Assembly: GCA_963997415.1 (NCBI GenBank)
Contig: CAXEMN010000001.1
Location: 24,220 to 88,219, forward strand
From: an uncultured Candidatus Poseidoniales archaeon
GTDB taxonomy: Archaea > Thermoplasmatota > Poseidoniia > Poseidoniales > Poseidoniaceae
Length of the DNA: 64,000 bases
Direction of reading: 5' to 3'
Shown: piece by piece, positions 1 to 64,000 of the stretch
Numbering within the stretch: position 1 is the stretch's first letter
How the letters are laid out: every line of letters begins with the position of its first letter
Notes under the pieces: generated by a model
Told to the model about the DNA's origin: nothing
Database searches by the model: none
The model's input: the letters and a program-made list of their open reading frames with translations, nothing else
Program-made: the position numbers and the translations under genes

Positions 1-723
1 AATCCAAGCATCGAATCAGGTTTGGAAAAATTGCGTGAAAAAGGTGTAGAGGAATTGCTTTTGTTCCCAATGTTTCCCCACTATGCGCAAGCGACAACCG
101 AATCATCCCTCAAGCATGCGTACAAGATGCTTGAAGCGATGAATTGGTCGCCAAAAATCATCGAAGCAGGGCACTTCGAGAATCACCCATCCTACATTCA
201 ACCCCTTTCGAATACGATCAAGCCACACCTCAGTGATGATGTGCACATCTTATTTTCCTACCACGGTCTACCAGTTTCACATGTCAAAAGAATCGACCCT
301 TCCAAAAAGCATTGTCAAAAGGTTGAAAATTGCTGTGAAATTTCATGCGATGCGAATAAGAAATGCTATGCCCATCAATGCACTATGACCACTTTTGAAG
401 TGATCAAGAACCTTCAGTTAGAACCTCATCAATGGTCGATCAGCTACCAAAGCAGGCTTGGGCCTGTGCAATGGCTCACGCCATCGACCACTGACAAGGT
501 CACAGAATTGTTCAATCGTGGTGTTCGCAATTTGGTGATCATCGCTCCCGCCTTCCTAGCCGATGGTCTTGAAACATTAGAGGAACTTGACATCGGGATA
601 CGGGAGCAATTCATGGAATTAGGCGGGGAACACTTTGAAGTGATTCGTTGTTTAAACGATGACCAAGAATGGATTGAAGGTATGAGTTCGATTGTTTCTG
701 AAAAATTTCAACTGCTGAATTAA
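1..723 (+). CDS. hemH: Ferrochelatase, C-terminal ~240 aa (5' end lies upstream of the window)
   Basis: The frame is open from base 1 (no stop in 1-21) to TAA 721-723. Ferrochelatase-like motifs: LLFPMFPHYAQATTESS, FSYHGLPVSHV, SYQSRLGPVQWLTPST, APAFLADGLETLEELD. Adjacent to hemY/hemF/hemE. Confidence 0.9.
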   Translation, partial: NPSIESGLEKLREKGVEELLLFPMFPHYAQATTESSLKHAYKMLEAMNWSPKIIEAGHFENHPSYIQPLSNTIKPHLSDDVHILFSYHGLPVSHVKRIDPSKKHCQKVENCCEISCDANKKCYAHQCTMTTFEVIKNLQLEPHQWSISYQSRLGPVQWLTPSTTDKVTELFNRGVRNLVIIAPAFLADGLETLEELDIGIREQFMELGGEHFEVIRCLNDDQEWIEGMSSIVSEKFQLLN

Positions 724-724
724 C

Positions 725-1987
725 TCAGAAGAGTTCAGCAATACGTTCTGCTTGATCGACCACATGGGTGATGGAGACGCCCGAAACGCTCCAGCCGGCT
801 TGAGAACATTCACTCTGTTTATTGGCAATACCTTGTAGATGTCCGGGGAGGTATCTCGGTATCGAACGTTCCCCTATTTTCGAGAACAAAATAGGATCTG
901 CCTTGGTTAAAATTCGACGAAGTGCCCGCTTCACGCTGGCTTCTTCTCCATCCCAGCGTTCATGCGGCACCATGATTCGAAACAATCGATGCCCCTTTGG
1001 CGCCCGAGATGTGGCATGAACATCGCTCTCATGGAGGATGCCGCTGATCGGTACGGATTCGTCCGGTATCAGCGTGCCATACCCAATCGGCACATCGTTG
1101 ATTTTTTCTTGAACATAGCCGACTGCAAACACGGACAGTTTTGACTGGGCCATTGTTTTTGACCCGGCAGACCACACAATGGCCGAAGGCTTCAGATCAA
1201 ATTCTTGGCATACATGTTCGAGGCTTTCCGCCTTGAAATTGAGATGGATTGCTGTATTTTCCATCTGGTTCAATGATGAAATGAGCGCTTCGGTCAGGGT
1301 CGAGATGCCTCCTCGGAATGAGGCAGTTGAACCAGGCTTTGGGGAAAAAAGAGGGTAGGACTTGCTGATTTCCTTCCTCAATTTTCGCTTTCCAATTGGG
1401 GGTTTAGGTCCAAATTTGGTCAGTCCGGGCATTAAAAAATCAGCATCCACGTTGTGAGATGTATCATTGACAATCCCCAATGTCATCGCATCTGCGATGG
1501 TTTTGTTCGGTAGAATGTCGCCGACAGAGGCGCCACCTTTTCGAGATGAACGTATGCCATTATACAACTTCAACGGATTCATCTTCAGTAGGGTCCAGCG
1601 GGAGAGTTTGTGGGAGGTTCCATCCGTCCAAATCCACCTCGAATTGGCTTCCTTTCTCGAGGGGGAAAACTCCTGCTGTAGTCCTAAGTCCTGCACTAAA
1701 CGCCATACTGCCGGATGTGGTCGAGTGGCGTTGACGGCAACATCACATAACCACTCTCCATCCTTCCATGTTTCGATGACGCCCCCAAGTCGATCAGCGT
1801 GTTCAATGAGATCGATGTGTATGTTTGGATTTTTTTGACCAATACGGTAGGCGATGCAAAGTCCAGACAGCCCGCCTCCAACGATGCATATCCGGCTTTT
1901 TTGGCCCAGTGATTCGTGAACAAGGAGCGGCCTTCGTAATTCTTGGCCGTGGCGAATCCAATCTTCTGGAGTCTGCATACATCTCAC
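725..1987 (-). CDS. hemY: Protoporphyrinogen IX oxidase, FAD-dependent (HemY/PgoX type)
   Basis: 420-aa ORF with an N-terminal FAD Rossmann motif [15 protein letters not shown]...IEHADRLGG. Its stop lies 1 nt from the hemH stop. The start is GTG 1987 (overlapping the hemF stop) or ATG 1978. The function call rests on family resemblance plus heme-operon context. Confidence 0.75.
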
Positions 1988-2901
1988 TCATGGGTGTCGA
2001 GCCAATCGATGGGGTGAACCAAAACATCGACTAATTTCTGCTCAGGTGTCCCGTGTCCAACTTCGTGGCAGTATTCCCAGCGGGAGGTAAGAGGCAGGGA
2101 CATGAGTATACTCTCAATTCGACCATTCGTGGTGAGGCCAAACGTCGTTCCACGATCGTAGACGAGATTAAATTCAACATAACGACCTCGGCGTATCTGT
2201 TGCCACTCTTTCTCTTCATCCGAATAAGGAAGGTTCATTCTTCGTTCCAGTATTGGTATGTATGAATCAAGGAAAGAAGCACCACACTCACTGACAAACT
2301 GGAAACACTCTTCCTTCGTTCCGTTGTTCACATCATCAAAGAATATACCACCAACACCTCGCCTTTCGTCTCGATGTTTGATGTAAAAATAATCATCACA
2401 CCACTTTTTGAATCTGTTGTAATCGGCAAGGGCATGGTTGTCGCAAGCCGTTTTTAGCACCTCGTGGAAGTGCACAGCATCCTCTTCATACAGATAACTC
2501 GGCGTCAAATCTGCTCCTCCTCCAAACCACCAACTTCCTTCTCGTCGACCATCACCTCGTTCGAAGTATCGGTAATTGGCATGAACGGTCGGAGCGTGAG
2601 GGTTGTGAGGATGAAGCACAAGGCTGAGCCCTGTGGCAAAGAAATCCAAATCCTCGTCACCAAGTTGCTGCCCCCCTCCCATCGCTCTTGCCGCTTCAGG
2701 GCGAAGCGTACCATGCACAACACTGACGTTGACGCCAGCCTTCTCGAATACGTTTCCATCGCTAAAGACGCGGCTACGACCACCGCCTCCCTCTTCGCGT
2801 TGCCAGGAATCTTCTCGGTAGGTTGACCCGTCAATTTCTTTCAATGCATCACAGATTGTGTCCTGGAGTTGGTGGACCATGTCGACCATCTTTTGGCGCA
2901 T
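1984..2901 (-). CDS. hemF: Oxygen-dependent coproporphyrinogen III oxidase
   Basis: 305 aa. HemF motifs: [49 protein letters not shown]. Confidence 0.93.
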
Positions 2902-2903
2902 AT

Positions 2904-3932
2904 CTAACCCTCAGTAATCGTTCGCAAGACGGTTTCGACACATTCGATTCGAGCGCCGGGTGCGAAACCATGGCCCAGATTGAACACATGCCCGGGTTCA
3001 CTACCGGCAGCATTGAGCACGTCAAGAGTGGCCCTACGTGCAACATCGACTGAACCATGAAGAAGTGAAGGATCAAGGTTTCCTTGGAATGAAAATGCGT
3101 CGCCGTGAAGCTTTCTGTTCGTTGCTAAATCATCTCTCCAGTCGAGCGATACTGTGTTGATATCCAATTCTCGAATAGCAGAATGAAGATGACCTGAGCC
3201 TTTGGCATAGTGGATGATTGGTACATCAGCACCAACTTTTTCTCTGAACACTTCAATGGTTTTGGAAGTGGCGGGCATGGCGAATGTTCTGTAATCATTA
3301 ACCGATAATAGGCCAGCCCATGTGTCAAACAGTTGCACAGCATCAGCGCCTCCATGAAGCACCTGATCGGCGAGCAAATCACCGAGTGCTTCAGCCATGG
3401 TTTGGAAGAGATTGTGCGCTGCTTCTGGTTGGGAATAGACCTTCGCCCTCGCATTGTGAAAGTCCTTGTCGCCTGTACCTCCGGATAACAAATACATACA
3501 AACGGTCCACGGGCAACCGACGAAGCCCAATTTGGCAAGGTCGCCCAAATCGTCATCCAAGGAGCGCAAACCATCTGCTGCCCAAGGTGCGTGTTTTCGA
3601 GCTTCGAACCTCGTCCAGTCATCAACATCAGAGAATTCAAAATCACTGATCCGTATGCCTCCGCCATATTCGACATCATACCCTAAACTTGGGAGGGGTG
3701 TCAGGATGTCGCTGAAGATGATTGCTGCGTCGATACCGTTGTATCTCTTCAAAGGTTGAAGTGTAATTTCCTTGCACAAATCAACCTCTTGACAACGCTC
3801 CCAGAAATTATACTGTGAAGCAATTTCACGGTACTCTGGAAGGTGTCTTCCAGCTTGTCGCATAAACCAAACCGGTGTCCTGTCAACAGGACGGCGTTGA
3901 AGCGCAGCCAGGATTCGTTCTTGTCCGTTCAT
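2904..3932 (-). CDS. hemE: Uroporphyrinogen decarboxylase
   Basis: 342 aa. Motifs: [36 protein letters not shown]. Four-nt overlap with the hemL stop. Confidence 0.93.
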
Positions 3933-5230
3933 ATCGACAACTCCATTTCAGTCAACACTTCGTCCATGGCTACGGCAAAGTCTGCTATGTGCTGCTCGGT
4001 GTGAGCCGTCGATAAGAATCCAACTTCATATGCGGACGGTGCGAGCATGAAACCTTTTGAGAGAAGTGCGCGGTGTACTTTCGAATACAAGACACCAGCA
4101 TCCGATGGAATCTCTGCTGCACTTTGTGGGGCTGAACCAGAACCCGGTGAGAACCAAAACAGGCTTGCCTGTCGAACGAGCGTCATTGGTTTTCCGTGCT
4201 TTTCGAGGACGTGATTCATTTGTTCTTCCATACTTTGGCCAAGTTGTTCAAGTTGTACATAGGCCTCTTGTGTCAGCAAATCAAGCGTCTTGATCCCTGC
4301 TGTCATTGCCAGTGGATTGCCTGAGAGGGTGCCTGCTTGGTAGACTGGGCCAATTGGAGAGAGCAGATCCATGATTTCTTTTCGTGCCCCATAGGCCCCA
4401 ACTGGAAGGCCACCTCCAATCACTTTCCCAAGCGCTGTAATGTCAGGTTGCACGCCACAATGGGCTCCATAACTGCCTTGAGGAAAACGGAAACCACTGA
4501 TGACTTCATCGAAAATAAGCAAGGCACCGCTTTGGTCGCACAACTTCCTAAGCGTTTGCAAGAATTCCTTTGATTGCAGGAGAAGACCGTTATTTGCTGG
4601 CAGCGGCTCAATCACAACTGCAGCAATTTCCTTGCCATGTTCTTGGAAGAGGTATTCCACCGCTTCCACATCATTGAGCGACGAAACAAGCGTTGTTGCG
4701 ATTGTGTCTGAGGGGATACCGGGGCTGCTCGCAATGCCAAACGTGGCAAGACCACTACCACCCTTGACCATGAGGGAGTCAACATGGCCATGATAACAAC
4801 CATCGAATTTGACCAATATGTCCCGTCCAGTGAACCCTCTTGCAAGTCGTACTGCGCTCATAACGGCCTCTGTTCCAGAAGACACGAATCGGACTTTGTC
4901 AATATGATCGAATCGTTTTTTGACCATTTTTGAGAGTTCCATTTCTCCTCTGTGAGGCGCACCAAACGAAGTGCCTTTGAGCATGGATGATTGTAATTGA
5001 TTCAAAATATCAGGGTGGGAATGTCCATGGATCAATGGCCCCCATGATTGGACAAAATCAATCAATTCGTTTCCATCGACATCTGTGACGATGGCTCCTT
5101 TCGCCTTTTCAAAATAAATTGGATAGCCATGGACCGATTTGAAGGCGCGGACGGGTGAATTTACTCCACCCACAAGATGCTCCATGGCTTCGGTGTGAAG
5201 CATATTGGAAACAGTACGATCCATTTCCAT
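3929..5230 (-). CDS. hemL: Glutamate-1-semialdehyde 2,1-aminomutase
   Basis: Motifs: GGVNSPVRAF, FVSSGTEAVMSAVRLARG, LIFDEVISGFR, GKVIGGGLPVGAYG. I prefer ATG 5230, which is 2 nt after the hemB stop and preceded by GGTGGTG. The ORF-track start at 5245 is the alternative. Confidence 0.92.
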   Translation of the reverse strand: MEMDRTVSNMLHTEAMEHLVGGVNSPVRAFKSVHGYPIYFEKAKGAIVTDVDGNELIDFVQSWGPLIHGHSHPDILNQLQSSMLKGTSFGAPHRGEMELSKMVKKRFDHIDKVRFVSSGTEAVMSAVRLARGFTGRDILVKFDGCYHGHVDSLMVKGGSGLATFGIASSPGIPSDTIATTLVSSLNDVEAVEYLFQEHGKEIAAVVIEPLPANNGLLLQSKEFLQTLRKLCDQSGALLIFDEVISGFRFPQGSYGAHCGVQPDITALGKVIGGGLPVGAYGARKEIMDLLSPIGPVYQAGTLSGNPLAMTAGIKTLDLLTQEAYVQLEQLGQSMEEQMNHVLEKHGKPMTLVRQASLFWFSPGSGSAPQSAAEIPSDAGVLYSKVHRALLSKGFMLAPSAYEVGFLSTAHTEQHIADFAVAMDEVLTEMELSI

Positions 5231-5232
5231 GT

Positions 5233-6207
5233 TCACACCACCCATCCATTTTGAAGCGCTTCCCGGGCGTGGTAGGAGACAATGATGTCAGCGCCTGCAC
5301 GCTGAAATGAGGCGAGGATTTCTTGCACCATGGCGCCTCGAGCGGCTTCATCTGAGGTTGAGTTCATGACCATTGAGTATTCTCCACTGACGTTGTAGAC
5401 GGCGGTCGGTCGATTGATGCTGTCGGCGACTCTGCGCAAGACATCCAAGTAAGGAAGCCCGGGCTTCACCATGATGATGTCAGCGCCCTCAGCTTCGTCA
5501 AGCGATGCTTCAAGGAGGGCTTCTTTGTACCCGGCACGGGGGTCCATCTGGTATGTTCGACGGTCTCCAGTTTCTGGTGATGAGTCTGCAGCACCCCTGA
5601 ATGGGCCATAGAAGGCGGAGGCATATTTTACGGCGTAGGACATGATTCCAGTCGTGTGTTGGTGGGCGCGTTCAAGGGCCTGACGAATGTGTTTTACTCG
5701 TCCATCCATCATGTCTGAACAAGCGATGTAATCCGTGCCAGCTTTGGCGTGGAGTAAGGCGATTCGGGCGAGTTGTTCAACGCTTGAATCGTTTTGGATT
5801 TCGTTATGCTCGACAAATCCACAGTGCCCGTGGTCTGTTGATGTGCACAAGCACAAATCAGTCATCACGACGATTTGATCACCATAGGCTTCTTTGATGG
5901 CGCGAACTGCTTGGTAGAGATGCATTGTGTCGTCCAAGCAGGCCGTTGCGTGTGGGTCTTTCATGCCAGCCGGCATGACTGGAAAGAGCATCACATTTCG
6001 AATACCAATGGCAAAGTCATCGTGAATTGTATTCATGAGCACATCAATCGATTGTCGTTGAATCCCAGGCATATTCTCGATGGAGTCGTTCACACCTTGA
6101 CCTTCGACGATGAAGTATGGTTGAACCAACGAAGAGGACAGTGAGGAATCATGCAAGAGGTTGCGTCGGGCAACCGTTGCTCGATTAATACGTGGCCGTA
6201 TGTTCAT
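5233..6207 (-). CDS. hemB: Porphobilinogen synthase (ALA dehydratase), Cys-rich Zn-type
   Basis: 324 aa. Motifs: a TDLCLCTSTDHGHCG metal site, active-site Lys context IIMVKPGLPYLD, and VYNVSGEYSM. Confidence 0.93.
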   Translation of the reverse strand: MNIRPRINRATVARRNLLHDSSLSSSLVQPYFIVEGQGVNDSIENMPGIQRQSIDVLMNTIHDDFAIGIRNVMLFPVMPAGMKDPHATACLDDTMHLYQAVRAIKEAYGDQIVVMTDLCLCTSTDHGHCGFVEHNEIQNDSSVEQLARIALLHAKAGTDYIACSDMMDGRVKHIRQALERAHQHTTGIMSYAVKYASAFYGPFRGAADSSPETGDRRTYQMDPRAGYKEALLEASLDEAEGADIIMVKPGLPYLDVLRRVADSINRPTAVYNVSGEYSMVMNSTSDEAARGAMVQEILASFQRAGADIIVSYHAREALQNGWVV

Positions 6208-7899
6208 TTATTGCTCACCCGTTTCGTTCCACCATTGCGTGATGTAATCTGCCGTAGGACCTTTGAGAACTTGTACGTTCGATTCGGAAAATTGCTCCAT
6301 TTTTTCCAACTGAGCTTTTGTGCTTTCGCCCATGACCAGTATGGTGGACGCTATCGGCAGTGAGTTATCAACCCATGCAAGGGCCGAAGAAGGTGATGAA
6401 AGCAGTAACACATCATCCTTTGATGAGGTGAATGAATCTACTTTTTTGGTTTTATTTTCATACCCTATCCATCGTTGAACCTCAAAGCCTGATTGTTTCA
6501 AAGCCTCTCCAAAAGAATCATCCGCACGGTTTGATTGAGGCAGGAGAAGTAAATTGGTAGGCTCAATATGTTCTCGTATGTAGGTTGCAAAGTCTTTCGA
6601 ATTTCTTGCTCTGCCGCAAATAGAGGCTGTAATTCCCAATTTGAAACAAGCACGAGCAGTGCCTTCGCCAATGGCGACCCATTGTATGCGGCGGTATTCG
6701 GGGATGCTCTCAGAAATCTCTGCTGCACATCGGGCGGCAAATGGCGAGGTCAAAAGCAGGAGTGGCCATTTCCTTCGATCGCTGATGGTGTCAAGATTGA
6801 GATGAGGCCAGTTGCCTTTGAGGGGTTGGAGATCCAAAACAGGATGGTTCACCACACGAATGCCTTCAGATTGTAATCGCATGGCAAGACGTTCTGAATT
6901 AAGCGTCGAAATCAATTGCCTTCCATCGTTCACCACCACCGGTGGTTCTGCTTTCTGTTCGGGCGCTTGGGCGACGAAATCTTCCACAGGTCCATTGTAA
7001 TCCAAGGTGTGAAAGCTTTCACCGCGGCAATGTAAATCGCGCCAATTTTTGGGTGACACCTTCACATTTAAACGACCTGACTTCGATCGAATTCCGGCAG
7101 GGAATAAGCATCCACCGCCGAGATGTTGCAATTGTTCTCGTTCGCTGAGCACCTCTTTTTCGGTGGCGGTATGATTCAAAACCTTCCTAAATCCACTCAT
7201 TTCTTCAAAGCGGTTCGTCGCACAATGAACGGAAATAGCCCCTTGCCCGGGAGCCGTTGGCCATTGTGCTTCATCGATTCGCTGACAACTCAATGCCAAC
7301 ATCCAATCTTCTAACGCTCCATCTTCGTGCAATCTCTTCAGTCCAACTTCTGCAAGGACGAGCGCATCAACTCGCCCTTGTTTTAGGCGGAGCAATCTGG
7401 TTTGAACCTGTCCACGGACTGCAAGAGGGAGCAAATCGGGTCGCTGACTCAACAAAAAAGATTGACGGCGACCCGAAACGGTACCAATGGTGGCTCCCCG
7501 ATCGAGCGATGCCAACACATCGGGTAAGGTTGTTGAGGCGTTGGAAGCGAGTACCTCTGCTAAGGTCGTTGATTTTCCTGTGCGTTGAGAAAGCAACACA
7601 TCACTGGTACAGCCTCGCTCTAGGTAAGACAAATGTGAGATGCCAGGCGTTTCAAATGTGGGGACATCTTTGCTTGAATGGACAGCAACATCGATTTTTC
7701 CGGTCAAAAGTTCTTCGTCAATTCCATGAACGAATTGTCCAACAGAGGTGGCCAGATCGCCTCCAACCGAGCGGTCTCCTGATGAAGTAATTTCAATGAT
7801 TTTTGTCGAGATCCCCGATGTTTCAAGAAGATGAGCAACTTTTCGTGCTTGCCAAAGTGCAAGAGGGGATGAACGGGTCCCAATTCGAACAGGGTTCAC
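6208..7899 (-). CDS. hemCD: Fused hydroxymethylbilane synthase (N-terminal) and uroporphyrinogen-III synthase (C-terminal)
   Basis: 563 aa. The N-terminal ~300 aa carry VRIGTRSSPLALWQA and the cofactor Cys in LGGGCLFPAG (HemC). The C-terminal ~240 aa carry LLLTSPFAARCAAE...VLLLSSPSSALAWV, a HemD-like two-lobe pattern. There is no internal stop. Confidence 0.85.
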   Translation of the reverse strand: MNPVRIGTRSSPLALWQARKVAHLLETSGISTKIIEITSSGDRSVGGDLATSVGQFVHGIDEELLTGKIDVAVHSSKDVPTFETPGISHLSYLERGCTSDVLLSQRTGKSTTLAEVLASNASTTLPDVLASLDRGATIGTVSGRRQSFLLSQRPDLLPLAVRGQVQTRLLRLKQGRVDALVLAEVGLKRLHEDGALEDWMLALSCQRIDEAQWPTAPGQGAISVHCATNRFEEMSGFRKVLNHTATEKEVLSEREQLQHLGGGCLFPAGIRSKSGRLNVKVSPKNWRDLHCRGESFHTLDYNGPVEDFVAQAPEQKAEPPVVVNDGRQLISTLNSERLAMRLQSEGIRVVNHPVLDLQPLKGNWPHLNLDTISDRRKWPLLLLTSPFAARCAAEISESIPEYRRIQWVAIGEGTARACFKLGITASICGRARNSKDFATYIREHIEPTNLLLLPQSNRADDSFGEALKQSGFEVQRWIGYENKTKKVDSFTSSKDDVLLLSSPSSALAWVDNSLPIASTILVMGESTKAQLEKMEQFSESNVQVLKGPTADYITQWWNETGEQ

Positions 7900-9275
7900 C
7901 CTAGGACCTCCGCAAGGTCGGATTTAGCGTTCAATTCAAGCATGGTTTTGCCAACATCTGAAGCGATCACAGAAAGCAAATCGCTGTCGACTTCGCGTTG
8001 AGTTTGGAGAATTAACTGTTCAAGATCATGAATTCTGAAGGCCCCAGTTTGAGTGCAGATCCACGTTGCGATTTCTCGTGAAAAGGCCTGCATTGTAGCG
8101 TCTTGGTCGGTGTTTACACTCCAATCTTTTGCCATAGAATCGAGTTTTGAATAAATGAATGTTCGAAACTTTGCGTCCGACCTGTTCGACAGAGCCGATA
8201 GGAATTCGTCGGTAATATTGCCCAACACCACATCGCCTTTTTCCAAGGTTGAAGCATAATCCCAATCGACACCGAGTTTGTGCGCTGCGCGAATCCAGGT
8301 GTCCATGCCCAACAGTGTTTGATGCGAGTGTACACCATTTCGTGCGACTGAAGGGGGCCAAGAAAAGTCCATGACTGTGCATGCCTGTTCGACTGGAATT
8401 TGATTGGCGTCAAAGTACGTTGGTTTTGCCGAACGTATGGTGGATATGATCACATCAGAGGTATGACTCTTTGAATTCCACTCCTCGAATGTCATCATGT
8501 TCAATTCGGAGGCTAAACCCTGATTTCTCAATCGTGATTTTTCGGGAGATCGAGATACGACGGTGATGCTGTTCTGTTGGAGTTGCTGGAGCGTTTCAAC
8601 GGCTTTTTGACCCATCTCACCAAAGCCAAGAACAACACAATTTGCTTGCCCTTTGTCTTTGAGGATCTCTTGCAATGTGGATGTGGCTAGATTAAGCATT
8701 GATTCAGTTGTTTTGTTGAAGCCAAATTCTTTGCGAAGGGTTCGGTTTGCAGCAACCACATGATGGAAGAACGATTCATTCGTTTTGTCGATGAGGTCAT
8801 GCTTTCGATGCCATGCGACTGCACTCCGAAATTGACCCATAACTTGCAATTCGCCAATCATGAACGAATCAAGACCACTGCAAATTTTGACCAGTGATTT
8901 CCACGCATCAATTCCGGTGTAATGTTGAAACGGGAGGTCAGTCATTCCAGTGTGTTCCTCGAGTTTTTGAGCGAGCCGCTCACAGGTGGTGTTGAATCCA
9001 AGATAGAGGATTCGATTGCAAGTTGAAAACTCAAAAATATCGTGATTAAGGGTCTCTTTAAGTTGTGAAAGATGAGACAATTTTTCCTCTTTGTTCATTC
9101 CTTCAGTCGTCAGACTTCGCGCCACATGTATGTTTTCTGAATTGAATTTCATGGCCACCAATGCCACGTTATTCATCAGTGCTTTTGGATCGTGGAAATC
9201 GCCATCCACTTCGGAGGCATGCGGTTGTTGAACGAACCTTTTCAGGTTGATTTCGAGAATGCGTTCGCCAGTCAA
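7896..9275 (-). CDS. hemA: Glutamyl-tRNA reductase
   Basis: Catalytic motif FSTCNRILYL and NADPH-binding motif VVLGFGEMGQKAVE. The start is uncertain: the ORF begins with TTG at 9275, and ATG at 9176 (MNNVALVAMKF) would give a more typical N-terminus. Confidence 0.85.
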   Translation of the reverse strand: MTGERILEINLKRFVQQPHASEVDGDFHDPKALMNNVALVAMKFNSENIHVARSLTTEGMNKEEKLSHLSQLKETLNHDIFEFSTCNRILYLGFNTTCERLAQKLEEHTGMTDLPFQHYTGIDAWKSLVKICSGLDSFMIGELQVMGQFRSAVAWHRKHDLIDKTNESFFHHVVAANRTLRKEFGFNKTTESMLNLATSTLQEILKDKGQANCVVLGFGEMGQKAVETLQQLQQNSITVVSRSPEKSRLRNQGLASELNMMTFEEWNSKSHTSDVIISTIRSAKPTYFDANQIPVEQACTVMDFSWPPSVARNGVHSHQTLLGMDTWIRAAHKLGVDWDYASTLEKGDVVLGNITDEFLSALSNRSDAKFRTFIYSKLDSMAKDWSVNTDQDATMQAFSREIATWICTQTGAFRIHDLEQLILQTQREVDSDLLSVIASDVGKTMLELNAKSDLAEVLG

Positions 9276-9404
9276 ACCTCACCCTCATTTTTTCGGCGGC
9301 GCCCCACTATTCAAAACTGTGGTTTTGCCATTGTCGTAAAGAATTCATCAAATACAGTGCGAGAGGTAAAAAAAACTCAAGTGCAGTTGCTGCAGGCATT
9401 GACC

Positions 9405-9920
9405 ATGGAGGAAGCATCGGACGGCAATTTTTCCGACATAGTCGAGGGGAACGAAGGGTATGTTGCCAGCTTCAATGGTCAAGGCACTCCTGGCCTTCCT
9501 GCCCGTAATCTTCTCCTCTTGACGTGCATGGATTGTCGAATTCTCCCTCATGAAGCGCTTGGCGTCTCCATTGGCGATATGAAAGTCATGCGGAATGGTG
9601 GGGCGCAACTGAATGCGAACATGGTGAGTGACCTCATTGTTGCGAACAATGTCCTCGACTGCGATCGGATTCTCATCATGCCCCATACACGATGTGGCAT
9701 GGCTGCAGCAACCTTGGATTCTGTTCGAAACACGGTCGCCTCCAACACTGGTGCTGATGTAAGCAACTATCACCCAGCCGTTGTCGAAAACCAAATGGAA
9801 AAATTGGTCATCGATGTCAAATCACTCCGGGAAAATCCATTGGTCAAACCCAACACGATAATTGAAGGCGCAATCTACGATGTGGACACCGGACAGGTGA
9901 ACTTCGTCGACATCGATTGA
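9405..9920 (+). CDS. Beta-class carbonic anhydrase (short, Cab-like, ~171 aa)
   Basis: Zinc ligand motifs CMDCR (CxDxR) and HTRCG (HxxC). I chose ATG 9405 because the ORF-track extension from 9192 would overlap hemA. Confidence 0.8.
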   Translation: MEEASDGNFSDIVEGNEGYVASFNGQGTPGLPARNLLLLTCMDCRILPHEALGVSIGDMKVMRNGGAQLNANMVSDLIVANNVLDCDRILIMPHTRCGMAAATLDSVRNTVASNTGADVSNYHPAVVENQMEKLVIDVKSLRENPLVKPNTIIEGAIYDVDTGQVNFVDID

Positions 9921-9942
9921 AACGAACATTGGACGGCGTTGC

Positions 9943-10392
9943 TCAGGCAAGCAGATCCTCGGGTTCGTCTCTTGAGCCAAACCTTGTGACTGAGCCCTCG
10001 CTGTCAATGACGAACTTGGAGAAGTTCCAACGAATATTGCCTGTGTTTTCAGAAGCTGCGATCAAGGCTTGAAACAATGGCGCTGCTCCAGAACCTTTGA
10101 CATCAATTTTGGCCATGAGGGGAAACGTCACTTGGAATTTTTCAGTTGTGAAGGCACATATCTCTTCATGCGTGCCTGGTTCCTGCCCGCCAAATTGATT
10201 GCATGGGAATCCAACCACGGTGACACCATCTTGTTCGGAGAGCGTTTGGAGACCAGCGTATTGACGAGTAAAACCACAAGCGCTCGCAACGTTGACGACG
10301 ACCCACGTTGAGGTGCTTTCACCACCAAGGGCTCGAAGGGTTGTTTCATTACCATCCATGTCTGTAAATCCAATATCAAGTGGGTTGGTCAT
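9943..10392 (-). CDS. gpx: Glutathione peroxidase (Cys type, not Sec)
   Basis: Motifs: VVNVASACGFT, GFPCNQFGGQEPG, WNFSKF. Start taken at MTNPLD (10392); the longer ORF runs to 10476. Confidence 0.85.
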   Translation of the reverse strand: MTNPLDIGFTDMDGNETTLRALGGESTSTWVVVNVASACGFTRQYAGLQTLSEQDGVTVVGFPCNQFGGQEPGTHEEICAFTTEKFQVTFPLMAKIDVKGSGAAPLFQALIAASENTGNIRWNFSKFVIDSEGSVTRFGSRDEPEDLLA

Positions 10393-10474
10393 ACCATGCC
10401 GTGGTGCACGCCTGTCTTCAACTCTTGTGCGGCTCAAGGCAAGGGTGATAGGGAAGACACGGACAAAGGCGAAC

Positions 10475-11221
10475 ATGGGCGTTGACCGGATGCAGTGGGG
10501 TGCCGAACCATGGCAGTTTGCTGACCTTCACATGCCAGATGACCCTTCCCCGTTCCAAAACGCTGCCGGGGTTCCATGCGTGATGCTCATTCACGGAGGG
10601 TTTTGGAAAAGTGCATGGACGAGTGAACTCATGCGGCCGATTGGTGATGATCTTGCTGAGGCTGGCATTGCTGCGTGGAACATTGAATTCAAAGGCTGGA
10701 GTGATGGAGATGAAGGTGTCTGGATGGACACCCTTTCCGATGTTCTACGAGCGTGGGGGCAACTTGCCTTACTTCCGGGAATTGACATCACCCGCTCCAT
10801 GATTATGGGTCACTCTGCTGGCGGTCATCTCGCCTTGATGCTTGCCTCAAAAGCTGAACGCAGGCCTTGGCTCACCATCGCTCAAGCGCCGATTACGGAT
10901 CTGATTGCCGCCGATCATGCCAACCTCTCTGATGAAGGCGATGCAGTACGCAGATGGATTGGCGCTGGTCCAACTGAGATGCCAGAGGTCTGGCGACAAC
11001 TCAATCCAGTCGATCATCCAGCAGACGTTTCGATCCTTCTCGTCCATGGTGAGAGGGACGAGGATGTTCCAAAGGAACAATCAGAAACCTATGCCAGAGT
11101 CATGAAAGCCAAAGGTGTCGAAGTTCAGAAACTCTGGCTCCCCGGTGACCACTATTCGGTCATTGATGTTGCAAGCGATGACTGGCTGGTTCAATTGAAT
11201 GCCATCATCGATTGGTTGTAA
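10475..11221 (+). CDS. Alpha/beta hydrolase (esterase / arylformamidase-like)
   Basis: Oxyanion HGGFW, nucleophile elbow GHSAGGHLA, and late LLVHGERDEDVP. First ATG at 10475. The substrate is unknown. Confidence 0.6.
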   Translation: MGVDRMQWGAEPWQFADLHMPDDPSPFQNAAGVPCVMLIHGGFWKSAWTSELMRPIGDDLAEAGIAAWNIEFKGWSDGDEGVWMDTLSDVLRAWGQLALLPGIDITRSMIMGHSAGGHLALMLASKAERRPWLTIAQAPITDLIAADHANLSDEGDAVRRWIGAGPTEMPEVWRQLNPVDHPADVSILLVHGERDEDVPKEQSETYARVMKAKGVEVQKLWLPGDHYSVIDVASDDWLVQLNAIIDWL

Positions 11222-11265
11222 GTTGGCATCCCAAGACCTATGTGAGGCTACCTGCTGCGGTGTCC

Positions 11266-12081
11266 ATGGACCTCCTCGGTGATGACTTCCCCTACGCTAA
11301 CACGGCATTGAAAGGAAAGCATGCTTTGGTGTGTGGAGCAAGCAAAGGCATTGGAAGAGCAACCGCTATGATGATGGCTAAAGCTGGGGCAAACGTCACA
11401 GTTTGTGCCAGAAATGCAGCATCTCTCGCCACTCTTTGTGACGAATTGTCGAACCTAGGTTCGGGCGAGCACACACCTCTTGCTCTTGACCTTGAAGATC
11501 AGGATGCCATTCAATCAGCCATCCCTACTCTGCTTGCTCAACGCGGCGCAGTGCATATTCTTGTCAACAACGCAGCAGGCCCACCTGGTGGTCCTTTATT
11601 GGCCAATGCCTTGAGCGACTTTGAGGCCCCTTTCAAACGCCACCTTCATGCAGCACACACATTGACTCAACTTCTCGCACCCGGAATGGAAGCAGAAGGT
11701 TATGGTCGTATTATCCAAATTATTTCCACGTCTGTCAAGGAACCAATCCCCAACATTGGCCTCTCCAACACCCTTCGAGGAGCTATGGCATCTTGGGCCA
11801 AGACACTCTCGAGAGAATTGGCACCTTGCATCACCATCAACAACGTCTTGCCAGGATTTACGGACACAGACAGACTTGGCTCGTTGGCTTCGTCAATCCA
11901 AGAGCGCACCGGAAAATCGCTTGAGGAAGTCCAATCTGGCTGGCTCGGACAGGTTCCAATTGAGCGTTTGATCAATCCCTTAGAAACCGCATCTGCTCTC
12001 ACGTTCTTGGCGCTTCCCGCATCGGGTGGCATTCGTGGAGTTAGCCTTGCGGTTGATGGCGGCCGATTGCGAAGTATCTGA
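11266..12081 (+). CDS. Short-chain dehydrogenase/reductase family protein (atypical active site)
   Basis: Motifs: VCGASKGIGRATA (TGxxxGxG), NNAAG, ISTSV. The expected YxxxK is not present (SNTLRGAMASWAK instead). Confidence 0.75.
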   Translation: MDLLGDDFPYANTALKGKHALVCGASKGIGRATAMMMAKAGANVTVCARNAASLATLCDELSNLGSGEHTPLALDLEDQDAIQSAIPTLLAQRGAVHILVNNAAGPPGGPLLANALSDFEAPFKRHLHAAHTLTQLLAPGMEAEGYGRIIQIISTSVKEPIPNIGLSNTLRGAMASWAKTLSRELAPCITINNVLPGFTDTDRLGSLASSIQERTGKSLEEVQSGWLGQVPIERLINPLETASALTFLALPASGGIRGVSLAVDGGRLRSI

Positions 12082-13056
12082 TCACCGCAAGATGTCAAAC
12101 CAAACAGGATAATGGTCGGATATATCGGCGCTGTCGAAGACCATATCGACGCCCCAATTGGATGTGAGTCGTCCACTGAGGTCGCCATTGGTGAGGATTC
12201 GGTCATAGGCGCAGGCACTCTGCGACACCGTTGTATCCACATCATTGCCCACCAACCATGTGTAATTTCCGCCAGCCAAAGCTGAATTGGAAAGATCTTG
12301 TTCTGATGCATAGGTGCAATCTGCATTGAGATCACCGAGGATGACAAGGTCTTCTTCATCAGGATGTTGTTCAAGGTAGGTCGATGCAACCACGCCCATC
12401 GCATTGATTTCTTCAACAGCAGCTGCTGGCTTTGTGTGGACTGTGATGAGGCTCAAATCAAACATCGTTTGGTTTCCTTCAAGATCCAACAGGGCGAACC
12501 TTCCTTGGAATGGCTCACGTTGAAATGAATCATGTTCACTGTCATTGTACAAACTGCCATTTCCAATCGCTTCAAACACAGCCGTATTGTAATAAAAGGC
12601 GTACTGCTCTTGTGATGAGCGGTCATCTTCCTGGAGGCCCGAACGTGGACTCAACATCATTGCCCACTCGGTTTGACTTTGGTTATTGATGGCATCAAGG
12701 AAATCATAGGGGACGGTTTGATCGATGTCCTTGATTTCTTGAACAGCGACCAAATCATACCTGAGTACAGTTTCAACAAGCACTGAGACAACGTCAGGTT
12801 TCCCCATTTTGGTTTCGCCAAAGACCTTGATGTTGAATGTTGCAATTCGGGCCACTTCCGACCGGTTCAGTTCTGGAGCCCTCGCCTCTTCATTGCTTGA
12901 TTCAGGTGCAATGGTTTCATTTTCCACCTCGACAGGTACTGCGACATAGACCACTTGTGCCTCTTCTTGTGAAAGTAAGGTTTGGAGGGCAAGCGGAGCG
13001 AGGATGAGAATCGCCGCGATGCTTAGGCCTTGCAAGTAGCCGTCATACTTGCCCAT
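12082..13056 (-). CDS. Membrane-anchored DNase I-like endonuclease/exonuclease/phosphatase (EEP) family nuclease
   Basis: N-terminal TM segment LQGLSIAAILILAPLALQTLL, then IATFNIKVFGETK...YDLVAVQEIKD...LGDLNADC...SDHYPVW, which is the EEP/DNase I motif order. Start taken at MGKYDG (13056). Confidence 0.7.
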   Translation of the reverse strand: MGKYDGYLQGLSIAAILILAPLALQTLLSQEEAQVVYVAVPVEVENETIAPESSNEEARAPELNRSEVARIATFNIKVFGETKMGKPDVVSVLVETVLRYDLVAVQEIKDIDQTVPYDFLDAINNQSQTEWAMMLSPRSGLQEDDRSSQEQYAFYYNTAVFEAIGNGSLYNDSEHDSFQREPFQGRFALLDLEGNQTMFDLSLITVHTKPAAAVEEINAMGVVASTYLEQHPDEEDLVILGDLNADCTYASEQDLSNSALAGGNYTWLVGNDVDTTVSQSACAYDRILTNGDLSGRLTSNWGVDMVFDSADISDHYPVWFDILR

Positions 13057-13138
13057 GATGGAGGGGAGTGTTTCTTGCGTATGAAGGTTCAACCTCGTCA
13101 ACGGCCAAGAGATATGTTCTTGACGCGAAGGTCCAGCG

Positions 13139-13990
13139 GTGGGCATGGACGGCGAGGTCACACCCGAGCAGGCCCGACGAATCTTGGATATGTTGACCCA
13201 AGGCGGGGCTATGGAGGACATCAACACACCCTTAGCTCTCCGTTTGATTCCCCTTGCCATAGAATTGGAAGATGAAGCACTTGCAGATCGACTTCTTGCT
13301 CATGCGAAGAATATTGCAGCCGATGAAATTGAATCGGGTTGGGCTTCATTTGAAGAGATGAAGATGACGAATGCTTCCATTGATGATCTTTCTGAGCTCA
13401 CGGCGAAAGCAGAACTGATTGAGTCTGGTGAACCTCTCTCTGCTGCAGTTGCCCATCACGTTGCTCTTCTTCACATGGCGAACGAAGCGTATGAAGAAGC
13501 CCAAATGTTTGCAAGCAGGTCACTTCGATTGCGTGAAAAAACCAATGATGAGCATGGAATTGTCTACGGTTTGGCTCTGCTTGAGGCTTTAGCAAAGAAA
13601 CAGCATCAGCACGAAATCGCTCTTGTTCATGCTTCGAGGCGCATTGAACTTTTGATGAAACTCAAGGACGAAGAAGGGCAAATGGAAGCCATGGCAGATA
13701 TGGGTCACAGCCAAGCAACGCTTGGACAATTTGATGCAGCAAAAGACCTCTATGGCCAATCACTGGATTTGGCATTGGCACTTGAGGACCTTTCAGGCCA
13801 ACTCGTCGCTCGTTGGGGACTTGCTGACATTGCAGAAATCGAAGAAGATTATGAGACGGCAATGTTGCAACTTTCAGATTGCCTACATGCGTTCATCAAC
13901 GCCGGCTTACCAACTCCAATCGCAGTGCGTCAACGAATTGAAGCCCTTACTTCGTTCAACAATACGACCGATTCACGAAAAAATTCCTGA
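13139..13990 (+). CDS. TPR-like repeat protein
   Basis: 283 aa and helical. Repeated A/L/E-rich ~34-aa units (e.g. EAMADMGHSQATLGQFDAAKDLYGQSLDLA). No catalytic motif. Confidence 0.5.
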   Translation: MGMDGEVTPEQARRILDMLTQGGAMEDINTPLALRLIPLAIELEDEALADRLLAHAKNIAADEIESGWASFEEMKMTNASIDDLSELTAKAELIESGEPLSAAVAHHVALLHMANEAYEEAQMFASRSLRLREKTNDEHGIVYGLALLEALAKKQHQHEIALVHASRRIELLMKLKDEEGQMEAMADMGHSQATLGQFDAAKDLYGQSLDLALALEDLSGQLVARWGLADIAEIEEDYETAMLQLSDCLHAFINAGLPTPIAVRQRIEALTSFNNTTDSRKNS

Positions 13991-14058
13991 ATCGTTGTTC
14001 AAGTGAAACAGCCACACTCGTTATGATGTGCCTCCGACTGGAAGGACCGGTGCCACCT

Positions 14059-15306
14059 ATGGACCATGACATCTTTTTCTCCATCAGCCAGACCCCCGAT
14101 GCCGCGGGTCGTGTGCCGTTTGAGGACGAAATGTTCGCCAATTACTTCCAACAACTCGAATGCGCGGATCGGCTTGGTTTTGGTGTTGGATGGATTGCTC
14201 AGGCCCATCTTTCAACCGAGACTCAGAAGAGCAATTCACGTCCAGTCGTACCTCATTGGCAAGGCGAAGTTGGGCTCTGTACTGATTTTCCTCAATTGGC
14301 AATGGAATCTTTTCGCCGAACAACTTCAATCGAAATAGGAAGTGCTGTTGTTTCAATTTTGGCATCTGGTGGCCCGATTGCTCAGGCTGAACGAATTGCA
14401 AATGCATTGATGTTGCACGGCATGAACCCAGATGAACATCGAAAATTACACGTCGGTTTTTCAGCAGGGCGTTTTGAATTCATGGCCCGACCCTATGGTA
14501 TCGTGCCGCGAAATTCCATTGAGGAAGCAGCATGGCCTGCTCTCCGAGGCCAAATTTTCATGGAAGCAGGGGAAATATTTCTACGACTGTTGCGCGGCGA
14601 TGTGGTCAATTCTACAACGACCTATGACACTGTTTTGACGCGTTCCAATTTCCGCTCCGATGAGGATTGGGAACGGGTGCAATCCGCTGCTGTTGAATTC
14701 GAAGGTCTGACTTCACCGCCAAACGAAGTCCACATTCCGAAGCGATACGTGTTCGAAGATTTGAAGATTGTACCAAACACATTCAGGAGAGAATTGCTTG
14801 AACTTGTGGCGGGCACTCACGATCCAAGAGCACAAACCTTCCTCAATTCGTTTTCACCAGTGAAGGTCTTCAATCTCTCCATCACAAAACCCGAAGTCAT
14901 TGAGGCGACGCATGAACGAATGGCATCTGTGTTCCACGCAGATGGCGGGGCATGGCAGCGCAGGGACATGCCAAGAACATCCTTTGTCTTCCTTAATGCC
15001 GAAGAAGGATTGTCGACAGAACAACAGAGTGAAGCAGCACATCGTGAAGCGAAAGCCGCACTTGGCGCGTACTGGAACGCATTGGAAGGAACCATTGACC
15101 CTTCAAAAGTGAGCAACGCTGCAAATAACGCACTCATAGGTAATGTCGAAGAAGTCGCACAACAAATCCTCGACCGCTTCCATCCAGAAGATCGAATCAT
15201 GGCATGGTTCGATTTCTTTAATCATGACTCGGACCGAGTCTGTAGGGACATGACTGCGTACATGGAACAAGTCGTCCCTCTTGTCGAATCAACGTTAGGA
15301 AATTGA
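14059..15306 (+). CDS. Luciferase-like (LLM class) flavin-dependent oxidoreductase, long form
   Basis: The N-terminus FFSISQTPD...YFQQLECADRLGFGVGWIAQAH is typical of LLM TIM barrels. Start taken at MDHDIFF. Assigned by resemblance only. Confidence 0.55.
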   Translation: MDHDIFFSISQTPDAAGRVPFEDEMFANYFQQLECADRLGFGVGWIAQAHLSTETQKSNSRPVVPHWQGEVGLCTDFPQLAMESFRRTTSIEIGSAVVSILASGGPIAQAERIANALMLHGMNPDEHRKLHVGFSAGRFEFMARPYGIVPRNSIEEAAWPALRGQIFMEAGEIFLRLLRGDVVNSTTTYDTVLTRSNFRSDEDWERVQSAAVEFEGLTSPPNEVHIPKRYVFEDLKIVPNTFRRELLELVAGTHDPRAQTFLNSFSPVKVFNLSITKPEVIEATHERMASVFHADGGAWQRRDMPRTSFVFLNAEEGLSTEQQSEAAHREAKAALGAYWNALEGTIDPSKVSNAANNALIGNVEEVAQQILDRFHPEDRIMAWFDFFNHDSDRVCRDMTAYMEQVVPLVESTLGN

Positions 15307-15315
15307 GGTGAACCA

Positions 15316-16431
15316 ATGTCGATTGAACACGATACCCCTTCCGCAGTCGAACCCGGTCGCCCCGGGAGCACACTCTATCCTGACAGTCCACTTGGCGAAC
15401 AGGTGGAAGGGATTCCTACTGGACGCGAAGTTGCGTGGGAGCCACTGGTGGACTATCGAAGAAATGGAGTTTCAGAAACCACCATCCACGGTGCAGTAGC
15501 TTGGGCTCACGGAGATGAGGTGATTCACTCCTTTGGTGGCAATGTTCTTTGTTATGGGCGTTCGATGATGAAACCCTTCATGTTGAAGGCGTTCACCGAT
15601 GAGTTGTCAGATGTCAGTTGGGAACAAAAGGCGATTGCTGTCGCATCCCACAATGGTGATACAGAGCACGTTGCTGCAGCCCAATCCTTGCTCGCACAGG
15701 AAGAATGGCCACTGATGCTCACGCCACTCGACGTTCCACTCATCCAATTCGGGCGTCAAGTTCGTCGTCCTCGACGTTGGTTCCATACCTGTTCAGGAGA
15801 GCACGCTGCAATCCTCCATGGTTGCAGGAAAAAAGGATGGAATCGAGCTGGCTACACGCTTCCAACCCACGAAGTGTTCCACGCCTACATGGAACAGATC
15901 AGAACATACCTTGGAGAAGACTGGATGCCTTTGCGAATCGCAAAGGATGGCTGTGGTCTTCCAACAGTGTCAAACACAGTTTCTGAATTGGCTCAAATCT
16001 ATGCAGGATTGGTCCGCGACAAGGACGAGGATTGGATTTGGGAGGCGATGGTCAGGCATCCAGATCTTGTTGGTGGATTCAACAGGTTGGATTCAACAAT
16101 CTTGAAGGCCGGAGAAGGCAAAGTCATTGCCAAAGAAGGCGCAGACGGATTGCTCGGTTTAGCCATTGAGCACCCTGATTATCCGAAGGGTCTTGGCATT
16201 GTTGTCAAGATTGCACACGGATGGAATTCACAGGCAACATGGTATGTGGCTCGTGCCGTATTGGGCGTGTTAGGCATTAACCTGAGAAACCCCTACCCGC
16301 TTCATCGACAAAAAGCGTTCATTGTCCCAGGCATAGTCCCGGAAAAATACCTTGATGTTTTGGAAACATTGCCAACTTGGGATGAATGGGACCCCGATCA
16401 GGACCGCTGGCTCTATGATGTGGAGATGTAA
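15316..16431 (+). CDS. Asparaginase_II (PF06089-like) family amidohydrolase
   Basis: The pattern HGAVAW...KPFML...ASHNGD..H...CSGEHA...DGCGLPT...MVRHPDLVGG...KEGADGL...GIVVKI follows the thermolabile Rhizobium-type asparaginase II family as I recall it. Confidence 0.7.
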   Translation: MSIEHDTPSAVEPGRPGSTLYPDSPLGEQVEGIPTGREVAWEPLVDYRRNGVSETTIHGAVAWAHGDEVIHSFGGNVLCYGRSMMKPFMLKAFTDELSDVSWEQKAIAVASHNGDTEHVAAAQSLLAQEEWPLMLTPLDVPLIQFGRQVRRPRRWFHTCSGEHAAILHGCRKKGWNRAGYTLPTHEVFHAYMEQIRTYLGEDWMPLRIAKDGCGLPTVSNTVSELAQIYAGLVRDKDEDWIWEAMVRHPDLVGGFNRLDSTILKAGEGKVIAKEGADGLLGLAIEHPDYPKGLGIVVKIAHGWNSQATWYVARAVLGVLGINLRNPYPLHRQKAFIVPGIVPEKYLDVLETLPTWDEWDPDQDRWLYDVEM

Positions 16432-16433
16432 CC

Positions 16434-17897
16434 ATGCTTGCATTGATGAACTACATCGATGGCCAGTTTGTCCCGGCTGCCTCTGGCCAAACCCTCGAGG
16501 ACATCAATCCGGCGACAGGTCAACGCATCGCTACCATTCCACGGTCAGAACATCAAGATGTCGAACAGGCAGCACATGCAGCAAAAACAGCGCAACCAGA
16601 ATGGAACGCTCTTTCGCTTGAACAGCGTGCTGATTGGCTTGATCTCATTGCAGATGCACTGCAAGCAAAACATGAGGCCATTGCTCAGGCTGAATCGCTT
16701 GATACGGGCAAACCGATTTCCCTCGCACGCAGGGTCGATGCAAGTCGCTCGGTGGAAAATTTCAGATTTTTTGCCAACTTCGGAAGACAACAAACACCAT
16801 TGACATTTGAGATGGACGACGCCATCAATCTTGTTCATCGAAATGGGCTTGGGGTGGTTGGACTCATCACACCGTGGAATCTGCCGCTTTATCTGATGTC
16901 ATGGAAGGTCGCTCCAGCGCTTCTCATGGGCAACGCAATCGTCGCTAAACCAAGCGAAATGACCCCGCTCACCGCCAACATCCTTGCAGAAACACTTCAC
17001 GAATTGGAGTTGCCCAAAGGGGTCTTCAATCTGGTTCATGGCCTTGGTCCAGAAGTAGGGCAAGCCATCTTGGAACATCCGATCATCAACGGCATCTCAT
17101 TCACCGGTGGTACGGCAACTGGGCGCATTGTTGCGGCAACAGCCGCACCTATGTTCAAGAAACTCTCTTTGGAACTTGGAGGGAAAAACGCCACCATCGT
17201 TCTTGAGGATGCGGATCTGGACAAAGCCGTCCAAGGGGCTGTTCGTGCCGCTTTCACGAATTCCGGACAAGTCTGCTTGTGTGGCTCGCGCCTTATGCTT
17301 CACTCGTCAATTGCTGAAGCCTTCTTGGAACGATTCGTGGCTGAGGTGAAATCGATGCGAATTGGTGATCCTAAAGAGGATTTGACCCAAATCGGAACCG
17401 TGATTTCAATGGAGCATTTGGCGAAGGTCGAATCCTACATCAAACTGGCAGTCGATGAAGGCGGGGAAATCCTCACTGGCGGGACTCGAGACATGGTCGG
17501 CCAGATTGGGCCAACCGCAGAAGGCGCCTACCTCGCACCAACAGTCATTAGCGGATTGAGTCATCTCTCAAGGTGCGCTACGGAGGAGATTTTTGGCCCA
17601 GTGGTCACTGTTCACACCTTCGATACACTCGAAGAAGCGACCACAATGGCCAACGCTACTGAATATGGATTGGCCGGTTCAATTTGGACACAGGACCTCG
17701 AAGTTGGTCAAGCACTTGCTCAAACCATCGATACTGGTATTGTTTGGATCAACACGTGGCTGCATCGTGATTTGAGAACTCCATTTGGTGGTGTAAAACA
17801 TTCAGGTGTCGGTCGAGAAGGTGGCCAATGGTCCCTTGGATTCTTTTCAGAGACAACCAATATCTGTGTCATGGGACCCAACAAGAACGACGCTTGA
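16434..17897 (+). CDS. NAD(P)-dependent aldehyde dehydrogenase (hydroxymuconic/aminomuconic semialdehyde dehydrogenase-like)
   Basis: 487 aa. Motifs: NYIDGQFV...NPATG, LELGGKNA (catalytic Glu), FTNSGQVCLCGSRL (catalytic Cys), EEIFGPV. Confidence 0.85.
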   Translation: MLALMNYIDGQFVPAASGQTLEDINPATGQRIATIPRSEHQDVEQAAHAAKTAQPEWNALSLEQRADWLDLIADALQAKHEAIAQAESLDTGKPISLARRVDASRSVENFRFFANFGRQQTPLTFEMDDAINLVHRNGLGVVGLITPWNLPLYLMSWKVAPALLMGNAIVAKPSEMTPLTANILAETLHELELPKGVFNLVHGLGPEVGQAILEHPIINGISFTGGTATGRIVAATAAPMFKKLSLELGGKNATIVLEDADLDKAVQGAVRAAFTNSGQVCLCGSRLMLHSSIAEAFLERFVAEVKSMRIGDPKEDLTQIGTVISMEHLAKVESYIKLAVDEGGEILTGGTRDMVGQIGPTAEGAYLAPTVISGLSHLSRCATEEIFGPVVTVHTFDTLEEATTMANATEYGLAGSIWTQDLEVGQALAQTIDTGIVWINTWLHRDLRTPFGGVKHSGVGREGGQWSLGFFSETTNICVMGPNKNDA

Positions 17898-17935
17898 GAA
17901 CACATCTTCAAAAGCGATTCTTGCTATTGACTACC

Positions 17936-18667
17936 ATGACGAGTCAAGATGCTCTCCCTCTCTTCGTTCTTCCAATGGTCTTGATGCCTGGTGAGGTCCA
18001 AGAGTTGCGCGTGTTTGAACCAAGGTATCGGCAAATGCTCGATGACTGCCTGCTCGACAACAAGAATTTCGGACTTGTGATGAACGATCCGTTTGAACCT
18101 AGCAACCATTGGGATGGTCCACGGACCCATGGTTGTGAAGCAGAAATTTTGGAACATGACACCAAAGGAAGTAACCATTTCATCTCCATTGTCGGGCGCA
18201 GAAGGTTCACTGTGGAAAAGGTCATTCCACCTGCGCTGCCGCCCTTTGATCACCCCTCAATGGCCTCTTTAGTCAACGAAGATGGGCTTTTTCCAGATCT
18301 ACAGACCTTGCTTGAACACATACCTGAGGATGCCTCACATCACAAATTGTATATTTCCGGTGACGTTCGATTTCACGAGGCTTCAGGTCCGACTTCGCTC
18401 ACCCATCAAACCATGCTTAAGGAACTCCTCAATGGTGTTCTCAATCGGATCGGGGCAGTCTTGAGAATCGATGCGCAGGTCCTCGATAGTTGGGTCGAGG
18501 AAAGGGTCGAGCATGTGGTTGATGATTCTCCAAACTCAGTCTTTACAGTCGCTGCCTTAATCTTGAATGGTCTTGAATCCAAACAACAAATCCTTGCTTG
18601 TGCAGATGCAGAGGAAGCGCTTGCAGAACTGATGCATCAACTCTCAGCTTCGTACGAGGAAGAATAG
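17936..18667 (+). CDS. Lon N-terminal (LON substrate-binding) domain protein
   Basis: [33 protein letters not shown]...FGLV is the Lon N-terminal domain signature. There is no AAA or protease part. Start at ATG 17936. Confidence 0.65.
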
Positions 18668-18719
18668 AGTCCCGTTCCCGTTGCGAGGGTTTCAAAACAC
18701 ATGCGTCGGTGGAAGGGAC

Positions 18720-19541
18720 ATGTCCGTCCACCGCAATGCGCGCAAGGTCACGACACATACCCTGCTTGAAATGAAGCGAGCAGAAGAAAAAATCACCATG
18801 CTCACCGCCTATGATTACTCCTTGGCGAAACTGGTTGACCAAGCAGGTGTCGACGTCATCTTGGTCGGTGATTCCGCTTCAAATGTCATGGCGGGTCAAG
18901 TCACGACGGTTCCAATGACTCTTGACCACATGATCTACCACGCTCAATGTGTTCAACGTGCAGTGGATAGAGCCCTCATCGTTGTCGATATGCCGTTCGG
19001 TACATACCAGGGGAATTCCGCAATTGCGCTTGAATCTGCGATCCGCATCATGAAAGAAGCAGAAGGTCATGCTGTAAAATTAGAAGGTGGTTCGGAGATC
19101 ATACAATCGATTGAGCGTATTCTGACCGCAGGAATTCCAGTCATGGGTCACCTCGGTTTGACCCCTCAATCCATCTACAAATTTGGTACGTACACAGTTC
19201 GTGCCAAAGAGGAAGAGGAAGCAGAGAAGTTGATCGCTGATGCAAAATTGCTGGAAGAGGCAGGATGCTTTGGTATTGTCTTGGAAAAAATACCACGCGA
19301 ATTGGCAAAGCGAGTGAGTGAAGCAATATCGATTCCAACCATTGGCATCGGAGCCGGTCCTGATTGCGATGGCCAGGTGTTGGTGCTTCACGACCTGCTT
19401 GGGATTACGATGGATTTCTCTCCTCGTTTCCTTCGCCGTTATCTCAACCTTGCAGAGGACATCAACACAGCAATCACCTCATACTGCGATGATGTTCGAA
19501 CCGGTGACTTTCCAAACGATTCGGAAAGCTACACTTCATGA
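18720..19541 (+). CDS. panB: 3-methyl-2-oxobutanoate hydroxymethyltransferase
   Basis: Motifs: [50 protein letters not shown]. Confidence 0.92.
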
Positions 19542-20066
19542 GATTGCATTGTACATGACAATGGCGCCTGCAAAGGCTCCAAGATCGATGCCCATGGCGT
19601 GCCAAATACCGTAACTGAACGGTGGAAGTTGCCTTCGTCCCCAAAGCATTGAGAGGGTCGCCCACGACAACAGTATCCCATACATGCCACAAAACAAAGC
19701 ACCCCATCCCGAAAGCCAGACCAGCAACAATGGCAACGCCAATACAGCAAATCCAAAGCTGTATTCGAGGTATCGCTCCAAGGTAGTGTGCACCAGAATT
19801 CGATACATTAGTGGGCTCAATACAAGCGCAACAATGAGCGCAAATTGAGGCGGGTTAGGGGCAAAAACAGAGTCGATTGAGGGCAGAGCATACGCTTGCC
19901 AAGCTCCACCTAATCCAGCCCCAATGAGGGCAGGCGCCAAGATATGTTTCAATCCTGTAAAGAAATCATCCTTCAAAGAAGTGGCCTTGGGCGCAGCCAC
20001 AGGTAATGCGGTCATTGCCTCCATGAATGGCCCAACTCGCCGCCTTGTTTGAGTCTTGGGTCTCAC
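19536..20066 (-). CDS. Hypothetical integral membrane protein
   Basis: About four hydrophobic segments and no recognisable motif. Its 3' end overlaps panB by 6 nt (convergent). The start may be ATG 20024. Confidence 0.4.
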
Positions 20067-20125
20067 CAGATTTGCATGATTCGAGCGCCGATGCCGATAT
20101 AGCCCCTAAGCGCTTGGCTTGTCTC

Positions 20126-21028
20126 ATGACGCAAGGTGAAATCGTAGCGGGTTGTTTGGCACCCCACCCTCCACATCTGGTCTATGCGGAAAACCCACCA
20201 CAAAATGAACCGGTTGCAGAAGGCGGTTGGGAACAGTTGCGCTGGGGTTATGAACGCCTAAGGGAGTCGCTCAAAGATGTTGAATATGATGCGATTGTTC
20301 TCCTTTCTCCACATTGGCAAACATATGTTGGAACCCATTTCCTTGGCCTTCCGCAATTCAAAAGTCTATCCGTCGACCCAGTTTTTCCTAACCTCTTTCG
20401 CTACCATTACGATTTGAACATCGATGTAGACCTGACCATGAAAATCCATGACAAGGCTGCAGAGGCTGGCCTTGCTGTGACAATGATGGAAAATCCAGAC
20501 TTCCGAGTTGATTATGGAACCATCACGACAGGTCACATGTTCAATCCAGAATGGGACAAGCCTCTTGTCGTCATTTCAAGCAATAGATCTCGTGATTATT
20601 ATTCAGTTGAAGTGATGCAGGAAATGATGATTGAACTGGGCAAGGTCACCAGAGAAGCAATCCTTGAAAGTGGTAAAAAAGTCGTCGTTCTGGCAAGCAA
20701 TTCACTCTCTCATCGCCACTTTACGACCGAATCAGCCATCCCCGAAGACATGAGCAAAGAACACATTACGAGCCATGCCATGCACCTTTGGGACATGCGG
20801 ATGATTGAGTACTTCCGTACCGGTCAGGCGCAAAGGATCCTCGATGAAATGCCAGAATTCACCGAGCAGGCGATCGCAGAAAGCGATGGCGGTGGACTCT
20901 CGTGGCTTCTTTCGACCCTCGACACCCCGACTTATCCGGCGACGCTTCATGGCTATGGCACCATTATTGGTACTGGAAACGCCATCGTTGAGTGGCCAGA
21001 ACGCAACCACACGGAGGGCTCACAATGA
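20126..21028 (+). CDS. LigB-superfamily extradiol dioxygenase, catalytic (2-aminophenol 1,6-dioxygenase beta/AmnB-like) subunit
   Basis: GEIVAGCLAPHPPHLVYAENPPQNEP, LLSPHWQ, RVDYGTITT, LASNSLSH and GYGTIIGTGNAIVEW resemble AmnB/NbzCb as I recall them. Start at ATG 20126. Confidence 0.7.
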   Translation: MTQGEIVAGCLAPHPPHLVYAENPPQNEPVAEGGWEQLRWGYERLRESLKDVEYDAIVLLSPHWQTYVGTHFLGLPQFKSLSVDPVFPNLFRYHYDLNIDVDLTMKIHDKAAEAGLAVTMMENPDFRVDYGTITTGHMFNPEWDKPLVVISSNRSRDYYSVEVMQEMMIELGKVTREAILESGKKVVVLASNSLSHRHFTTESAIPEDMSKEHITSHAMHLWDMRMIEYFRTGQAQRILDEMPEFTEQAIAESDGGGLSWLLSTLDTPTYPATLHGYGTIIGTGNAIVEWPERNHTEGSQ

Positions 21029-22446
21029 GTCAAGGCGAACTTGTAGGTTCCTACATTGTCCCAGTCCACCCCCACACCGTTCTGGCTCCAGAACAAAACG
21101 AAGGTTGGCAACGTTTGCGAGATGCATTTGATGAAGCTGCCAAGCGAATAAAAGAAGCAGAGGCCGATTTACTGATTATTTACTCCACAACTTGGCCGAG
21201 CATCATTGGGCATCAAATTCAGGCTGATCCAAATCCAGAATGGGTCATGGTCGACCATGACTTCCACGCTTTGGGTTCCATTCCATACTCGTTCAACATC
21301 GATGCTGAATTTGCCCATGCGTGGGATCAAGCGAACGCGAAGCGAGGCCTCAAATCCCGTACAGTGAATTACACTGGGTTCCCGATTGATGTTGGTTCTG
21401 TTGTCGCACTCAAACTTCTCAATCCTGACAATTCGATTCCAGCCGTGATCGTTTCTTCCAATGTGTATGCAAACCGGTCAGAAACGACTGTGTTGGCAAA
21501 GTCTTGCCTTGATGTGATCAAGGCAACAGGGCGAAAAGCGGTTGCGGTGACAGCGATGTCGCTTTCAAACCGCATGTTTACCACCCCGATTGAGCCCAAG
21601 GATGACAAAATTCATTCGTTGAAAGACGATGAATGGAATCGAAAGATTCTCGAATTCCTCGGCGAGGGCCGTCTCGAAGATGTGGGCCAACTCTCACGGA
21701 CCATTCACAAGCAAATTCGAGTTCAAAAAGTGGTGGCCTTCAAGCCGATGTGGTGGCTTTCTGGAATGAATGGAAACCGCAATAATTTGACCGGTGAGGT
21801 ACTTGCCTACGAAGCCATCCATGGTGCAGGTGGCGCTGTTGTTCACCTTGATCCAACACCGTCGGGGGCTGGGGACAAAGAGTACGATGAAGACGATGTG
21901 GAATTCTTCAGCGGTGAGCGGAATGTGCTCGATGCTGAAGGCGATGCCCCCTTGCCCGAGCCGCTGCCTGACCAGTCAAGCCCCTCTTCGGGTCCAGCGT
22001 TGTGGGAGCCCACTACAGGTGAAAGTTCAGTGAACAGTGAAGCGGCTCCAAAACCAGTGGGTATGTATCCTCACGCCCGCCGAGTTGGAGATTTGCTCTA
22101 TCTGTCAGGTGTTGGGCCACGCCAACCGGGCACCAATGCTATTCCTGGTGGTCCGATCAGTGATGATCAGGGTGCTCCACTGGATTACGACATCAAGGCA
22201 CAAACCCGTGCAGTTGTCGAAAACATCACTCGAATTCTTGAAGAAGCCGGAGGTTCAATCGATGATGTTTTGGATGTCACATCATTCCTTGTCGATATGG
22301 ACCGAGATTTTTCGGGCTACAATGAGGTCTGGGCTGAGACACTTGGAAAGGTCGGACCAACACGGACGACCTTGGCCATTCGGGCTTTGCCTACACCAAT
22401 CGCTGTCGAGATGAAAGTGATTGCAAAAGCGCCTCAAGAGAACTGA
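21025..22446 (+). CDS. Fusion of a LigB-like non-catalytic (AmnA-like alpha) subunit with a C-terminal RidA/YjgF-family deaminase domain
   Basis: ATGA overlap with the upstream gene. The N-terminal ~290 aa carry IIYSTTWPS (His lost relative to SPHW), VNYTGFPIDVGS and DDEWNRKILEF. An acidic/Pro linker follows, then a RidA domain: VGDLLYLSGVGP...RTTLAIRALPTPIAVEMKVIA. Confidence 0.7.
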   Translation: MSQGELVGSYIVPVHPHTVLAPEQNEGWQRLRDAFDEAAKRIKEAEADLLIIYSTTWPSIIGHQIQADPNPEWVMVDHDFHALGSIPYSFNIDAEFAHAWDQANAKRGLKSRTVNYTGFPIDVGSVVALKLLNPDNSIPAVIVSSNVYANRSETTVLAKSCLDVIKATGRKAVAVTAMSLSNRMFTTPIEPKDDKIHSLKDDEWNRKILEFLGEGRLEDVGQLSRTIHKQIRVQKVVAFKPMWWLSGMNGNRNNLTGEVLAYEAIHGAGGAVVHLDPTPSGAGDKEYDEDDVEFFSGERNVLDAEGDAPLPEPLPDQSSPSSGPALWEPTTGESSVNSEAAPKPVGMYPHARRVGDLLYLSGVGPRQPGTNAIPGGPISDDQGAPLDYDIKAQTRAVVENITRILEEAGGSIDDVLDVTSFLVDMDRDFSGYNEVWAETLGKVGPTRTTLAIRALPTPIAVEMKVIAKAPQEN

Positions 22447-22451
22447 GTTCA

Positions 22452-24320
22452 TCAGCACAACTCGTGGGTGCATGTCGGCGGCGTGAAGTAGCGTCGATCG
22501 TTTGGATTGAACGTATCGAGTTGAAGGGTTGAGGTTTCGCCTTCTTGGATGAACACGACAGAGGAGGTGCTCGCAGGCAGGTAATCTTCGCCTGTGGAGA
22601 GGAGGCTCAAGCGGAATCTGTTGCCTGCTTCAATCTCAGCATCCAGTGGCATGAATTCCATCTTGGCATTGATGGTCTGGACCAATGGCGTCCATGTTTG
22701 AATATCATCGCCACCTGCATAGTAGCGTAGATCCATAATGGCATGACCAATGTGGATGCATTCATCGTTTTCATCACATTCTTCGAGAAGTGCATAGAGC
22801 TGACCACCAAGGGTTGCGGTCGTTACATCGACATGTAAGCGTGGCGTTCCAGCAATGTACATTGTCTCCTCGAGCGGAGCAGATTCCCAAACAGGTCCTG
22901 TGGTTGCATCAGGTAAGACGCTCATTCCACCGCCAACACTCGTGAGCAATCCACCAAGGTCCATCGAGACAACACTGATGTCGGCAGGCGGATACCTGTC
23001 TTCAAGGCGCCAAGAGCCTTGATTCGATTGAATTTCAACATAGAGCCCGGGTTGTTCTCCCTCGCCTCGCAAGTAGAAATCAAACCATTCAAGTAAGTCC
23101 TGCATCCAATCGTAGCGAACCATTTCAGGGAAGGCTTCTCCTCCTCTACCGCCAAGGTCAGAGCGATCAGAAAGTTGCACGGGACGGTCTGGATAGTCAT
23201 GGTCCCATTGGCCAAACAAACCCTTTGCGTCGATGCCCGCATCCTTGAGGGCGTTGATTGTCGGCACGGCCATATGCGGGTCGACGTTCCAGTCATGCAT
23301 GCCTTGAATGAGGTAGACACTGCCCTTGTAGTTCTCAATCACCCTGTCGAGGAAGTATCGCTCGGCCCAATAATCACCAGCAACCTCGGAGCCAAACATG
23401 TATGCAGATACGCCGGTACCCGGCCCGAGAATGTAATCTGGGCACAGGTTCTGATAGTCTTCTTCATCGCCGTCGATGCCATAGGATCCGTAAACGCCAT
23501 TGTGCATGATCGGTGCTCGGGCTTCAGCCGAACCATTACGCCACATCAATTCCTTCACGCCAATCAAGCCCGAAATTGGGACGATTGTCTTGAGGTAATC
23601 ATGCTCCGCACCGAACATTGCTGCTTGCCATGGTGTACTTCCATCGTAGGATTTTCCAATCATGCCGACCGCTCCATTCGACCATTCTTGCTCACCAAAC
23701 CAACGAACTGCGGCATCATTACCCAATTGTTCTGCATTACCCATCAGGTCCATACAGTGGTTTGAGCGCCCGGTACCTGTCACGGAGACCTGCGCAAAAG
23801 CAAAGCCATGAGGTAGGATTTGGTCGATGATCATTTGTCCAAGCCAAGTGCCTGGAACTTCAATGCTTGGCGTTTCCACGCTTGCTTCTTGGAAGTAAGG
23901 TCCGAATTCTGCAATGACGGGAACAGTGACGCCTTCTGGTACATTTGGTCGCCACACTGCGAGGCTGATCACTGCGTTGTCAAGGAGTGCTGCTCCACCT
24001 TCATCAATCGGTAAGGTGTATTCAACAAAGTGATGGGTCGAATTCCATTCATTATCGGTTCCAAGGATTTCATATGGTCCAGTTTCAAGTGCAATTCCGA
24101 ATTCCCCATTTGTTTGGTATGGCATGTTCGAACGCTCCCATACAGGAACGCGCACGCCGACATTGCTTTCTTCATCCTTGGCGAGTTCTATCACCGCTTC
24201 TCCAAAGACTGCTGAAATAAACAGGAAGGCCAATGCCACCGCTATGGTCGAGGCGAGTACGAGGTTGAATTCCCTCGACATTCTCGTGTGTTGAGTGGAG
24301 TCAATCTTTGCACCTGACAT
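22452..24320 (-). CDS. Membrane-anchored S15-family X-Pro dipeptidyl peptidase / CocE-NonD type hydrolase
   Basis: N-terminal TM segment LVLASTIAVALAFLFISAVF, nucleophile context GMIGKSYDGSTPW, and a large C-terminal beta-domain. Start taken at ATG 24320 or 24281. Confidence 0.7.
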   Translation of the reverse strand: MSGAKIDSTQHTRMSREFNLVLASTIAVALAFLFISAVFGEAVIELAKDEESNVGVRVPVWERSNMPYQTNGEFGIALETGPYEILGTDNEWNSTHHFVEYTLPIDEGGAALLDNAVISLAVWRPNVPEGVTVPVIAEFGPYFQEASVETPSIEVPGTWLGQMIIDQILPHGFAFAQVSVTGTGRSNHCMDLMGNAEQLGNDAAVRWFGEQEWSNGAVGMIGKSYDGSTPWQAAMFGAEHDYLKTIVPISGLIGVKELMWRNGSAEARAPIMHNGVYGSYGIDGDEEDYQNLCPDYILGPGTGVSAYMFGSEVAGDYWAERYFLDRVIENYKGSVYLIQGMHDWNVDPHMAVPTINALKDAGIDAKGLFGQWDHDYPDRPVQLSDRSDLGGRGGEAFPEMVRYDWMQDLLEWFDFYLRGEGEQPGLYVEIQSNQGSWRLEDRYPPADISVVSMDLGGLLTSVGGGMSVLPDATTGPVWESAPLEETMYIAGTPRLHVDVTTATLGGQLYALLEECDENDECIHIGHAIMDLRYYAGGDDIQTWTPLVQTINAKMEFMPLDAEIEAGNRFRLSLLSTGEDYLPASTSSVVFIQEGETSTLQLDTFNPNDRRYFTPPTCTHELC

Positions 24321-24400
24321 CGACACCCGCCTCCACATTACCCTCTGAGCGGTTTCTTTTGAGGTTGCCGAATCAATGACCGTCCGGTGCAAGGTCGATG

Positions 24401-25771
24401 TTAATCATCGCGAGGACGTCGGTTTTGATTGGTGTTTCTTTTTCCCGAACGGTTGCCACGATTTCGGTTTGACCGCTTGTTATTCCCGCCATTGTTCTTC
24501 CCTCTTGGCGCACCTTGTCCACCTCGATTGCTCCTTCCGCCGCCTTGCTTGGATCGGTTCCGGTTTCGTTGCTTTTTCTTAGGAGCGTTAGGATCCTTGA
24601 CCTTGCCAGGCTTTTGACCTGGTTTAGGAATCGCTCCGATGAAATGGAATTCATGTGAGGCATCGACCGGAATTTCTTTGCCGATCAATTGTTGGATGCC
24701 CACCAAATATCCGGATTCGGAATCATCACAGAAACCGTATGCAATCCCAGTTCTTCCGGCCCTTGCTGTGCGTCCAATCCGATGGACATAGCTTTCAGGC
24801 TCATTTGGTAAATCATAATTGAACACGTGAGTCACTCCATCGACATCGATGCCTCGACTTGCAATGTCAGTCGCCACCAAGATTGGGATGCTTCCGTCTT
24901 TGAATCCGGCAAGCGCTCGTGTTCGCGCCCCTTGGCTCTTGTTTCCATGAATGGCAGCTGCAGCAATCCCGCTCTGGTCCAGTTGCTTGACAAGTCGGTT
25001 AGCACCGTGTTTTGTGCGGGTGAACACAATGCCACATTCAACCCGTTCATTTTTGATGATTTTAACCAGCAAGCGTCTTTTATCTGCTTTGCGAAGGAAC
25101 ATGATTTTCTGATCGATTCGATCGACAGTCACTTCTTCTGGCGTGATGTCAACTTTGATGGCGTTGTTCAAGAATGAGCCTGCAAGATTTGCAATTGATG
25201 ACGGCATCGTTGCGCTGAAAAGGAGGTTTTGCCGTTTGTTTGGTAGAAGTTTCAACACCTTCTTGATGTCGTGGATAAAGCCCATATCAAGCATTCTGTC
25301 TGCTTCATCGAGGACAAAGAATTCGACATTGGTAATGTCGATGTGCCCTTGATTGATGAGGTCGAGCAGTCGGCCAGGTGTCGCCACCAAGACGTCCAAA
25401 CCTTTCTGCAATGCTCGAACTTGTGGGTTTTGATTGACGCCGCCAAAAATCACTTTGTGACGGATGTCGAGGTGTTCACTGTAGGCTGAAAAGCGATCAT
25501 CGATTTGGGCCGCTAATTCACGAGTAGGTGAAAGGACCAAGGCGCGAATGTATCGCTTTCCTTGTGGGCGATTTCGACTCATGATCTGCAACACTGGGAG
25601 GGCGAATGCTGCGGTTTTTCCTGTGCCTGTTTGTGCCACGCCCAACACATCTCTGCCTGCTAGCAATGGTGGAATCGCTTGTTCTTGTACAGGTGTTGGT
25701 GTCGTATATCCTTCTGCTTCAACAGCACGAAGAAGAGGCTTTGAAAGCCCTAATGATTCGAAATCGGTCAT
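24401..25771 (-). CDS. DEAD-box ATP-dependent RNA helicase (RhlE-like) with a basic RG/RN-rich tail
   Basis: Motifs: Q-motif/TPTPVQ, AQTGTGKTAAF, PTRELA, VLDEAD, SAT, ARGID, HRIGRTARAG. Start at ATG 25771 (MTDFESLGL). The ORF-track extension to 26080 overlaps pheS. Confidence 0.9.
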   Translation of the reverse strand: MTDFESLGLSKPLLRAVEAEGYTTPTPVQEQAIPPLLAGRDVLGVAQTGTGKTAAFALPVLQIMSRNRPQGKRYIRALVLSPTRELAAQIDDRFSAYSEHLDIRHKVIFGGVNQNPQVRALQKGLDVLVATPGRLLDLINQGHIDITNVEFFVLDEADRMLDMGFIHDIKKVLKLLPNKRQNLLFSATMPSSIANLAGSFLNNAIKVDITPEEVTVDRIDQKIMFLRKADKRRLLVKIIKNERVECGIVFTRTKHGANRLVKQLDQSGIAAAAIHGNKSQGARTRALAGFKDGSIPILVATDIASRGIDVDGVTHVFNYDLPNEPESYVHRIGRTARAGRTGIAYGFCDDSESGYLVGIQQLIGKEIPVDASHEFHFIGAIPKPGQKPGKVKDPNAPKKKQRNRNRSKQGGGRSNRGGQGAPRGKNNGGNNKRSNRNRGNRSGKRNTNQNRRPRDD

Positions 25772-25910
25772 GTGAATCCCTCGAACAGAGGGCAGCAACA
25801 AGATGCTGAAGCCAACCTGAACACGCCGCGCTCTCAGCCCATCCTCTAAAACAGGGTTGGTCGAATTCAGTCCCCGCAGTGCATTGAAGCAAAGAGAACG
25901 GGTTTCCGAA

Positions 25911-27422
25911 TCAAAGAATTGGTTGATTTCGGAGCCAATCGAGGTCCGAAATGTACAGTTGGCGAATGTCGTCCAAACCAAGGACCAGCATGGCCAAGCG
26001 CTCGAGGCCCATGCCCCATGCAAGCACAGGTGTTGAGATCCCCAATGGCTCTGTGACTTCTGGCCGGAAAATTCCTGCACCGCCGAGCTCTAACCACTTT
26101 CCTCGCCATTTCACTTCAATCTCGAGGCTTGGTTCTGTGTAAGGGAAGTACGCAGGACGGACTCGAACCTCTGGATATCCCATCTTTGCATAGAAGGTTT
26201 TCAAGGTCGTGACGAGCATCTGAAGGTTTGCGCCCTCTTCCATAATGATGCCTTCAATCTGATGAAATTCAGGAAGATGAGTTCGATCAATGGCCTCTTT
26301 GCGGAACACACGGTCGACCGAAAAGACTCGACAAGCATCTTGGGGGTTCTCTGCAAGGTATTGGATGGTGTTGACCGTGGTGTGGGTTCGTAGCAAGGCT
26401 CTCTCTGAAGTGGCTTTTGAAAATGCGCCACCCCAGCCGACAGAACCTGTCGTCCCCCCATGCTCATGAATGTCCCCCCATGCACTGACCAATTCATCAG
26501 GGAGTGAAATCGATGCTGGATTCTCGAGGTAAAATGTATCTTGCATCTCTCGAGCAGGGTGATCCTGTGGAATAAACAATGCATCCATATTCCATCCCGC
26601 TGTTTGCACATAGTCATCGACAAGTTCTGAGAAGCCCATTTCAAGGAAAATAGCACGGACTCTCTCGATCAAGGCCTGCATTGGATGGCTACGACCTGTA
26701 GGTGGAGTGCTCGACTCAAGCGTGACATCGAAGGTACGATACTCTGCATTCATCCAGTCTTCTGACTGGAGTAACTCGGTTGTGATTTCAGCAACAGCGA
26801 CCTTTTCCTCAAGATGTGCTGCTTGAACAGCCATGCCAGATTCTGTGATCGTCCATGAACGTGTGGTCTGTTCGACAACTTCGATGAGTCCGCGTCGTGT
26901 TTTGAAATGCTCAAGCATCTCTGGATTTGCATCGCTGACAAGGCAGGGCAATGCTTCGATGAATGCGGACCGTTTGGCAATTGCTGCACGGACACTTGTT
27001 GGGTCCTCGGCTTGGAAGTGACCTTCCTGAAGTTGAACACCGAGTCGCTTGAGCAAGCCGACTCCAGGACCAGCTTCATGGCGCTCAAATGCAGATTGCA
27101 AGCCACTCATCGATGCTTCATCTGAAGATTCAATCCAACTCCAGAGTCGTGCCTCAAGCAACCCTTCAGATGCCGCTTTGATGCCTTCAGTAGCAAGTTT
27201 GACGGTTTGTGTGATCTGTTCATTCGTGGAAACAAAGCCCTTGTTTGAAAGACCATGACCGGCGCCAACGGCAATGGCTTGGTCGCTCCAATTGCACGAT
27301 TTGAGAATCTCTTCCAATCCCCATTCGCCGGCTTTTTCTTGCATCACTTTGAGCATTCGACGCTCAGGATTCAGCAAGACTGATGCCTCCATGACGTGGT
27401 GGGGGCGACCAACGCCCTTCAA
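25911..27422 (-). CDS. pheS: Phenylalanine--tRNA ligase alpha subunit, archaeal/eukaryal long type
   Basis: ~500 aa, versus ~340 aa in bacteria. Class II motifs: FRKEAIDRTHLPEFHQIEG, GGAGIFRPEV, GMGLERLAML. Confidence 0.9.
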   Translation of the reverse strand: MKGVGRPHHVMEASVLLNPERRMLKVMQEKAGEWGLEEILKSCNWSDQAIAVGAGHGLSNKGFVSTNEQITQTVKLATEGIKAASEGLLEARLWSWIESSDEASMSGLQSAFERHEAGPGVGLLKRLGVQLQEGHFQAEDPTSVRAAIAKRSAFIEALPCLVSDANPEMLEHFKTRRGLIEVVEQTTRSWTITESGMAVQAAHLEEKVAVAEITTELLQSEDWMNAEYRTFDVTLESSTPPTGRSHPMQALIERVRAIFLEMGFSELVDDYVQTAGWNMDALFIPQDHPAREMQDTFYLENPASISLPDELVSAWGDIHEHGGTTGSVGWGGAFSKATSERALLRTHTTVNTIQYLAENPQDACRVFSVDRVFRKEAIDRTHLPEFHQIEGIIMEEGANLQMLVTTLKTFYAKMGYPEVRVRPAYFPYTEPSLEIEVKWRGKWLELGGAGIFRPEVTEPLGISTPVLAWGMGLERLAMLVLGLDDIRQLYISDLDWLRNQPIL

Positions 27423-27475
27423 ATCTATGCTTCAAAAATAAGTAAAGAGAGCGTTCGATGATGTCGACCCTGTCA

Positions 27476-27856
27476 TCACTCTTCTTCCAGCCAAAGGCGA
27501 GTGCCGCATGCTGGGCACGTGTATTCAGATGGTTTGTGTCCATTGATCACGGTGACCGTGCCGCATGGACCGCACAGGATGGATGAACGAATTGGTTCAT
27601 CGAGGGTGGTGTCAACGCGGTACATCACTCGCCCTGCGTCAGGCAGTTGCTCAGCAGCAGGCAGCCAATTTTCAATTTCTTCAGGTGACATTGTTCGCTG
27701 AGATTTCATGGACATGCCAAGGACGAACAGCACCACGCCTCCAACCCCGATGGTGGCCCCCATTGAGTAGATGCCTCCAACTGAGAGAAATGCACCAGTG
27801 ACGAGACAAATCAATCCTGCGACGAGGATGTTCTCTTTGCCGTGCTGCACCATCAC
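27476..27856 (-). CDS. Small membrane protein with a C-terminal zinc ribbon
   Basis: Two TM helices, then CGPCG...17 aa...CPACG (a CxxC/CxxC pair). No known family recognised. Confidence 0.45.
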   Translation of the reverse strand: MMVQHGKENILVAGLICLVTGAFLSVGGIYSMGATIGVGGVVLFVLGMSMKSQRTMSPEEIENWLPAAEQLPDAGRVMYRVDTTLDEPIRSSILCGPCGTVTVINGHKPSEYTCPACGTRLWLEEE

Positions 27857-27862
27857 TTCACC

Positions 27863-29221
27863 TCATTGTAAAGCGTCTCTGAGAGCGGAGGCGACTTTTG
27901 GAATCTGGGCGAGAGGGATAGCACACAACCCAATGCGAACACCACCGGTTAATGGGACAAGGTAGACATCCTGTTGTGCACATGCTTCTGCAATGTCGTG
28001 GGGTTGTTCATGGTCCAACCATGCAAAGAAACCATCATGGGTAGGATTGAGTGGGACGCCAAGTTGTTCGCAGCAGTCAATCAGTGCAGTTCGCCGGTCA
28101 GTCAACAATTCTTTCAAGCGATCCCGTTCGTTGCTCCAGGCAGCCCCAGTTTCGTGGGATGCATGCATTTCACTGACGGTGAACTGAGACACACGTGGCG
28201 CTGCTGACCATGTTTGGCGCCCAGTTACACCCATAACTGTCGCTATTCGGTCGGTGACGGCTTGGTCCGGATGGATGCTTACGATTGCCCCAGTTCGAAG
28301 CCCGTACATGGTGTGTGATTTTGATAGGGACAGTGCAAATGTGATCAGGAGGTTTTCAGGCCATGGCCATCCATTTGACATGGCATCATGAATGGTTTCC
28401 GCCCAACCATGTGGTTCTTCAGCGTACAAATGATATGCCAAATCCAAGAGAAGGGTATGGCCGACCTTTTCATTGACTGAAGCACTCTCCATCACCGCTT
28501 CAAGCATGGCCATTCGCCCATCTGGGGTGAGGGTGAGGCCGGTTGGATTGTGAGCAGGGTCATTGATCCATATCATGACTTTGTCCTGCTTTGCACACAG
28601 ATTGGAGAGCTCTGACTTGAAGCCCTGAATATCAACAAACGGGTAAGGGGATGCCTCCTTTGGAAGCAGAGGATAGGTGCGTGGTTTCAAATCACAACCT
28701 GCGAGGAAGCCCTTGTAAGGGCCCCAATGGCGATCTCTGAGGATCACATGGTCGCCACGGTTGGCAAAATTTGTTGCAGCGAGGTACAATGCTCCCGAAC
28801 CACCAGCAGATGCCGTTGCCGTCATCGCGATGCCCATGCTCTCAAGTTCAGTTCGTCGTTCACCAAGTGCGAGTGTCTTGGCCAAATCAAGGAAAGCAGG
28901 GAGACCTGTAAGGGGGGCATAGGCTGCAATTTCGACAGGGGGTGCTTGTCGAATGGCTTCGTCAACCACGGTGTTGATCGCAAGAGTGCCGTCGTCTTCA
29001 AGCAATGCTCCAATGGTCCCATTGACAGCATCTCTGCCTTCGGCCTTAGCGTTTTGATATCGAGCGAACCAAGCAAAAATGGTATCGCTGCCCACCTTTG
29101 TTTGTGCGTAGGGGTTGAGTAAACCTGCGCCCGCATCATGGTCCATGAGCCCCCCAATGCGGGACTCTTCTTTGAGTTGTCTCTCTATTTTCGTAGCCAA
29201 ATCATCCGTTTGATTCATCAA
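27863..29221 (-). CDS. Class I PLP-dependent aminotransferase (AspC/TyrB-like)
   Basis: Motifs: VNGTIGALLEDDG, NDPAHNPTG, and PLP-Lys context SLSKSHTMYGLRTGA. Confidence 0.8.
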   Translation of the reverse strand: MMNQTDDLATKIERQLKEESRIGGLMDHDAGAGLLNPYAQTKVGSDTIFAWFARYQNAKAEGRDAVNGTIGALLEDDGTLAINTVVDEAIRQAPPVEIAAYAPLTGLPAFLDLAKTLALGERRTELESMGIAMTATASAGGSGALYLAATNFANRGDHVILRDRHWGPYKGFLAGCDLKPRTYPLLPKEASPYPFVDIQGFKSELSNLCAKQDKVMIWINDPAHNPTGLTLTPDGRMAMLEAVMESASVNEKVGHTLLLDLAYHLYAEEPHGWAETIHDAMSNGWPWPENLLITFALSLSKSHTMYGLRTGAIVSIHPDQAVTDRIATVMGVTGRQTWSAAPRVSQFTVSEMHASHETGAAWSNERDRLKELLTDRRTALIDCCEQLGVPLNPTHDGFFAWLDHEQPHDIAEACAQQDVYLVPLTGGVRIGLCAIPLAQIPKVASALRDALQ

Positions 29222-29245
29222 GGGTTAGCCTTTGGCCGAACCATC

Positions 29246-29318
29246 GCCTGTGTAGCATAGCTGGTAGTGCATCGGATTTGTAATCCGAAGGCCGGGGGTT
29301 CGAGTCCCTCCGCAGGCT
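29246..29318 (+). tRNA. tRNA-Thr (anticodon UGU), no intron, CCA not encoded
   Basis: Manual cloverleaf: acceptor gcctgtg/cgcaggc (one G-U pair); D arm gcat-agctggta-gtgc with A14, G15, G18 and G19; anticodon arm tcgga-ttTGTaa-tccga; variable loop aggcc; T arm ggggg-ttcgagt-ccctc; discriminator t. Total 73 nt. Confidence 0.9.
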
Positions 29319-29363
29319 CCTTTCATCGATAAGACAGAAAACCAGTTTGTTCTGGAAAGGCAC

Positions 29364-29816
29364 ATGCGTCCCTTTCATCTCGCCTTCCCAGTTGTGGACC
29401 TCACATCAACGGAACGGTTCTATGTCGACCTGCTTGGTTGTACGATTGGTCGCCGAACTGATCAATCGTTAAACTTGAATTTCTTCGGACATCAAATCGT
29501 AGCACACTGTGTTGATTCGATGCCAGATTACACTGATGGTGGGCGAATTGATGGTCGGCAAGTGCCACCTTTCCATTTTGGACTTGTCATGGAATGGACG
29601 CAGTGGCATGAGTTTCGTGACCATCTTGATTCACTGGATGTCAAGTACCGATTGAAGCCACATGTTCGATACCCCGGTTCGATTGGAGAACAAGCAACAA
29701 TGTTCATCGATGATCCTTCGGGCAACGCCATCGAACTCAAGTCCTTTCAGGATGATACGCGTCTCTTTGCAACCCTTTTGGGCAGTGAGCACGCTGCTGG
29801 CGGTGGGCGCCTCTAA
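29364..29816 (+). CDS. VOC (glyoxalase/bleomycin-resistance/dioxygenase) superfamily protein
   Basis: FHLAFPVVDLTSTERFYVDLLGC...IDDPSGNAIELK shows the paired beta-alpha-beta-beta-beta pattern. The substrate is unknown. Confidence 0.6.
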   Translation: MRPFHLAFPVVDLTSTERFYVDLLGCTIGRRTDQSLNLNFFGHQIVAHCVDSMPDYTDGGRIDGRQVPPFHFGLVMEWTQWHEFRDHLDSLDVKYRLKPHVRYPGSIGEQATMFIDDPSGNAIELKSFQDDTRLFATLLGSEHAAGGGRL

Positions 29817-29853
29817 ACCGAACGCTCAAGTTTGAAGAGCGGCTGGGCTGAGC

Positions 29854-30732
29854 ATGGTCGCCCAACGCCTTGATGGTAAAGCATGTGCAGCAAGCGTTGA
29901 GGCAGAACTTCACGACCGAATTGCCACATGTGCGTCAGCTGGTGTAGAACCGCATCTTGCGGTGGTGATTGTAGGTGATGACCCTGCAAGTCATGTGTAT
30001 GTCAATTCCAAAGTAAAAGCATGCCATCGTCTTGGGATCAAAAGCACGCACATCGAATTACCATCCACGGCATCCGAACAAGAGGTTCGAGAGGTCATCG
30101 ACCAACTCAACGGTGACGATAGCCTTCATGGTATCCTCGTGCAATCACCACTTCCGAGTCACATGGACGAAGAAGCCCTTACCGATCTCATTCAGCCATC
30201 CAAGGATGTGGATGGTTTTCATCCCGAAAACCTCGGACGCTTAGTGCAAGGTCGACTTGATGGCATGTTACCATGCACGCCCAGTGGCGTCATGCGTATG
30301 CTGCAATGGGCGGGAATTGAGTTGTCTGGAAAGCGCGCCGTCGTTCTTGGTCGGTCAAGAATTGTCGGTAATCCACAGGCGCTTTTACTTGGCGCAAAAG
30401 GAGCAGATGCAACGGTTACAGTGGTCCATTCACGGACCAGAGACGCTCAGAGTGTGTGCTCAGAAGCAGATGTCGTGGTTGCAGCAGTTGGACGCCCTGA
30501 AATGGTCACCAGTGAATGGATTAAGGAAGGAGCCGTTGTCATCGATGTTGGGATCAATCGTGTCGATGATTCGACAAGGGAACGAGGCTGGCGTCTTGCT
30601 GGAGATGTTCATCCTGAAGTTGCTGAAAAAGCCTCATGGCTCTCTCCAGTCCCAGGTGGGGTCGGGCCGATGACCATCGCTATGTTGATGGAAAACACGG
30701 TGCGTGCAGCTGAATCAGCCATCAAAAGTTGA
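29854..30732 (+). CDS. folD: Bifunctional methylenetetrahydrofolate dehydrogenase / methenyl-THF cyclohydrolase
   Basis: Motifs: VIVGDDPASHVYV, GILVQSPLP, DVDGFHPENLGRL, GRSRIVGNP, PVPGGVGPMTIAML. Confidence 0.93.
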   Translation: MVAQRLDGKACAASVEAELHDRIATCASAGVEPHLAVVIVGDDPASHVYVNSKVKACHRLGIKSTHIELPSTASEQEVREVIDQLNGDDSLHGILVQSPLPSHMDEEALTDLIQPSKDVDGFHPENLGRLVQGRLDGMLPCTPSGVMRMLQWAGIELSGKRAVVLGRSRIVGNPQALLLGAKGADATVTVVHSRTRDAQSVCSEADVVVAAVGRPEMVTSEWIKEGAVVIDVGINRVDDSTRERGWRLAGDVHPEVAEKASWLSPVPGGVGPMTIAMLMENTVRAAESAIKS

Positions 30733-30735
30733 GGG
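30731..30735 (+). promoter_or_regulatory. Shine-Dalgarno-like GAGGG upstream of ATG 30741
   Basis: tGAGGGattttATG. It overlaps the folD stop codon. Confidence 0.45.
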
Positions 30736-30740
30736 ATTTT

Positions 30741-31556
30741 ATGGAACAAAAAGCACCTCGTTTGTCCTCTGCTTCACTCGTCGTTGGTTGCCTTTTAGTC
30801 GCCTTCACAATCATCAACTCAACAGCAAACTTGGCTTTTGAAAGTGGTTTGAGTCTTGAGGAATTCATTGCACTTGGTGCGGCTATGCCAGCGTTTCTCA
30901 TCAGTTACTTCGCCTCTCGAGAGCGACCCATTCCAGAATTGGTGAATCAACCTTCAATCCAAGAACAATACGATGCGTTGGAATCCACGCCGACGCCATT
31001 TCGAACGTCCACCAATCCGGTACAACAAGGTGATTCCGAACAACCTGCTTCCTTTCAATCTTCAGAACCCCAACCGCAAACAGATCGTTCTGCTGTCTAC
31101 GAAGTCGCTCCTGTACAACCACAAGCCGTGGAAACTTCACTCGATGTGTCCAATGCTCTGGATTCACTTACTTCCGGTGAATTTGGTGCGACGGCTGCAG
31201 CAATGGCTTCGCAAAATCCAGCACCACATACAGCAACCGCCCAAGATCGTCCATTCACGCAAGCCGTCGGGTCAATGGCCTCATCACACCAACGAACACC
31301 CATCGAAAATGTCCCACTCCCATCTGAGGATTTGGTGGAAGCCCCCTCCAACGAAGTGGTTCAAACATCGACGGTTCCCTCCATGCCGGATTTGTCGGAC
31401 TTGTTGAATGATGCCACATCTGGTTCTGGTTCACTCCCCGAGCCTGCATTATCCAATGCCTCAGAGGTGCCTTCAGTGCCTTCTTTACCAGCTTTGCCTG
31501 AGTTGCCAACAACCCCTTCAACACCTGACCTACCTGACCTCGATGACTTATTTTGA
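30741..31556 (+). CDS. Membrane-anchored protein with a long Pro/Ser/Thr/Gln-rich disordered tail
   Basis: Two N-terminal TM helices, then ~200 aa of low complexity ending ...PDLPDLDDLF. ATG 30741 is preceded by GAGGG. Packed between folD and the PHP gene. Confidence 0.45.
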   Translation: MEQKAPRLSSASLVVGCLLVAFTIINSTANLAFESGLSLEEFIALGAAMPAFLISYFASRERPIPELVNQPSIQEQYDALESTPTPFRTSTNPVQQGDSEQPASFQSSEPQPQTDRSAVYEVAPVQPQAVETSLDVSNALDSLTSGEFGATAAAMASQNPAPHTATAQDRPFTQAVGSMASSHQRTPIENVPLPSEDLVEAPSNEVVQTSTVPSMPDLSDLLNDATSGSGSLPEPALSNASEVPSVPSLPALPELPTTPSTPDLPDLDDLF

Positions 31557-31597
31557 GCGAAAGGAAGGTCAATAGGTGTTGGCGCTTTGGTGACACC

Positions 31598-32476
31598 ATG
31601 TGGTCGGACCTGTTTGATTTGCACAGTCATTCGACCAACAGTGATGGTGAACACTCCGTTGAAACCGTAGCACAATTGATGGCTTCAGAGGGCGTCAAAC
31701 ACTGGTCGTTGACCGACCACGATACTATTGCTGGTTGGGTTGAAGCAGAGCGAGCTGCTACAAAATCAGGGATGAATTTCATCCCGGGTGTTGAAATCAC
31801 CTGCGAACCAGGTTTGCCAATCGACGATTTGGAGATGGCGAGATGGGAGCGAGATCGAGCACCTGCATCTTGGCACCTGCTGGCCTATTTCCCACTCACT
31901 TCTGTGACCGGTCAACAACGGATTGATTTCGAAGCATGGCTCGCCCCTTTGGGCGAAAGCCGTGGGCCAAGGATGGCTCGAATGGTTGCTTTAGCAAATG
32001 AGCACGGCCTTGATGTAAAACTGGAATCGGTACTGGCAAGAGCAGACGGTTCGGTCGGACGGCCGCATTTGGCAGACGAGTTCGTTGCGCTTGGTTATGT
32101 CGAAACTCGCCAAGAAGCCTTTGACAAGTGGCTCGGTGATGGCCGTCCACTTTCGATCACCCGGGAGAAACCGACGATCAAAGAAGCCACAGCCGCCGTT
32201 CATGCGTGTGGTGGAATTACTTCTCTTGCTCACCCAATCTACTACGGTGTCCCAGTTCAATCACTCGTTGAATATTGTAAAAATGCGGGGGTCGATGCGA
32301 TTGAGTGCTTCCATCGCAGCCATCCAGATTCGTATCGACATGAACTCTTGTTGTCTGTTCGAGACCATGGTTTGAAGTCGACATGTGGTTCAGATTTCCA
32401 TGGATTATCGAATCAACAAACGCCGGGGAACATGCCTTTGCCGTTGGATGATTTACCGGGTGCTTTACGTGCCTAA
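31598..32476 (+). CDS. PHP-domain metal-dependent phosphoesterase (TrpH/YciV-like)
   Basis: DLHSHSTNSDGEHS, SLTDHDT, later AHP and GSDFHG His clusters typical of PHP. Start taken at MWSDLFDLH. Confidence 0.75.
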   Translation: MWSDLFDLHSHSTNSDGEHSVETVAQLMASEGVKHWSLTDHDTIAGWVEAERAATKSGMNFIPGVEITCEPGLPIDDLEMARWERDRAPASWHLLAYFPLTSVTGQQRIDFEAWLAPLGESRGPRMARMVALANEHGLDVKLESVLARADGSVGRPHLADEFVALGYVETRQEAFDKWLGDGRPLSITREKPTIKEATAAVHACGGITSLAHPIYYGVPVQSLVEYCKNAGVDAIECFHRSHPDSYRHELLLSVRDHGLKSTCGSDFHGLSNQQTPGNMPLPLDDLPGALRA

Positions 32477-33279
32477 TCTGTGTTCCTTCTCGTGATGGCA
32501 TCAACAACGAGAGCGACTTCAAACAAAATAATCACCGGCATCGCCACAAGGAAGAGTGACAATGGATCTGGTGGAGAAAGGAAGGCTCCGAGCACAAAAG
32601 CTGTGAACCAAATGTGGCGCCGATAACCTCGTACGTCTTCTCGTGATACCACCTTGAGACGCAGCACAAGCAGTGTCGCTACGGGTGCTTGGAAGCCAAC
32701 GGCCGAGGCAACCGCTAGGTTGGCTATGAATCCAACATAACTGGACAACCGCCATTCAGTGGACAAACCCGCACTTTGAGCGTCGTTGGTTAGGTATTCG
32801 AGGAGCATTGGTGTGAGGAGGTTCCAAGCATAACTGATGCCCAATCCACCAAGCACAATAATCGCAATAAGCGTGCCTACAGAGGCACGCGTTGGCTTGG
32901 GTGCACTTGCTTTGAGTTCTGCTAATCGCATGGTGAGAGCTGGATTCTTACTGCCTCGCCAGGCACCTTCAACCATCATGATTGACACAACGGCAAATGC
33001 GGCGCAATACGCCGCTAATTTGACCTGAAGTAAAATGAATTCAACCGGTGTGATGACGATGATGTTCACATCTGCTGGCAATCGATGCTCTGCAATCAGC
33101 CAAGAAATGAACGTAGATGTCAATGGAAAGCAGGCAACAAAAACCGCTCCAAAGATGAACGCAAGCAACCGAAACCGTTTCCTGAGGTGTGTTTTGATGT
33201 CGAGCAGCAGAACTCCGCCCGGACTGTCAAGCAATTCGTTGACCGTTTTGGACAGATCTTCCGTGCCGGTCATGCTCAT
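32473..33279 (-). CDS. tatC: Twin-arginine translocase subunit TatC
   Basis: Six-TM profile with HLRKRFRLLAFIFG, TPVEFILLQVKLA and the FLSPPDPLS signature. Start taken at ATG 33279. No tatA was seen in the window. Confidence 0.8.
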   Translation of the reverse strand: MSMTGTEDLSKTVNELLDSPGGVLLLDIKTHLRKRFRLLAFIFGAVFVACFPLTSTFISWLIAEHRLPADVNIIVITPVEFILLQVKLAAYCAAFAVVSIMMVEGAWRGSKNPALTMRLAELKASAPKPTRASVGTLIAIIVLGGLGISYAWNLLTPMLLEYLTNDAQSAGLSTEWRLSSYVGFIANLAVASAVGFQAPVATLLVLRLKVVSREDVRGYRRHIWFTAFVLGAFLSPPDPLSLFLVAMPVIILFEVALVVDAITRRNTD

Positions 33280-33317
33280 TGGAGGGACCACGCCCTCATA
33301 ACACACACCATGGAGGA

Positions 33318-34748
33318 TTATTCGCTTTCCCATACGTGTGACGGTGTAGAATCAATCCAACTGCGACCAGAATTGTTGAGCCTCTTGAGTCGATGGAATA
33401 CGAAACCAGTGATCCAAAGCGATGGCAGGGAAAGAAGCAGGGCCATCCACATGACGTCTTGATGGTAGTCATTGAGCACTCGTACTTGGACGACATCCTC
33501 TTCGACAGTGCTTGGGTTATGCATGACGACGAGCGTGTAGACCTTGGGTGAGTCAACTTCCAATGCCAGCGTCGAATTAGGGGCGACGGTGTAGTATTCG
33601 CCCAAGGTTTTCATGATCGACCAATCGATGCTCCCCTCTTCCATAGCAGGTACTGCCGATTCAACAATGACCACCACCACTTCAATGGTGATGTCTTGGT
33701 GGAGGTTGGTTACCGTTGTATCCACGCTTTCACCAGGATCGAATTTCTGAATGATTTCGAATGTTGAATCTTCTGGACCCAACTGATAGGACACACGATC
33801 GCCTACGGTGCTGCTTTGAACATTGACGGCCATAATGATCAGGGTCACCATCGCCAGCGTTACCACGCCTTCGACCAAGATGTGTTTGCGAACTTTTTGA
33901 GTGGTAAATCCTTTGAAAAATCCTCCGTGATCATTGCGTAGTCGTGGTTGAAGATGATGGATGAAAAGGGCTCCAACGGCGCCAACAAGCATCCCAAGAG
34001 GGATGTCGATGATCCAGTGAATGCCCAGGTAAAGAATGGTGAAAATAAACAAAAGCGTGTTGATGCAGACAAAGACGTGGTACCTGTAATGCTTCCACTC
34101 CTTCATGGTGCCACCTTGCTCACGCACATGCAGCCAGTTGAGGAGAATAATTCCGAAAGGTATCGCCACGTGAAGGGATGGAACTGAATTATCCAATGGG
34201 TCGTGCGAAGCATAGAAGACGCTGTACCAACCTTCGTGATACAATAATGCATCCATCCCTGGAATCCATGAGGAGGTGACTTCAACATTGAAAAACAGAT
34301 AGTATGGGACTGCGATGGCGTAGATGAGCAGATAGTTGAGTGTCACTTTGTCAGTCATGTCACGGTCGCCAGTGTATGCGTAGTACACGGTTGTGACGTA
34401 AATCAAGAAGAGGTAAATGAACAGGTAGTGAAAATTGAGAAAAGAAGTGAGTGCTTCGTTTTCAAAGAAATTCTGTATGTGGAGTGTAAGGTTGCCTTCG
34501 ATGCTTTGGACCAATGAAGTCCAATGTCCAGTTTCCATCTTGATCGGTTCATTGAGCTTGTCTGTAAGGGCCTTCCAACGGATGATGACAATGTAGCCCA
34601 TCGCATGGAGGTAAAACCGTTGATCATGAATCACACTGGCCCACTGGCCCATAGGCGTCCTCATTTCCTTGTCATGAAGGGTGAAAAACCAACAAATAAT
34701 TGGAGTGAGAATTAAGATGAGCCCCATCATCACTGTGTAGGGGTCCAT
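33318..34748 (-). CDS. Polytopic membrane protein with a PAP2_3-like (phosphatidic acid phosphatase / inositolphosphotransferase-type) core plus an extracytoplasmic beta-rich domain
   Basis: Multi-TM N-terminal half containing DNSVPSLHVAIPF (the PSLH motif of the PAP2 C-terminal family). This is followed by a ~130-aa non-membrane domain and a final TM helix. Confidence 0.45.
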   Translation of the reverse strand: MDPYTVMMGLILILTPIICWFFTLHDKEMRTPMGQWASVIHDQRFYLHAMGYIVIIRWKALTDKLNEPIKMETGHWTSLVQSIEGNLTLHIQNFFENEALTSFLNFHYLFIYLFLIYVTTVYYAYTGDRDMTDKVTLNYLLIYAIAVPYYLFFNVEVTSSWIPGMDALLYHEGWYSVFYASHDPLDNSVPSLHVAIPFGIILLNWLHVREQGGTMKEWKHYRYHVFVCINTLLFIFTILYLGIHWIIDIPLGMLVGAVGALFIHHLQPRLRNDHGGFFKGFTTQKVRKHILVEGVVTLAMVTLIIMAVNVQSSTVGDRVSYQLGPEDSTFEIIQKFDPGESVDTTVTNLHQDITIEVVVVIVESAVPAMEEGSIDWSIMKTLGEYYTVAPNSTLALEVDSPKVYTLVVMHNPSTVEEDVVQVRVLNDYHQDVMWMALLLSLPSLWITGFVFHRLKRLNNSGRSWIDSTPSHVWESE

Positions 34749-34879
34749 GCTCGTTGGGGCTTCGCTCTTTGTTTTAGGTATTATGACTCATCGGACTTTG
34801 ACAAAGATGTTTAGGCAAGGTCGATGAAACCGAGCAAGAAGTCAAAGGTAATGGCTTCCACCTGTAGCCGTTGAGGGCC

Positions 34880-36034
34880 ATGTGGAGTCAAGCGCCTGAG
34901 AACACACTCGAAAGTCTCAGGCATGCCATTCAAGTCCATGACGGCATCGAATTCGATTTACGTTTAACCCTTGATGGCGAAGTAGTCATCCATCACGATG
35001 CTGAAGTTTCGATACCTAAGTCGAAGATTCAATCTCCAAAACCATGGGTTGAACATCACACACTTGACGAACTTGAATCCTATGGCTTCTGTTCATTTCG
35101 TTCACTGTTGAACGATTCTGTCGTCCTTGAACAATGGCGTGATGATGGGAAAATGGGCTGTGTTGAATTGAAACGACCTCATCCTCGTTCTGATTCAGGT
35201 GGCGGATACTTTGGTTTATCCAAGCATAAGCGACATATTACCGAACTGATCAACGCCACCGATTCGATCCTCAATGAATTTGAAATTCCGAATGAAAATA
35301 CGGTTTACTATGCCTTCCATAAAGGTATGAAAGCCTCGATTGATGCCTCCTCAACAGGTCGGCCATGGGCTGAATTACTGCCATACATACCTCCTTTTGG
35401 GAATCGTCAAACAAAGCGCTTGCGGGCACTACCTCACTTTCTTACTCACTCCTTTTCTCGATTAGTACGCCACCATCGGAATGCGGGAGCAACGATGATT
35501 CCAGCAGCGATCGAGTACTTCGTACCTCCAATTAACAAATTACCATTGGGTCATAAGGTCGGGCTCACAGGGAAAGGTGCAATGAATTTGCAATCTGCAC
35601 AAGGGGGTTTTCCTGTCTATGTATGGCCGACGAAACCCGAGGTGGAGCATCGTTTACTGGCCGCTGGCCTTACTGGTCTTACCGATCATGCAGATCCTAA
35701 CTTTACATGGCTTCCTTCGGGACATGCACGATGGACTCGGCCAGCGACGCTTCCGCTCGATGCACAACAACAAGACATGCTCGGACAAGCGACAAAAGAA
35801 AACCATCTGGACGTGCTCAGGGAACTGAAGGCAAATGTCACACCTTGGGTGGAATGTGATCGTGCGCAACGAACCTCCTTGGTGAATGGTTGGTCGAAGC
35901 GCTGGGGTTGGCAGCCATTCCAATCGGAACGAGTTGGCGATTCGAAGCTTGATTCATCAAGCCCTCCATGGCAAGCAGTGCGCTTGATTGGCCACCGAGG
36001 TTCAGGAAAGACTTCACGACCGGTCTTACAATAG
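34880..36034 (+). CDS. Glycerophosphodiester phosphodiesterase family protein, apparently circularly permuted
   Basis: Begins directly at MWSQAPENTLESL...IEFDLRLTLDGEVVIHHD and ends its barrel at VYVWPT...GLTGLTDHADP. The usual N-terminal HRG motif is missing there but appears at the extreme C-terminus (VRLIGHRGSGKTSRPVLQ*). An in-frame TAG at 34865 excludes a longer N-terminus. Confidence 0.7.
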   Translation: MWSQAPENTLESLRHAIQVHDGIEFDLRLTLDGEVVIHHDAEVSIPKSKIQSPKPWVEHHTLDELESYGFCSFRSLLNDSVVLEQWRDDGKMGCVELKRPHPRSDSGGGYFGLSKHKRHITELINATDSILNEFEIPNENTVYYAFHKGMKASIDASSTGRPWAELLPYIPPFGNRQTKRLRALPHFLTHSFSRLVRHHRNAGATMIPAAIEYFVPPINKLPLGHKVGLTGKGAMNLQSAQGGFPVYVWPTKPEVEHRLLAAGLTGLTDHADPNFTWLPSGHARWTRPATLPLDAQQQDMLGQATKENHLDVLRELKANVTPWVECDRAQRTSLVNGWSKRWGWQPFQSERVGDSKLDSSSPPWQAVRLIGHRGSGKTSRPVLQ

Positions 36035-36037
36035 AAT

Positions 36038-37204
36038 TCAGTCAATGTGCCGAAGACTCTGTTCTTCTGCGATGTACTTCGGTCTGTAAATTGGTGTACC
36101 TTTGCCGTTTCGCATGATGCTGCGTTCATCAACGATTTGTGCGCCAATGCCTGCAACACGCGCCCAACCAAAGAACGTGGTGTAGTATGTGGGATCGGTC
36201 AGTCCAATGTGATGCAAGAGTGCACCACTCGCGATGTCGACATTGGCGTTTGGATTGCTGATTTTTGGATTTTCTGCAAGGACCCGTGGTGCCACTTCGC
36301 GCAAGGTCGTGATGATTTTGAAATTCTCATCATCAGGGCAGAGTTCTTCGCCCAATGCAAATTGAACGGTTGCTCGAGGGTCTTCTGTCCGCAATACAGC
36401 GTGTCCAAATCCGAACACAGGTCGCTTTGCGGCGAGTTCTGCTCGGACGAAGCGTTCAACTTCTTCTGGGTCACTTGTGCCAACCCGCAACACAAATTCG
36501 AGGCAGGATTGGTTTGCCCGTCCATGCAGCGGGCCAGACAGTGCGTTCATTGCACCTGCCATTGAAGAGTAGACAGTGGCGTGGCCCGAGGCAATGGCCT
36601 TGCCAGAGAATGTGGAAAGATTGCCACCACCGTGGTCCATGTGGAGAACAAGATAGGTGGCAATAACCCTGGTCATTTTTTGCTTGTCAACACCGGTGAG
36701 GTCGAGGGTGTTCACGAACCGATCCACCAGGGAGGCATTGGGGTCATCTGCAGGGATGTTTTCACTTCGTCCGTCACGAATTCTGAAGATGAGCCCCATC
36801 AGACGCGGCATTCGGGCAACGAGATTCATTGCATCATCTCGCCAGTTATTTGTTGTTTCAAACATGCCAAGAGTGTGAATACCAATGCTTAACCAATCCA
36901 TTGGGTGACCGTCTTTAGGAAGTGACTTGAGCACAGATTCCAAATCACCAGGGATGGTTGCTCGAGCAGATAACTCGGCACGAATCTCCTTGGATTGTTC
37001 TGCATTGGGCAGTTCTTTGTTGAACAAGAGGTAAATGATGTCTTCTGGTGCGAACGACGCCAGTTCTGAAATCGGATAGCCACAGTAGTGGACGCCCTCA
37101 GTTGGTGTGACGAACGAGGTTCGGCATGTGCCGACAGGTACGCCACGCAACCCAGTGTTGAGGTGGTCGGTGGTGACCTGAAGTAAGACCTCTTTATCGC
37201 TCAT
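36038..37204 (-). CDS. Citrate synthase
   Basis: Motifs: LVLHMDHGGGNLSTF, SGPLHGRANQ (catalytic His), GFGHAVLRTEDPR (catalytic His), NVDIASG. Start taken at MSDKEV (37204). Confidence 0.9.
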   Translation of the reverse strand: MSDKEVLLQVTTDHLNTGLRGVPVGTCRTSFVTPTEGVHYCGYPISELASFAPEDIIYLLFNKELPNAEQSKEIRAELSARATIPGDLESVLKSLPKDGHPMDWLSIGIHTLGMFETTNNWRDDAMNLVARMPRLMGLIFRIRDGRSENIPADDPNASLVDRFVNTLDLTGVDKQKMTRVIATYLVLHMDHGGGNLSTFSGKAIASGHATVYSSMAGAMNALSGPLHGRANQSCLEFVLRVGTSDPEEVERFVRAELAAKRPVFGFGHAVLRTEDPRATVQFALGEELCPDDENFKIITTLREVAPRVLAENPKISNPNANVDIASGALLHHIGLTDPTYYTTFFGWARVAGIGAQIVDERSIMRNGKGTPIYRPKYIAEEQSLRHID

Positions 37205-37318
37205 ACCTCGCTCACTGTGTCCATCCACCAAGGCCCATCGTATAAAGTCGGTTGCTTTGCATGGCAACGTATTGCGTTTAGGTGTGCTTCAGGATACCTA
37301 ATTACAAATGGAAGTTGT

Positions 37319-37789
37319 TCATTTTCTTCGATTCCAAGGTGGCCATGTTCGGAAGCCCTTGGATGATTCGCGATCAGCAAACACTTGAATTCGAATTGTT
37401 TCACCTTCGACAAGAATGGCATCTTCAGCAGTTAAACCTGGACAGGTGGCCTTGACTTCATTCCATGCGCGCTCGGTTGCCAAATTTTCAGACCACCATG
37501 GAAACGCTGCACATTGTTGTGGACGGACTTCGTAAATGGAGCAGCGCTTCTCACCATCAAGGAAGATACAAACATCATCGCTTGCTCTACTTTTCAGAAT
37601 ATACCGTCCATCGAGGGTTTGTCTACAATCGCGTTCCAGCCACTCTTCGACCGGTAACTCATGATGCGCTGCAATACGTTCAGCATCATTTGTTGAAAGG
37701 TAGACAATACCCCCGGGTTCATCACAACAACGGCCACACTGCGGTTGGCATGAGAAGGGCACACCTGCCATCCACCAGGCGGCCTTCAT
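37319..37789 (-). CDS. YkgJ-family (UPF0153) Cys-cluster protein
   Basis: CQPQCGRCCDEPGG...VCIFLDGEKRCSIYEVRPQQCAAFPWW is the CxxCxxCC plus distal Cys pattern. ATGA overlap with the upstream gene. Confidence 0.65.
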   Translation of the reverse strand: MKAAWWMAGVPFSCQPQCGRCCDEPGGIVYLSTNDAERIAAHHELPVEEWLERDCRQTLDGRYILKSRASDDVCIFLDGEKRCSIYEVRPQQCAAFPWWSENLATERAWNEVKATCPGLTAEDAILVEGETIRIQVFADRESSKGFRTWPPWNRRK

Positions 37790-39837
37790 TCTTCTTCACC
37801 CAACGGTGTGATCGTTGCAGGTGAGATGGTGGAGAGGGTGATTTTCCTTACCGGTTCATCTTCAAGCAAATCCATCATGTCAATATTGGCCGCATCGACA
37901 TCCCATTCACCTTCCGGGACATAACTGTCGAGAGCCTCTTGTGGGTCGGCAACAGGCTTCTTTTTGCGCCTACCAACCGTTCTTCGCTTCTTTTCCACAT
38001 CTTCTTCAAACGGTGGTAAAGGCTCTCTTTCAGGATCTATTTCGACAAGTTCTTCCTCCAATCGTCGTAAATCGTCTGCAATCTGAATCAGTTCCTCAAT
38101 TGAGGCTTCAGATGTCTGTTCTGCTAATTGAATCATTTTTTGTTCAAGTTGTCCTAGACGAACACCTTGCTCTGTGAATTCGGATTCAAAGGCACCAATT
38201 TTGGCATCAATTGATTCATCCAAGTCAGTCAATATGTCTGCAGCAGTACTGTAATCTCGTTCTTCGATCCGCCCGGTACGTGCTACGAGGTGCTCTTCCC
38301 GTTCGTGAAGCGCAAGGACCGATGGAAGGCTAGGATCAATATCCTCAAGCGCAGTACGCATGTAAGCAGTGTGACGGGATTCAGCGTTACGCGCCATGGC
38401 CTCTGTATCAAATTGTGGCGGCTCATAGTCGTCCTCACCAATGGTTGGAAGCGTAGAGTGAAGCTCAATACCGCCAATTTTGTGGTCGCTGTAAACAACG
38501 TCAGATGCTTCTGCGATCAATCGAGTTGCAATGTCAGATACTTGCTCTCGTTCAACCGCGGGCCTAGGCCGTTGTGATTTGATGAGTTCACCAGACAGCA
38601 CGGATGCTACATCGTCACCATCGAGGAGTTCTTGCCCGGATTCAATGGCCAACGCAACCATATCGAAATTCGCTTTTGTGGCCCTCCACGAGGCTTCATT
38701 GTGGAGCACGATGCTGGCTAACTGTCCATCGTCAAGCATGAGGCTTCGTTGCAAAGCTAATTTTCGTGCAAACAGGACGAGGCTTGTTGGCTTTGGTGAA
38801 AATAGGTTGACGCTTGCTGCATTTTTGATCAGGTCCCAAAGCCTTGAGGCAGGCCATCGATGTGGTTCAATCATGCTCGTGAGTACGACGTGGACACCCA
38901 TGTTCAAAGCATAATCAACCATCATGCCAAGCATGCTTGCAACCTCTGGCTGATCAGCCACCATATGGACATCATCCACGGCGAAGAGTCGTGCATGAGC
39001 CAACGCCTCTTGCCAACCTTCAGGCAATCGTTCAAGGGACACGAGATCGGCTGCACCGAGCAAGAATACGCCCCCCTCCTGCCGCCTCAATACGCCTTGT
39101 GCAAGGGCGTGGAGGAGGTGAGATCTGCCACTTTCACTGGGTCCGATGATGACAAGAGGGTTCAATGCGGACCCTGGTGAGTCGACGATGGCTTCAGCCG
39201 CTTGTGTCGCTCGTAGATTTTCTTCAGTAGCGAACCATTGCTTGAAGCTCATTCGCGTTTCAGGGCGCAATCGTGGAGGCCATGGTGCCTGAATTGGTGC
39301 GGTTATGCTATGGTGGAATGGGGACTCTGGTTCTGGTAGGGCCATGTGTTCTGGTAGGGCATGAAGGGTTCTTCCACGTTGATCATCGAGCACACTTTCC
39401 CATACAGGTCGACCATCATGTTCCATTCCGACGAAGAAATCATCATCATTTGGCGAGGCATACCCCTTCTCAATTGAATCACCAGTTCGCTCCCGCAGAC
39501 TTCGTAATCGGTTTGCTACAATCGAAGCCAATGATTCATCATCGGTGGCAAGGTTGAGCGCAGGTTGATGTTTCCTGCTCTCCTTTCCAAGCACTGCATC
39601 TGCGACGAGGTCATAGGTTGGCCGTTGAACAACTCCGACCCTTTGCAGCAATGCACCTTGCTGTGGAACCGGTACTTCGCGCTTGCCTAACAATTGGTTC
39701 AACCTCGATTTTGGAGGTTGTGTTTTCTTGTCGCTTCGAGGTTCCTCTTCTGGGAAGGAGGTGGTTGCACCGGTGTCGCTTAGCCGTTGTTTGGCACGTG
39801 CAATTGCCAAATCCAAATGTTCCTTTCGAGAACTCAT
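37786..39837 (-). CDS. DnaA/Hda-like AAA+ domain protein with a degenerate Walker A, disordered N-terminus and coiled-coil/basic C-terminus
   Basis: Residues ~196-415 run MSFKQWFATEENLRATQAAEAIVDSPGSALNPLVIIGPSESGRSHLLHA...LFAVDDVHMV...VVLTS...SRLW...VNLFSPKP...ARKLALQRSLMLDDGQLASIV. This is collinear with DnaA domain III ([19 protein letters not shown]...LLIDDIQF...IILTSD...SRF...). No domain IV was seen. Confidence 0.6.
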   Translation of the reverse strand: MSSRKEHLDLAIARAKQRLSDTGATTSFPEEEPRSDKKTQPPKSRLNQLLGKREVPVPQQGALLQRVGVVQRPTYDLVADAVLGKESRKHQPALNLATDDESLASIVANRLRSLRERTGDSIEKGYASPNDDDFFVGMEHDGRPVWESVLDDQRGRTLHALPEHMALPEPESPFHHSITAPIQAPWPPRLRPETRMSFKQWFATEENLRATQAAEAIVDSPGSALNPLVIIGPSESGRSHLLHALAQGVLRRQEGGVFLLGAADLVSLERLPEGWQEALAHARLFAVDDVHMVADQPEVASMLGMMVDYALNMGVHVVLTSMIEPHRWPASRLWDLIKNAASVNLFSPKPTSLVLFARKLALQRSLMLDDGQLASIVLHNEASWRATKANFDMVALAIESGQELLDGDDVASVLSGELIKSQRPRPAVEREQVSDIATRLIAEASDVVYSDHKIGGIELHSTLPTIGEDDYEPPQFDTEAMARNAESRHTAYMRTALEDIDPSLPSVLALHEREEHLVARTGRIEERDYSTAADILTDLDESIDAKIGAFESEFTEQGVRLGQLEQKMIQLAEQTSEASIEELIQIADDLRRLEEELVEIDPEREPLPPFEEDVEKKRRTVGRRKKKPVADPQEALDSYVPEGEWDVDAANIDMMDLLEDEPVRKITLSTISPATITPLGEEE

Positions 39838-41792
39838 TTGGTCTCCTCCTTTTCTTGCCTCAAGCGTTCAAGATCTTCACGTTCCCATACACTGAGGTGG
39901 TCTTCGATGCTCCCTGGGCTTTGGGCCATTGAAGCAATTTCTCTCGGTAAGTGCTTAGGTTGTGCTTCGGCATCGATTCCCGGACGGGCAAGCAAGGGTG
40001 AAAGTGCCTCATCGGCTGCATCGGGTTGGCGGTCATTGACTGCTGCGATTGGCCGTGGTCCCCGATTCAATGGTGGTAACTCGTAGTTACCTTTCGCCGC
40101 ATCTTGTTGAGCAGCTTGATTGAGAGTCATACGTGGTGATGCAGGGGTTGAGAAGGTTCGTTCCACTGCTCTCTCCTGGCGCAGCGTGAACGATTCGAGG
40201 GTTGACGAGATTGCTGTTGGTTTGTGAACACTGGATTGCTTTGGGAACTCAGAGGGGCGTTCTGGTGCTTCCGCAGCCGCTGCAACACGAGCCACATGAG
40301 TCGGTAGTGCGACAGTATTCGCCTGTGTTTTTCCACGCCTGCGAACCCTATGAGCAGGGCGTGGTCCCTTTTTCACTACCGCAATCGGGGCCTGGACTTG
40401 TGGTTGTTCTTTGCGACGAGCGACTGGTTCAACAGCTTGTTTGATCGGAGGAACTGGTTCGCTTTTTGGCGGGGCGACAGGCATCGGTTTTGGTGCTGCT
40501 TGCCCCGCTTCGAGTGGTGGGTCAGGCGTCACTTGCGGCAGAGGTTCAGAGGCCATACTTTCTGGTTCGGCTTCTTCAGTTTTCCAAGATTCTATTTCTT
40601 CATCGAGTGCATCGTTCGCTTGCCTTCGCTCGTCAACGCTGGTTGGTTCATGACCTCCGATGAGTGGCGTGCCCGAATCAATAATTGGGGCTGAAGATGC
40701 GGAGTGTTCTATTGCCCTTTGCAGTTGTTGTTCGATCCATTCCCTCTCTTCCTCGGTTGGTGGGGCGCACAAAGGATGGTCGAGAATGAGATCAGGTTCA
40801 GTTAGCCAATGCTCTAATTCGCTAGGCTGAATTGACATCAGGCTGCGTGTGAGTCGGTGCCTTGGCTCCAAATCAAAGGCATTCAAATCAACCGTGAACA
40901 AGGCCACGTGATCATCCATTCGAACACCATCGACGATGTCGCGAATGAAATCAATCGTAGCGCCATCTCCATTCATTCCAGCCAAATATTCTATGCCTTC
41001 AATCAACACAACGGCTCTCATATTTTCCCAAAGGAACGCATCAACCGCCCGTCGTACTGACTCAATGGTCGGTTTGAGGGCCCTTGGATGCGTGCTGTTA
41101 CTTAGCCAATGGCATGATGCAGATGGCAGATTATGTTCGACGCTTAGTGCATCAATATCATGACGTGAGATCACCAAAACAGGACGTCCATGAGTTGCAA
41201 GATGGCCCGCTAGTTGGAACATCGAAGTTGGGTCTTGAGCATCCAATACCAAGGCATCACCTGGGTGAATCATTCGTTCGAGCCCTTCGTAGCGTTGCAT
41301 GTATGCCTTGCTTTTCTGGCGAACTGCCTCTGGTGCTTCAACACTCACCTCAAGTTCGGGCAAGCGTTCTTCACGGCGCCAACTCCCTGGTCTGAGTTTG
41401 ACATTGGACCACCAACGTTCGTCGCCCCCTTGCGAGGTATCCGCCACTTCGAGGTTGAGGTGTGCGTTGGTGTGAAGGTGCCGTATCCGTTGCGCATCTG
41501 CGGCAGGAAGTTCGTGAATGGCGATCAGTGTTTCGAGGGGTATGGCATCGTCTTCGATTTCCAGCAACGCTTCGAGTCCAAATACGATTGCTTCGCCTTC
41601 ATGGATGGCAAGGCTCGGATGCCCTTCAATGAAGAGAATGTGCCCTACACGTGGCATTTTGTCCTTTGGTTTACGCTCGGTTCGAATGAAACCAGTGGTT
41701 GACAACTTGGCCATATCAGCGGAGAGAAGGCGGAGCGCATCGCGGTCACCACGGCGTACTTCCGTGACATCGCCCTGCGGTAATTCGACCAT
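39834..41792 (-). CDS. DUF4388/DUF2226-like N-terminal domain plus DUF835-like domain protein with a long Pro-rich basic disordered tail
   Basis: N-terminus: TTGFIRTE...GHILFIEGHPSLAIHEG...GLEALLEI. Residues ~176-320: PVLVISRHD...CHWLSNS...AVVLIEGIEYL...IDFIRDIV...LFTVDLNAF (DUF835 pattern from memory). ATGA overlap with the next gene. Confidence 0.55.
   Translation of the reverse strand: MVELPQGDVTEVRRGDRDALRLLSADMAKLSTTGFIRTERKPKDKMPRVGHILFIEGHPSLAIHEGEAIVFGLEALLEIEDDAIPLETLIAIHELPAADAQRIRHLHTNAHLNLEVADTSQGGDERWWSNVKLRPGSWRREERLPELEVSVEAPEAVRQKSKAYMQRYEGLERMIHPGDALVLDAQDPTSMFQLAGHLATHGRPVLVISRHDIDALSVEHNLPSASCHWLSNSTHPRALKPTIESVRRAVDAFLWENMRAVVLIEGIEYLAGMNGDGATIDFIRDIVDGVRMDDHVALFTVDLNAFDLEPRHRLTRSLMSIQPSELEHWLTEPDLILDHPLCAPPTEEEREWIEQQLQRAIEHSASSAPIIDSGTPLIGGHEPTSVDERRQANDALDEEIESWKTEEAEPESMASEPLPQVTPDPPLEAGQAAPKPMPVAPPKSEPVPPIKQAVEPVARRKEQPQVQAPIAVVKKGPRPAHRVRRRGKTQANTVALPTHVARVAAAAEAPERPSEFPKQSSVHKPTAISSTLESFTLRQERAVERTFSTPASPRMTLNQAAQQDAAKGNYELPPLNRGPRPIAAVNDRQPDAADEALSPLLARPGIDAEAQPKHLPREIASMAQSPGSIEDHLSVWEREDLERLRQEKEETK
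39843..39849 (-). promoter_or_regulatory. Shine-Dalgarno-like GGAGGAG for the DnaA-like gene, embedded in the end of the upstream CDS
   Basis: The minus strand reads gaaaaGGAGGAGaccaaATGA, with 5-nt spacing to ATG 39837. Confidence 0.5.
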
Positions 41793-41895
41793 TGCTCACA
41801 CCCCTACGGGGTGTAAGCCTGCTGAACTGTTCTTGAAAGGTCCGCATGATTTTCCTCTGCGATAGCGGTTTGAAGCATGATGCTCTCGGGCCGAC

Positions 41896-42312
41896 ATGGG
41901 CGAAGCAATCGACACTTCTGAGATTCCGTATCTCGATGGTGAGGAATTGGCTCTATGGGAAGCGGGTTTGGAAGATTTCGATCATGGGAGATATTGGCAT
42001 GCTCATGAAGATTGGGAAGACCTGTGGAACGCTCACAAAAGAAGGCATGCACCTGAAGATGAGATTCTGTTCATTCAAGGCATGATTCAAACCGCAGCTC
42101 TGTTACTTAATCATGAACGAAAAAAGCAGCGCGGCGTGGACAATTTGACCATAAAAGTCAACGCCAAACTTGGCAAATGGGGGTCCGTCTGGGGCATCGA
42201 CATCGCTCGGCATCTTGACCAAATGAACCGATATGGAGATGATTCTGGCACATGGGATTTGGATGCGCAATCCTACGTCTTGGTCCGAACCGGCCGTGAA
42301 GTTCAAGATTGA
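41896..42312 (+). CDS. DUF309 domain protein
   Basis: FDHGRYWHAHEDWEDLW...GMIQTAALLLNHERKK matches the DUF309 helical pattern (xFxEAHExxExxW). Confidence 0.6.
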   Translation: MGEAIDTSEIPYLDGEELALWEAGLEDFDHGRYWHAHEDWEDLWNAHKRRHAPEDEILFIQGMIQTAALLLNHERKKQRGVDNLTIKVNAKLGKWGSVWGIDIARHLDQMNRYGDDSGTWDLDAQSYVLVRTGREVQD

Positions 42313-42330
42313 CGGCATGAAGGTGAGGTC

Positions 42331-42981
42331 ATGCAGGAGTCGACCACAACCCTTCCTGCAGGATTGCGGCGTTTCAATGAACTTGAGCTTGCGCGTTCGT
42401 TCATGATTCGCTTTCTTCTTACATCCCTGGGCATTGGCCTTGTCGCCATGCTGTTGGCTTCATTCGTGTTCAACGCCATGGATTCGTTTGTCCTCGCTGC
42501 AGTGTGCTTAATCTCTGCTCCTGCTTTGATCTATCAATTGCACTCGAGATCGAGCATGCTTCATGTGCCTCTTGCCGTCGATATGAATCACCCATTCATG
42601 GATGAGGACCCCATTGGAAGTGCAACAGTGATGATTCGATTGTCTGATGGCGGCTGGGTTGATGTTGGTGAAGGACGAGTCCGACTTGCAGAGGATGAAC
42701 TCATTGGAGGTTCCAACCTTGTCCGTGACAACGAGGATTACACGCTCATCGGTCATTTTAACGACCTTCCAATGACGCATCGGGGCGTCAAAAAGCAGGT
42801 TGTCCTGATCAATCAAGCAATTGCGCTAAGAGATGCGGTCAACGGTGCTGAAGACACCATCGAAGATGCTCGAGAACGTGAAGCCAATGAGACTGGCCTG
42901 CTTGACAGATCGTGGTTTGAAGATCAGAAGGAAATTGAAATTGAACCCGATGGTCTGATGAGTAAACTTCGTGGTGAATAA
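42331..42981 (+). CDS. Hypothetical membrane protein (2 TM helices plus a soluble acidic C-terminal domain)
   Basis: Hydrophobic segments at residues ~25-70. No recognisable family. Confidence 0.4.
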   Translation: MQESTTTLPAGLRRFNELELARSFMIRFLLTSLGIGLVAMLLASFVFNAMDSFVLAAVCLISAPALIYQLHSRSSMLHVPLAVDMNHPFMDEDPIGSATVMIRLSDGGWVDVGEGRVRLAEDELIGGSNLVRDNEDYTLIGHFNDLPMTHRGVKKQVVLINQAIALRDAVNGAEDTIEDAREREANETGLLDRSWFEDQKEIEIEPDGLMSKLRGE

Positions 42982-43022
42982 CGAGTTTTATTCGAAAATC
43001 AACCCTTCACATTGAAAACCAC

Positions 43023-43655
43023 TTGCTCAGACCAACAGATGTGACGACACCTACGCGATGGGGTCAAAAGCTCGAGCATTTGAGCCCGCAAGAGCAAGAT
43101 ACCCTGCTTGGGACTTCCCTCTCTCGTAGATTCACTATGCTACCATTGTGGCTTTCGCATCCAGCGAACATTGGTGCCTTTTACGGGCTGCTTGTCTCAA
43201 TTGCCCTCCTTCTTCCCTACAGATTTGCTGGTGATGATACAGATGCGTGGCTTGCAAATTGGGTGTTTCACACATCGATTTTGATGGTTGCATGTCTTCT
43301 TTTGGGTTTTTCATCCCTTCTTCTCATACGCTGGTCAAAGCGATTCCCAATGACGCCTCCAAGGCTTTTGCTCTACCCAATGCCGTTTGTCGGCATGGCT
43401 CTGTTAACCATCTCAAGGACTGATTTGGTCAATCTACCAATGTGGGTTGTATGGCTTCTCTTGTTGTTGCCCGGCCCAATGTACGTTCACCTTTCATGGG
43501 CTCCTCGATGGCGATTGTTGTGCATGCTTGAAGATGGACGAGATCCGTTCATTGGTATTGAATCAAAGCACTCCGAACCAAATGAAGATGCGGCAACCCT
43601 TGCCGGTGACGATGATGAATTACGATCTGTCGTCGAAGAGTATGCTGAGGAGTGA
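43023..43655 (+). CDS. Hypothetical integral membrane protein
   Basis: Four to five hydrophobic segments and an acidic C-terminus. The ORF begins with TTG; the first ATG is at 43137. Confidence 0.35.
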   Translation: MLRPTDVTTPTRWGQKLEHLSPQEQDTLLGTSLSRRFTMLPLWLSHPANIGAFYGLLVSIALLLPYRFAGDDTDAWLANWVFHTSILMVACLLLGFSSLLLIRWSKRFPMTPPRLLLYPMPFVGMALLTISRTDLVNLPMWVVWLLLLLPGPMYVHLSWAPRWRLLCMLEDGRDPFIGIESKHSEPNEDAATLAGDDDELRSVVEEYAEE

Positions 43656-43656
43656 C

Positions 43657-44838
43657 TCAAATCAGGCCTAAGCCTGGCCCAACTTTTTCAAACAGGCGTA
43701 AGACTTCATCGAGATCATCTCGAGATAATCCTGCAGACATTTGTGTTCGAATTCGAGCCTTGTCCCGTGCTACCATCGGAAACACGATCGCTCCAGCCAT
43801 CACGCCTTCTTCGCCAAGTGCTTTTGTCATGGCTTTTGCAACACTCGAATCACCACACATCACAGGGATGATCGGTGTCACAGATGCCCCGGTATCGAAA
43901 CCGAGTGATTGTAATTCCTTACGGAAGTAATCCGTATTTTCCCACAACTTAGCATGGTGTTGTGGTTCATCCATCAACACCTCAATGGCGGCCTTTTGAG
44001 CAGCTGCAACACCCGGTGGCTGGGACCCAGAGAGCAGCCATGAGCGTGAGTGGTTGAGGGCGTGGTTTCGGGTCATTTCGGTGCCTGCAAGAATACCTCC
44101 TTGGACACCGAGTGCCTTCGAAAAAGATCCGGTTTCAAAATCAACCTTGCCTTGGAGGTTGAATTGGGCTACGATGCCTGCACCTTTGTCGCCAAGAACA
44201 CCTTCTCCGTGACAATCATCAACGTAGACCATTGCACCATATTCTTCGGCCAGAGATGTCACTTCATCAAGCGGCGCAATATCGCCGTCCATTGAAAAGA
44301 CACCATCGGTGATGATCAGTTTTCGCTCAGCGTTTTCATGGGCTTTGAGCACGGCTTCCAATTCGCCCATGTCGTTGTGGGCATAGACGCCTCTGCTTGC
44401 TTTGGTCAATCGAACACCATCAATGATTGAGCCATGATTTAGTTCATCACTGATGATGACATCTTGCGGTCCAGTGACGAGTGTAGGGATCAAACCCACA
44501 TTGACGGTGTAGCCAGCGGAATAGATCAATGAAGCCTCAACGCCCTTGAATTCGGCCACCTTTTTCTCGGCTTCCAGATGAATATCCATGGTTCCTGCAA
44601 TGGCTCGAACACTTCCGCTTCCGGCTCCATATTTTTCTGTGGCGTCAAGCATGGCTTGCTTGACCTTTGGATGGGTTGTAAGGTTCAGATAATTGTTCGC
44701 AGAAAGCATGATTGTAGGCTTGCCATCCATACGACAGCGTGGTTGATTTGGGCTTTCCAAGGTTGGTGGTTCCCACAAAAGTGATTTCTCTGAGAGTTCC
44801 TCATATCGAGTTTCCATCCATGACATATCGCCGGGCAT
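43657..44838 (-). CDS. kbl: Glycine C-acetyltransferase (2-amino-3-ketobutyrate CoA ligase) / 8-amino-7-oxononanoate synthase family
   Basis: Motifs: SANNYLNL, DELNHGSIIDG, TDGVFSMDGDIAPL, PLP-Lys in GSFSKALG, and the Kbl-like C-terminus ARIRTQMSAGLSRDDL. Confidence 0.8.
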   Translation of the reverse strand: MPGDMSWMETRYEELSEKSLLWEPPTLESPNQPRCRMDGKPTIMLSANNYLNLTTHPKVKQAMLDATEKYGAGSGSVRAIAGTMDIHLEAEKKVAEFKGVEASLIYSAGYTVNVGLIPTLVTGPQDVIISDELNHGSIIDGVRLTKASRGVYAHNDMGELEAVLKAHENAERKLIITDGVFSMDGDIAPLDEVTSLAEEYGAMVYVDDCHGEGVLGDKGAGIVAQFNLQGKVDFETGSFSKALGVQGGILAGTEMTRNHALNHSRSWLLSGSQPPGVAAAQKAAIEVLMDEPQHHAKLWENTDYFRKELQSLGFDTGASVTPIIPVMCGDSSVAKAMTKALGEEGVMAGAIVFPMVARDKARIRTQMSAGLSRDDLDEVLRLFEKVGPGLGLI

Positions 44839-44953
44839 ACCATCGCCTCCATTGGATGTGAATGCCCCGTGCTTGATGTTCCTTTGGGTTCATCATGCTG
44901 AATCATTACTTCTGCGACCATGCCCTCAAAAGGGAGGCGTCCGTCGCCCATCC

Positions 44954-45421
44954 ATGCAGTTGTCAGGTTTGGTCAGCAGTGGCCTTGGGCGCGCTCATGT
45001 GTTCATGGCCCAACCGCACTACCAAGAGCAATTCCGTGCCCTTTTAGGGAAGACGGCTTGGCCGGGTACACTCAATGTGGCGGTTGACGGGCATGATCTT
45101 GTTGAATACATTGCATTGCGGAAAAAATCTGGCATCGATACCCTTGATGCATCTTCAGAAGATCGTTTAGCGGCTGGAAATGTTGATGTTGAGTCGTTTG
45201 AGGCACATCGAATACGTGGTTTCCTTCGTGATGGTGTTTCTTTTGGTGGGGCTACGGCCTACATAGCGGAATTCAAAACCGATGAGGGTAACATTCCATG
45301 TGCCCTTCTTATTCCTGATTTGACACGGCATATCGATGTTGTCGAAATTATTGCAGGCGCTTGTTTGCGAGAACTGTTCAACCTTGAAGACGGCGCAACC
45401 GTTCACATTGAACTCAAATGA
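44954..45421 (+). CDS. ribK: CTP-dependent riboflavin kinase (archaeal type)
   Basis: GLVSSGLGRAHVFM...PGTLNVAV...TRHIDVVEIIAGACLRELFNLEDGATVHIEL parallels MJ0056-type RibK. Start at MQLSG (44954). Confidence 0.8.
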   Translation: MQLSGLVSSGLGRAHVFMAQPHYQEQFRALLGKTAWPGTLNVAVDGHDLVEYIALRKKSGIDTLDASSEDRLAAGNVDVESFEAHRIRGFLRDGVSFGGATAYIAEFKTDEGNIPCALLIPDLTRHIDVVEIIAGACLRELFNLEDGATVHIELK

Positions 45422-45423
45422 GG

Positions 45424-46338
45424 TCAACGGTGTTTGACAATTGGTAACTCTCCGAGCCGCGCCCATTCGTTGTGCAAGAGACTCTTCATCTCATACCTTG
45501 CAGCTTCGCGCCAACGCTTTCGCATGGTTCGCTCCACTCCGACTCCCGTTGGTGGTGCAGAAAAACATTGGATGTCAACAGGTGTGTTATCGAGAGGAAT
45601 GTCCTCCCAGTGAACGCCCCAAAGGATCAACCAGTCTGGTGGTGCAACTCCAAAATCTGCCTCAATCTCGGGGTGTTCTATGGCTGATTCCACCGCTTTT
45701 GGTTCGATTTCTCCAATCGACATTCGATGGAGTGCCATCGCAGTTCTTCGAACTTGGTTCCACAAAAAAGCCTCACCTACGATTTCGAAGCCAACAACAC
45801 GACCATCGACCACCCAAGGCTCGCAAGAGATGATCGTTCGAATCGGATTCTTTCCTTCTTCGAGTCGAGCGAAGTTTCTCGCGTCGTAGGTGCCGACAAA
45901 CATGGCGAGCCAATCGTTGAACACATCACCTGGATATTGCCAAAACTCAATCCCTTCCAAGCGATACCTGTAGACTCGATGTTCAGCCATCCGTGGATTC
46001 CATGTTTCATCGACTTCAGTCACATCGAGGAAAGCGATATCCTTCGGTAGACGATCATCGAGAGCACGAACCATTTTTCGCGGCGTCAATGCTTCCCATA
46101 GTTCCCGATTCATTCGAACAACACCTCCATTCACCCTCACGTGAACGCCAGCATCAGTTCTGCTGGAAAGGACCAGATTGTGTTGATCATCCGAAGGGTC
46201 AAGCCATCTTAGACTGCGGAATACCCGAATCAACTCACCCTGTACAGTTTTGACATCCGGCTGAATTTGGCTGCCATGGTAAGCATCACCCAAGTAGCCG
46301 ATGCGGAACGCCAAACGAACGGTTGAGCCGTCCGTCAT
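45424..46338 (-). CDS. truA: tRNA pseudouridine(38-40) synthase
   Basis: Motifs: RIGYLGDAYHGSQIQP, catalytic Asp in SSRTDAGVHV, and FLWNQVRR. Confidence 0.88.
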   Translation of the reverse strand: MTDGSTVRLAFRIGYLGDAYHGSQIQPDVKTVQGELIRVFRSLRWLDPSDDQHNLVLSSRTDAGVHVRVNGGVVRMNRELWEALTPRKMVRALDDRLPKDIAFLDVTEVDETWNPRMAEHRVYRYRLEGIEFWQYPGDVFNDWLAMFVGTYDARNFARLEEGKNPIRTIISCEPWVVDGRVVGFEIVGEAFLWNQVRRTAMALHRMSIGEIEPKAVESAIEHPEIEADFGVAPPDWLILWGVHWEDIPLDNTPVDIQCFSAPPTGVGVERTMRKRWREAARYEMKSLLHNEWARLGELPIVKHR

Positions 46339-46347
46339 AGAAACACC

Positions 46348-46875
46348 TCACTCATCTGAAGTGAGCATTTCCACCGCTTCTTCGGGTGCGTATCCTAATC
46401 CGCCAACAGCCCAGATGAGTGCTTGCTTGAGCCATGGTTGAACCATTGGGTTCTTCTTTGTTGGATCCATAACTTCGATCGCATCGACGATGTTTCTGCT
46501 TGCGTTGAACAGGACTTCATCGGTTGGGATGTCGTTCAACTCCAACTTCTTTGCATAGCGTTGGAATTCTTTGACAGCCACTGGGATGCGTCGGCATTCA
46601 AGAGCAAATGTTGCAAAATCAGCAATGTATTCTTCATTCTCTTCATCCAGTTGCATGGCTTTTTTGTAAGCCATCATAATTTTTCCACCTGGGATCACGT
46701 CATCTTGTGCTTCCATGTTTTTCATGTTTGCAAATTCAGCAAACATATGGTGGACTTGTGCATTTTCTTTGTGCTGACCCATCTTTGCATCAAGGTCGGC
46801 AATGGCTCCGTCGAGGTCGCCGTTGCGTAGCATTTCAATTGGGCCTTGGAGTAGTTCGTCATCGCTCATGTTCAT
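46348..46875 (-). CDS. Hypothetical soluble helical protein
   Basis: Acidic, helical, no recognised motif. Start taken at MNMSDDE (46875); the ORF extends to 46959. Confidence 0.4.
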   Translation of the reverse strand: MNMSDDELLQGPIEMLRNGDLDGAIADLDAKMGQHKENAQVHHMFAEFANMKNMEAQDDVIPGGKIMMAYKKAMQLDEENEEYIADFATFALECRRIPVAVKEFQRYAKKLELNDIPTDEVLFNASRNIVDAIEVMDPTKKNPMVQPWLKQALIWAVGGLGYAPEEAVEMLTSDE

Positions 46876-46933
46876 CGCCTCATGTGTGCCGGGGGGTTCG
46901 GTCTTTTCAATCACTCGTATGAGTGGTATGAAT

Positions 46934-48007
46934 TCAATCTTCAGAAGTTGACTCAACAATTGACTTCTTCAAATCGCTGAGAAGATGAGATTGACTGTTC
47001 TTTTTGTGCATCTCATTGAGCAGCCCTTTGGCCTTCTCCCACTTGCGGATATTGTACATGCAATGCTTTGGGTCTGGTCGAACGGTTCTGATGGTTCGTT
47101 GGTAGGTCATGATACCAACCATGGTTCGGATGAAGCCCTTGCCAGCCTTTTCAGCAGCACCATCGTTTTCACCTTCCCGAGTTCCAGGGATTGTATGTTG
47201 CACCACTGGAACATTTGATTCTTCAACAATGCCAACGCCAGAATCAGTCAGAACGGTGACGGTTGCAAAACCGAGCATTGTGCCCAATGGTGAGCGAGCT
47301 ACAACAACTTCGGAGATGCGATCAAACAGAATGCGTCGGTGTGAGCGAGAGAGCAAAAAACTGTGTTCAAAGATGATTGCATCGCTTGTAATGGCATAGT
47401 GGAAACTTCGTTGGTAATAGAAGACCAAGGCCGTGTAAATGGCTACGAAGGCGCCACCAAAGAGGAGTGGCTGGTAGTCTGGGATGATACCGCCAATGCC
47501 TTCATCCATGAAAATTCCAGTGATGAAATGCAACAGATCATCAACTAATGCAACGGATGGTGCCAAGGATACGATGAGCAACCCAACCGTCACCCAACGG
47601 CCCGAGGTAGAGACGTTCATCAAACGGTTCATCCATGTGACAAAGAGCATGACTGCGGTCAAACCGAACGTGTCACTTGTGAAGAGGGCGGTTGCGAGGA
47701 GGTCGACAAGGAAATTCTCGCTTTCCGTTCCCGGTCGAATCTCGAACATGGCGTGGATCGCCAAGACCAACAAACCAAGGAGGTATAAATTGACGAACGC
47801 AAAGGTGCTTGGACGCTTTGTGAGAAGGATTTCTTCACCAGCAATAATCCGGAATTTTTTCCCAAGTTTTGCTTGTTCTGCAGCTTTTGTGTCCTCTACA
47901 GTGGCAGGGTCTGCTTCGGTTTCGGTCGAGGTGGATTCATCGCTCATAGCCATCGCTCCATTCGATTGGTGCCCGGACAACCCAAATAAGACCTTGCCTC
48001 CATGCAT
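46934..48007 (-). CDS. Membrane protein with a bacterial PH (bPH_2 / YdbS-YdbT-like) domain
   Basis: Several TM helices, then AITSDAIIFEHSFLLSRSHRRILFDRISEVVVARSPLGTMLGFATVTV, typical of bPH_2. The start may be ATG 47953. Confidence 0.55.
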   Translation of the reverse strand: MHGGKVLFGLSGHQSNGAMAMSDESTSTETEADPATVEDTKAAEQAKLGKKFRIIAGEEILLTKRPSTFAFVNLYLLGLLVLAIHAMFEIRPGTESENFLVDLLATALFTSDTFGLTAVMLFVTWMNRLMNVSTSGRWVTVGLLIVSLAPSVALVDDLLHFITGIFMDEGIGGIIPDYQPLLFGGAFVAIYTALVFYYQRSFHYAITSDAIIFEHSFLLSRSHRRILFDRISEVVVARSPLGTMLGFATVTVLTDSGVGIVEESNVPVVQHTIPGTREGENDGAAEKAGKGFIRTMVGIMTYQRTIRTVRPDPKHCMYNIRKWEKAKGLLNEMHKKNSQSHLLSDLKKSIVESTSED

Positions 48008-48048
48008 CGCTCCTTGATGGCAAAAAGGCTGGATTCAAACCAGTGCGC

Positions 48049-49254
48049 TCAATGGAGCAAGCCCCATGAGTGCTCAGCATTCCCACGTGCCCATGCGTAA
48101 TCCGTTTCTTTACGAACTCCATATTCGTCGATGATCCTCAATTTTTCAAGTTCAAGCGGGTATTCATTGTAAGTGAGGTGCGAAGTAAGTCCACCCCGGG
48201 TCGGTTGGTTGAACGTCCAATGAGCTCGTTCGATGGCTTGAACCGTCAATTCAATCACGGTTCGGCCATTCCACATTTTGACATGGAATTTTGGAAGAGG
48301 TGCTCCAGGTGAGTGGCCATGTTTCCCCTCACTGAGGGTGGATCCAACCTTCTCCACTGTGACGTGTGTAAATCGCTCGCTCCTTCGATGCCGCCCATCG
48401 TGAAAAAGTCCACCTTGTGAAAGGTCAATGTGGCCAAAGTCACGCCGCTTCCAAGGCCGGTTGTCACGTGCGGTGACGGTGAATGAAAGGTGGGGCAAAA
48501 ACCAATCGATATACGATCCATCATCGAGATGGAGCACCCCCCAATACCACGGGACTGAGGGTGCTTGAACACTGACCTTTTGGAAGTATGCAGTACCTTT
48601 CACTGCCTCATCGTCAAGTGTGCCAGTGGCCTTCGTACCATGCAAGCGAAGGATGTCGTACCCCATGTTTGCGGCGTAGGTTGCTGTGGCCTCTCTTGCT
48701 GTTGACATCGCACTGTTCCATGGAGTCAATTTGAGCCGAATCTGCTTGGGCACTTCAGGATGTGCTGCTTCTTCGTCCGTTGCAAGGTTCAGCCAAAATT
48801 CACTGAGATCACTCTTCAGACCCATGCTTAGGTCTTCAGGTAAAAGGGGGACAACTGCGCCTCCACCTTGGCCTACATCATCACCTTGAGATGGCCATTG
48901 CGGGTGCGTGTCTGGCATAGCTACAATACGACAAATCCGCTTAATCACTGGTTCATGCATTTGTTGACCATCAAACCACCACGCACACACCATCCCATCG
49001 AGAGCCATGCCGTCATGCTCATCAAAGCCAGGTCGTCCCTGAGGCGTCCATGGCGTGCCGTTGACTTCCACTAGGGGATTGTCTTTGGTCGACCAGAGCA
49101 CCATCAATTGTTTTCCACTTGGTTTCCCATTTGGATCCTCAAGCATGACCAACCACCACCACCAGTCCCAAGTGAGATGGTGCAAAGGGGGTCTGTTTTG
49201 CAGCCTCCACATCGTAGAAAGATCGCCAGCAAACGCAGACATTTCTTCGGTCAT
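48049..49254 (-). CDS. Trp-rich beta-protein, possibly AttH/CrtC/tocopherol-cyclase-like
   Basis: The assignment is weak and from memory. LTWDWWWWLVML near the N-terminus and the C-terminal GNAEHSWG recall the lipocalin-like AttH/CrtC fold. It is the last gene of the ABC operon (4-nt overlap). Confidence 0.35.
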   Translation of the reverse strand: MTEEMSAFAGDLSTMWRLQNRPPLHHLTWDWWWWLVMLEDPNGKPSGKQLMVLWSTKDNPLVEVNGTPWTPQGRPGFDEHDGMALDGMVCAWWFDGQQMHEPVIKRICRIVAMPDTHPQWPSQGDDVGQGGGAVVPLLPEDLSMGLKSDLSEFWLNLATDEEAAHPEVPKQIRLKLTPWNSAMSTAREATATYAANMGYDILRLHGTKATGTLDDEAVKGTAYFQKVSVQAPSVPWYWGVLHLDDGSYIDWFLPHLSFTVTARDNRPWKRRDFGHIDLSQGGLFHDGRHRRSERFTHVTVEKVGSTLSEGKHGHSPGAPLPKFHVKMWNGRTVIELTVQAIERAHWTFNQPTRGGLTSHLTYNEYPLELEKLRIIDEYGVRKETDYAWARGNAEHSWGLLH

Positions 49255-50555
49255 TCAATTTCCTTCCCTTTGAAAATTGCACCACCAATGAACCAGAGCA
49301 CTGCCCCCTGCACAAGCAAGACGACTGTGGCTATGACTGCTGAAATCAGCCCCGAAGTTCCCACACCGGGTTCAGAGTGGAAGAAATCCAAAGCCAAGGA
49401 GGTCGAATGAATCAGTCCGAAGTCACCCATTAACTGCCCTTGAAGAATGAAAATATCGATGTTTGGCCATGCCATCAATGCTGCTGCGTCGACGATCATC
49501 AAGGCCCAACCCACGACTGAAAAGCGAAGAATTGGTGCATCAGGTGCGCCCATTGAAACAATGCACATGCCAAGTTCCCATGCGGCGAAGGGAATGGCGA
49601 GGACGATTCCAAACCGCCACATCGTTCCTAAAGCACAAAATAGCATCCCATACACAAAGGAAGCCATCATCGTAGCAAAGACGATTGCAAGCCATACTGC
49701 AAGGTCTTGGAATCTGAAGAAACCGTCACTTGGTCCTATGAACCCAGAGATCAATGCAAAGATGATGCCGAGGCCAATGAAGTAGGGCCAAACAATGCCG
49801 AGGTAGCCAAGGATCCGATAGAGGAAGACTTCGGTTCTGGCAATCGGTTTTGAGAGCATGAAATGCATGGTGCCATCGTTCATCTCTTCACGAATCAATC
49901 CAGTGGCCAAAAAGAGCGGTAGGAACATCCCAAGCAGCAATACGAACCCCATCTTCCCAATGCCAAGAACAAATGCCATATGGCTGGCTTCAGCTGCGTA
50001 TGCAGCATCGTCAGGATCTTCGTCGACGTAGTTATCTGCTTCAGCATACCAATCACCACTGAACCGGTCGCGTTCAATTAAAATGTCACAAATGATGTTG
50101 TTGTCGTTCGAATCCTTTTGCGAGTTTGTTCGGTCTGCATCCCTACAATCGCCATCATCATCGTAACCGGTTGACTGTTCATCTGCGCCGCCACTTATGG
50201 TGATGTCAAAGCCGTCCTCGTCGATGTAATTCGAAGCAGGTTCGGGTTCGATTGAGGGTGTGAGCAACCCCGGATGTGAGTTGTCCATGTACGGGTCGGT
50301 GCCATATTTGATCTCTTGACCAGTCGGATAACCGTCATTGTCCGGGTCTTCGCTGTCTCTGTCGTTGTCAACCGATTCAAATCCAGTTGCCATGACGTCA
50401 ATATAAATCAATAGAACAAGCGAAATAGCAACGAGGCCAACGCCAAGAACAACCCACGTCGAGGCCTTTGTTCGGTATTGCCGCATCGTGAATTCGGTGA
50501 TTGCAGCGGCCTTTCGATCGAGCGCTCGATAGATGGTGTTCGGTCTCGATTCCAT
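49251..50555 (-). CDS. ABC-2 type permease with a large acidic Ca-binding-like extracytoplasmic loop
   Basis: One TM helix, then a ~140-aa Asp-rich insert (DPDNDGYPTGQEIKYGTDPYMD; DDDGDCRDAD), then five more TM helices. Confidence 0.55.
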   Translation of the reverse strand: MESRPNTIYRALDRKAAAITEFTMRQYRTKASTWVVLGVGLVAISLVLLIYIDVMATGFESVDNDRDSEDPDNDGYPTGQEIKYGTDPYMDNSHPGLLTPSIEPEPASNYIDEDGFDITISGGADEQSTGYDDDGDCRDADRTNSQKDSNDNNIICDILIERDRFSGDWYAEADNYVDEDPDDAAYAAEASHMAFVLGIGKMGFVLLLGMFLPLFLATGLIREEMNDGTMHFMLSKPIARTEVFLYRILGYLGIVWPYFIGLGIIFALISGFIGPSDGFFRFQDLAVWLAIVFATMMASFVYGMLFCALGTMWRFGIVLAIPFAAWELGMCIVSMGAPDAPILRFSVVGWALMIVDAAALMAWPNIDIFILQGQLMGDFGLIHSTSLALDFFHSEPGVGTSGLISAVIATVVLLVQGAVLWFIGGAIFKGKEIE

Positions 50556-51544
50556 CAGATTCCACCGCCTGAGGTGAGGTAGCCAAGGATGGAGGCAAGG
50601 TCATCATCTGGATTGTCAATCGTGTGAATGCGATGGCCATTTTCGACAATCGCTGCGGGTAATTTCGAATGGATTGCCCCTAAGTTGTGGGTTTGAATTG
50701 AAAGATTTTTCTTGTCTGGGAACGAGATTCCGTAGACCTCATCCATGTCGATGACATCTTTGGCCAAGGCCTTTGCATCTTCGGCCTCGATGGTGATCCT
50801 GTGCGGGATTTGGTCCAGCTTATCACGTATAGCGTGAAGGTTACCAAGTGCAAGCAAACGGCCATTATGGAGGATCACAATTTGTTCAGTGATCCGTTCA
50901 ATCTCCTGAAGAATATGGCTGCTCACAATGACAGTTCGACCCATGCGGCCGAGTTCTCGTATGACATTCATGATGGTTGTTCGGGCGAGGGGGTCACACC
51001 CTTGCAGTGGTTCATCAAGAATAATCAATTCAGGGTCGTTGACAAGCGCATGAGCAATCTTTGCCCGTTGCCTCATTCCTTTGGAGTATTGTCCAATTTT
51101 CTTGTGAGCAACATCGGCAAGACCAACGAAATTCAAGACACGGTCCGCTTCCAACATTGCTTCAGCGCGAGTGAGTCCGTTGAGTCTGGCAAAAGTGGAT
51201 ACAAACTGATGTGCAGTCATCCAGTCGTACATTTTTTCATGCTCCGGTACGAAGCCAACTCGTGCGTAAGGCGCAGGGTTTTTCCAAGGGTCCGTACCAA
51301 AGAGTCGGATTTTCCCTTGGCTAGGTTTGAGCTTCCCCATCAGGAGTTTGAACATGGTTGACTTTCCAGCACCATTCATTCCAAGAATACCAGTCACGCC
51401 GCCGTTAAGGGCCATTGTAATGTTCGAGAGGGCGAAGATCCTCCCATACGATTTCGACACTCCCTCCAAGAGCACCGCTGGAGCGCTGAGGTCGGGCTGC
51501 CAGGCCTTGGTTTGGCCCTTCCCCTGTTGATCAAAATCAGGCAT
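50555..51544 (-). CDS. ABC transporter ATP-binding protein (second NBD)
   Basis: Walker A GILGMNGAGKST, signature-like YSKGMRQR, and Walker B LILDEP. Start at ATG 51544, sharing 1 nt with the upstream stop. Confidence 0.85.
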   Translation of the reverse strand: MPDFDQQGKGQTKAWQPDLSAPAVLLEGVSKSYGRIFALSNITMALNGGVTGILGMNGAGKSTMFKLLMGKLKPSQGKIRLFGTDPWKNPAPYARVGFVPEHEKMYDWMTAHQFVSTFARLNGLTRAEAMLEADRVLNFVGLADVAHKKIGQYSKGMRQRAKIAHALVNDPELIILDEPLQGCDPLARTTIMNVIRELGRMGRTVIVSSHILQEIERITEQIVILHNGRLLALGNLHAIRDKLDQIPHRITIEAEDAKALAKDVIDMDEVYGISFPDKKNLSIQTHNLGAIHSKLPAAIVENGHRIHTIDNPDDDLASILGYLTSGGGI

Positions 51545-52581
51545 CACTCTCGAGTCACCTCCATTGAAGACACTCGTGCGCTTAAGGTGTACAAGGCAAT
51601 GGCATTCATTGCGATCAATGAAGCAAGGGACCATGTCCAAGAATATTGGTCGTAGGTGGGTTGCGTTCCAATCATCGTTTGACCCACGTGAGCCATACAG
51701 TCATAGGGCGAAAGCAGGTAGAGAATTTCACGATCAAAGAGTGTTGAAACCAAGATGGCCAGAACTTTGGTCCCAAGCACAATCGACAACAGTCCTATTC
51801 CAGGGAAAAACTTGCCTTTGGATACGCTGGACAGTGACAGGCCAATGCTTGTGTATGTGAAAATAAGCACCATGCCTGACAAAAAGGCCGCTAAAAACAA
51901 AGGGAATGTGTCCATGATCCAAGCCCAACCACGTCCAAGGGCGATGATTTCGGCAAAGTAGTACAGGGACAATGTGAGCAACACCACAAACGATTGAATC
52001 AACGCTACGGATACAAATTTCATTCCTACATAGTCAAAACGAGTGATTGGCCTTGAGAAGTACAGTGCAGAGGTGCCATGTTGCCGGTCTTCCGAGATTA
52101 CGCTACCGACCAAAAGCGCAGCCACGATTGGATAGTAGAGCACATTTCGAGGGAAGAAACCGAGCACATGGCCGTAGAGATTATCGCGGCTTACCCCCCA
52201 AAGTTGGTGGAGGGTGCCGTCACCAACCAAGCCTGATAGCAGTGTTAACGCCGCATCGCTAAGCGAAGCAATGAACACGATCAGAATGAACAAACGTGTC
52301 GGCATCCCCCAGGGCCTGTGGCCCTTTTTGAAGATTCCAAGGAGATGGTGGCGAAGAATGGCCCAGTTTCTCATCCAACGAGGATTAAGTGTTCCTTTCC
52401 AAGGCTTGTAGACTTGCTCGAAAACATGGCCAGTTGAGGTAGGTTGTGAAACCTCGGTCGCCGAAAGATCCTCATCACCCTCGCTTGATCCCCATGCGGC
52501 CTCCATCCGTCCTTGTCCAGTCACAGGTGCTTCAGCACCAAACTCAATCGATTGTTCGGGGATGGTCTCTTCCTCATTCAC
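51544..52581 (-). CDS. ABC-2 type permease
   Basis: Acidic N-terminus, then YKPWKGTLNPRWMRNWAI and six hydrophobic segments. Confidence 0.6.
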   Translation of the reverse strand: MNEEETIPEQSIEFGAEAPVTGQGRMEAAWGSSEGDEDLSATEVSQPTSTGHVFEQVYKPWKGTLNPRWMRNWAILRHHLLGIFKKGHRPWGMPTRLFILIVFIASLSDAALTLLSGLVGDGTLHQLWGVSRDNLYGHVLGFFPRNVLYYPIVAALLVGSVISEDRQHGTSALYFSRPITRFDYVGMKFVSVALIQSFVVLLTLSLYYFAEIIALGRGWAWIMDTFPLFLAAFLSGMVLIFTYTSIGLSLSSVSKGKFFPGIGLLSIVLGTKVLAILVSTLFDREILYLLSPYDCMAHVGQTMIGTQPTYDQYSWTWSLASLIAMNAIALYTLSARVSSMEVTRE

Positions 52582-53588
52582 GCACCTCCACCTCCCATGT
52601 GCGCTGGTGCGTCGACCTTTCGAGCAAGAGCTGGAGAAGCGAGAAGATCTTCGCTTGTTTTGATTTCATAACCTAAATTTTCCATGATGACCAAGAAGAG
52701 ATCTTCGAGTGAAGCCTCGTATTCGTGCATCCGGCGAACTTGAGCGCCAGTTTTAGCGGCACAGCGGAGGATACGTGTGGTGGTATCCTCGCCCATGTGA
52801 GCGATCCTCATCACCCGGCCTTCTCTTCGAACAGTAAGGCCGTCTGCTTCCATGGCCTGAGCAAGGCGCGTTGCGCCACCCCAGACGTGAATCTCGATTT
52901 CTCGGTCGATCGCTTTCAAATCCTCGATAGCACCTTGTGCGGCTAACTTTCCTTTGTGCAGCAGCACAATATTTTCACAAACTCGTTCAACATCATCCAT
53001 CAAGTGCGACGCCATCAAGACCGAACGGTTGCCGGATTTCACGGTCGTCGTCAGGGTTTGAATCATGTATTCGCGGGCTTGAGCATCGAGTCCGTTCGAT
53101 GGTTCATCGGCAATGATTAATTCAGGATCATGAATGAGAGCGCATGCCAATTTTGTCGCCTGTTTCATGCCTGTCGAAAAACTTCCAATGTTTCGATAAC
53201 GCTGTTCGCCAATGCCAACATACTGCAGTGTTTCATGAGCTCGAGCCAAGGCTACAGTGGGGTTCATTCCCAACAATTCACCAGAATAGCGCACTTGGTG
53301 GATAGCGTCCATGTCAGGGTTCAGTGCGTCGTATTCGGGCATGTAGCCAATTCGTGCACGAATGGCATCACCTTCGGTTCGAATGTCATGGCCTAGAACT
53401 GTTCCTTGACCCTCTGTGGCTTGAATAAGTCCAAGAATTGTTTTCAAAAACGTGGATTTACCTGCCCCGTTTGGGCCAAGCAGGCCCGTAGCACCCTTTT
53501 CTACGGCCAGATTTAATTTATCAAGCGCCACATGTGGGCCGTATGATTTGGTGAGGTCAGTGGTTTTGATGATGAGTTCGTCGACCAC
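52578..53588 (-). CDS. ABC transporter ATP-binding protein (first NBD)
   Basis: Walker A GLLGPNGAGKSTFL, signature-like FSTGMKQ, Walker B IIADEPSNGLD, and H-loop ASHLM. Confidence 0.88.
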   Translation of the reverse strand: MVDELIIKTTDLTKSYGPHVALDKLNLAVEKGATGLLGPNGAGKSTFLKTILGLIQATEGQGTVLGHDIRTEGDAIRARIGYMPEYDALNPDMDAIHQVRYSGELLGMNPTVALARAHETLQYVGIGEQRYRNIGSFSTGMKQATKLACALIHDPELIIADEPSNGLDAQAREYMIQTLTTTVKSGNRSVLMASHLMDDVERVCENIVLLHKGKLAAQGAIEDLKAIDREIEIHVWGGATRLAQAMEADGLTVRREGRVMRIAHMGEDTTTRILRCAAKTGAQVRRMHEYEASLEDLFLVIMENLGYEIKTSEDLLASPALARKVDAPAHMGGGGA

Positions 53589-53665
53589 TTGTAGACCTCC
53601 TTACCTGTTGTGTGGTAAGCGAAGGACCTTGAATGCTCCTCCGTCATGGAGGTGCTGTGCTTCGA

Positions 53666-55933
53666 TTACTGCGAGATGCCGCCCCGGGTTTTGACAGCGA
53701 TGCCTTTCTTGAAACCACAGAATTCGTCCACGGTTCCATTGGACAGACCATGGCCTAACAGTTCACCTTTTTTGTTCACGACTAAGCATGTCTGTGATGG
53801 TCGAATCCAAGGGTCAACGGCCAGCACAAATCCATGGAATACATTTCGGCCTTGCCGAACAAACGGCTCCGCATCATCATCGACAACCACCCAAGCTGGC
53901 CCCTCACCAACGGTAGCCATCCTGAATTGTGAGTCGAGCGTAGATGGCGCAGGTGCAGTTCTCAGTTTGTGAAGTGCTTTTGCACCATCATCTGTAAGGG
54001 AAAGTCCACCGTCTCCAAGCCTTGGACTTGCGATGTGCAATCCATCTTTTGTGATGGCGTTCTTCACACGCCCCTGGCGATTCACGACAAATGTGGCTTG
54101 GTCCATTAGCGCTCGAGCATCGTCTTGGCTGATGTTGAGGAGGACGGTTAATTTGTCAGCGACAAGGCGTTGGTAAACAATTGATTTTGCAACATCACGC
54201 CCTTCCCGATCGAGAGGTATTTCACTCGCTGTGGTGTCATCGATGCTCTTGATGATTCCATGGTTTTCGAGGGCAGACATGCATCGAGCTTGAATCCCAT
54301 CACCGAGCATATCGACGGTGATGATCTTTCTCTCGCCGAGTCCAAGACGGTCCAGTTCTCTACGAACCCATTGGAGGTTTGGGCGGCGGCGCCAAAGCCA
54401 ATTTGGCCCGTCGATATGTGCAAAAGGGTTCAGATCTTCAAGGGAGTAGGGGACAAGACCGACAGGGGTGAGAATAAAGACTTCAAGTCCAGGGCAATGA
54501 TGCGTTAATCGGACCATGACGTCGCTCAAACGCTCTCGCCAAGGACCGGGGCTGCCGTGCATGATGAGGACCGAATCATCGCCTTTGGCTTGAATTCCAG
54601 AAGGTCGCCACCTGTTGATCATTTGCCTGCGAGCTGCTACAATATGTGGCCGCACAAATGTGTCCTCTCCGCCCCAAGGCTCACCTCCTTTCCGAGGGGA
54701 TTCTTGGGCGTGAACAAGCCAGTCCCATCCCTCTTCCCAGGTCCCTGCTTCGGCGCCACGCTCTCGCCCAGCATCTCGGTCATTGAGAATAAGATCATCG
54801 AGCATTTTCAACTTCATCATCGCCTGTTGAGGTCGAGTGGAGAGCCATAAAAATGCTTCACGAAGAGCAGGGTGCTGATGACTACGCCGCTCAACAAGAC
54901 GCCAAATCGTGCCGTCTCTAATCGCTTGCTTACAGCGTGCTAATTCACTGAGCGTCATTTCCAAGTTGTAGCGAGCAAGAAGTTTGGTCCGCTCATCTTT
55001 CGGCATTGCCTTCGCTTCCAATGGGCTGATGTAGGCCACACATGGCATCATCATCGGCCAATCATTCATGGATTCAATTCGCTCAGTGCCCCACGGTGTC
55101 AAGAGACGCCCATCTCTGGCAAAGAGTGCATATGCGGCCGAGTCAAACAGATCTGCACCCAATGCAATTGACATTGGGAACAGCATAGGGTGGCCGCAGC
55201 CAAACATGTGAACAGGGCGTTGAGGAGGTAGGTATGGAAGGGTAGCAAGCATGATCTTGGCATAGTCCTTGTATCGATGCTGTTCCATCACAGGTACGAT
55301 TCCGCCGATGGGATGAACTGCAAACTCAAAGGCTGCCATTCCCTTGGCTGATTTTGTTCTCAATTCCTTGAACAGTCCGCCTTGAATGGGGCCGTTCAAC
55401 ATCGTAGTTCCGGCTGTTTTGACGCTCGGTTTTGCACGGTTGAGGGTCTCATCAACACATGCCTCGACTTGAGCATAGGTCATGTCGGGCCTGGAGAAGA
55501 CATCGAGCATTGTAGCGATGTCAACCCCGATGTTATTCTGAAATTCTACAATTTGTTCCACACCGACCTCAACATCGCCATAAATGTAGGATTGGAATGT
55601 ACCTGAATCAGTCATGACGACGCCTGGAAAATTGAGCAAAGCATGAACGCCATCAGTTGTAGCCTTAGCCTTCAATTCATCATGCTTCCAAATGATGTAG
55701 GAGTTGGTGATGAGTGCGCCAATGCCATACCTGTCCCACATTTCTCGTGGTTCAATGGTTCGTATATTGGGGTTGATCACTGGAAGAAGGGCAGGTGTCT
55801 CGAGAATCCCGTGAGCGGTGTGAAGGCGCCCGAGCCTTGCTCGCCCATCACGAGCGGTAATTTCGAACAATCCCCTGTCCTGTTCTCTGCAAGGTTTGGG
55901 GTCGTCTCGATGACCTTCATTCCATGCGCCCAT
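53666..55933 (-). CDS. tgtA: Archaeosine tRNA-guanine transglycosylase family protein (long form with DUF5591-like and PUA C-terminal region)
   Basis: Motifs: FEITARDGRARLGRLHTAHGILETPALLPV, VMTDSGTFQ, GPIQGG, HPIGGIVP, HMFGCGHP, DLFDSAAY, and a C-terminal PUA-like domain. ATG 55933 is preceded by GGGGGAG. Confidence 0.85.
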   Translation of the reverse strand: MGAWNEGHRDDPKPCREQDRGLFEITARDGRARLGRLHTAHGILETPALLPVINPNIRTIEPREMWDRYGIGALITNSYIIWKHDELKAKATTDGVHALLNFPGVVMTDSGTFQSYIYGDVEVGVEQIVEFQNNIGVDIATMLDVFSRPDMTYAQVEACVDETLNRAKPSVKTAGTTMLNGPIQGGLFKELRTKSAKGMAAFEFAVHPIGGIVPVMEQHRYKDYAKIMLATLPYLPPQRPVHMFGCGHPMLFPMSIALGADLFDSAAYALFARDGRLLTPWGTERIESMNDWPMMMPCVAYISPLEAKAMPKDERTKLLARYNLEMTLSELARCKQAIRDGTIWRLVERRSHQHPALREAFLWLSTRPQQAMMKLKMLDDLILNDRDAGRERGAEAGTWEEGWDWLVHAQESPRKGGEPWGGEDTFVRPHIVAARRQMINRWRPSGIQAKGDDSVLIMHGSPGPWRERLSDVMVRLTHHCPGLEVFILTPVGLVPYSLEDLNPFAHIDGPNWLWRRRPNLQWVRRELDRLGLGERKIITVDMLGDGIQARCMSALENHGIIKSIDDTTASEIPLDREGRDVAKSIVYQRLVADKLTVLLNISQDDARALMDQATFVVNRQGRVKNAITKDGLHIASPRLGDGGLSLTDDGAKALHKLRTAPAPSTLDSQFRMATVGEGPAWVVVDDDAEPFVRQGRNVFHGFVLAVDPWIRPSQTCLVVNKKGELLGHGLSNGTVDEFCGFKKGIAVKTRGGISQ

Positions 55934-55937
55934 GTTG

Positions 55938-55944
55938 CTCCCCC
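55938..55944 (-). promoter_or_regulatory. Shine-Dalgarno-like GGGGGAG upstream of tgtA ATG 55933
   Basis: The minus strand reads cacGGGGGAGcaacATG. Confidence 0.45.
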
Positions 55945-55997
55945 GTGGTCCAGCGTCCTTCAATCCATCCATCGAGATAGGGCTTCACTATCCATCA

Positions 55998-56456
55998 TCA
56001 AACAAATTCGACTTTGCCATGGACGAGGATGAATTCTCGTCCTAAGTCGTCGAAGGTATCGAGCAGTGCCTTGTCGAATCGAACCCTCATGACCTCTGGG
56101 TCATCCTCGAGGTCGTTTTTGACGCCCTCGAGTGTGCCTGGGGCAGCGCCGCATGAAAGGCAAGCACCTGTGAGGTCCAAAACGAGGTCCAATGCTTCGG
56201 TTCCATCATCGGCCCAGGCCACGGAGGACACGGCAATACCTCCGCCATGTCCGTCAAGAGCAGCACGAACATCGCCTAACCTCGACAGCAATGCAGGAAC
56301 CATTTGTTCGCTGTGAAGAACGGTCAAGAGCGAGGTTGCCTTTAGCCTCTCTTCTTCCTCAGGGTCAACTGATTCTGCGATTCGTTTTGCCGCCTCTGCG
56401 GACATCGCTGCCTTCGCCTCAGCGGCGTATGCTGCGACCAAATCATCTTCCTCCAT
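55998..56456 (-). CDS. NifU C-terminal (Nfu-type) Fe-S scaffold/carrier domain protein
   Basis: GGGIAVSSV...LDLTGACLSCGAAPGTLEGV carries the Nfu CxxC motif. Divergent from the suf operon. Confidence 0.7.
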   Translation of the reverse strand: MEEDDLVAAYAAEAKAAMSAEAAKRIAESVDPEEEERLKATSLLTVLHSEQMVPALLSRLGDVRAALDGHGGGIAVSSVAWADDGTEALDLVLDLTGACLSCGAAPGTLEGVKNDLEDDPEVMRVRFDKALLDTFDDLGREFILVHGKVEFV

Positions 56457-56595
56457 GATTTGTGGTCATTGCGCCTCCATTTCAAGGCTCGGATGAATTT
56501 TGAACCAAATTGGCTGTCAGTTGGCGCAATCTGTGAATACTTTACCACTACAGCCCTTGATAAAGGAGAGCCGTGAGGGTGTGGTGGGTGTGGCG

Positions 56596-57339
56596 ATGAG
56601 CGAAGAGATGTTACGCGTCGAGAATCTTCACGTGAGCGTGGACAATACACCCATTCTCAAGGGTCTAAACATCACCATCAATCGGGGCGAAATCCATGCG
56701 ATTATGGGCCGGAATGGAGCTGGGAAGTCGACCTTGGCGAATGTGGTCATGGGCCATCCTGCTTACGAGATCACTTCTGGAGAGATTTACTTCCACGGTC
56801 AACCACTGGATGAACTCGCTGTGTTCGAACGCGCACGAGCAGGTATGTTTCTCTCCTTCCAATATCCAGCGGTCATCCCTGGGGTACAAGTCGGCACATT
56901 CCTCAAGAAATCAGTTGCTTCCGTTCGTGATGAACCACCAAAGGGCCGGGCATTCCGAAAGGAATTGAACGAGGCAATGGGGAAGTTGGAAATGGACAAA
57001 AGTTTCCTCTCACGCTATGTCAATGACGGCTTCAGCGGGGGCGAAAAGAAGCGACTGGAAATCCTTCAGATGCTCTTACTCAAGCCAAAATTAGCCTTGT
57101 TGGACGAAACTGATTCTGGATTAGATATCGACGCTTTACGAATCGTGTCAAAGGGTATTAATGAAATCGCACCAGAGGCCGGATGCCTCATTATCACTCA
57201 CTACCAACGTTTGCTTGACCATGTAAAACCGCATTATGTACACGCCTTAATTGACGGGACAATTGTAAAAACAGGTGGGCCGGAACTGGCGTTGGAACTG
57301 GAAGAACGTGGCTATGATTGGCTCGATGCAGCGGCTTGA
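56596..57339 (+). CDS. sufC: Fe-S cluster assembly ATPase SufC
   Basis: Motifs: [40 protein letters not shown]. Start at [11 protein letters not shown]. Confidence 0.93.
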
Positions 57340-57348
57340 GGTGGACAC

Positions 57349-58755
57349 ATGAACGAAGAAGCAATGGACGCTGTTGGCGACTACAAGTATGGATTCCACG
57401 ATCCGGAACATGCAACCATTCGTTTTGACAAAGGGCTGTCTGAGCAGGTTGTTCGTGACATCTCAGCACTCAAGGATGAACCAGAATGGATGACTGAACT
57501 TCGTGTAAAAGCCTACAAGCACTTCGAAGAGCGCGCTATGCCAGATTGGGGTAATTGCAACCTTCTCGAGTCAATTAATTTTGAAAACGTCACCTACTTC
57601 CTTCGTTCTTCCGATCAAACCGAAAAGAACTGGGACGATGTGCCAGATGACATCAAGAACACCTTCGATCGTTTGGGCATTCCAGAAGCCGAGCAAAAAT
57701 GGCTTGGTGGCGTTACCGCACAATACGAATCTGAGGCGGTCTATCACTCCATTCGAGAGGATTTGGAAGAACAAGGTGTCATTTTCCTCGACATGGACAC
57801 GGGTCTCAAAACACATCCCGAACTCGTCAAGAAATTTTTCGGCACCGTCGTTCCCCACAGCGATAACAAGTTCTCTGCCCTCAACACTGCCGTGTGGTCT
57901 GGTGGTTCATTCATCTACGTGCCGAAAGGCGTCTCAGTAGAGATGCCAGTCCAAGCCTATTTCCGGATCAATGCCAAGAACATGGGCCAATTTGAGCGAA
58001 CGCTCATCATTGCGGATGAAGGGAGCACCATCCATTATGTCGAAGGGTGCACTGCGCCAAGTTATTCCACTGACTCACTGCACTCTGCCGTTGTTGAACT
58101 CGTGGCTATGGAAGGCGCAAAAATCCGATATTCTACTGTCCAAAACTGGTCGAACAATGTCTACAATCTGGTGACAAAGCGCGCCGTTGCTCACAAAAAT
58201 GCCACTGTCGAATGGGTTGACGGGAACATCGGTTCAAAGTTGACCATGAAGTACCCCTCGGTCCTGCTCAAGGGTGAAGGTGCTCACGCAGAAGTGATTT
58301 CCGTAGCTTATGCAGGCGAAGGTCAACACCAAGACGCTGGCGCAAAGGTCCACCATCTCGCACGAAACACCACTTCGAACATTCTCTCAAAATCGATTTC
58401 GAAAAATGGTGGCCGATCTTCGTACCGAGGCATGCTCCAAGTCATGCCAAAAGCCGATAGTTGCCGCTCAAAAGTTGTCTGCGATGCTCTTATTCTCGAT
58501 GAAAACTCCCGCTCGGACACTTATCCGACCATGGAAATTGGAAACTCCTCTGCCGACCTCGAACACGAAGCAAGCGTTTCCAAGGTTTCGAGTGACCAAT
58601 TGTTCTACCTGATGAGCCGAGGCTTCACTGAAGAAGCTGCTATGGGCTTGATCGTCAACGGCTTTTTCGAACCGTTTACTCGCGAGTTGCCGATGGAATA
58701 CGCCGTCGAACTTAACAAACTCTTAGAGTTAGAAATGGAGGGTTCGATTGGATGA
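57349..58755 (+). CDS. sufB: Fe-S cluster assembly scaffold SufB
   Basis: 468 aa. Motifs: [37 protein letters not shown], and the C-terminal FYLMSRG...A..LIVNGF. Confidence 0.93.
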
Positions 58756-59786
58756 ACTACCTGCAAATGGCAGTCCCTCCACGTTCGGCTCATTTGTGGC
58801 GGTATACCCCCTGGCATCGAATTCATCCTACGAAGCCAGAAGAACTTCCACAGGCTGATTCAGTTTCCTTCGAAGTTGAAGGTTTTGAATTGTCTTCTAT
58901 GACTCCCGAAAGCGATGCTTCTGAAATTGCTCGTGCATTTTTGAAGGAGGCAGGGGGTTCATCGTCGCGTTTGGCTGTGAAAGGCACTGGCGAAACCATC
59001 CACATCAAAGCCCGAGCGAGCGGCCATGTTGCTGTTGGCCACCTTGAGCTCGACATCAAAGGTGATGTCACGATCCTTTTGCACCTCTCTGGCGATGCTG
59101 GTTGGTGCGGAATTCATTTGTCTGGAAGAATTCACCCCAACTCAAACCTTGGATTTGGTTTCATCAATGAACTTGACCAAACCACAAAACTCCTGCGTTG
59201 TGATGACTGGCTTCTCGAACGCGATGCCTCATTCGATCACGCAACACTCTCAGTTGGTGGCTTCAACTGCAAATCCGACTTACGATGCACACTCAACGGC
59301 ACGGGATCATCCATTCGTCAATCCGTTACTGCGCACGGCCAAGGTGCACGGCATGACGATCATCACATTGAGATTCATCACCTTCATGGCAACACCAATT
59401 CAAATTTGGTCACCAATGCAGCCTGTGCTGGTAGCAGCCACTTTGTGGCAACAGGATTGCTGACCATTGCCGAAGGGGCTGATGGGACGGATGCTGGCCA
59501 AGTGTTCCGTAATCTTTTGCTCTCTGAAAAAGCTCGTGCGGAAGCCATTCCTGAGTTGGAAGTCCTTGCGGATGATGTTTCTGCAGCACACGGTGCAGCA
59601 AGCGCCCCAATCGATCCAGCACAACTTCACTATCTGATGTCCCGCGGATTGAGTCCTGAAGAATCAGAATCAATGATCGTGAATGGTTTCCTAATCGACG
59701 CCTTTTCCAACTTGAAGAATGAATCATTGACCGAGCAAATGCGAACTCGGCTCACCGTCCATTTGGAATGCGAACTCAAGAGGTGA
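58752..59786 (+). CDS. sufD: Fe-S cluster assembly protein SufD
   Basis: Beta-helix paralogue of SufB with [35 protein letters not shown]. Four-nt overlap with sufB. Confidence 0.85.
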
Positions 59787-59787
59787 T

Positions 59788-60984
59788 TTGATGGCAATCC
59801 GAGATGACTTCCCGATTCTACAACGCACCGTGCATGGGCACCCGCTCGTGTACCTTGACAATGCTGCAACCACACAAAAACCGCAAGTGGTCATCGATGC
59901 AATGAACGACTATTATACGCAATCAAACGCCAATGTTCACCGTGCTGTTCACACGTTAGCCGGTGAAGCAACCGATGGATATGAGGGTTGTAGGAATCGA
60001 CTGAAATCGTGGTTCAATGCCGAGCGTGCCATTTTGACGAGTGGTACAACCGAAGCCATCAATCTCGTTGCTCATGCTTGGGGCAGAGCAAATTTGGAAA
60101 AAGGCGATGCCATTGTTCTCACCGAGATGGAGCACCACTCAGACATTGTGCCTTGGCAAATGCTTGCTAAAGAGCGCGGTGTCGAAATTCGTTATGTTCC
60201 AGTTTTGGATGATTTCACCCTTGACATGGAGGTCTACGAAGCATCACTTGAAGGCGCTAAACTTGTTTGTGTCGTTCACACCTCGAACGTCTTAGGTGTG
60301 CGTAATCCACTTGAGAGGATCATCAAATTAGCACATCAATTTGGATCAAAAGTATTGATTGATGCTGCTCAAGGCGTGCCACACGATCGAATTGACTTCG
60401 ACGCTTTTGGTGCTGACTTCATGGCTTTCTCGGCGCACAAAATGTGCGGACCAACAGGCATTGGTGCACTGTTGGTGCGACCAGATACATTTGAAGAAAT
60501 GCAGCCCTTTATGGGCGGTGGTGACATGATTGAAACCGTCACCATTGAGGGCTCAACATACCAAACGAATGAACACAAATTCGAAGCAGGAACGCCACGA
60601 ATCGCTGAAGCTATTGGTTGGGACGCTGCCTTCGGATGGATGGAATCCCTCGATTTGGAACATGAGCACAAGCGCATGCTGGAAATAGCCCGCTACACCG
60701 CTACACAATTACGAGCCCTTGGTATGACGGTTTACGGACGACATGATGATTCAGACAGCGCCGTCGTTTCATTCCTCCATCCAACATTGCACAGCGAAGA
60801 TCTTGCTCATCTCTTGGATGCGAGAGGCTTTGCAGTTCGTACCGGTCATCATTGCGCCCAACCGCTCCTCCATCGGTTAGGAATCTCGGGCACAGTTCGA
60901 GCCTCGTTCTACCTCTACAACACAATGGAAGAAGCAGAAATGTTCATCGCTCAGGTCAAGAAAATAGTGGAGCGGTTTGCATGA
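59788..60984 (+). CDS. sufS: Cysteine desulfurase SufS (group II)
   Basis: Motifs: YLDNAATTQKP, SAHKMCGPTGIG (PLP Lys), RTGHHCAQP (catalytic Cys loop), and RASFYLYNT. Confidence 0.92.
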   Translation: MMAIRDDFPILQRTVHGHPLVYLDNAATTQKPQVVIDAMNDYYTQSNANVHRAVHTLAGEATDGYEGCRNRLKSWFNAERAILTSGTTEAINLVAHAWGRANLEKGDAIVLTEMEHHSDIVPWQMLAKERGVEIRYVPVLDDFTLDMEVYEASLEGAKLVCVVHTSNVLGVRNPLERIIKLAHQFGSKVLIDAAQGVPHDRIDFDAFGADFMAFSAHKMCGPTGIGALLVRPDTFEEMQPFMGGGDMIETVTIEGSTYQTNEHKFEAGTPRIAEAIGWDAAFGWMESLDLEHEHKRMLEIARYTATQLRALGMTVYGRHDDSDSAVVSFLHPTLHSEDLAHLLDARGFAVRTGHHCAQPLLHRLGISGTVRASFYLYNTMEEAEMFIAQVKKIVERFA

Positions 60985-61394
60985 CATACCCTGTCCAATT
61001 GTTGGAATTGATTGAGGAATTTCGGGAAGTCGAAGACCAGATGGAACGCCTTGAAATGGTGTTTGAAATGGCAGATGAAGTTGTTGCATTCCCGGTGGAA
61101 GATTGGTCGGATTCAACCCGTATACACGGCTGTCAATCTGAAGCACATGTTCAGGTTCGCCTCGATGATGGCAAAGTGCTCATGGCAGGTGGCGCTGATG
61201 CACAACTCGTCCAAGGACTCATGGGGATCTTAACCATCGCCATTAACGGAAGCGCTCCCGCTCAAGCCTTGCTGCTTTCTCCAGAATTCGCCCAAGAGAT
61301 GGGCATCCTAAATTCGCTTTCTCCAAGCCGTTCGAATGGTTTTAGAAACATGTTCGATAAGGTCATGCTGGAGATACGAGGGTTGGTGGAATAG
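60981..61394 (+). CDS. sufE: Sulfur acceptor SufE
   Basis: ATGA overlap with sufS. ERLEMVFEMAD...RIHGCQSEAHV contains the conserved acceptor Cys. Confidence 0.85.
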   Translation: MTYPVQLLELIEEFREVEDQMERLEMVFEMADEVVAFPVEDWSDSTRIHGCQSEAHVQVRLDDGKVLMAGGADAQLVQGLMGILTIAINGSAPAQALLLSPEFAQEMGILNSLSPSRSNGFRNMFDKVMLEIRGLVE

Positions 61395-61712
61395 ATGGTT
61401 GAAAAGGAAGACGTGATGAACCACCTTGACGAAGTTGAAGATCCTGAGTTGGAATTGTCCATTGTTGAACTCGGTTTGGTCTATGATGTGAGATTCGAGT
61501 CGAGGGATGATGGGACACATGCAGAAATCGATCTTACGTTGACCTCGCCCGGGTGCCCAGCAGCGCCCGAAATCATGGCGGCAGCTCACCGAGCAGCGCT
61601 CTTGACTGACGGTTTGGATTCGGTTCACATCAACCTTGTCTGGTCACCTCGTTGGGATCCTAAAATCCACGCAACAGAAGATGCCCGTATGGACATGGGA
61701 ATATGGGATTAA
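61395..61712 (+). CDS. sufT: DUF59 / SufT (MIP18-family) Fe-S assembly protein
   Basis: Motifs: LDEVEDPELELSIVELGLVYDV and LTLTSPGCPAAPEI. Confidence 0.75.
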   Translation: MVEKEDVMNHLDEVEDPELELSIVELGLVYDVRFESRDDGTHAEIDLTLTSPGCPAAPEIMAAAHRAALLTDGLDSVHINLVWSPRWDPKIHATEDARMDMGIWD

Positions 61713-61715
61713 GCA

Positions 61716-62831
61716 TCAACGTTTGACAACAATCGTCAGCAAATCGCCATCCTTCAACAGGTGGTCCAATCCCACCCGTTGCCAATCGAATTTTGCGCTT
61801 GGTCCTTTGACACGTGCATAACGGAACTTTCGAACAAAATCACGGTGCAGTTTGTTGCAGATGTGCTCAACGGTCGAATCATCTTTGACGATCAAAGGCT
61901 CTTCAAGGTCGGCTTCTTGGCCTTGCGGCTTCAAAAATACCCGCATGAAACCGAGGTTGTCATAGATGAAGTCCTTGAGCTCGTCCAGTCCAATGTCTTT
62001 GAACGCTGAGATCCTCATGACAGGCCAATCTTGAGGAAGGTTTGAACGGGCGTTAAGGATTTCTTCTTCCGATGCAATGTCAATTTTGTTGATGGCAATA
62101 ACTGCCTTTTCATAAATCCGGTTTTGTGCTAAACAGTCAACGATTTGTTCAGCGGTGGTATCGTTTCTAAGTGTCACAATGGCAGATGTAAATCCAAACG
62201 ACCTGATGATATCACCCATTTCCTCATTGGTGAGGTGAGTTTGTTCAACCGTGGTACGTACGTCAATGCCGCCTCGCTCTGTTCGCTTGATGAACACTGG
62301 AGGGCGGGTTTCATTCAAGCGTAAACCCGCATTGTGCAATTCTCGATGAAGGACGTTAAAGTGTGCATCTTGGAATGGATCTACGATGTACAAGACCATA
62401 TCTGCACTACGGATGACATTGAGAATCTCTCGTCCGCGTCCCTTTCCTTCTGCTGCACCCTTGATCAGACCAGGCAAATCGAGGATCTGAATTTTTGCAC
62501 CTCGGTGCTCCATGACACCTGGGATACAGGTCAAGGTTGTGAACGCATATCCCGCTGCCTCGGAATGTGCGTCGGTTACTTTGGAGATAAGTGTCGACTT
62601 ACCGACGGATGGGAAACCAACCAATGCAACGGTGGCATCACCTGATTTTTTGACTTCGAAGCCTTTACCGCCACCACTCGCTTTGGAGTGTGCGTGTGCC
62701 TTTTCTTCCTTGATTTTCAACTGAGCGATTTTTGCTTTCAGTTTACCAATGTGGGCGTTTGTGGCCTTGTTTTTTTGAGTCTTGTCAATCTCGGCGCGAA
62801 TCAATTCGATTTGCTCCTTAATCGTGGCCAC
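61716..62831 (-). CDS. drg: Developmentally regulated GTP-binding protein (DRG; OBG-HflX class with C-terminal TGS domain)
   Basis: TQKNKATNAHIGKLKAK, G1 GFPSVGKSTL, G3 DLPG, G4 NKID, and a TGS-like C-terminus. I prefer GTG 62831 (giving MATIKEQ), with GGAGGG 7 nt upstream. The ORF-track ATG at 62867 adds 12 atypical residues. Confidence 0.88.
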   Translation of the reverse strand: MATIKEQIELIRAEIDKTQKNKATNAHIGKLKAKIAQLKIKEEKAHAHSKASGGGKGFEVKKSGDATVALVGFPSVGKSTLISKVTDAHSEAAGYAFTTLTCIPGVMEHRGAKIQILDLPGLIKGAAEGKGRGREILNVIRSADMVLYIVDPFQDAHFNVLHRELHNAGLRLNETRPPVFIKRTERGGIDVRTTVEQTHLTNEEMGDIIRSFGFTSAIVTLRNDTTAEQIVDCLAQNRIYEKAVIAINKIDIASEEEILNARSNLPQDWPVMRISAFKDIGLDELKDFIYDNLGFMRVFLKPQGQEADLEEPLIVKDDSTVEHICNKLHRDFVRKFRYARVKGPSAKFDWQRVGLDHLLKDGDLLTIVVKR

Positions 62832-62838
62832 GACAAAA

Positions 62839-62844
62839 CCCTCC
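62839..62844 (-). promoter_or_regulatory. Shine-Dalgarno-like GGAGGG upstream of the drg GTG start
   Basis: The minus strand reads acGGAGGGttttgtcGTG, with 7-nt spacing. Confidence 0.5.
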
Positions 62845-63029
62845 GTAATCAACGGCGCGGCCCGCATTCTTCAATGCTGTTGAAGTGTTCCTCAGTGCAG
62901 TCTACTTTCATGTGCTCCAAATTGAGTGCAGAGTCGTGCTTTATCTCCGTGATTTCAAAGGTGTGGGGGCTCCCGATGATGTCTCTTTGAGCCGATGCCA
63001 TCAAACGGGTCGGGCGCTACGCTTGTCCC

Positions 63030-63710
63030 ATGGGCCTTGAATTGGTGGTGCTCCTCGTCGATGAGCCCTCGCTCCAATCTCTTTTGGATTGCACATGGCA
63101 CGAGTTGTACGCCGGCATGGAAAAGGGTACATTTCGAAACCAGCGTCCAGAAGGAGACCCGCGCCTAAAACGCAGCTTTGACATCGATGGTGAAGCTGAA
63201 CTTCTCGATTGGATGGATTCGTGCACTATGGAACCAGAGACACCTTTGATCGAGGCTCTTCGGAATCTAAGTGAGGGTGAGGAAGGACTTCTTCATCTCA
63301 TGAAATACGCAAGCGTAGGGTCATGGGAAGTGTGGGAGGGTCGAGCTTTTCTCTATCTTGACGTAGCGTTGAATGAACAGGTGGCTCATGTCGATGCCTT
63401 GTACAGTGAAACAACATGGCATGATGTGTGCACGAAACTCACTGGCATTCCTGAAGACGAATTCGCAGATTCGGTTTGCTTTGATTGGATGGAGCGAAGG
63501 AAAGAACTCGGTGAGACGCTCGATGAAAAAGAGGATCCGAAGATCTTGCCAACCTATGAGGCACATCATCGTGCAAGTCGCACGATGGTTCACACAGTCA
63601 ATCGTTGGGTCAGTGAGGACCGACTTGTCGGTATTGTTGGTCGTGAACATTTGAGGGCTGCAGACTGGGGTCATGGGGTATGGAACCTAAGCGCGTTCCT
63701 CAAACCTTGA
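63030..63710 (+). CDS. Hypothetical protein
   Basis: 226-aa acidic, Trp-rich ORF in an otherwise empty slot. No motif recognised. Confidence 0.4.
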   Translation: MGLELVVLLVDEPSLQSLLDCTWHELYAGMEKGTFRNQRPEGDPRLKRSFDIDGEAELLDWMDSCTMEPETPLIEALRNLSEGEEGLLHLMKYASVGSWEVWEGRAFLYLDVALNEQVAHVDALYSETTWHDVCTKLTGIPEDEFADSVCFDWMERRKELGETLDEKEDPKILPTYEAHHRASRTMVHTVNRWVSEDRLVGIVGREHLRAADWGHGVWNLSAFLKP

Positions 63711-63748
63711 ACGAGGGGTTCAAAGACCACTTCCTTCACGCCGAAATC

Positions 63749-64000
63749 ATGAGCGAAGACGATGTCGTCGATGACGAGGTGCCCGTCATCGAAGAAGGAA
63801 TGGAAACAATGGATGTTGGCGAAGAGGCCGAAGTCGAAGTTCAAGATCCGTTGGAAGTTGCTCTTGAACGCGCAGAAAAGGCAGAAAATGAAATCGCTTA
63901 CAAGGATGCTGAGATTCAGAATGTCCGCAAAAGACTCATGGCTGAAAAGGCAGAATTGATCCAGTACAGTGGTATGGGGCTCGCACGCAGAATGCTTACT
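63749..64000 (+). CDS. grpE: Nucleotide exchange factor GrpE, N-terminal 84 aa (continues past the window end)
   Basis: Not in the ORF track because it has no stop in the window. ATG 63749 opens MSEDDVVDDE...LERAEKAENEIAYKDAEIQNVRKRLMAEKAELIQY. This is the acidic N-terminus plus the AExxNxRKR motif of GrpE. The listed ORF 63762-63959 is out of frame with it. Confidence 0.8.
   Translation, partial: MSEDDVVDDEVPVIEEGMETMDVGEEAEVEVQDPLEVALERAEKAENEIAYKDAEIQNVRKRLMAEKAELIQYSGMGLARRMLT

What the first reader, a model, noticed from the sequence alone, without database searches (positions are those of the whole stretch)
37319..41792. Translationally coupled three-gene operon of unknown function: DUF835-type protein, DnaA-like AAA+ protein and YkgJ Cys-cluster protein
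Three minus-strand ORFs are chained by ATGA start/stop overlaps at 39834-39837 and 37786-37789. A GGAGGAG ribosome-binding site for gene 2 lies inside the end of gene 1, so they very likely form one co-translated unit.

- Gene 1 (652 aa) has a ~100-aa N-terminal domain resembling the DUF4388/DUF2226 type (TTGFIRTE...GHILFIEGHPSLAIHEG...GLEALL). A DUF835-like degenerate RecA/KaiC-fold domain follows (residues ~176-320), then ~300 aa of Pro/Ala/Gln-rich basic disorder with two GPRP motifs.
- Gene 2 (683 aa) has a disordered N-terminus, a DnaA/Hda-like AAA+ core, an acidic heptad-like coiled coil, and a KKRRTVGRRKKK patch.
- Gene 3 is a YkgJ CxxCxxCC protein.

None of the three has an assigned function, and I know of no described system combining these domains. 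Two long disordered scaffold proteins built around degenerate NTPase folds look more like an assembly or positioning machine (chromosome, division site or envelope) than a metabolic pathway. A DUF309 gene and two membrane-protein genes are divergently transcribed from the same 100-bp intergenic region and may belong to it.
Basis: partly seen in the sequence, partly recalled or inferred. Interest (0 to 1): 0.78.

Follow-up and report, generated by a model that had tools for sequence, protein, structure and literature searches.

The report
Conserved pseudo-ATPase gene pair in Poseidoniales
Marine Group II archaea all carry a tightly coupled pair of genes for two large, partly disordered proteins built on degenerate ATPase folds, one of them a bacterial-type DnaA module; the pair is real and conserved, no paper or curated family found here describes it, and its cellular job is unknown.

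Summary
The three minus-strand ORFs, both ATGA overlaps and the GGAGGAG site are exactly as described. Pfam confirms DUF835 (g1), Bac_DnaA (g2) and CxxCxxCC (g3).

- **g1-g2 pair:** g1 and g2 are adjacent in every locus long enough to show both: 83 mostly Poseidoniaceae loci plus ten deeper lineages (GC 32-70%). They overlap by 4 nt in 65 of 74 scorable junctions. Their evolutionary rates co-vary more than any other gene pair in the block (r = 0.78).
- **g1:** a small N-terminal alpha/beta domain, a RecA/KaiC fold without a P-loop ('iKaiC'), and a ~300-aa disordered tail with conserved short motifs.
- **g2:** a DnaA-domain-III/Hda-type AAA+ module without domains I or IV, flanked by conserved low-confidence segments, a coiled-coil hairpin, a basic patch and an acidic tail. 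Its catalytic residues were lost in lineage-specific patterns; here the Walker A Lys is Arg.
- **g3 and neighbours:** g3 overlaps g2 in Poseidoniaceae but is inverted in four deep lineages and missing in one. DUF309 is sporadic. The whole ~17-kb block is syntenic, so adjacency alone is weak evidence.

Best reading: an order-wide scaffold or switch complex of two degenerate ATPase-fold proteins, cellular role unknown. No paper or curated family found describes it.

The parts
39834..41792 (-). g1: 652-aa DUF835 ('iKaiC') protein
   Evidence: ORF. Pfam DUF835 E 2.4e-14. 288 homologues, all named ones Poseidoniales-type.
41463..41792 (-). g1 N-terminal alpha/beta domain (residues ~1-110)
   Evidence: AF2 model gives strands and helices over residues 8-106, with block-mean pLDDT 59-83. 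Conserved in all lineages. Only faint similarity to Pfam families: DUF2226 in 1 of 14 members at E 0.0065 and DUF4388 in 1 of 14 at E 0.11.
40803..41267 (-). g1 RecA/KaiC-fold domain without a P-loop (residues ~176-330). DAQDPTS sits where Walker A would be; the acidic E265 after a hydrophobic strand is retained.
   Evidence: pLDDT 84-93. Best Foldseek matches are FlaH/ArlH 4yds (E 3.4e-5), then RecA, DnaB and KaiC. Alignments A2 and A5.
39837..40712 (-). g1 disordered tail (residues 361-652). Conserved short motifs: GPRxAxRxRRxKK (474-488), LSPLLARPG (597-605) and a C-terminal WExED motif.
   Evidence: Conservation islands in alignment A2. Composition A, P, E, R, S. Motif coordinates.
37786..39837 (-). 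g2: 683-aa DnaA/Hda-like AAA+ protein
   Evidence: ORF. Pfam Bac_DnaA. 111 homologues.
38638..39282 (-). g2 AAA+ module homologous to DnaA domain III, lid included (residues ~186-400). Walker A GPSESGRS (232-239), Walker B VDDV (287-290), box VII SRLW (R332), sensor II WR (R385).
   Evidence: PDB profile search hits only DnaA (8btg, E 5e-13). Foldseek: 8bv3_A TM 0.82 and rmsd 2.6; Hda 3bos/5x06 TM 0.74-0.80. pLDDT 84-94. Motif census.
39283..39837 (-). g2 N-terminal region (residues 1-185): partly helical, low-confidence segments with conserved islands (SKLNxLLGK, RPTYDL..VLGKES, GRPVW..VLDxQRGR)
   Evidence: Alignments A1 and A6. AF2 block-mean pLDDT 45-76.
38038..38262 (-). g2 C-terminal coiled-coil hairpin (helices 526-575 and 580-600)
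   Evidence: AF2 secondary structure, pLDDT 81-86. Conserved IEELIxIADELRxLEExL.
37789..37992 (-). g2 tail: basic patch KKRRTVGRRKKK (616-627), acidic motif GEWDVD...DLLEDE (643-661) and C-terminal GEEE
   Evidence: The P-x-GEW-[DN]-[IV]-D...DLL motif and the acidic C-terminus are also kept in deep lineages.
37319..37789 (-). g3: 156-aa YkgJ-type Cys-cluster protein (CQPQCGRCC at residues 14-22). In the operon here; inverted or absent in some lineages.
   Evidence: Pfam CxxCxxCC E 9e-12. No NCBIfam hit. Orientation survey.
39834..39849 (-). g1/g2 junction: GGAGGAG (39843-39849) followed by the ATGA overlap (39834-39837)
   Evidence: The overlap is conserved in 65 of 74 scorable junctions.
37786..37800 (-). 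g2/g3 junction: GGTGA (37796-37800) followed by the ATGA overlap (37786-37789). The same bases encode the GEEE C-terminus of g2.
   Evidence: The overlap is conserved in 74 of 76 scorable junctions.
41799..41813 (-). Palindrome/hairpin CACCCC-NNN-GGGGTG, 6 nt upstream of the g1 ATG. Its 3' arm is the Shine-Dalgarno-like GGGGTG.
   Evidence: Unique in the window. Present in nearly all Poseidoniaceae loci. 92% of cells are paired, but covariation does not exceed the shuffles.
41830..41837 (-). TTCAAGAA box ~38-45 nt upstream of the g1 ATG: a candidate promoter or operator element
   Evidence: Conserved upstream of g1 in Poseidoniaceae. The deep loci L084, L086 and L002 keep it exactly; L088 and L091 keep the one-mismatch variants TTCAAGTG and TTCAAGAG. 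The 8-mer occurs 8 times on both strands of the window, against ~1.9 expected.

Best explanation
g1 and g2 form a core gene pair found across the order Poseidoniales. They are transcribed and translated as one unit and most likely assemble into one cytosolic hetero-oligomeric complex of two degenerate P-loop-NTPase-fold proteins.

**Shown**
- g1 carries a small N-terminal alpha/beta domain, a DUF835 RecA/KaiC fold with no P-loop, and a ~300-aa disordered tail with conserved short motifs.
- The only high-confidence globular part of g2 is a DnaA-domain-III/Hda-type AAA+ module. It is flanked by conserved low-confidence segments, a coiled-coil hairpin, a basic patch and an acidic tail.
- The genes overlap by 4 nt with a Shine-Dalgarno site inside g1. 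This arrangement holds in lineages whose GC ranges from 32% to 70%.
- The two proteins show the strongest rate covariation in the neighbourhood.
- Catalytic residues of the g2 AAA+ module were lost piecemeal in different lineages.

**Inferred**
- Conservation of the pair despite these losses suggests the AAA+ module no longer works as a hydrolysing motor. I infer that it acts as a nucleotide-binding or purely structural oligomerisation module, self-associating like DnaA or Hda.
- The g1 iKaiC domain docks on it.
- The disordered tails, with their basic and acidic motifs, recruit client proteins or nucleic acid.
- The complex is therefore a scaffold or switch rather than an enzyme.
- The AAA+ module was probably acquired from a bacterial DnaA or Hda gene by the ancestor of the order.

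**g3**
- g3 (YkgJ-type Cys-cluster protein) is an accessory neighbour. It is translationally coupled in Poseidoniaceae and several other lineages but dispensable for the arrangement.

**Role**
- The cellular process served is not established. My leading guess is a cell-cycle or chromosome-associated regulatory role.
For: - **Anatomy:**
- **DnaA-only sequence relatives in the PDB:**
- **Order-wide adjacency:** 79 of 83 loci have g1 next to g2. Three of the four exceptions are cut by contig ends; the fourth, L071, was not followed up. All ten deeper lineages also keep the pair.
- **Different upstream context:** the pair is intact in L090, where the upstream genes differ.
- **Translational coupling:** 4-nt overlap in 65 of 74 scorable junctions, with an SD-like site upstream in 57 of 74.
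- **Rate covariation:** the mirror-tree residual correlation is 0.78 for g1-g2, against at most 0.53 for any other pair.
- **Motif census of 174 family members:** Walker A is K in 76, R in 79 and C in 15. The box VII Arg is kept in 134 and the sensor II Arg in 123. Only 24 are fully canonical.
- **Restricted family:** 65 proteins at E < 1e-30 among 1.84 billion representatives. The named members sampled are Poseidoniales, Thalassarchaeaceae or 'Euryarchaeota archaeon' MAGs. The next-best matches inspected are DnaA-type proteins.
- **DUF835 in the literature:** it is treated as an inactivated KaiC output domain of archaeal response regulators (PMC5847659).
Against: - No direct evidence of a physical g1-g2 interaction: no multimer prediction and no fusion proteins seen.
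- The entire ~17-kb block is syntenic across the order, so adjacency and shared history inflate both the conservation and the covariation measures. Nearly all gene pairs gave significant Mantel tests.
- In L088 and L093 the genes are separated by 33 and 41 nt.
- Walker A Lys to Arg may still allow nucleotide binding or slow hydrolysis, and 24 family members keep all catalytic residues. An active ATPase cycle in some lineages is not excluded.
- No neighbouring gene supports a cell-cycle role.
Confidence: 0.5

Rival explanations
1. Replication or cell-cycle regulator. g2 is an archaeal counterpart of Hda or DnaA domain III. It contacts an initiator-clade AAA+ protein (Orc1/Cdc6) or single-stranded or duplex DNA through its DnaA-like surface and basic patch. 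g1 acts as its adaptor. Together they tune replication initiation or nucleoid organisation.
For: - The closest sequence and fold relatives are DnaA domain III and Hda.
- The box VII arginine (R332) and sensor II arginine (R385) are kept in the window's clade, although the Walker A Lys is lost. This would fit an arginine-finger donor.
- Basic patches are present in both proteins.
- The pair has core-gene status.
Against: - No DnaA domain IV or other DNA-binding domain.
- No PIP box or clamp-binding motif.
- R332 is replaced by N, D or I in Thalassarchaeaceae-type members.
- No replication genes in the 64-kb window and no clear GC-skew shift at the locus.
- Orc1/Cdc6 structures are not among the top fold matches.
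Confidence: 0.15
2. Signal-transduction adaptor for a type-IV-pilus-class motor (archaellum or pili). g1 combines a PATAN-like N-terminal domain with an ArlH-like inactive KaiC domain, both of which elsewhere bind secretion-ATPase motors. g2 acts as a nucleotide-sensing partner.
For: - The best fold match of the g1 core is FlaH/ArlH.
- There are faint DUF2226 and DUF4388 (PATAN) hits in g1 homologues.
- PATAN domains bind PilB and PilC (bioRxiv 10.1101/2021.06.11.447907).
- DUF835 is an output domain of archaeal response regulators (PMC5847659).
Against: - The PATAN/DUF2226 signal is below threshold and absent for the window protein.
- Only half of Thalassarchaeaceae genera have the archaellum operon (PMC6461757). 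The pair is nevertheless present in every lineage sampled, including Thalassarchaeaceae.
- No archaellum, pilus or chemotaxis genes lie nearby.
Confidence: 0.1
3. g1, g2 and g3, together with the divergent membrane proteins (and DUF309), form one membrane-anchored assembly or positioning machine.
For: - The g2-g3 ATGA overlap occurs in 74 of 76 scorable junctions.
- g3 shows the next-highest rate covariation with g2 (0.53) and g1 (0.43).
- TM1 and TM2 are present in every locus that reaches far enough except L090, and they evolve fast like g1 and g2.
Against: - g3 is on the opposite strand in L084/85, L088, L090 and L091 and is replaced by an unrelated ORF in L089.
- DUF309 is present in 19 of 83 loci.
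- TM1 and TM2 covary weakly with g1 and g2 (0.13-0.34) and are absent upstream in L090.
- Citrate synthase and other housekeeping genes are just as constantly adjacent, so adjacency here mostly reflects block synteny.
Confidence: 0.1
4. Accidental neighbours. g1 and g2 are functionally unrelated genes held together only by strong synteny and genome compaction.
For: - The whole block from pseudouridine synthase to TatC is collinear in all loci.
- 4-nt overlaps are common in compact genomes.
Against: - The pair survives where the upstream context is different (L090).
- Overlap plus an internal SD site is kept across very deep divergence.
- The g1-g2 residual rate correlation (0.78) stands well above all other neighbour pairs.
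- Both genes are found only in this order, and always together in loci long enough to show both.
Confidence: 0.08

Closest known systems
Hda / DnaA domain III (bacterial initiator-clade AAA+)
   Same: - The g2 core aligns to DnaA domain III, lid included: NPLxIxG..GxG[KR][ST]HL, the hhhDD Walker B, the box VII SRL motif and the sensor II WR motif.
- Foldseek gives TM 0.82 to B. subtilis DnaA domain III and 0.74-0.80 to Hda.
- Like Hda, it lacks domains I and IV.
   Different: - The host is an archaeon, which uses Orc1/Cdc6 rather than DnaA.
- It is 683 aa, with ~190 extra N-terminal and ~280 extra C-terminal residues.
- It has no clamp-binding motif.
- The Walker A Lys is replaced by Arg.
- Its scores are far below the DnaA and Hda equivalog cut-offs.
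- It is coupled to a DUF835 gene.
DUF835 / 'iKaiC' output domains of archaeal response regulators (REC-DUF835; Galperin et al. 2018, PMC5847659)
   Same: - g1 residues 193-317 pass the Pfam DUF835 threshold.
- The fold is RecA/KaiC-like without a P-loop.
   Different: - No REC or PAS domain.
- Instead it has a distinct N-terminal alpha/beta domain and a ~300-aa disordered tail.
- It is always paired with a DnaA-like gene.
ArlH/FlaH, the KaiC-like component of the archaellum motor (PDB 4yds)
   Same: It is the best structural match of the g1 core (E 3.4e-5, target-normalised TM 0.49).
   Different: - ArlH binds ATP through an intact Walker A. g1 has DAQDPTS at that position.
- Sequence identity is 12%.
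- There is no archaellum gene context.
PATAN (DUF4388) and DUF2226 domains
   Same: - Similar size (~105 aa).
- Similar pattern of a Gly-containing beta-rich core followed by a G.EAL helix; this resemblance rests on my memory of the family.
- One homologue each gives a weak hit.
   Different: - The hits are below threshold and absent for the window protein.
- No REC domain.
- No alpha-clip insertion was examined.
'DnaA-like' AAA+ ATPases of archaeal viruses and mobile elements (e.g. SSV, arCOG07960; PMC4158269)
   Same: The only other DnaA-like ATPases I found reported in archaea.
   Different: - g2 has no PHROG hit and no relatives in viral contigs.
- It sits in a stable core chromosomal block, not in an island.

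Membership tests
Pfam DUF835 (PF05763) | Whole-protein score above the gathering cut-off (33.1 bits) | tested here: met
   53.7 bits, E 2.4e-14, residues 193-317 aligned to profile positions 10-135 of 136
Active KaiC/RecA-type ATPase | Walker A GxxxxGK[ST] after strand 1 | tested here: not met
   The g1 sequence after strand 180-184 is DAQDPTS. No homologue in alignments A2 or A5 has a P-loop.
DnaA (TIGR00362 equivalog) | Whole-protein score of at least 343.9 bits | tested here: not met
   44.4 bits
DnaA | AAA+ domain III of DnaA type | tested here: met
   Pfam Bac_DnaA 35.6 bits against a cut-off of 23. PDB profile search hits only DnaA. Foldseek TM 0.82 to 8bv3_A.
DnaA | C-terminal DNA-binding domain IV and N-terminal domain I | tested here: not met
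   No Pfam or PDB match outside residues ~174-394. The AF2 model shows helices, a coiled coil and low-confidence segments instead.
Hda (TIGR03420 equivalog) | Whole-protein score of at least 194.8 bits; single-domain protein of ~230-250 aa | tested here: not met
   40.9 bits; the protein is 683 aa
Hda | N-terminal sliding-clamp-binding motif (QL[SD]L[FPL]-type), or an archaeal PIP box | tested here: not met
   Regular-expression scan of g1, g2 and g3 found none
Hda | Arginine finger in box VII | tested here: met
   R332 is invariant in the window's clade. It is kept in 134 of 174 family members and lost in Thalassarchaeaceae-type members.
Catalytically competent AAA+ | Walker A lysine | tested here: not met
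   The window protein has GPSESGRS. Across the family the position is K in 76, R in 79 and C in 15.
Pfam CxxCxxCC / YkgJ (PF03692) | Score above the gathering cut-off (23 bits) | tested here: met
   45.9 bits, E 9.3e-12. The first motif reads CxxxCxxCC.
FliB-type flagellin lysine methylase, a characterised PF03692 member (recalled from memory) | Match to a curated NCBIfam model | tested here: not met
   No NCBIfam hit for g3 at E up to 1
PATAN (DUF4388, PF14332) / DUF2226 (PF09987) | Profile match of the g1 N-terminal domain | tested here: inconclusive
   The window copy has no hit at E up to 10. Among 14 homologues, one hits DUF2226 at E 0.0065 and one hits DUF4388 at E 0.11. The domain could not be fold-searched on its own.
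Known anti-phage defence systems (PADLOC) or phage gene families (PHROGs) | Profile match | tested here: not met
   Only short P-loop matches for g2 in PADLOC (best E 1.2e-4 over 33 residues). No PHROG hit for g1 or g2. No relatives in viral contigs.
Translationally coupled operon | Start/stop overlap with an upstream SD-like site, conserved in relatives | tested here: met
   Co-transcription itself was not testable with these tools.

The most novel reading that the evidence does not exclude
The ancestor of Poseidoniales captured a bacterial DnaA or Hda AAA+ module. It rewired the module, together with an inactivated KaiC-fold partner, into a new archaeal cell-cycle device. One possibility is an Hda-like arginine-finger regulator of Orc1/Cdc6. 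Another is a nucleoid or division-site scaffold. Either would be a bacterial initiator module working inside an archaeal replication or division system.
Probability: 0.12. Interest if true: 0.85.

Novelty: new variant of a known kind. Interest (0 to 1): 0.6.

Why it matters
Poseidoniales are the most abundant planktonic archaea in surface oceans and have no cultured member, so their cell biology is inferred entirely from genomes.

- **Scale of the gap:** this pair is conserved across every lineage of the order sampled and occupies ~4 kb of ~2-Mb genomes (contigs of 1.8-2.1 Mb were seen). Public records name it only 'DUF835 domain-containing' and 'DnaA/Hda family'.
- **Domain crossing:** a DnaA-type AAA+ module as a core archaeal gene is unexpected, because archaea initiate replication with Orc1/Cdc6. 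It would be a clear case of a bacterial initiator module put to a new use.
- **Natural experiment:** different lineages lost different catalytic residues while the pair stayed conserved. This shows how an ATPase can become a structural or switch module.
- **Testability:** the pair is defined well enough to test by co-expression, multimer modelling and metatranscriptome mapping.

Tried and rejected
- **Defence-system reading:** PADLOC gave only trivial P-loop matches.
- **Viral or mobile origin:** no PHROG hits for g1 or g2 and no relatives in viral contigs. The locus is a stable core block.
- **Sequence search of the PDB:** nothing for g1, the g1 N-terminal domain or g3.
- **Per-member Pfam scan of the g1 N-terminal domain:** only two sub-threshold hits.
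- **PIP box, beta-clamp and APIM motifs:** no PIP-box or clamp-binding motif in any of the three proteins, and nothing in g1 or g2 beyond a loose PIP-like match inside the folded DUF835 domain. One chance APIM-like match occurs in g3.
- **Replication-origin context:** no clear GC-skew shift at the locus and no replication genes among 20 flanking ORFs.
- **RNA structure for the g1 upstream hairpin:** 92% of cells are paired, but covariation does not exceed the shuffles. It cannot be told apart from a conserved palindromic protein site.
- **TTCAAGAA as a general promoter box:** it occurs only 8 times in the window, mostly not at gene starts.
- **Broad alignments A6 and A1** were too divergent for the genome scan. 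The scan that worked used patterns specific to Poseidoniaceae, so it says nothing about other families.
- **Makarova et al. 2017 (KaiC-like hubs)** is not held in the library.


Full report
**Observation.** The window carries three minus-strand ORFs: g1 at 39834..41792 (652 aa), g2 at 37786..39837 (683 aa) and g3 at 37319..37789 (156 aa). The g1 stop and g2 start share ATGA at 39834-39837. GGAGGAG lies 5 nt upstream, inside g1. The g2 stop and g3 start share ATGA at 37786-37789, preceded by GGTGA. GGTGA matches part of the archaeal Shine-Dalgarno consensus GGAGGUGA; this point rests on my own knowledge. Pfam assigns DUF835 to g1 residues 193-317 (E 2.4e-14), Bac_DnaA to g2 residues 194-326 (E 1.3e-8) and CxxCxxCC to g3 (E 9e-12). 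It also assigns DUF309 to the divergent gene at 41896..42312. The two following ORFs have no family, and citrate synthase lies downstream. There are two corrections: the g1 tail is basic only in its middle, and the g3 motif reads CxxxCxxCC.

**Anatomy of g1.** An AlphaFold2 model of residues 1-370, built from 45 sequences, has mean pLDDT 72. It shows:

- an N-terminal alpha/beta domain (residues 8-106);
- a disordered linker (114-170) that contains the invariant WW motif;
- a well-predicted Rossmann-like domain (180-330, pLDDT 84-93).

Foldseek against the PDB places the Rossmann-like domain in the RecA/KaiC superfamily. The best match is FlaH/ArlH 4yds (E 3.4e-5), followed by RecA, DnaB, KaiC and Rad51/DMC1. 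Where Walker A should be, g1 and all its homologues have D(A/S)xDP (DAQDPTS here). An acidic residue after the Walker-B-like strand (E265) is invariant. This agrees with Galperin et al. 2018, who list DUF835 as an 'iKaiC' output domain of archaeal response regulators (PMC5847659). Residues ~361-652 are rich in Ala, Pro, Glu, Arg and Ser and align poorly. The exceptions are short islands: GPRxAxRxRRxKK, LSPLLARPG, RExAS..Q and a C-terminal WExED motif.

The window copy has no Pfam hit at E up to 10. Among 14 diverse homologues, one hits DUF2226 (E 0.0065) and one hits DUF4388 (E 0.11). DUF4388 is the PATAN domain, a protein-binding output domain that contacts the type IV pilus motor (bioRxiv 10.1101/2021.06.11.447907).

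**Anatomy of g2.** A profile of 49 family members hits only DnaA chains in the PDB (8btg, E 5e-13). The match covers domain III with its lid, at profile positions 174-394. In the AlphaFold2 model, residues ~200-400 have pLDDT 84-94. That part superposes on B. subtilis DnaA domain III with TM 0.82 and rmsd 2.6 Å, and on Hda with TM 0.74-0.80. RuvB and RFC follow, and Orc1/Cdc6 is not in the top 50. The NCBIfam DnaA and Hda equivalog scores are 44 and 41 bits against cut-offs of 344 and 195. The protein is therefore DnaA-derived but is neither DnaA nor Hda. There is no domain I and no domain IV. The rest of the protein consists of:

- residues 1-185: short helices and low-confidence segments with conserved islands (SKLNxLLGK, RPTYDL..VLGKES, GRPVW..VLDxQRGR);
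- residues 526-600: a helical hairpin with a heptad-like acidic pattern;
- the tail: the basic patch KKRRTVGRRKKK, the acidic motif P-x-GEW-[DN]-[IV]-D...DLL and an acidic C-terminus.

No PIP box or clamp-binding motif is present.

**Catalytic residues of g2.** I scored the motifs in 174 family members:

| Motif | State across the family |
|---|---|
| Walker A Lys | K in 76, R in 79 (including the window), C in 15, other in 4 |
| Walker B (DD) | D at the first position in 160, D at the second in 171 |
| Box VII Arg (R332) | kept in 134; N, D or I in Thalassarchaeaceae-type proteins |
| Sensor II Arg (R385) | kept in 123 |
| Fully canonical K-DD-R-R | 24 |

Different lineages have thus lost different parts of the catalytic machinery while the protein and its partner stayed conserved. 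This suggests that ATP hydrolysis is not the conserved function. Nucleotide binding was not tested.

**Distribution and context.**

- *Search results.* The word-indexed search found 111 g2 and 288 g1 clusters, and every named one is a Poseidoniales-type MAG. An exhaustive profile search of 1.84 billion representatives found 65 proteins at E < 1e-30. The next-best matches inspected are DnaA-type proteins, including tandem-AAA+ ones. Source names for the sampled deep members read 'Poseidoniales', 'Thalassarchaeaceae' or 'Euryarchaeota archaeon'.
- *Genome scan.* A scan of one genome per GTDB species returned 80 loci. All are Poseidoniaceae- or Poseidoniales-type apart from two evidently mis-binned contigs, and one is the original MG-II genome CM001443.1. 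The search patterns were specific to Poseidoniaceae.
- *Gene order.* In all 83 loci then in hand, the order is aminotransferase, TM2, TM1, (DUF309), g1, g2, g3, citrate synthase, GDPD, PAP2 wherever the contig is long enough. DUF309 is present in only 19.
- *Overlaps.* The g1-g2 4-nt overlap holds in 65 of 74 scorable junctions. The g2-g3 overlap holds in 74 of 76.
- *Deep lineages.* Ten deeper lineages were reached through exact-protein look-ups. Their GC ranges from 32% to 70%, and their citrate synthase is 51-74% identical. All keep g1 immediately upstream of g2. Five overlap by 4 nt, one by 14 nt and one by 1 nt. Two have gaps of 33 and 41 nt. In L094 the g2 gene call appears truncated at its 5' end.
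- *L090.* The upstream genes are different (PCMT, a HEAT-repeat protein and an M61 peptidase), and the pair is still intact.
- *g3 orientation.* g3 is co-oriented in five of these ten lineages. It is on the opposite strand in four (L084/85, L088, L090, L091). In L089 it is replaced by an unrelated membrane ORF.

**Is the linkage more than synteny?** Because the whole block is collinear, adjacency alone is weak evidence. Three observations go further:

1. The pair persists where the upstream context changed (L090).
2. The overlap and internal SD site persist down to ~20-25% protein identity.
3. A mirror-tree analysis on 52 loci, after regressing out the aminotransferase and citrate synthase distances, gives a residual correlation of 0.78 for g1-g2. 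It gives 0.53 for g2-g3, 0.43 for g1-g3 and at most 0.38 for every other pair.

The Mantel p-values are low for nearly all pairs, so only the ranking is informative. g1, g2 and TM1 evolve 4-8 times faster than the flanking enzymes.

**Interpretation.**

- *Shown:* a conserved, translationally coupled pair encoding two large proteins. Each is built on a degenerate P-loop-NTPase fold with long low-confidence or poorly aligning regions that carry conserved short motifs.
- *Inferred:* the two proteins form a stoichiometric complex. The DnaA-like module supplies nucleotide-dependent or purely structural self-association. The iKaiC domain docks on it, and the tails recruit partners or nucleic acid through basic and acidic motifs. 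That makes it a scaffold or switch rather than an enzyme or motor. I give this general model about 0.5.
- *Role:* the cellular role is open. The DnaA ancestry, the retained arginine finger in the window's clade and the basic patches favour a cell-cycle or chromosome-related role (about 0.15). There is, however, no DNA-binding domain, no clamp motif and no supporting gene context. The ArlH-like fold and the faint PATAN signal suggest a motor-regulating adaptor (about 0.1). Against this, the pair was present in every lineage sampled, including Thalassarchaeaceae, whereas only half of Thalassarchaeaceae genera have the archaellum operon (PMC6461757).
- *Larger unit:* a membrane-anchored machine that includes g3, TM1, TM2 and DUF309 is weakened by the g3 inversions and the sporadic DUF309.
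- *Excluded:* a defence-system origin or a viral or mobile-element origin finds no support.

**Comparison with what is known.** The parts belong to known superfamilies. g1 is a member of DUF835 and g3 is a member of PF03692. g2 is a DnaA-domain-III homologue that fails the DnaA and Hda membership tests. I found no description of a DnaA-type AAA+ protein as a core chromosomal gene of an archaeal order, or of its pairing with DUF835. The DnaA-like ATPases I found reported in archaea are viral or belong to mobile elements (PMC4158269). Acquisition from bacteria is an inference from this distribution. It is consistent with reports of extensive gene transfer into this order (PMC6461757).

**Verdict.** The feature is real. 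I rate it a new variant of a known kind, with interest 0.6. The main gaps are the lack of direct evidence for a complex and the lack of any functional clue.

Noticed in passing
window 41799-41813 (and 41830-41837): A perfect palindrome CACCCC-TAC-GGGGTG lies 6 nt upstream of the g1 start codon, and its 3' arm is the SD-like GGGGTG. It is conserved in nearly all Poseidoniaceae loci and unique in the window. It could be an SD-sequestering 5' hairpin or a protein operator; covariation does not decide between them. A TTCAAGAA box ~40 nt upstream of the start codon is kept exactly in three deep loci (L084, L086, L002) and with one mismatch in L088 and L091.
   Followed up: partly
window 37789-37800: The codons for the conserved C-terminal GEEE of g2 (GGTGAAGAAGAA followed by TGA) also provide the GGTGA ribosome-binding site and the ATGA overlap for g3. 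Protein and translation signals are therefore superimposed. An acidic C-terminus is nevertheless kept in lineages where g3 is on the other strand.
   Followed up: partly
window 42331-42981 and 43023-43655: Two membrane-protein genes without any family assignment are divergently transcribed from g1. They are conserved across the order (absent upstream in L090). TM1 evolves as fast as g1. Both end in acidic tails.
   Followed up: partly
L090:11404-12126: In the 70%-GC lineage, a 240-aa KaiC-like ATPase gene (PF06745, AAA_25, DUF7125) is inserted between the g3 homologue and citrate synthase.
   Followed up: no
L084:5860-8004, L088:5469-7967, L090:4423-7725, L091:5497-8004: g1 homologues of Thalassarchaeaceae-type and high-GC lineages are 714-1100 aa. 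They end in an extra conserved helical segment (pattern ...L..L.d.G......l...le.dr..g.elL..le) that is absent from the window protein.
   Followed up: no
proteins P0290, P0291, P0302: These proteins of ~585-650 aa carry two tandem, apparently intact DnaA-domain-III AAA+ modules. They were the next-best matches after the Poseidoniales family in the exhaustive search. Their source organisms are not known.
   Followed up: no
L069 (NZFX01000059.1) and L077 (CAXQWT010000063.1): Contigs filed under a 'Phycisphaerae bacterium' MAG and a 'Salipiger bermudensis' MAG carry the complete Poseidoniales gene order around g1-g2. They are almost certainly mis-binned archaeal contigs.
   Followed up: partly
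L001:6280-6400: In the 1.79-Mb polished contig, the g1 homologue is broken by a frameshift after MVELPEGIIVEERRG. This is probably an assembly error rather than a pseudogene. In L002 the gene is called in two pieces (183 and 437 aa).
   Followed up: partly
window 20027-22446: Two adjacent LigB-family extradiol dioxygenase genes. The second is fused to a C-terminal RidA/L-PSP domain.
   Followed up: no

Follow-up and report, generated by a model that had tools for sequence, protein, structure and literature searches.

A DnaA-derived AAA+ protein with a variable P-loop lysine is conserved among Poseidoniales archaea

In a stretch of 64,000 nucleotides from the genome of an uncultured Candidatus Poseidoniales archaeon (referred to as the window) we analysed a gene whose 683-aa product contains the AAA+ core of a Poseidoniales-specific protein, and this core is derived from a bacterial DnaA-type domain III, the fold of which has been kept with both base and lid. 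The P-loop lysine of the module drifts among lineages (K, R, C, G, T), whereas strong purifying selection acts on the module overall. AAA+ domains of DnaA type count as a hallmark of bacteria; replication in archaea starts with Orc1/Cdc6. The Poseidoniales (Marine Group II) rank among the archaeal orders that are most abundant in surface waters of the ocean, and a strongly constrained DnaA-derived gene is found in every Poseidoniales genome locus that we examined.

The AAA+ core is of DnaA type

An earlier note on this DNA had recognized a DnaA domain III-like segment at positions 38593-39252 of the minus strand. The translation of this segment is exactly the peptide quoted there (MSFKQWFATEENLRATQAAEAIVDSPGSALNPLVIIGPSESGRSHLLHALAQGVL...) and represents residues 194-415 of the 683-aa open reading frame, and the likeness to DnaA, which had been claimed from the sequence, goes far beyond chance in Pfam, in a profile search of the PDB, in hhalign and with a family HMM. 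Bac_DnaA (PF00308) matches with an E value of 1.3e-8 (35.6 bits; cut-off 23) and is the best match for 19 out of 19 diverse family members. Against PDB sequences, the family profile finds DnaA of B. subtilis (E 1e-23), Thermotoga (2.7e-19) and Aquifex (2.1e-16), and also Hda (4e-7) and DnaC (4e-5). The profile-profile comparison of the family with a DnaA alignment is likewise highly significant (hhalign probability 99.7%, E 2.2e-26, 229 columns) and pairs query positions 189-418 with residues 129-367 of E. coli DnaA. The predicted structure of the AAA+ module (pLDDT 85-93), whose superposition had been suggested as a check, fits domain III of B. subtilis DnaA (8bv3) with a TM score of 0.84 and an rmsd of 2.4 Å, and among the Foldseek matches of the model in the PDB, DnaA and Hda take the first 16 places, ahead of RuvB and RFC. 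Bacterial DnaA domain III is represented by the structures 8bv3/8btg, 2z4r and 1l8q/2hcb; AMPPCP-DnaA filaments are seen in 2hcb and 3r8f.

Clustering with Orc1/Cdc6 or with another generic AAA+ clade, or a profile-profile comparison without significance, had been named as outcomes that would speak against this assignment. Neither was seen. The nearest relatives of the module are DnaA, next Hda and next DnaC, and an Orc1/Cdc6 or generic AAA+ origin is rejected by searches with profiles, profile pairs and folds, with no Orc1/Cdc6 chain among the 60 PDB matches listed (out of 70 at E<=10) or in the Foldseek top 50. In Pfam there are only generic matches of this kind, AAA_16 and AAA_22, at an E value of about 0.1. 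Orc1/Cdc6, the initiator expected in a Poseidoniales host, is also an initiator-clade AAA+ ATPase, but the DnaA-like protein lacks a winged-helix domain. The helicase loaders DnaC and IstB belong to the same initiator/loader clade and give weak matches (E 0.004 for IstB); however, they score far lower than DnaA and align over the N-terminal half only, and the family is not linked to mobile elements.

Hda was also considered as the nearest relative and rejected. In a simple neighbour-joining tree, which carries no support values, E. coli Hda adjoins the family on a very long branch, a position that we treat as long-branch attraction. The profile scores strongly favour DnaA, with 104.8 bits for E. 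coli DnaA versus 29.4 bits for Hda using the family AAA+ HMM. The scores of the window protein with the NCBIfam models for DnaA (TIGR00362, 44.4 bits; equivalog cut-off 343.9) and Hda (TIGR03420, 40.9 bits; cut-off 194.8) both remain below the cut-offs.

New flanking regions and lost DnaA residues

The family and bacterial DnaA have in common the AAA+ base and lid, an NPL motif before beta1, the sequence G-x4-G-x-[ST]-H-L-L-H-A, the Walker B DD, the box VII arginine (R281 column), the sensor-2 arginine and a two-helix element between beta2 and beta3 (Table 1). In contrast to bacterial DnaA, the family has no domain I, no homology in the linker, no helix-turn-helix domain IV and no conserved Walker A lysine, and adds new sequence of about 190 aa at the N-terminus and about 260 aa at the C-terminus. 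Its host, moreover, is an archaeon that also has Orc1/Cdc6, as described for Marine Group II (PMC3914693).

Homologues are full-length and conserved from residue 1 in the alignment, and its ATG start shares nucleotides with the TGA stop of the gene upstream (ATGA). The N-terminal region, which is mostly of low pLDDT in the model, carries the invariant short motifs SKLNxLLGK, RPTFDLVAD, DGRPVW and WP; it is unrelated to DnaA domains I-II, with no Pfam match at E<=10 (DnaA_N included) and no alignment by hhalign. The absence of domain IV, as claimed earlier, is confirmed by the lack of a Bac_DnaA_C match and by an hhalign alignment that covers domain III only. The C-terminal helical region found in its place contains a long hairpin whose helices (residues 526-577 and 580-600) have a pLDDT of 80-88. 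Matches of the C-terminal region were coiled-coil noise only. The Lys/Arg patch in the disordered tail is missing from a clade of 583-aa proteins, and the C-terminus reads GEEE in 83, GEEK in 10 and IGEE in 9 of the 136 family members. For the N- and C-terminal regions, for the N-terminal domain of the upstream partner described below and for two upstream ORFs, no homologues were found in Pfam (E<=10) or in the PDB profile search; matches to influenza HA2 and DUF5089 were rejected as coiled-coil noise. Longer family members differ by longer disordered tails only, and one (P0014) represents an internal duplication.

The region of the initiator-specific motif, formed by two short helices, is 6 aa shorter than in E. 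coli DnaA and contains a family-specific conserved LPxGWQ. The DnaA H-motif residue V211 lies within this deletion, the B-motif R245 column is occupied by E/D/V, the columns of AID-1 R227 and AID-2 L290 by V/A and A/T, respectively, and the sensor-1 D269 column is variable. Judged from these aligned columns, the family is devoid of the DnaA residues for single-stranded DNA binding (H and B motifs), for oligomer-specific contacts (AID-1, AID-2) and for tight nucleotide binding (sensor-1 aspartate). The earlier equation of SRLW in the window protein with DnaA 'SRF', which contains the arginine finger R285, was not reproduced: MAFFT, HMMER and hhalign all place R332 at R281 of DnaA box VII ('DRL'). 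R332 is present in 123 of 136 members and absent from several deep lineages. The R285 column itself holds L/V/I, and a second basic residue (R/K338, 118/136) follows two positions on, so that R332 and R/K338 may both be candidates for an arginine finger. The box VII motif of the family is P[AS]SRLW[DE], with W334 in 99 of the 136 members.

Table 1. Features of the DnaA-derived gene and its neighbours (window coordinates)
Feature	Position	Strand	Basis or remark
Whole gene, 683-aa DnaA-derived protein	37786..39837	(-)	ORF list
N-terminal region, aa 1-189	39271..39837	(-)	Alignment; family-specific
DnaA-type AAA+ module, aa 190-420, domain IIIa base and IIIb lid	38578..39270	(-)	Profiles, fold
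Walker A / P-loop, G232-P-S-E-S-G-R238-S239	39121..39144	(-)	Lys -> Arg, Thr -> Ser
Two short helices between beta2 and beta3, aa 262-281	38995..39054	(-)	Model secondary structure, alignment
Walker B, D288-D289	38971..38976	(-)	D in 132/136 and 133/136 members
Box VII region, S331-R332-L-W-D-L-I-K338	38824..38847	(-)	Alignments
W384-R385	38683..38688	(-)	R385 = sensor-2 arginine (E. coli DnaA R334); R in 119/136
C-terminal helical region, aa 433-600	38038..38541	(-)	Model; in place of DnaA domain IV
Long acidic helical hairpin, aa 526-600	38038-38262	(-)	Within C-terminal helical region
Lys/Arg patch KKRRTVGRRKKK, aa 616-627	37957..37992	(-)	In disordered tail
Conserved C-terminal tail GEEE, aa 680-683	37789..37800	(-)	Family census
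Upstream operon partner, 652 aa	39834..41792	(-)	Pfam DUF835, E 2.4e-14
DUF835 domain of partner, aa about 170-335	40788-41285	(-)	RecA/KaiC-like fold, no Walker A
Downstream small Cys-rich protein (CxxCxxCC, PF03692)	37319..37789	(-)	Pfam

A drifting Walker A lysine

Codons 39121-39144 of the minus strand encode GPSESGRS, as had been read before; the change of GKT to GRS is the state of a lineage and not a trait of the family. Among the 136 members, the Walker A lysine column contains R (79), K (38), C (15), T (2), M (1) or G (1). Lysine is found in all bacterial outgroups and on nearly all deep branches, and the column has changed at least 12 times on the tree. In the clades with C, G, T or M the first P-loop glycine and the sensor-1 residues are lost as well, but the protein is still conserved. 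A simple loss-of-function story falls short, because the Walker B DD, R332 and R385 are kept even where the P-loop is wrecked. The complete canonical set (GK[ST], DD, TS, R, R) is present in the 583-aa clade and in four further proteins (P0117, P0118, P0129 and P0148). Going by their motifs, these lineages could be real ATPases, and a catalytic role for the family as a whole is thus possible.

Together with the residues that follow, the P-loop of the window protein reads GRSHLLHA and is identical to the octapeptide of E. coli Hda. Hda binds ADP specifically (PMC5397184, PMC5742627), and such a protein with a GRS-type P-loop can work without hydrolysis (PMC5397184). By analogy with Hda, the predicted 'impaired or altered nucleotide handling' would be narrowed down for the lineage of the window to altered handling, which is more likely than a loss of nucleotide binding. 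Hda, the regulatory inactivator of DnaA (RIDA), is also an AAA+ protein of the DnaA clade without domain IV and has a similar box VII ('ASRL(D)W'), but it consists of only about 233-248 aa with an N-terminal beta-clamp motif, compared to the 683 aa of the window protein. The likeness of the P-loops is probably convergent, because the P-loop arginine, to judge from the distribution of residues, came up inside the family and marks a lineage.

Distribution, constraint and origin

The archaeal host is corroborated by the homologues: those with names belong to Poseidonia, Poseidoniaceae or Thalassarchaeaceae, and of 80 genome loci all except one carry, like the named relatives, Poseidoniales or unresolved archaeal names. 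In the survey for homologues proposed in the earlier note, the family was confined to Poseidoniales within the reach of the searches. Across the order, orthologues are full-length with many invariant residues, at identities down to about 25-35%. The dN/dS ratio is about 0.07 for the gene (versus loci L009 and L010) and 0.02-0.05 for the AAA+ module, the most constrained part of the protein. The gene has been inherited vertically since before the split of Poseidoniaceae and Thalassarchaeaceae.

Horizontal acquisition and repurposing, the origin initially proposed, fits a family confined to Poseidoniales, the presence of Orc1/Cdc6 in Marine Group II and the loss of domains I and IV and of the origin-melting residues. 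The best bacterial matches are DnaA proteins from metagenomes, one Bacillota DnaA and tandem-domain proteins of Gemmatimonadales, which do not single out a donor lineage. Marine Group II also has a gyrase that it acquired independently (PMC3914693); in bacteria, dnaA and gyrB lie side by side close to the origin. The base composition of the gene is the same as that of its surroundings. A search of the accessible literature turned up nothing on a DnaA-like protein of archaea or of Marine Group II; the sole 'DnaA' match in a Poseidoniales paper was the name of the software Dnaapler.

A constant DUF835 partner

In the upstream partner, a conserved N-terminal domain is followed by DUF835 and by a long disordered tail that bears a basic patch, and its model matches FlaH, RecA, KaiC and RAD51 in Foldseek. 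DUF835 was described as 'iKaiC', an inactivated KaiC domain in signalling proteins of archaea (Galperin et al. 2018, PMC5847659). Elsewhere in archaea it has been described in fusion with receiver (REC) and PAS domains (PMC5847659), whereas here it lies between an N-terminal domain and a disordered tail and is paired with a DnaA-derived protein. The DnaA-like gene follows the DUF835 gene in 80 out of 80 testable loci. This adjacency alone is weak evidence because many housekeeping genes of the neighbourhood also keep their synteny throughout the Poseidoniales; the main argument for a coupling of both genes is the overlap of their stop and start codons (NTGA), seen at 55 of the 56 loci examined. 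Fusions of the two proteins were not found, and the partner HMM matches none of roughly 330 DnaA-like and related proteins. On the other side, the start of the gene for the Cys-rich protein overlaps the stop of the DnaA-like gene in the window; it is adjacent in all loci examined, and inverted in one MGIIb locus (L089). Synteny is conserved across the order including MGIIb, and the conserved neighbourhood contains no replication gene.

Possible functions

We consider it probable that the protein is a DnaA-derived, horizontally acquired component that was repurposed as a switch or scaffold with low or no nucleotide turnover, and is not an initiator, because the DNA-binding parts have been lost, the catalytic lysine is unstable and the gene for an inactivated KaiC-like protein is always adjacent. 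In the lineage of the window, the GRSHLLHA P-loop would, if it behaves like that of Hda, probably still bind a nucleotide and turn over little or none of it, the diphosphate being the more likely ligand; the AAA+ module would therefore serve as a platform for assembly or as a switch of conformation. The acidic helical hairpin, as modelled, probably dimerises, and the conserved short motifs of the disordered regions at both ends probably recruit partners, first of all the DUF835 protein.

An unlikely explanation is that the protein acts in trans as Hda does in bacterial RIDA, without hydrolysis of its own, by inserting its box VII arginine into the ATP site of another initiator-clade AAA+ protein. 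The target would be Orc1/Cdc6, which Marine Group II offers (PMC3914693), or a lysine-type paralogue or partner, which would be switched off or on, possibly under the influence of the KaiC-like partner. The identical P-loop is in line with this, as are the NCBIfam Hda score (40.9 bits), which comes close to the DnaA score (44.4 bits), and the finding that ADP-bound Hda depends on Arg153 in 'ASRLDW' (PMC5397184), which resembles the box VII motif of the family. However, the family profile is far closer to DnaA (104.8 versus 29.4 bits; E 1e-23 versus 4e-7), and every alignment puts R332 at R281, off the finger position, with the residue missing in several deep lineages. In addition, no clamp-binding (QL[SD]LF) or PIP-box motif is conserved in the 136 members, a relaxed QL[SDPE]L[FPLI] occurring in just two of them at scattered positions, and no replication gene lies in the conserved neighbourhood.

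Somewhat less probable still is an active ATPase or DNA remodeller, in which the arginine P-loop would hydrolyse ATP and the Lys/Arg patch would bind DNA non-specifically, with a role in organising or segregating the chromosome or in an alternative step of initiation. The conserved Walker B DD, sensor-2 and box VII arginines, the strong constraint on the AAA+ module, the fully canonical clades and the combination of basic patch and long coiled coil would all agree with such an activity. Yet the protein is retained where the lysine has become C, G, T or M and the first P-loop glycine and sensor-1 are gone, the H and B motifs and domain IV are missing, and the 583-aa clade manages without the basic patch.

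As a long shot, the DnaA/Hda-type module and the inactivated KaiC-like protein might together form a new archaeal control device, for instance an Hda-like regulator of Orc1/Cdc6-ATP acting in trans or a sensor of nucleotide state that would link replication or the cell cycle to a signal from upstream. If true, initiator control of bacterial type would here be seen for the first time to govern a eukaryote-like replication machinery, and the Hda-like variant would be an archaeal RIDA analogue.

Mobile elements often carry AAA+ proteins of the DnaA/DnaC/IstB type, and the weak IstB match and one marginal PADLOC match (mad8, E 1e-4), restricted to the P-loop, with no stretch passing alone, could hint at a mobile-element part, a virus-derived module or an anti-virus defence system; this very improbable reading is effectively refuted by the fixed chromosomal position between housekeeping genes in every genome examined and by the lack of relatives in IMG/VR contigs and of PHROG matches, and is also at odds with the unremarkable base composition. 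That the gene is a decaying, functionless relic of a transferred dnaA, for which the loss of the catalytic lysine and of the DnaA-specific domains might be cited, has next to no probability and is refuted by the dN/dS ratios and the full-length orthologues with many invariant residues.

Implications

The family represents a new architecture in which a catalytic-site lysine flipped repeatedly while the protein was retained, and it offers a natural experiment on the way from an ATPase to a non-catalytic switch. The parallel with Hda extends to an identical octapeptide in the P-loop. Since an inactivated KaiC-like protein is its constant companion, the two delineate a module that is accessible via recombinant proteins, although the hosts are uncultured. 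Automated annotation labels family members 'DnaA/Hda family protein' or even 'chromosomal replication initiation ATPase DnaA'; the latter is misleading, and genome surveys could infer bacterial-type initiation from it.

An archaeal protein with a bacterial DnaA-type domain III

The AAA+ segment of the 683-aa DnaA-like protein is a bacterial DnaA-type domain III, carried by a gene found throughout an archaeal order, and the protein is without the parts to which DnaA owes its role as initiator. Residues 194-326 match Pfam Bac_DnaA (E 1.3e-8, 35.6 bits vs a cut-off of 23), and the generic families AAA_16 and AAA_22 reach E values of only about 0.1. The best two NCBIfam models are DnaA (44.4 bits) and Hda (40.9 bits); both scores fall far under the equivalog cut-offs, and the protein is therefore neither DnaA nor Hda proper. 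A profile (A4) built from 19 diverse AAA+ segments of the family, i.e. of the protein's relatives, was searched against PDB sequences and matched the DnaA proteins of B. subtilis (E 1e-23), Thermotoga (E 2.7e-19) and Aquifex (E 2.1e-16), then Hda (E 4e-7) and DnaC (E 4e-5), with no Orc1/Cdc6 chain among the best 60 of 70 matches at E<=10. When full-length alignments of the family and of DnaA were compared by hhalign (probability 99.7%, E 2.2e-26), family residues 189-418 paired with E. coli DnaA 129-367 and no other part aligned; the protein therefore has domain III, both base and lid, but none of domains I, II and IV. Against the family HMM (136 sequences), E. coli DnaA reaches 104.8 bits, compared with 29.4 for Hda and 26.5 for DnaC. 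Structures used were predictions: AlphaFold models residues about 190-420 with confidence (pLDDT 85-93), and the top 16 PDB matches of this model are all DnaA or Hda (best match 8bv3, TM 0.84, rmsd 2.4 A for the predicted model), followed by RuvB and RFC, with Orc/Cdc6 absent from the top 50.

The earlier note had proposed a DnaA/Hda-clade module, rather than Orc1/Cdc6 or a generic AAA+ domain, without domain IV. Pfam, profile, hhalign and fold matches all bear this out, the similarity is significant in profile-profile comparison, and the hhalign pairing ends before domain IV. The peptide from which the proposal was made was reproduced by translation inside the 683-aa ORF, as was its P-loop (see table).

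Features of the DnaA-like locus in window coordinates
Feature	Position	Strand	Remark
CxxCxxCC protein (PF03692, putative Zn/Fe-chelating)	37319-37789	-	overlaps the DnaA-like stop in the window
DnaA-like ORF, 683 aa	37786-39837	-	from ORF list
C-terminal GEEE, aa 680-683	37789-37800	-	83/136 members
Lys/Arg patch KKRRTVGRRKKK, aa 616-627	37957-37992	-	in disordered tail
P-loop codons, GPSESGRS	39121-39144		confirmed by translation
DUF835 partner gene, 652 aa	39834-41792	-	upstream of DnaA-like gene
ORF of about 200 aa	42331-42981	+	divergent from operon
ORF of about 200 aa	43023-43655	+	divergent from operon

The ATG of the gene is preceded by a GGAGG motif and shares bases with the TGA of the upstream gene (ATGA); the start is sound, as conservation among homologues begins at residue 1. 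In L009 (4001-5917), the genome relative nearest to the window (94% identity), the ORF walk from the match start stopped at 638 codons vs 683, which may be due to a frameshift or a stop codon in the assembly of that MAG. In P0014, a family member of 792 aa, part of the sequence is duplicated internally (family HMM positions 9-323, then 209-652), probably an assembly artefact and not a true tandem AAA+ protein.

Outside the AAA+ module, the N-terminal 189 residues are family-specific, with invariant short motifs and low model confidence, and gave no match in a Pfam search (E<=10). Beyond the lid, helices lead into a long helical hairpin (aa 526-600, pLDDT 80-88) that is very acidic, with 28% Asp+Glu. 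The conservation of the acidic C-terminal tail, which reads GEEK or IGEE in other members, suggests a docking motif, for which we know of no reader. Beta-clamp or PCNA-interaction motifs are not conserved among the 136 members.

Genetic coupling to an inactivated KaiC-like partner

The DnaA-like gene is genetically coupled to the upstream gene, whose product contains DUF835, classed as an inactivated KaiC domain (Galperin et al., PMC5847659). Among 83 loci with the DnaA-like gene, the partner occurs in all 80 that have upstream sequence, nearly always directly abutting, and stop and start overlap as ATGA in 40 and as GTGA in 14 of the 56 loci examined. Even the most divergent lineages (L089, L090, L091) keep the pairing; no fusion of the two proteins was found when the partner HMM was compared with DnaA-like and related proteins. 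In the partner model, which matches FlaH/ArlH, RecA, KaiC and RAD51, confidence is high over aa 170-335; since the P-loop position reads DAQDPTS, the partner has no Walker A motif.

The partner consists of three parts: a conserved N-terminal domain (helix, three strands, helix; motifs RRGG, TGYIRIER and WWS) with no detectable homologue, the DUF835 domain, and a tail of about 300 aa, mostly with pLDDT <50, which contains the basic motif GPRxAQRVxRRKK. Similar Lys/Arg-rich patches lie in the disordered tails of both operon proteins, KKRRTVGRRKKK in the DnaA-like protein and KKGPRPAHRVRRRGK at about aa 470-485 of the partner; in the 583-aa clade, a lineage with a shorter DnaA-like protein, the patch is present in the partner only.

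The CxxCxxCC gene adjoins the DnaA-like gene in every locus examined, followed by citrate synthase and other housekeeping genes. Because it is inverted in the MGIIb locus L089, it is less tightly coupled than the DUF835 partner. The two divergent ORFs, which have no Pfam or PADLOC match, adjoin the DUF835 gene in all related loci examined (L001-L005, L089-L091). Searches of IMG/VR and PHROG, and PADLOC with one marginal P-loop match, gave no viral, plasmid-like or defence signal for the DnaA-like gene.

Motif retention and a labile P-loop

Functional residues of E. coli DnaA (PMC5742627) were mapped onto 136 full-length family members. As judged from the aligned columns, the general AAA+ pocket residues are retained: the second Walker A Gly is invariant, the first is present in 122/136, the Walker B Asp pair in 132/136 and 133/136, the sensor-2 Arg (R385) in 119/136 and the box VII R332 in 123/136. 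By the same alignment, the residues that determine origin melting and the exceptional nucleotide affinity of DnaA are missing: the sensor-1 D269 column is variable, the H-motif V211 lies inside a 6-residue deletion between beta2 and beta3, the B-motif R245 column is acidic in most members, and the AID-1 R227 and AID-2 L290 columns hold V/A and A/T. The equation of the Arg in SRLW with the Arg finger of DnaA SRF could not be reproduced, as all three aligners pair R332 with DnaA R281 and not with the finger R285. The R285 column itself holds L/V/I; two positions beyond it, 118/136 members have another basic residue (R/K338).

The Walker A Lys column reads R in 79, K in 38, C in 15, T in 2, and M and G in one member each, and the adjoining Thr column S in 122 and T in 14. 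The replacement of Lys by Arg and of Thr by Ser noted earlier thus holds for the window but not as a family trait, the Lys column being labile. The AAA+ columns were placed in a neighbour-joining tree with bacterial DnaA as root, a distance tree that carries no support values. In it GK[ST] occupies nearly every deep branch of MGIIb type, Arg turns up several times, among others in the large clade that holds the window's protein, and Lys recurs in a few sequences within that clade; Fitch parsimony requires at least 12 changes in this one column. R332 or R385 is missing from some deep branches that keep Lys, and the full canonical motif set is found only in some lineages, e.g. the 583-aa clade. 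In the Poseidonia-genus clade Lys has given way to Cys, Gly or Thr, and both the first Gly of the P-loop and the Thr/Ser of sensor 1 are lost, with DD, R332 and R385 still present; we speculate that in such lineages with a destroyed P-loop Arg and Asp might pair directly across subunits, locking a nucleotide-free assembly.

The gene is under strong purifying selection, with a dN/dS of about 0.07 against two relatives (L009 and L010; dS 0.4-0.6) and the lowest values, 0.02-0.05, in the AAA+ part. As this persists despite the labile Lys, the fold must matter, and with it many residues at the surface and in the pocket, but classical hydrolysis is evidently of no importance in most lineages.

Parallel with Hda and possible function

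RefSeq E. coli Hda reads ...AREGAGRSHLLHAA..., of which GRSHLLHA is identical to residues 237-244 of the window protein, and the Hda segment ASR153LDW156 resembles P[AS]SRLW of the family, which leaves R332 a candidate Arg finger. Since Arg arose within the archaeal family, whose similarity to DnaA far exceeds that to Hda, we read the shared GRSHLLHA as probable convergence on the same solution. Hda binds ADP specifically, as visible in its crystal structure (PMC5397184), and works through a box VII arginine acting on DnaA-ATP, not through ATP hydrolysis of its own (PMC5397184; PMC5742627). By analogy, the GRS P-loop of this clade would be compatible with nucleotide binding. Of the two main rival readings, regulation of Orc1/Cdc6 in trans, as by Hda, seems unlikely to us.

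About as unlikely is a still-active ATPase or DNA-associated remodeller. We consider it rather probable that the Poseidoniales stem took up a DnaA-type module from bacteria and that the protein would now act, jointly with the DUF835 protein, as a nucleotide switch of low or no turnover or as an assembly scaffold. The coiled coil probably dimerises, and partners are probably recruited by the disordered, motif-bearing arms. Annotation pipelines tag family ORFs as DnaA/Hda-family (the JGI label is "chromosomal replication initiation ATPase DnaA"), and bare homology is therefore already on record. Our literature search found no paper on a DnaA-like protein in Poseidoniales or other archaea; the architecture, order-wide conservation, P-loop lability, Hda-type convergence and obligate iKaiC partner appear to be undescribed so far.

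Distribution and origin

A word-index search returned 111 full-length relatives, all from marine samples, the named ones being "DnaA/Hda family protein [Poseidonia sp.]" or similar. All 67 cluster representatives from an exhaustive HMMER search (E<=1e-30) belong to the family; one of the more divergent (P0155) is labelled Thalassarchaeaceae, i.e. MGIIb. When one genome of each GTDB species was scanned with a single family-specific peptide pattern, which would miss divergent DnaA-like genes in other archaea, 80 loci were obtained, labelled Poseidoniales, Poseidoniaceae, Poseidonia or with unresolved archaeal names, bar one. This exception (L074, NZFX01000059.1; protein P0105) bears the label "Phycisphaerae bacterium MED703"; the contig, of 10.8 kb, has a Poseidoniales DnaA-like gene and DUF835 partner and is probably archaeal, mis-binned in a bacterial MAG. 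The original MG-II genome (CM001443.1) contains the gene, with 75% identity, and archaeal-type genes occur in the window, e.g. for a 768-aa TGT with C2 and PUA domains. Raymann et al. 2014 placed Marine Group II Cdc6/Orc1 in their trees and described the group's gyrase as an independent acquisition from bacteria (PMC3914693).

No donor lineage of the module was identified. The next-best matches behind the archaeal family are bacterial metagenome proteins with two tandem Bac_DnaA AAA+ modules (P0170, P0182, P0183, P0192, P0230). These are about 650 aa long and some are labelled Gemmatimonadales; one tandem-module protein, of 1990 aa, has an MshEN domain in addition to its two DnaA modules.
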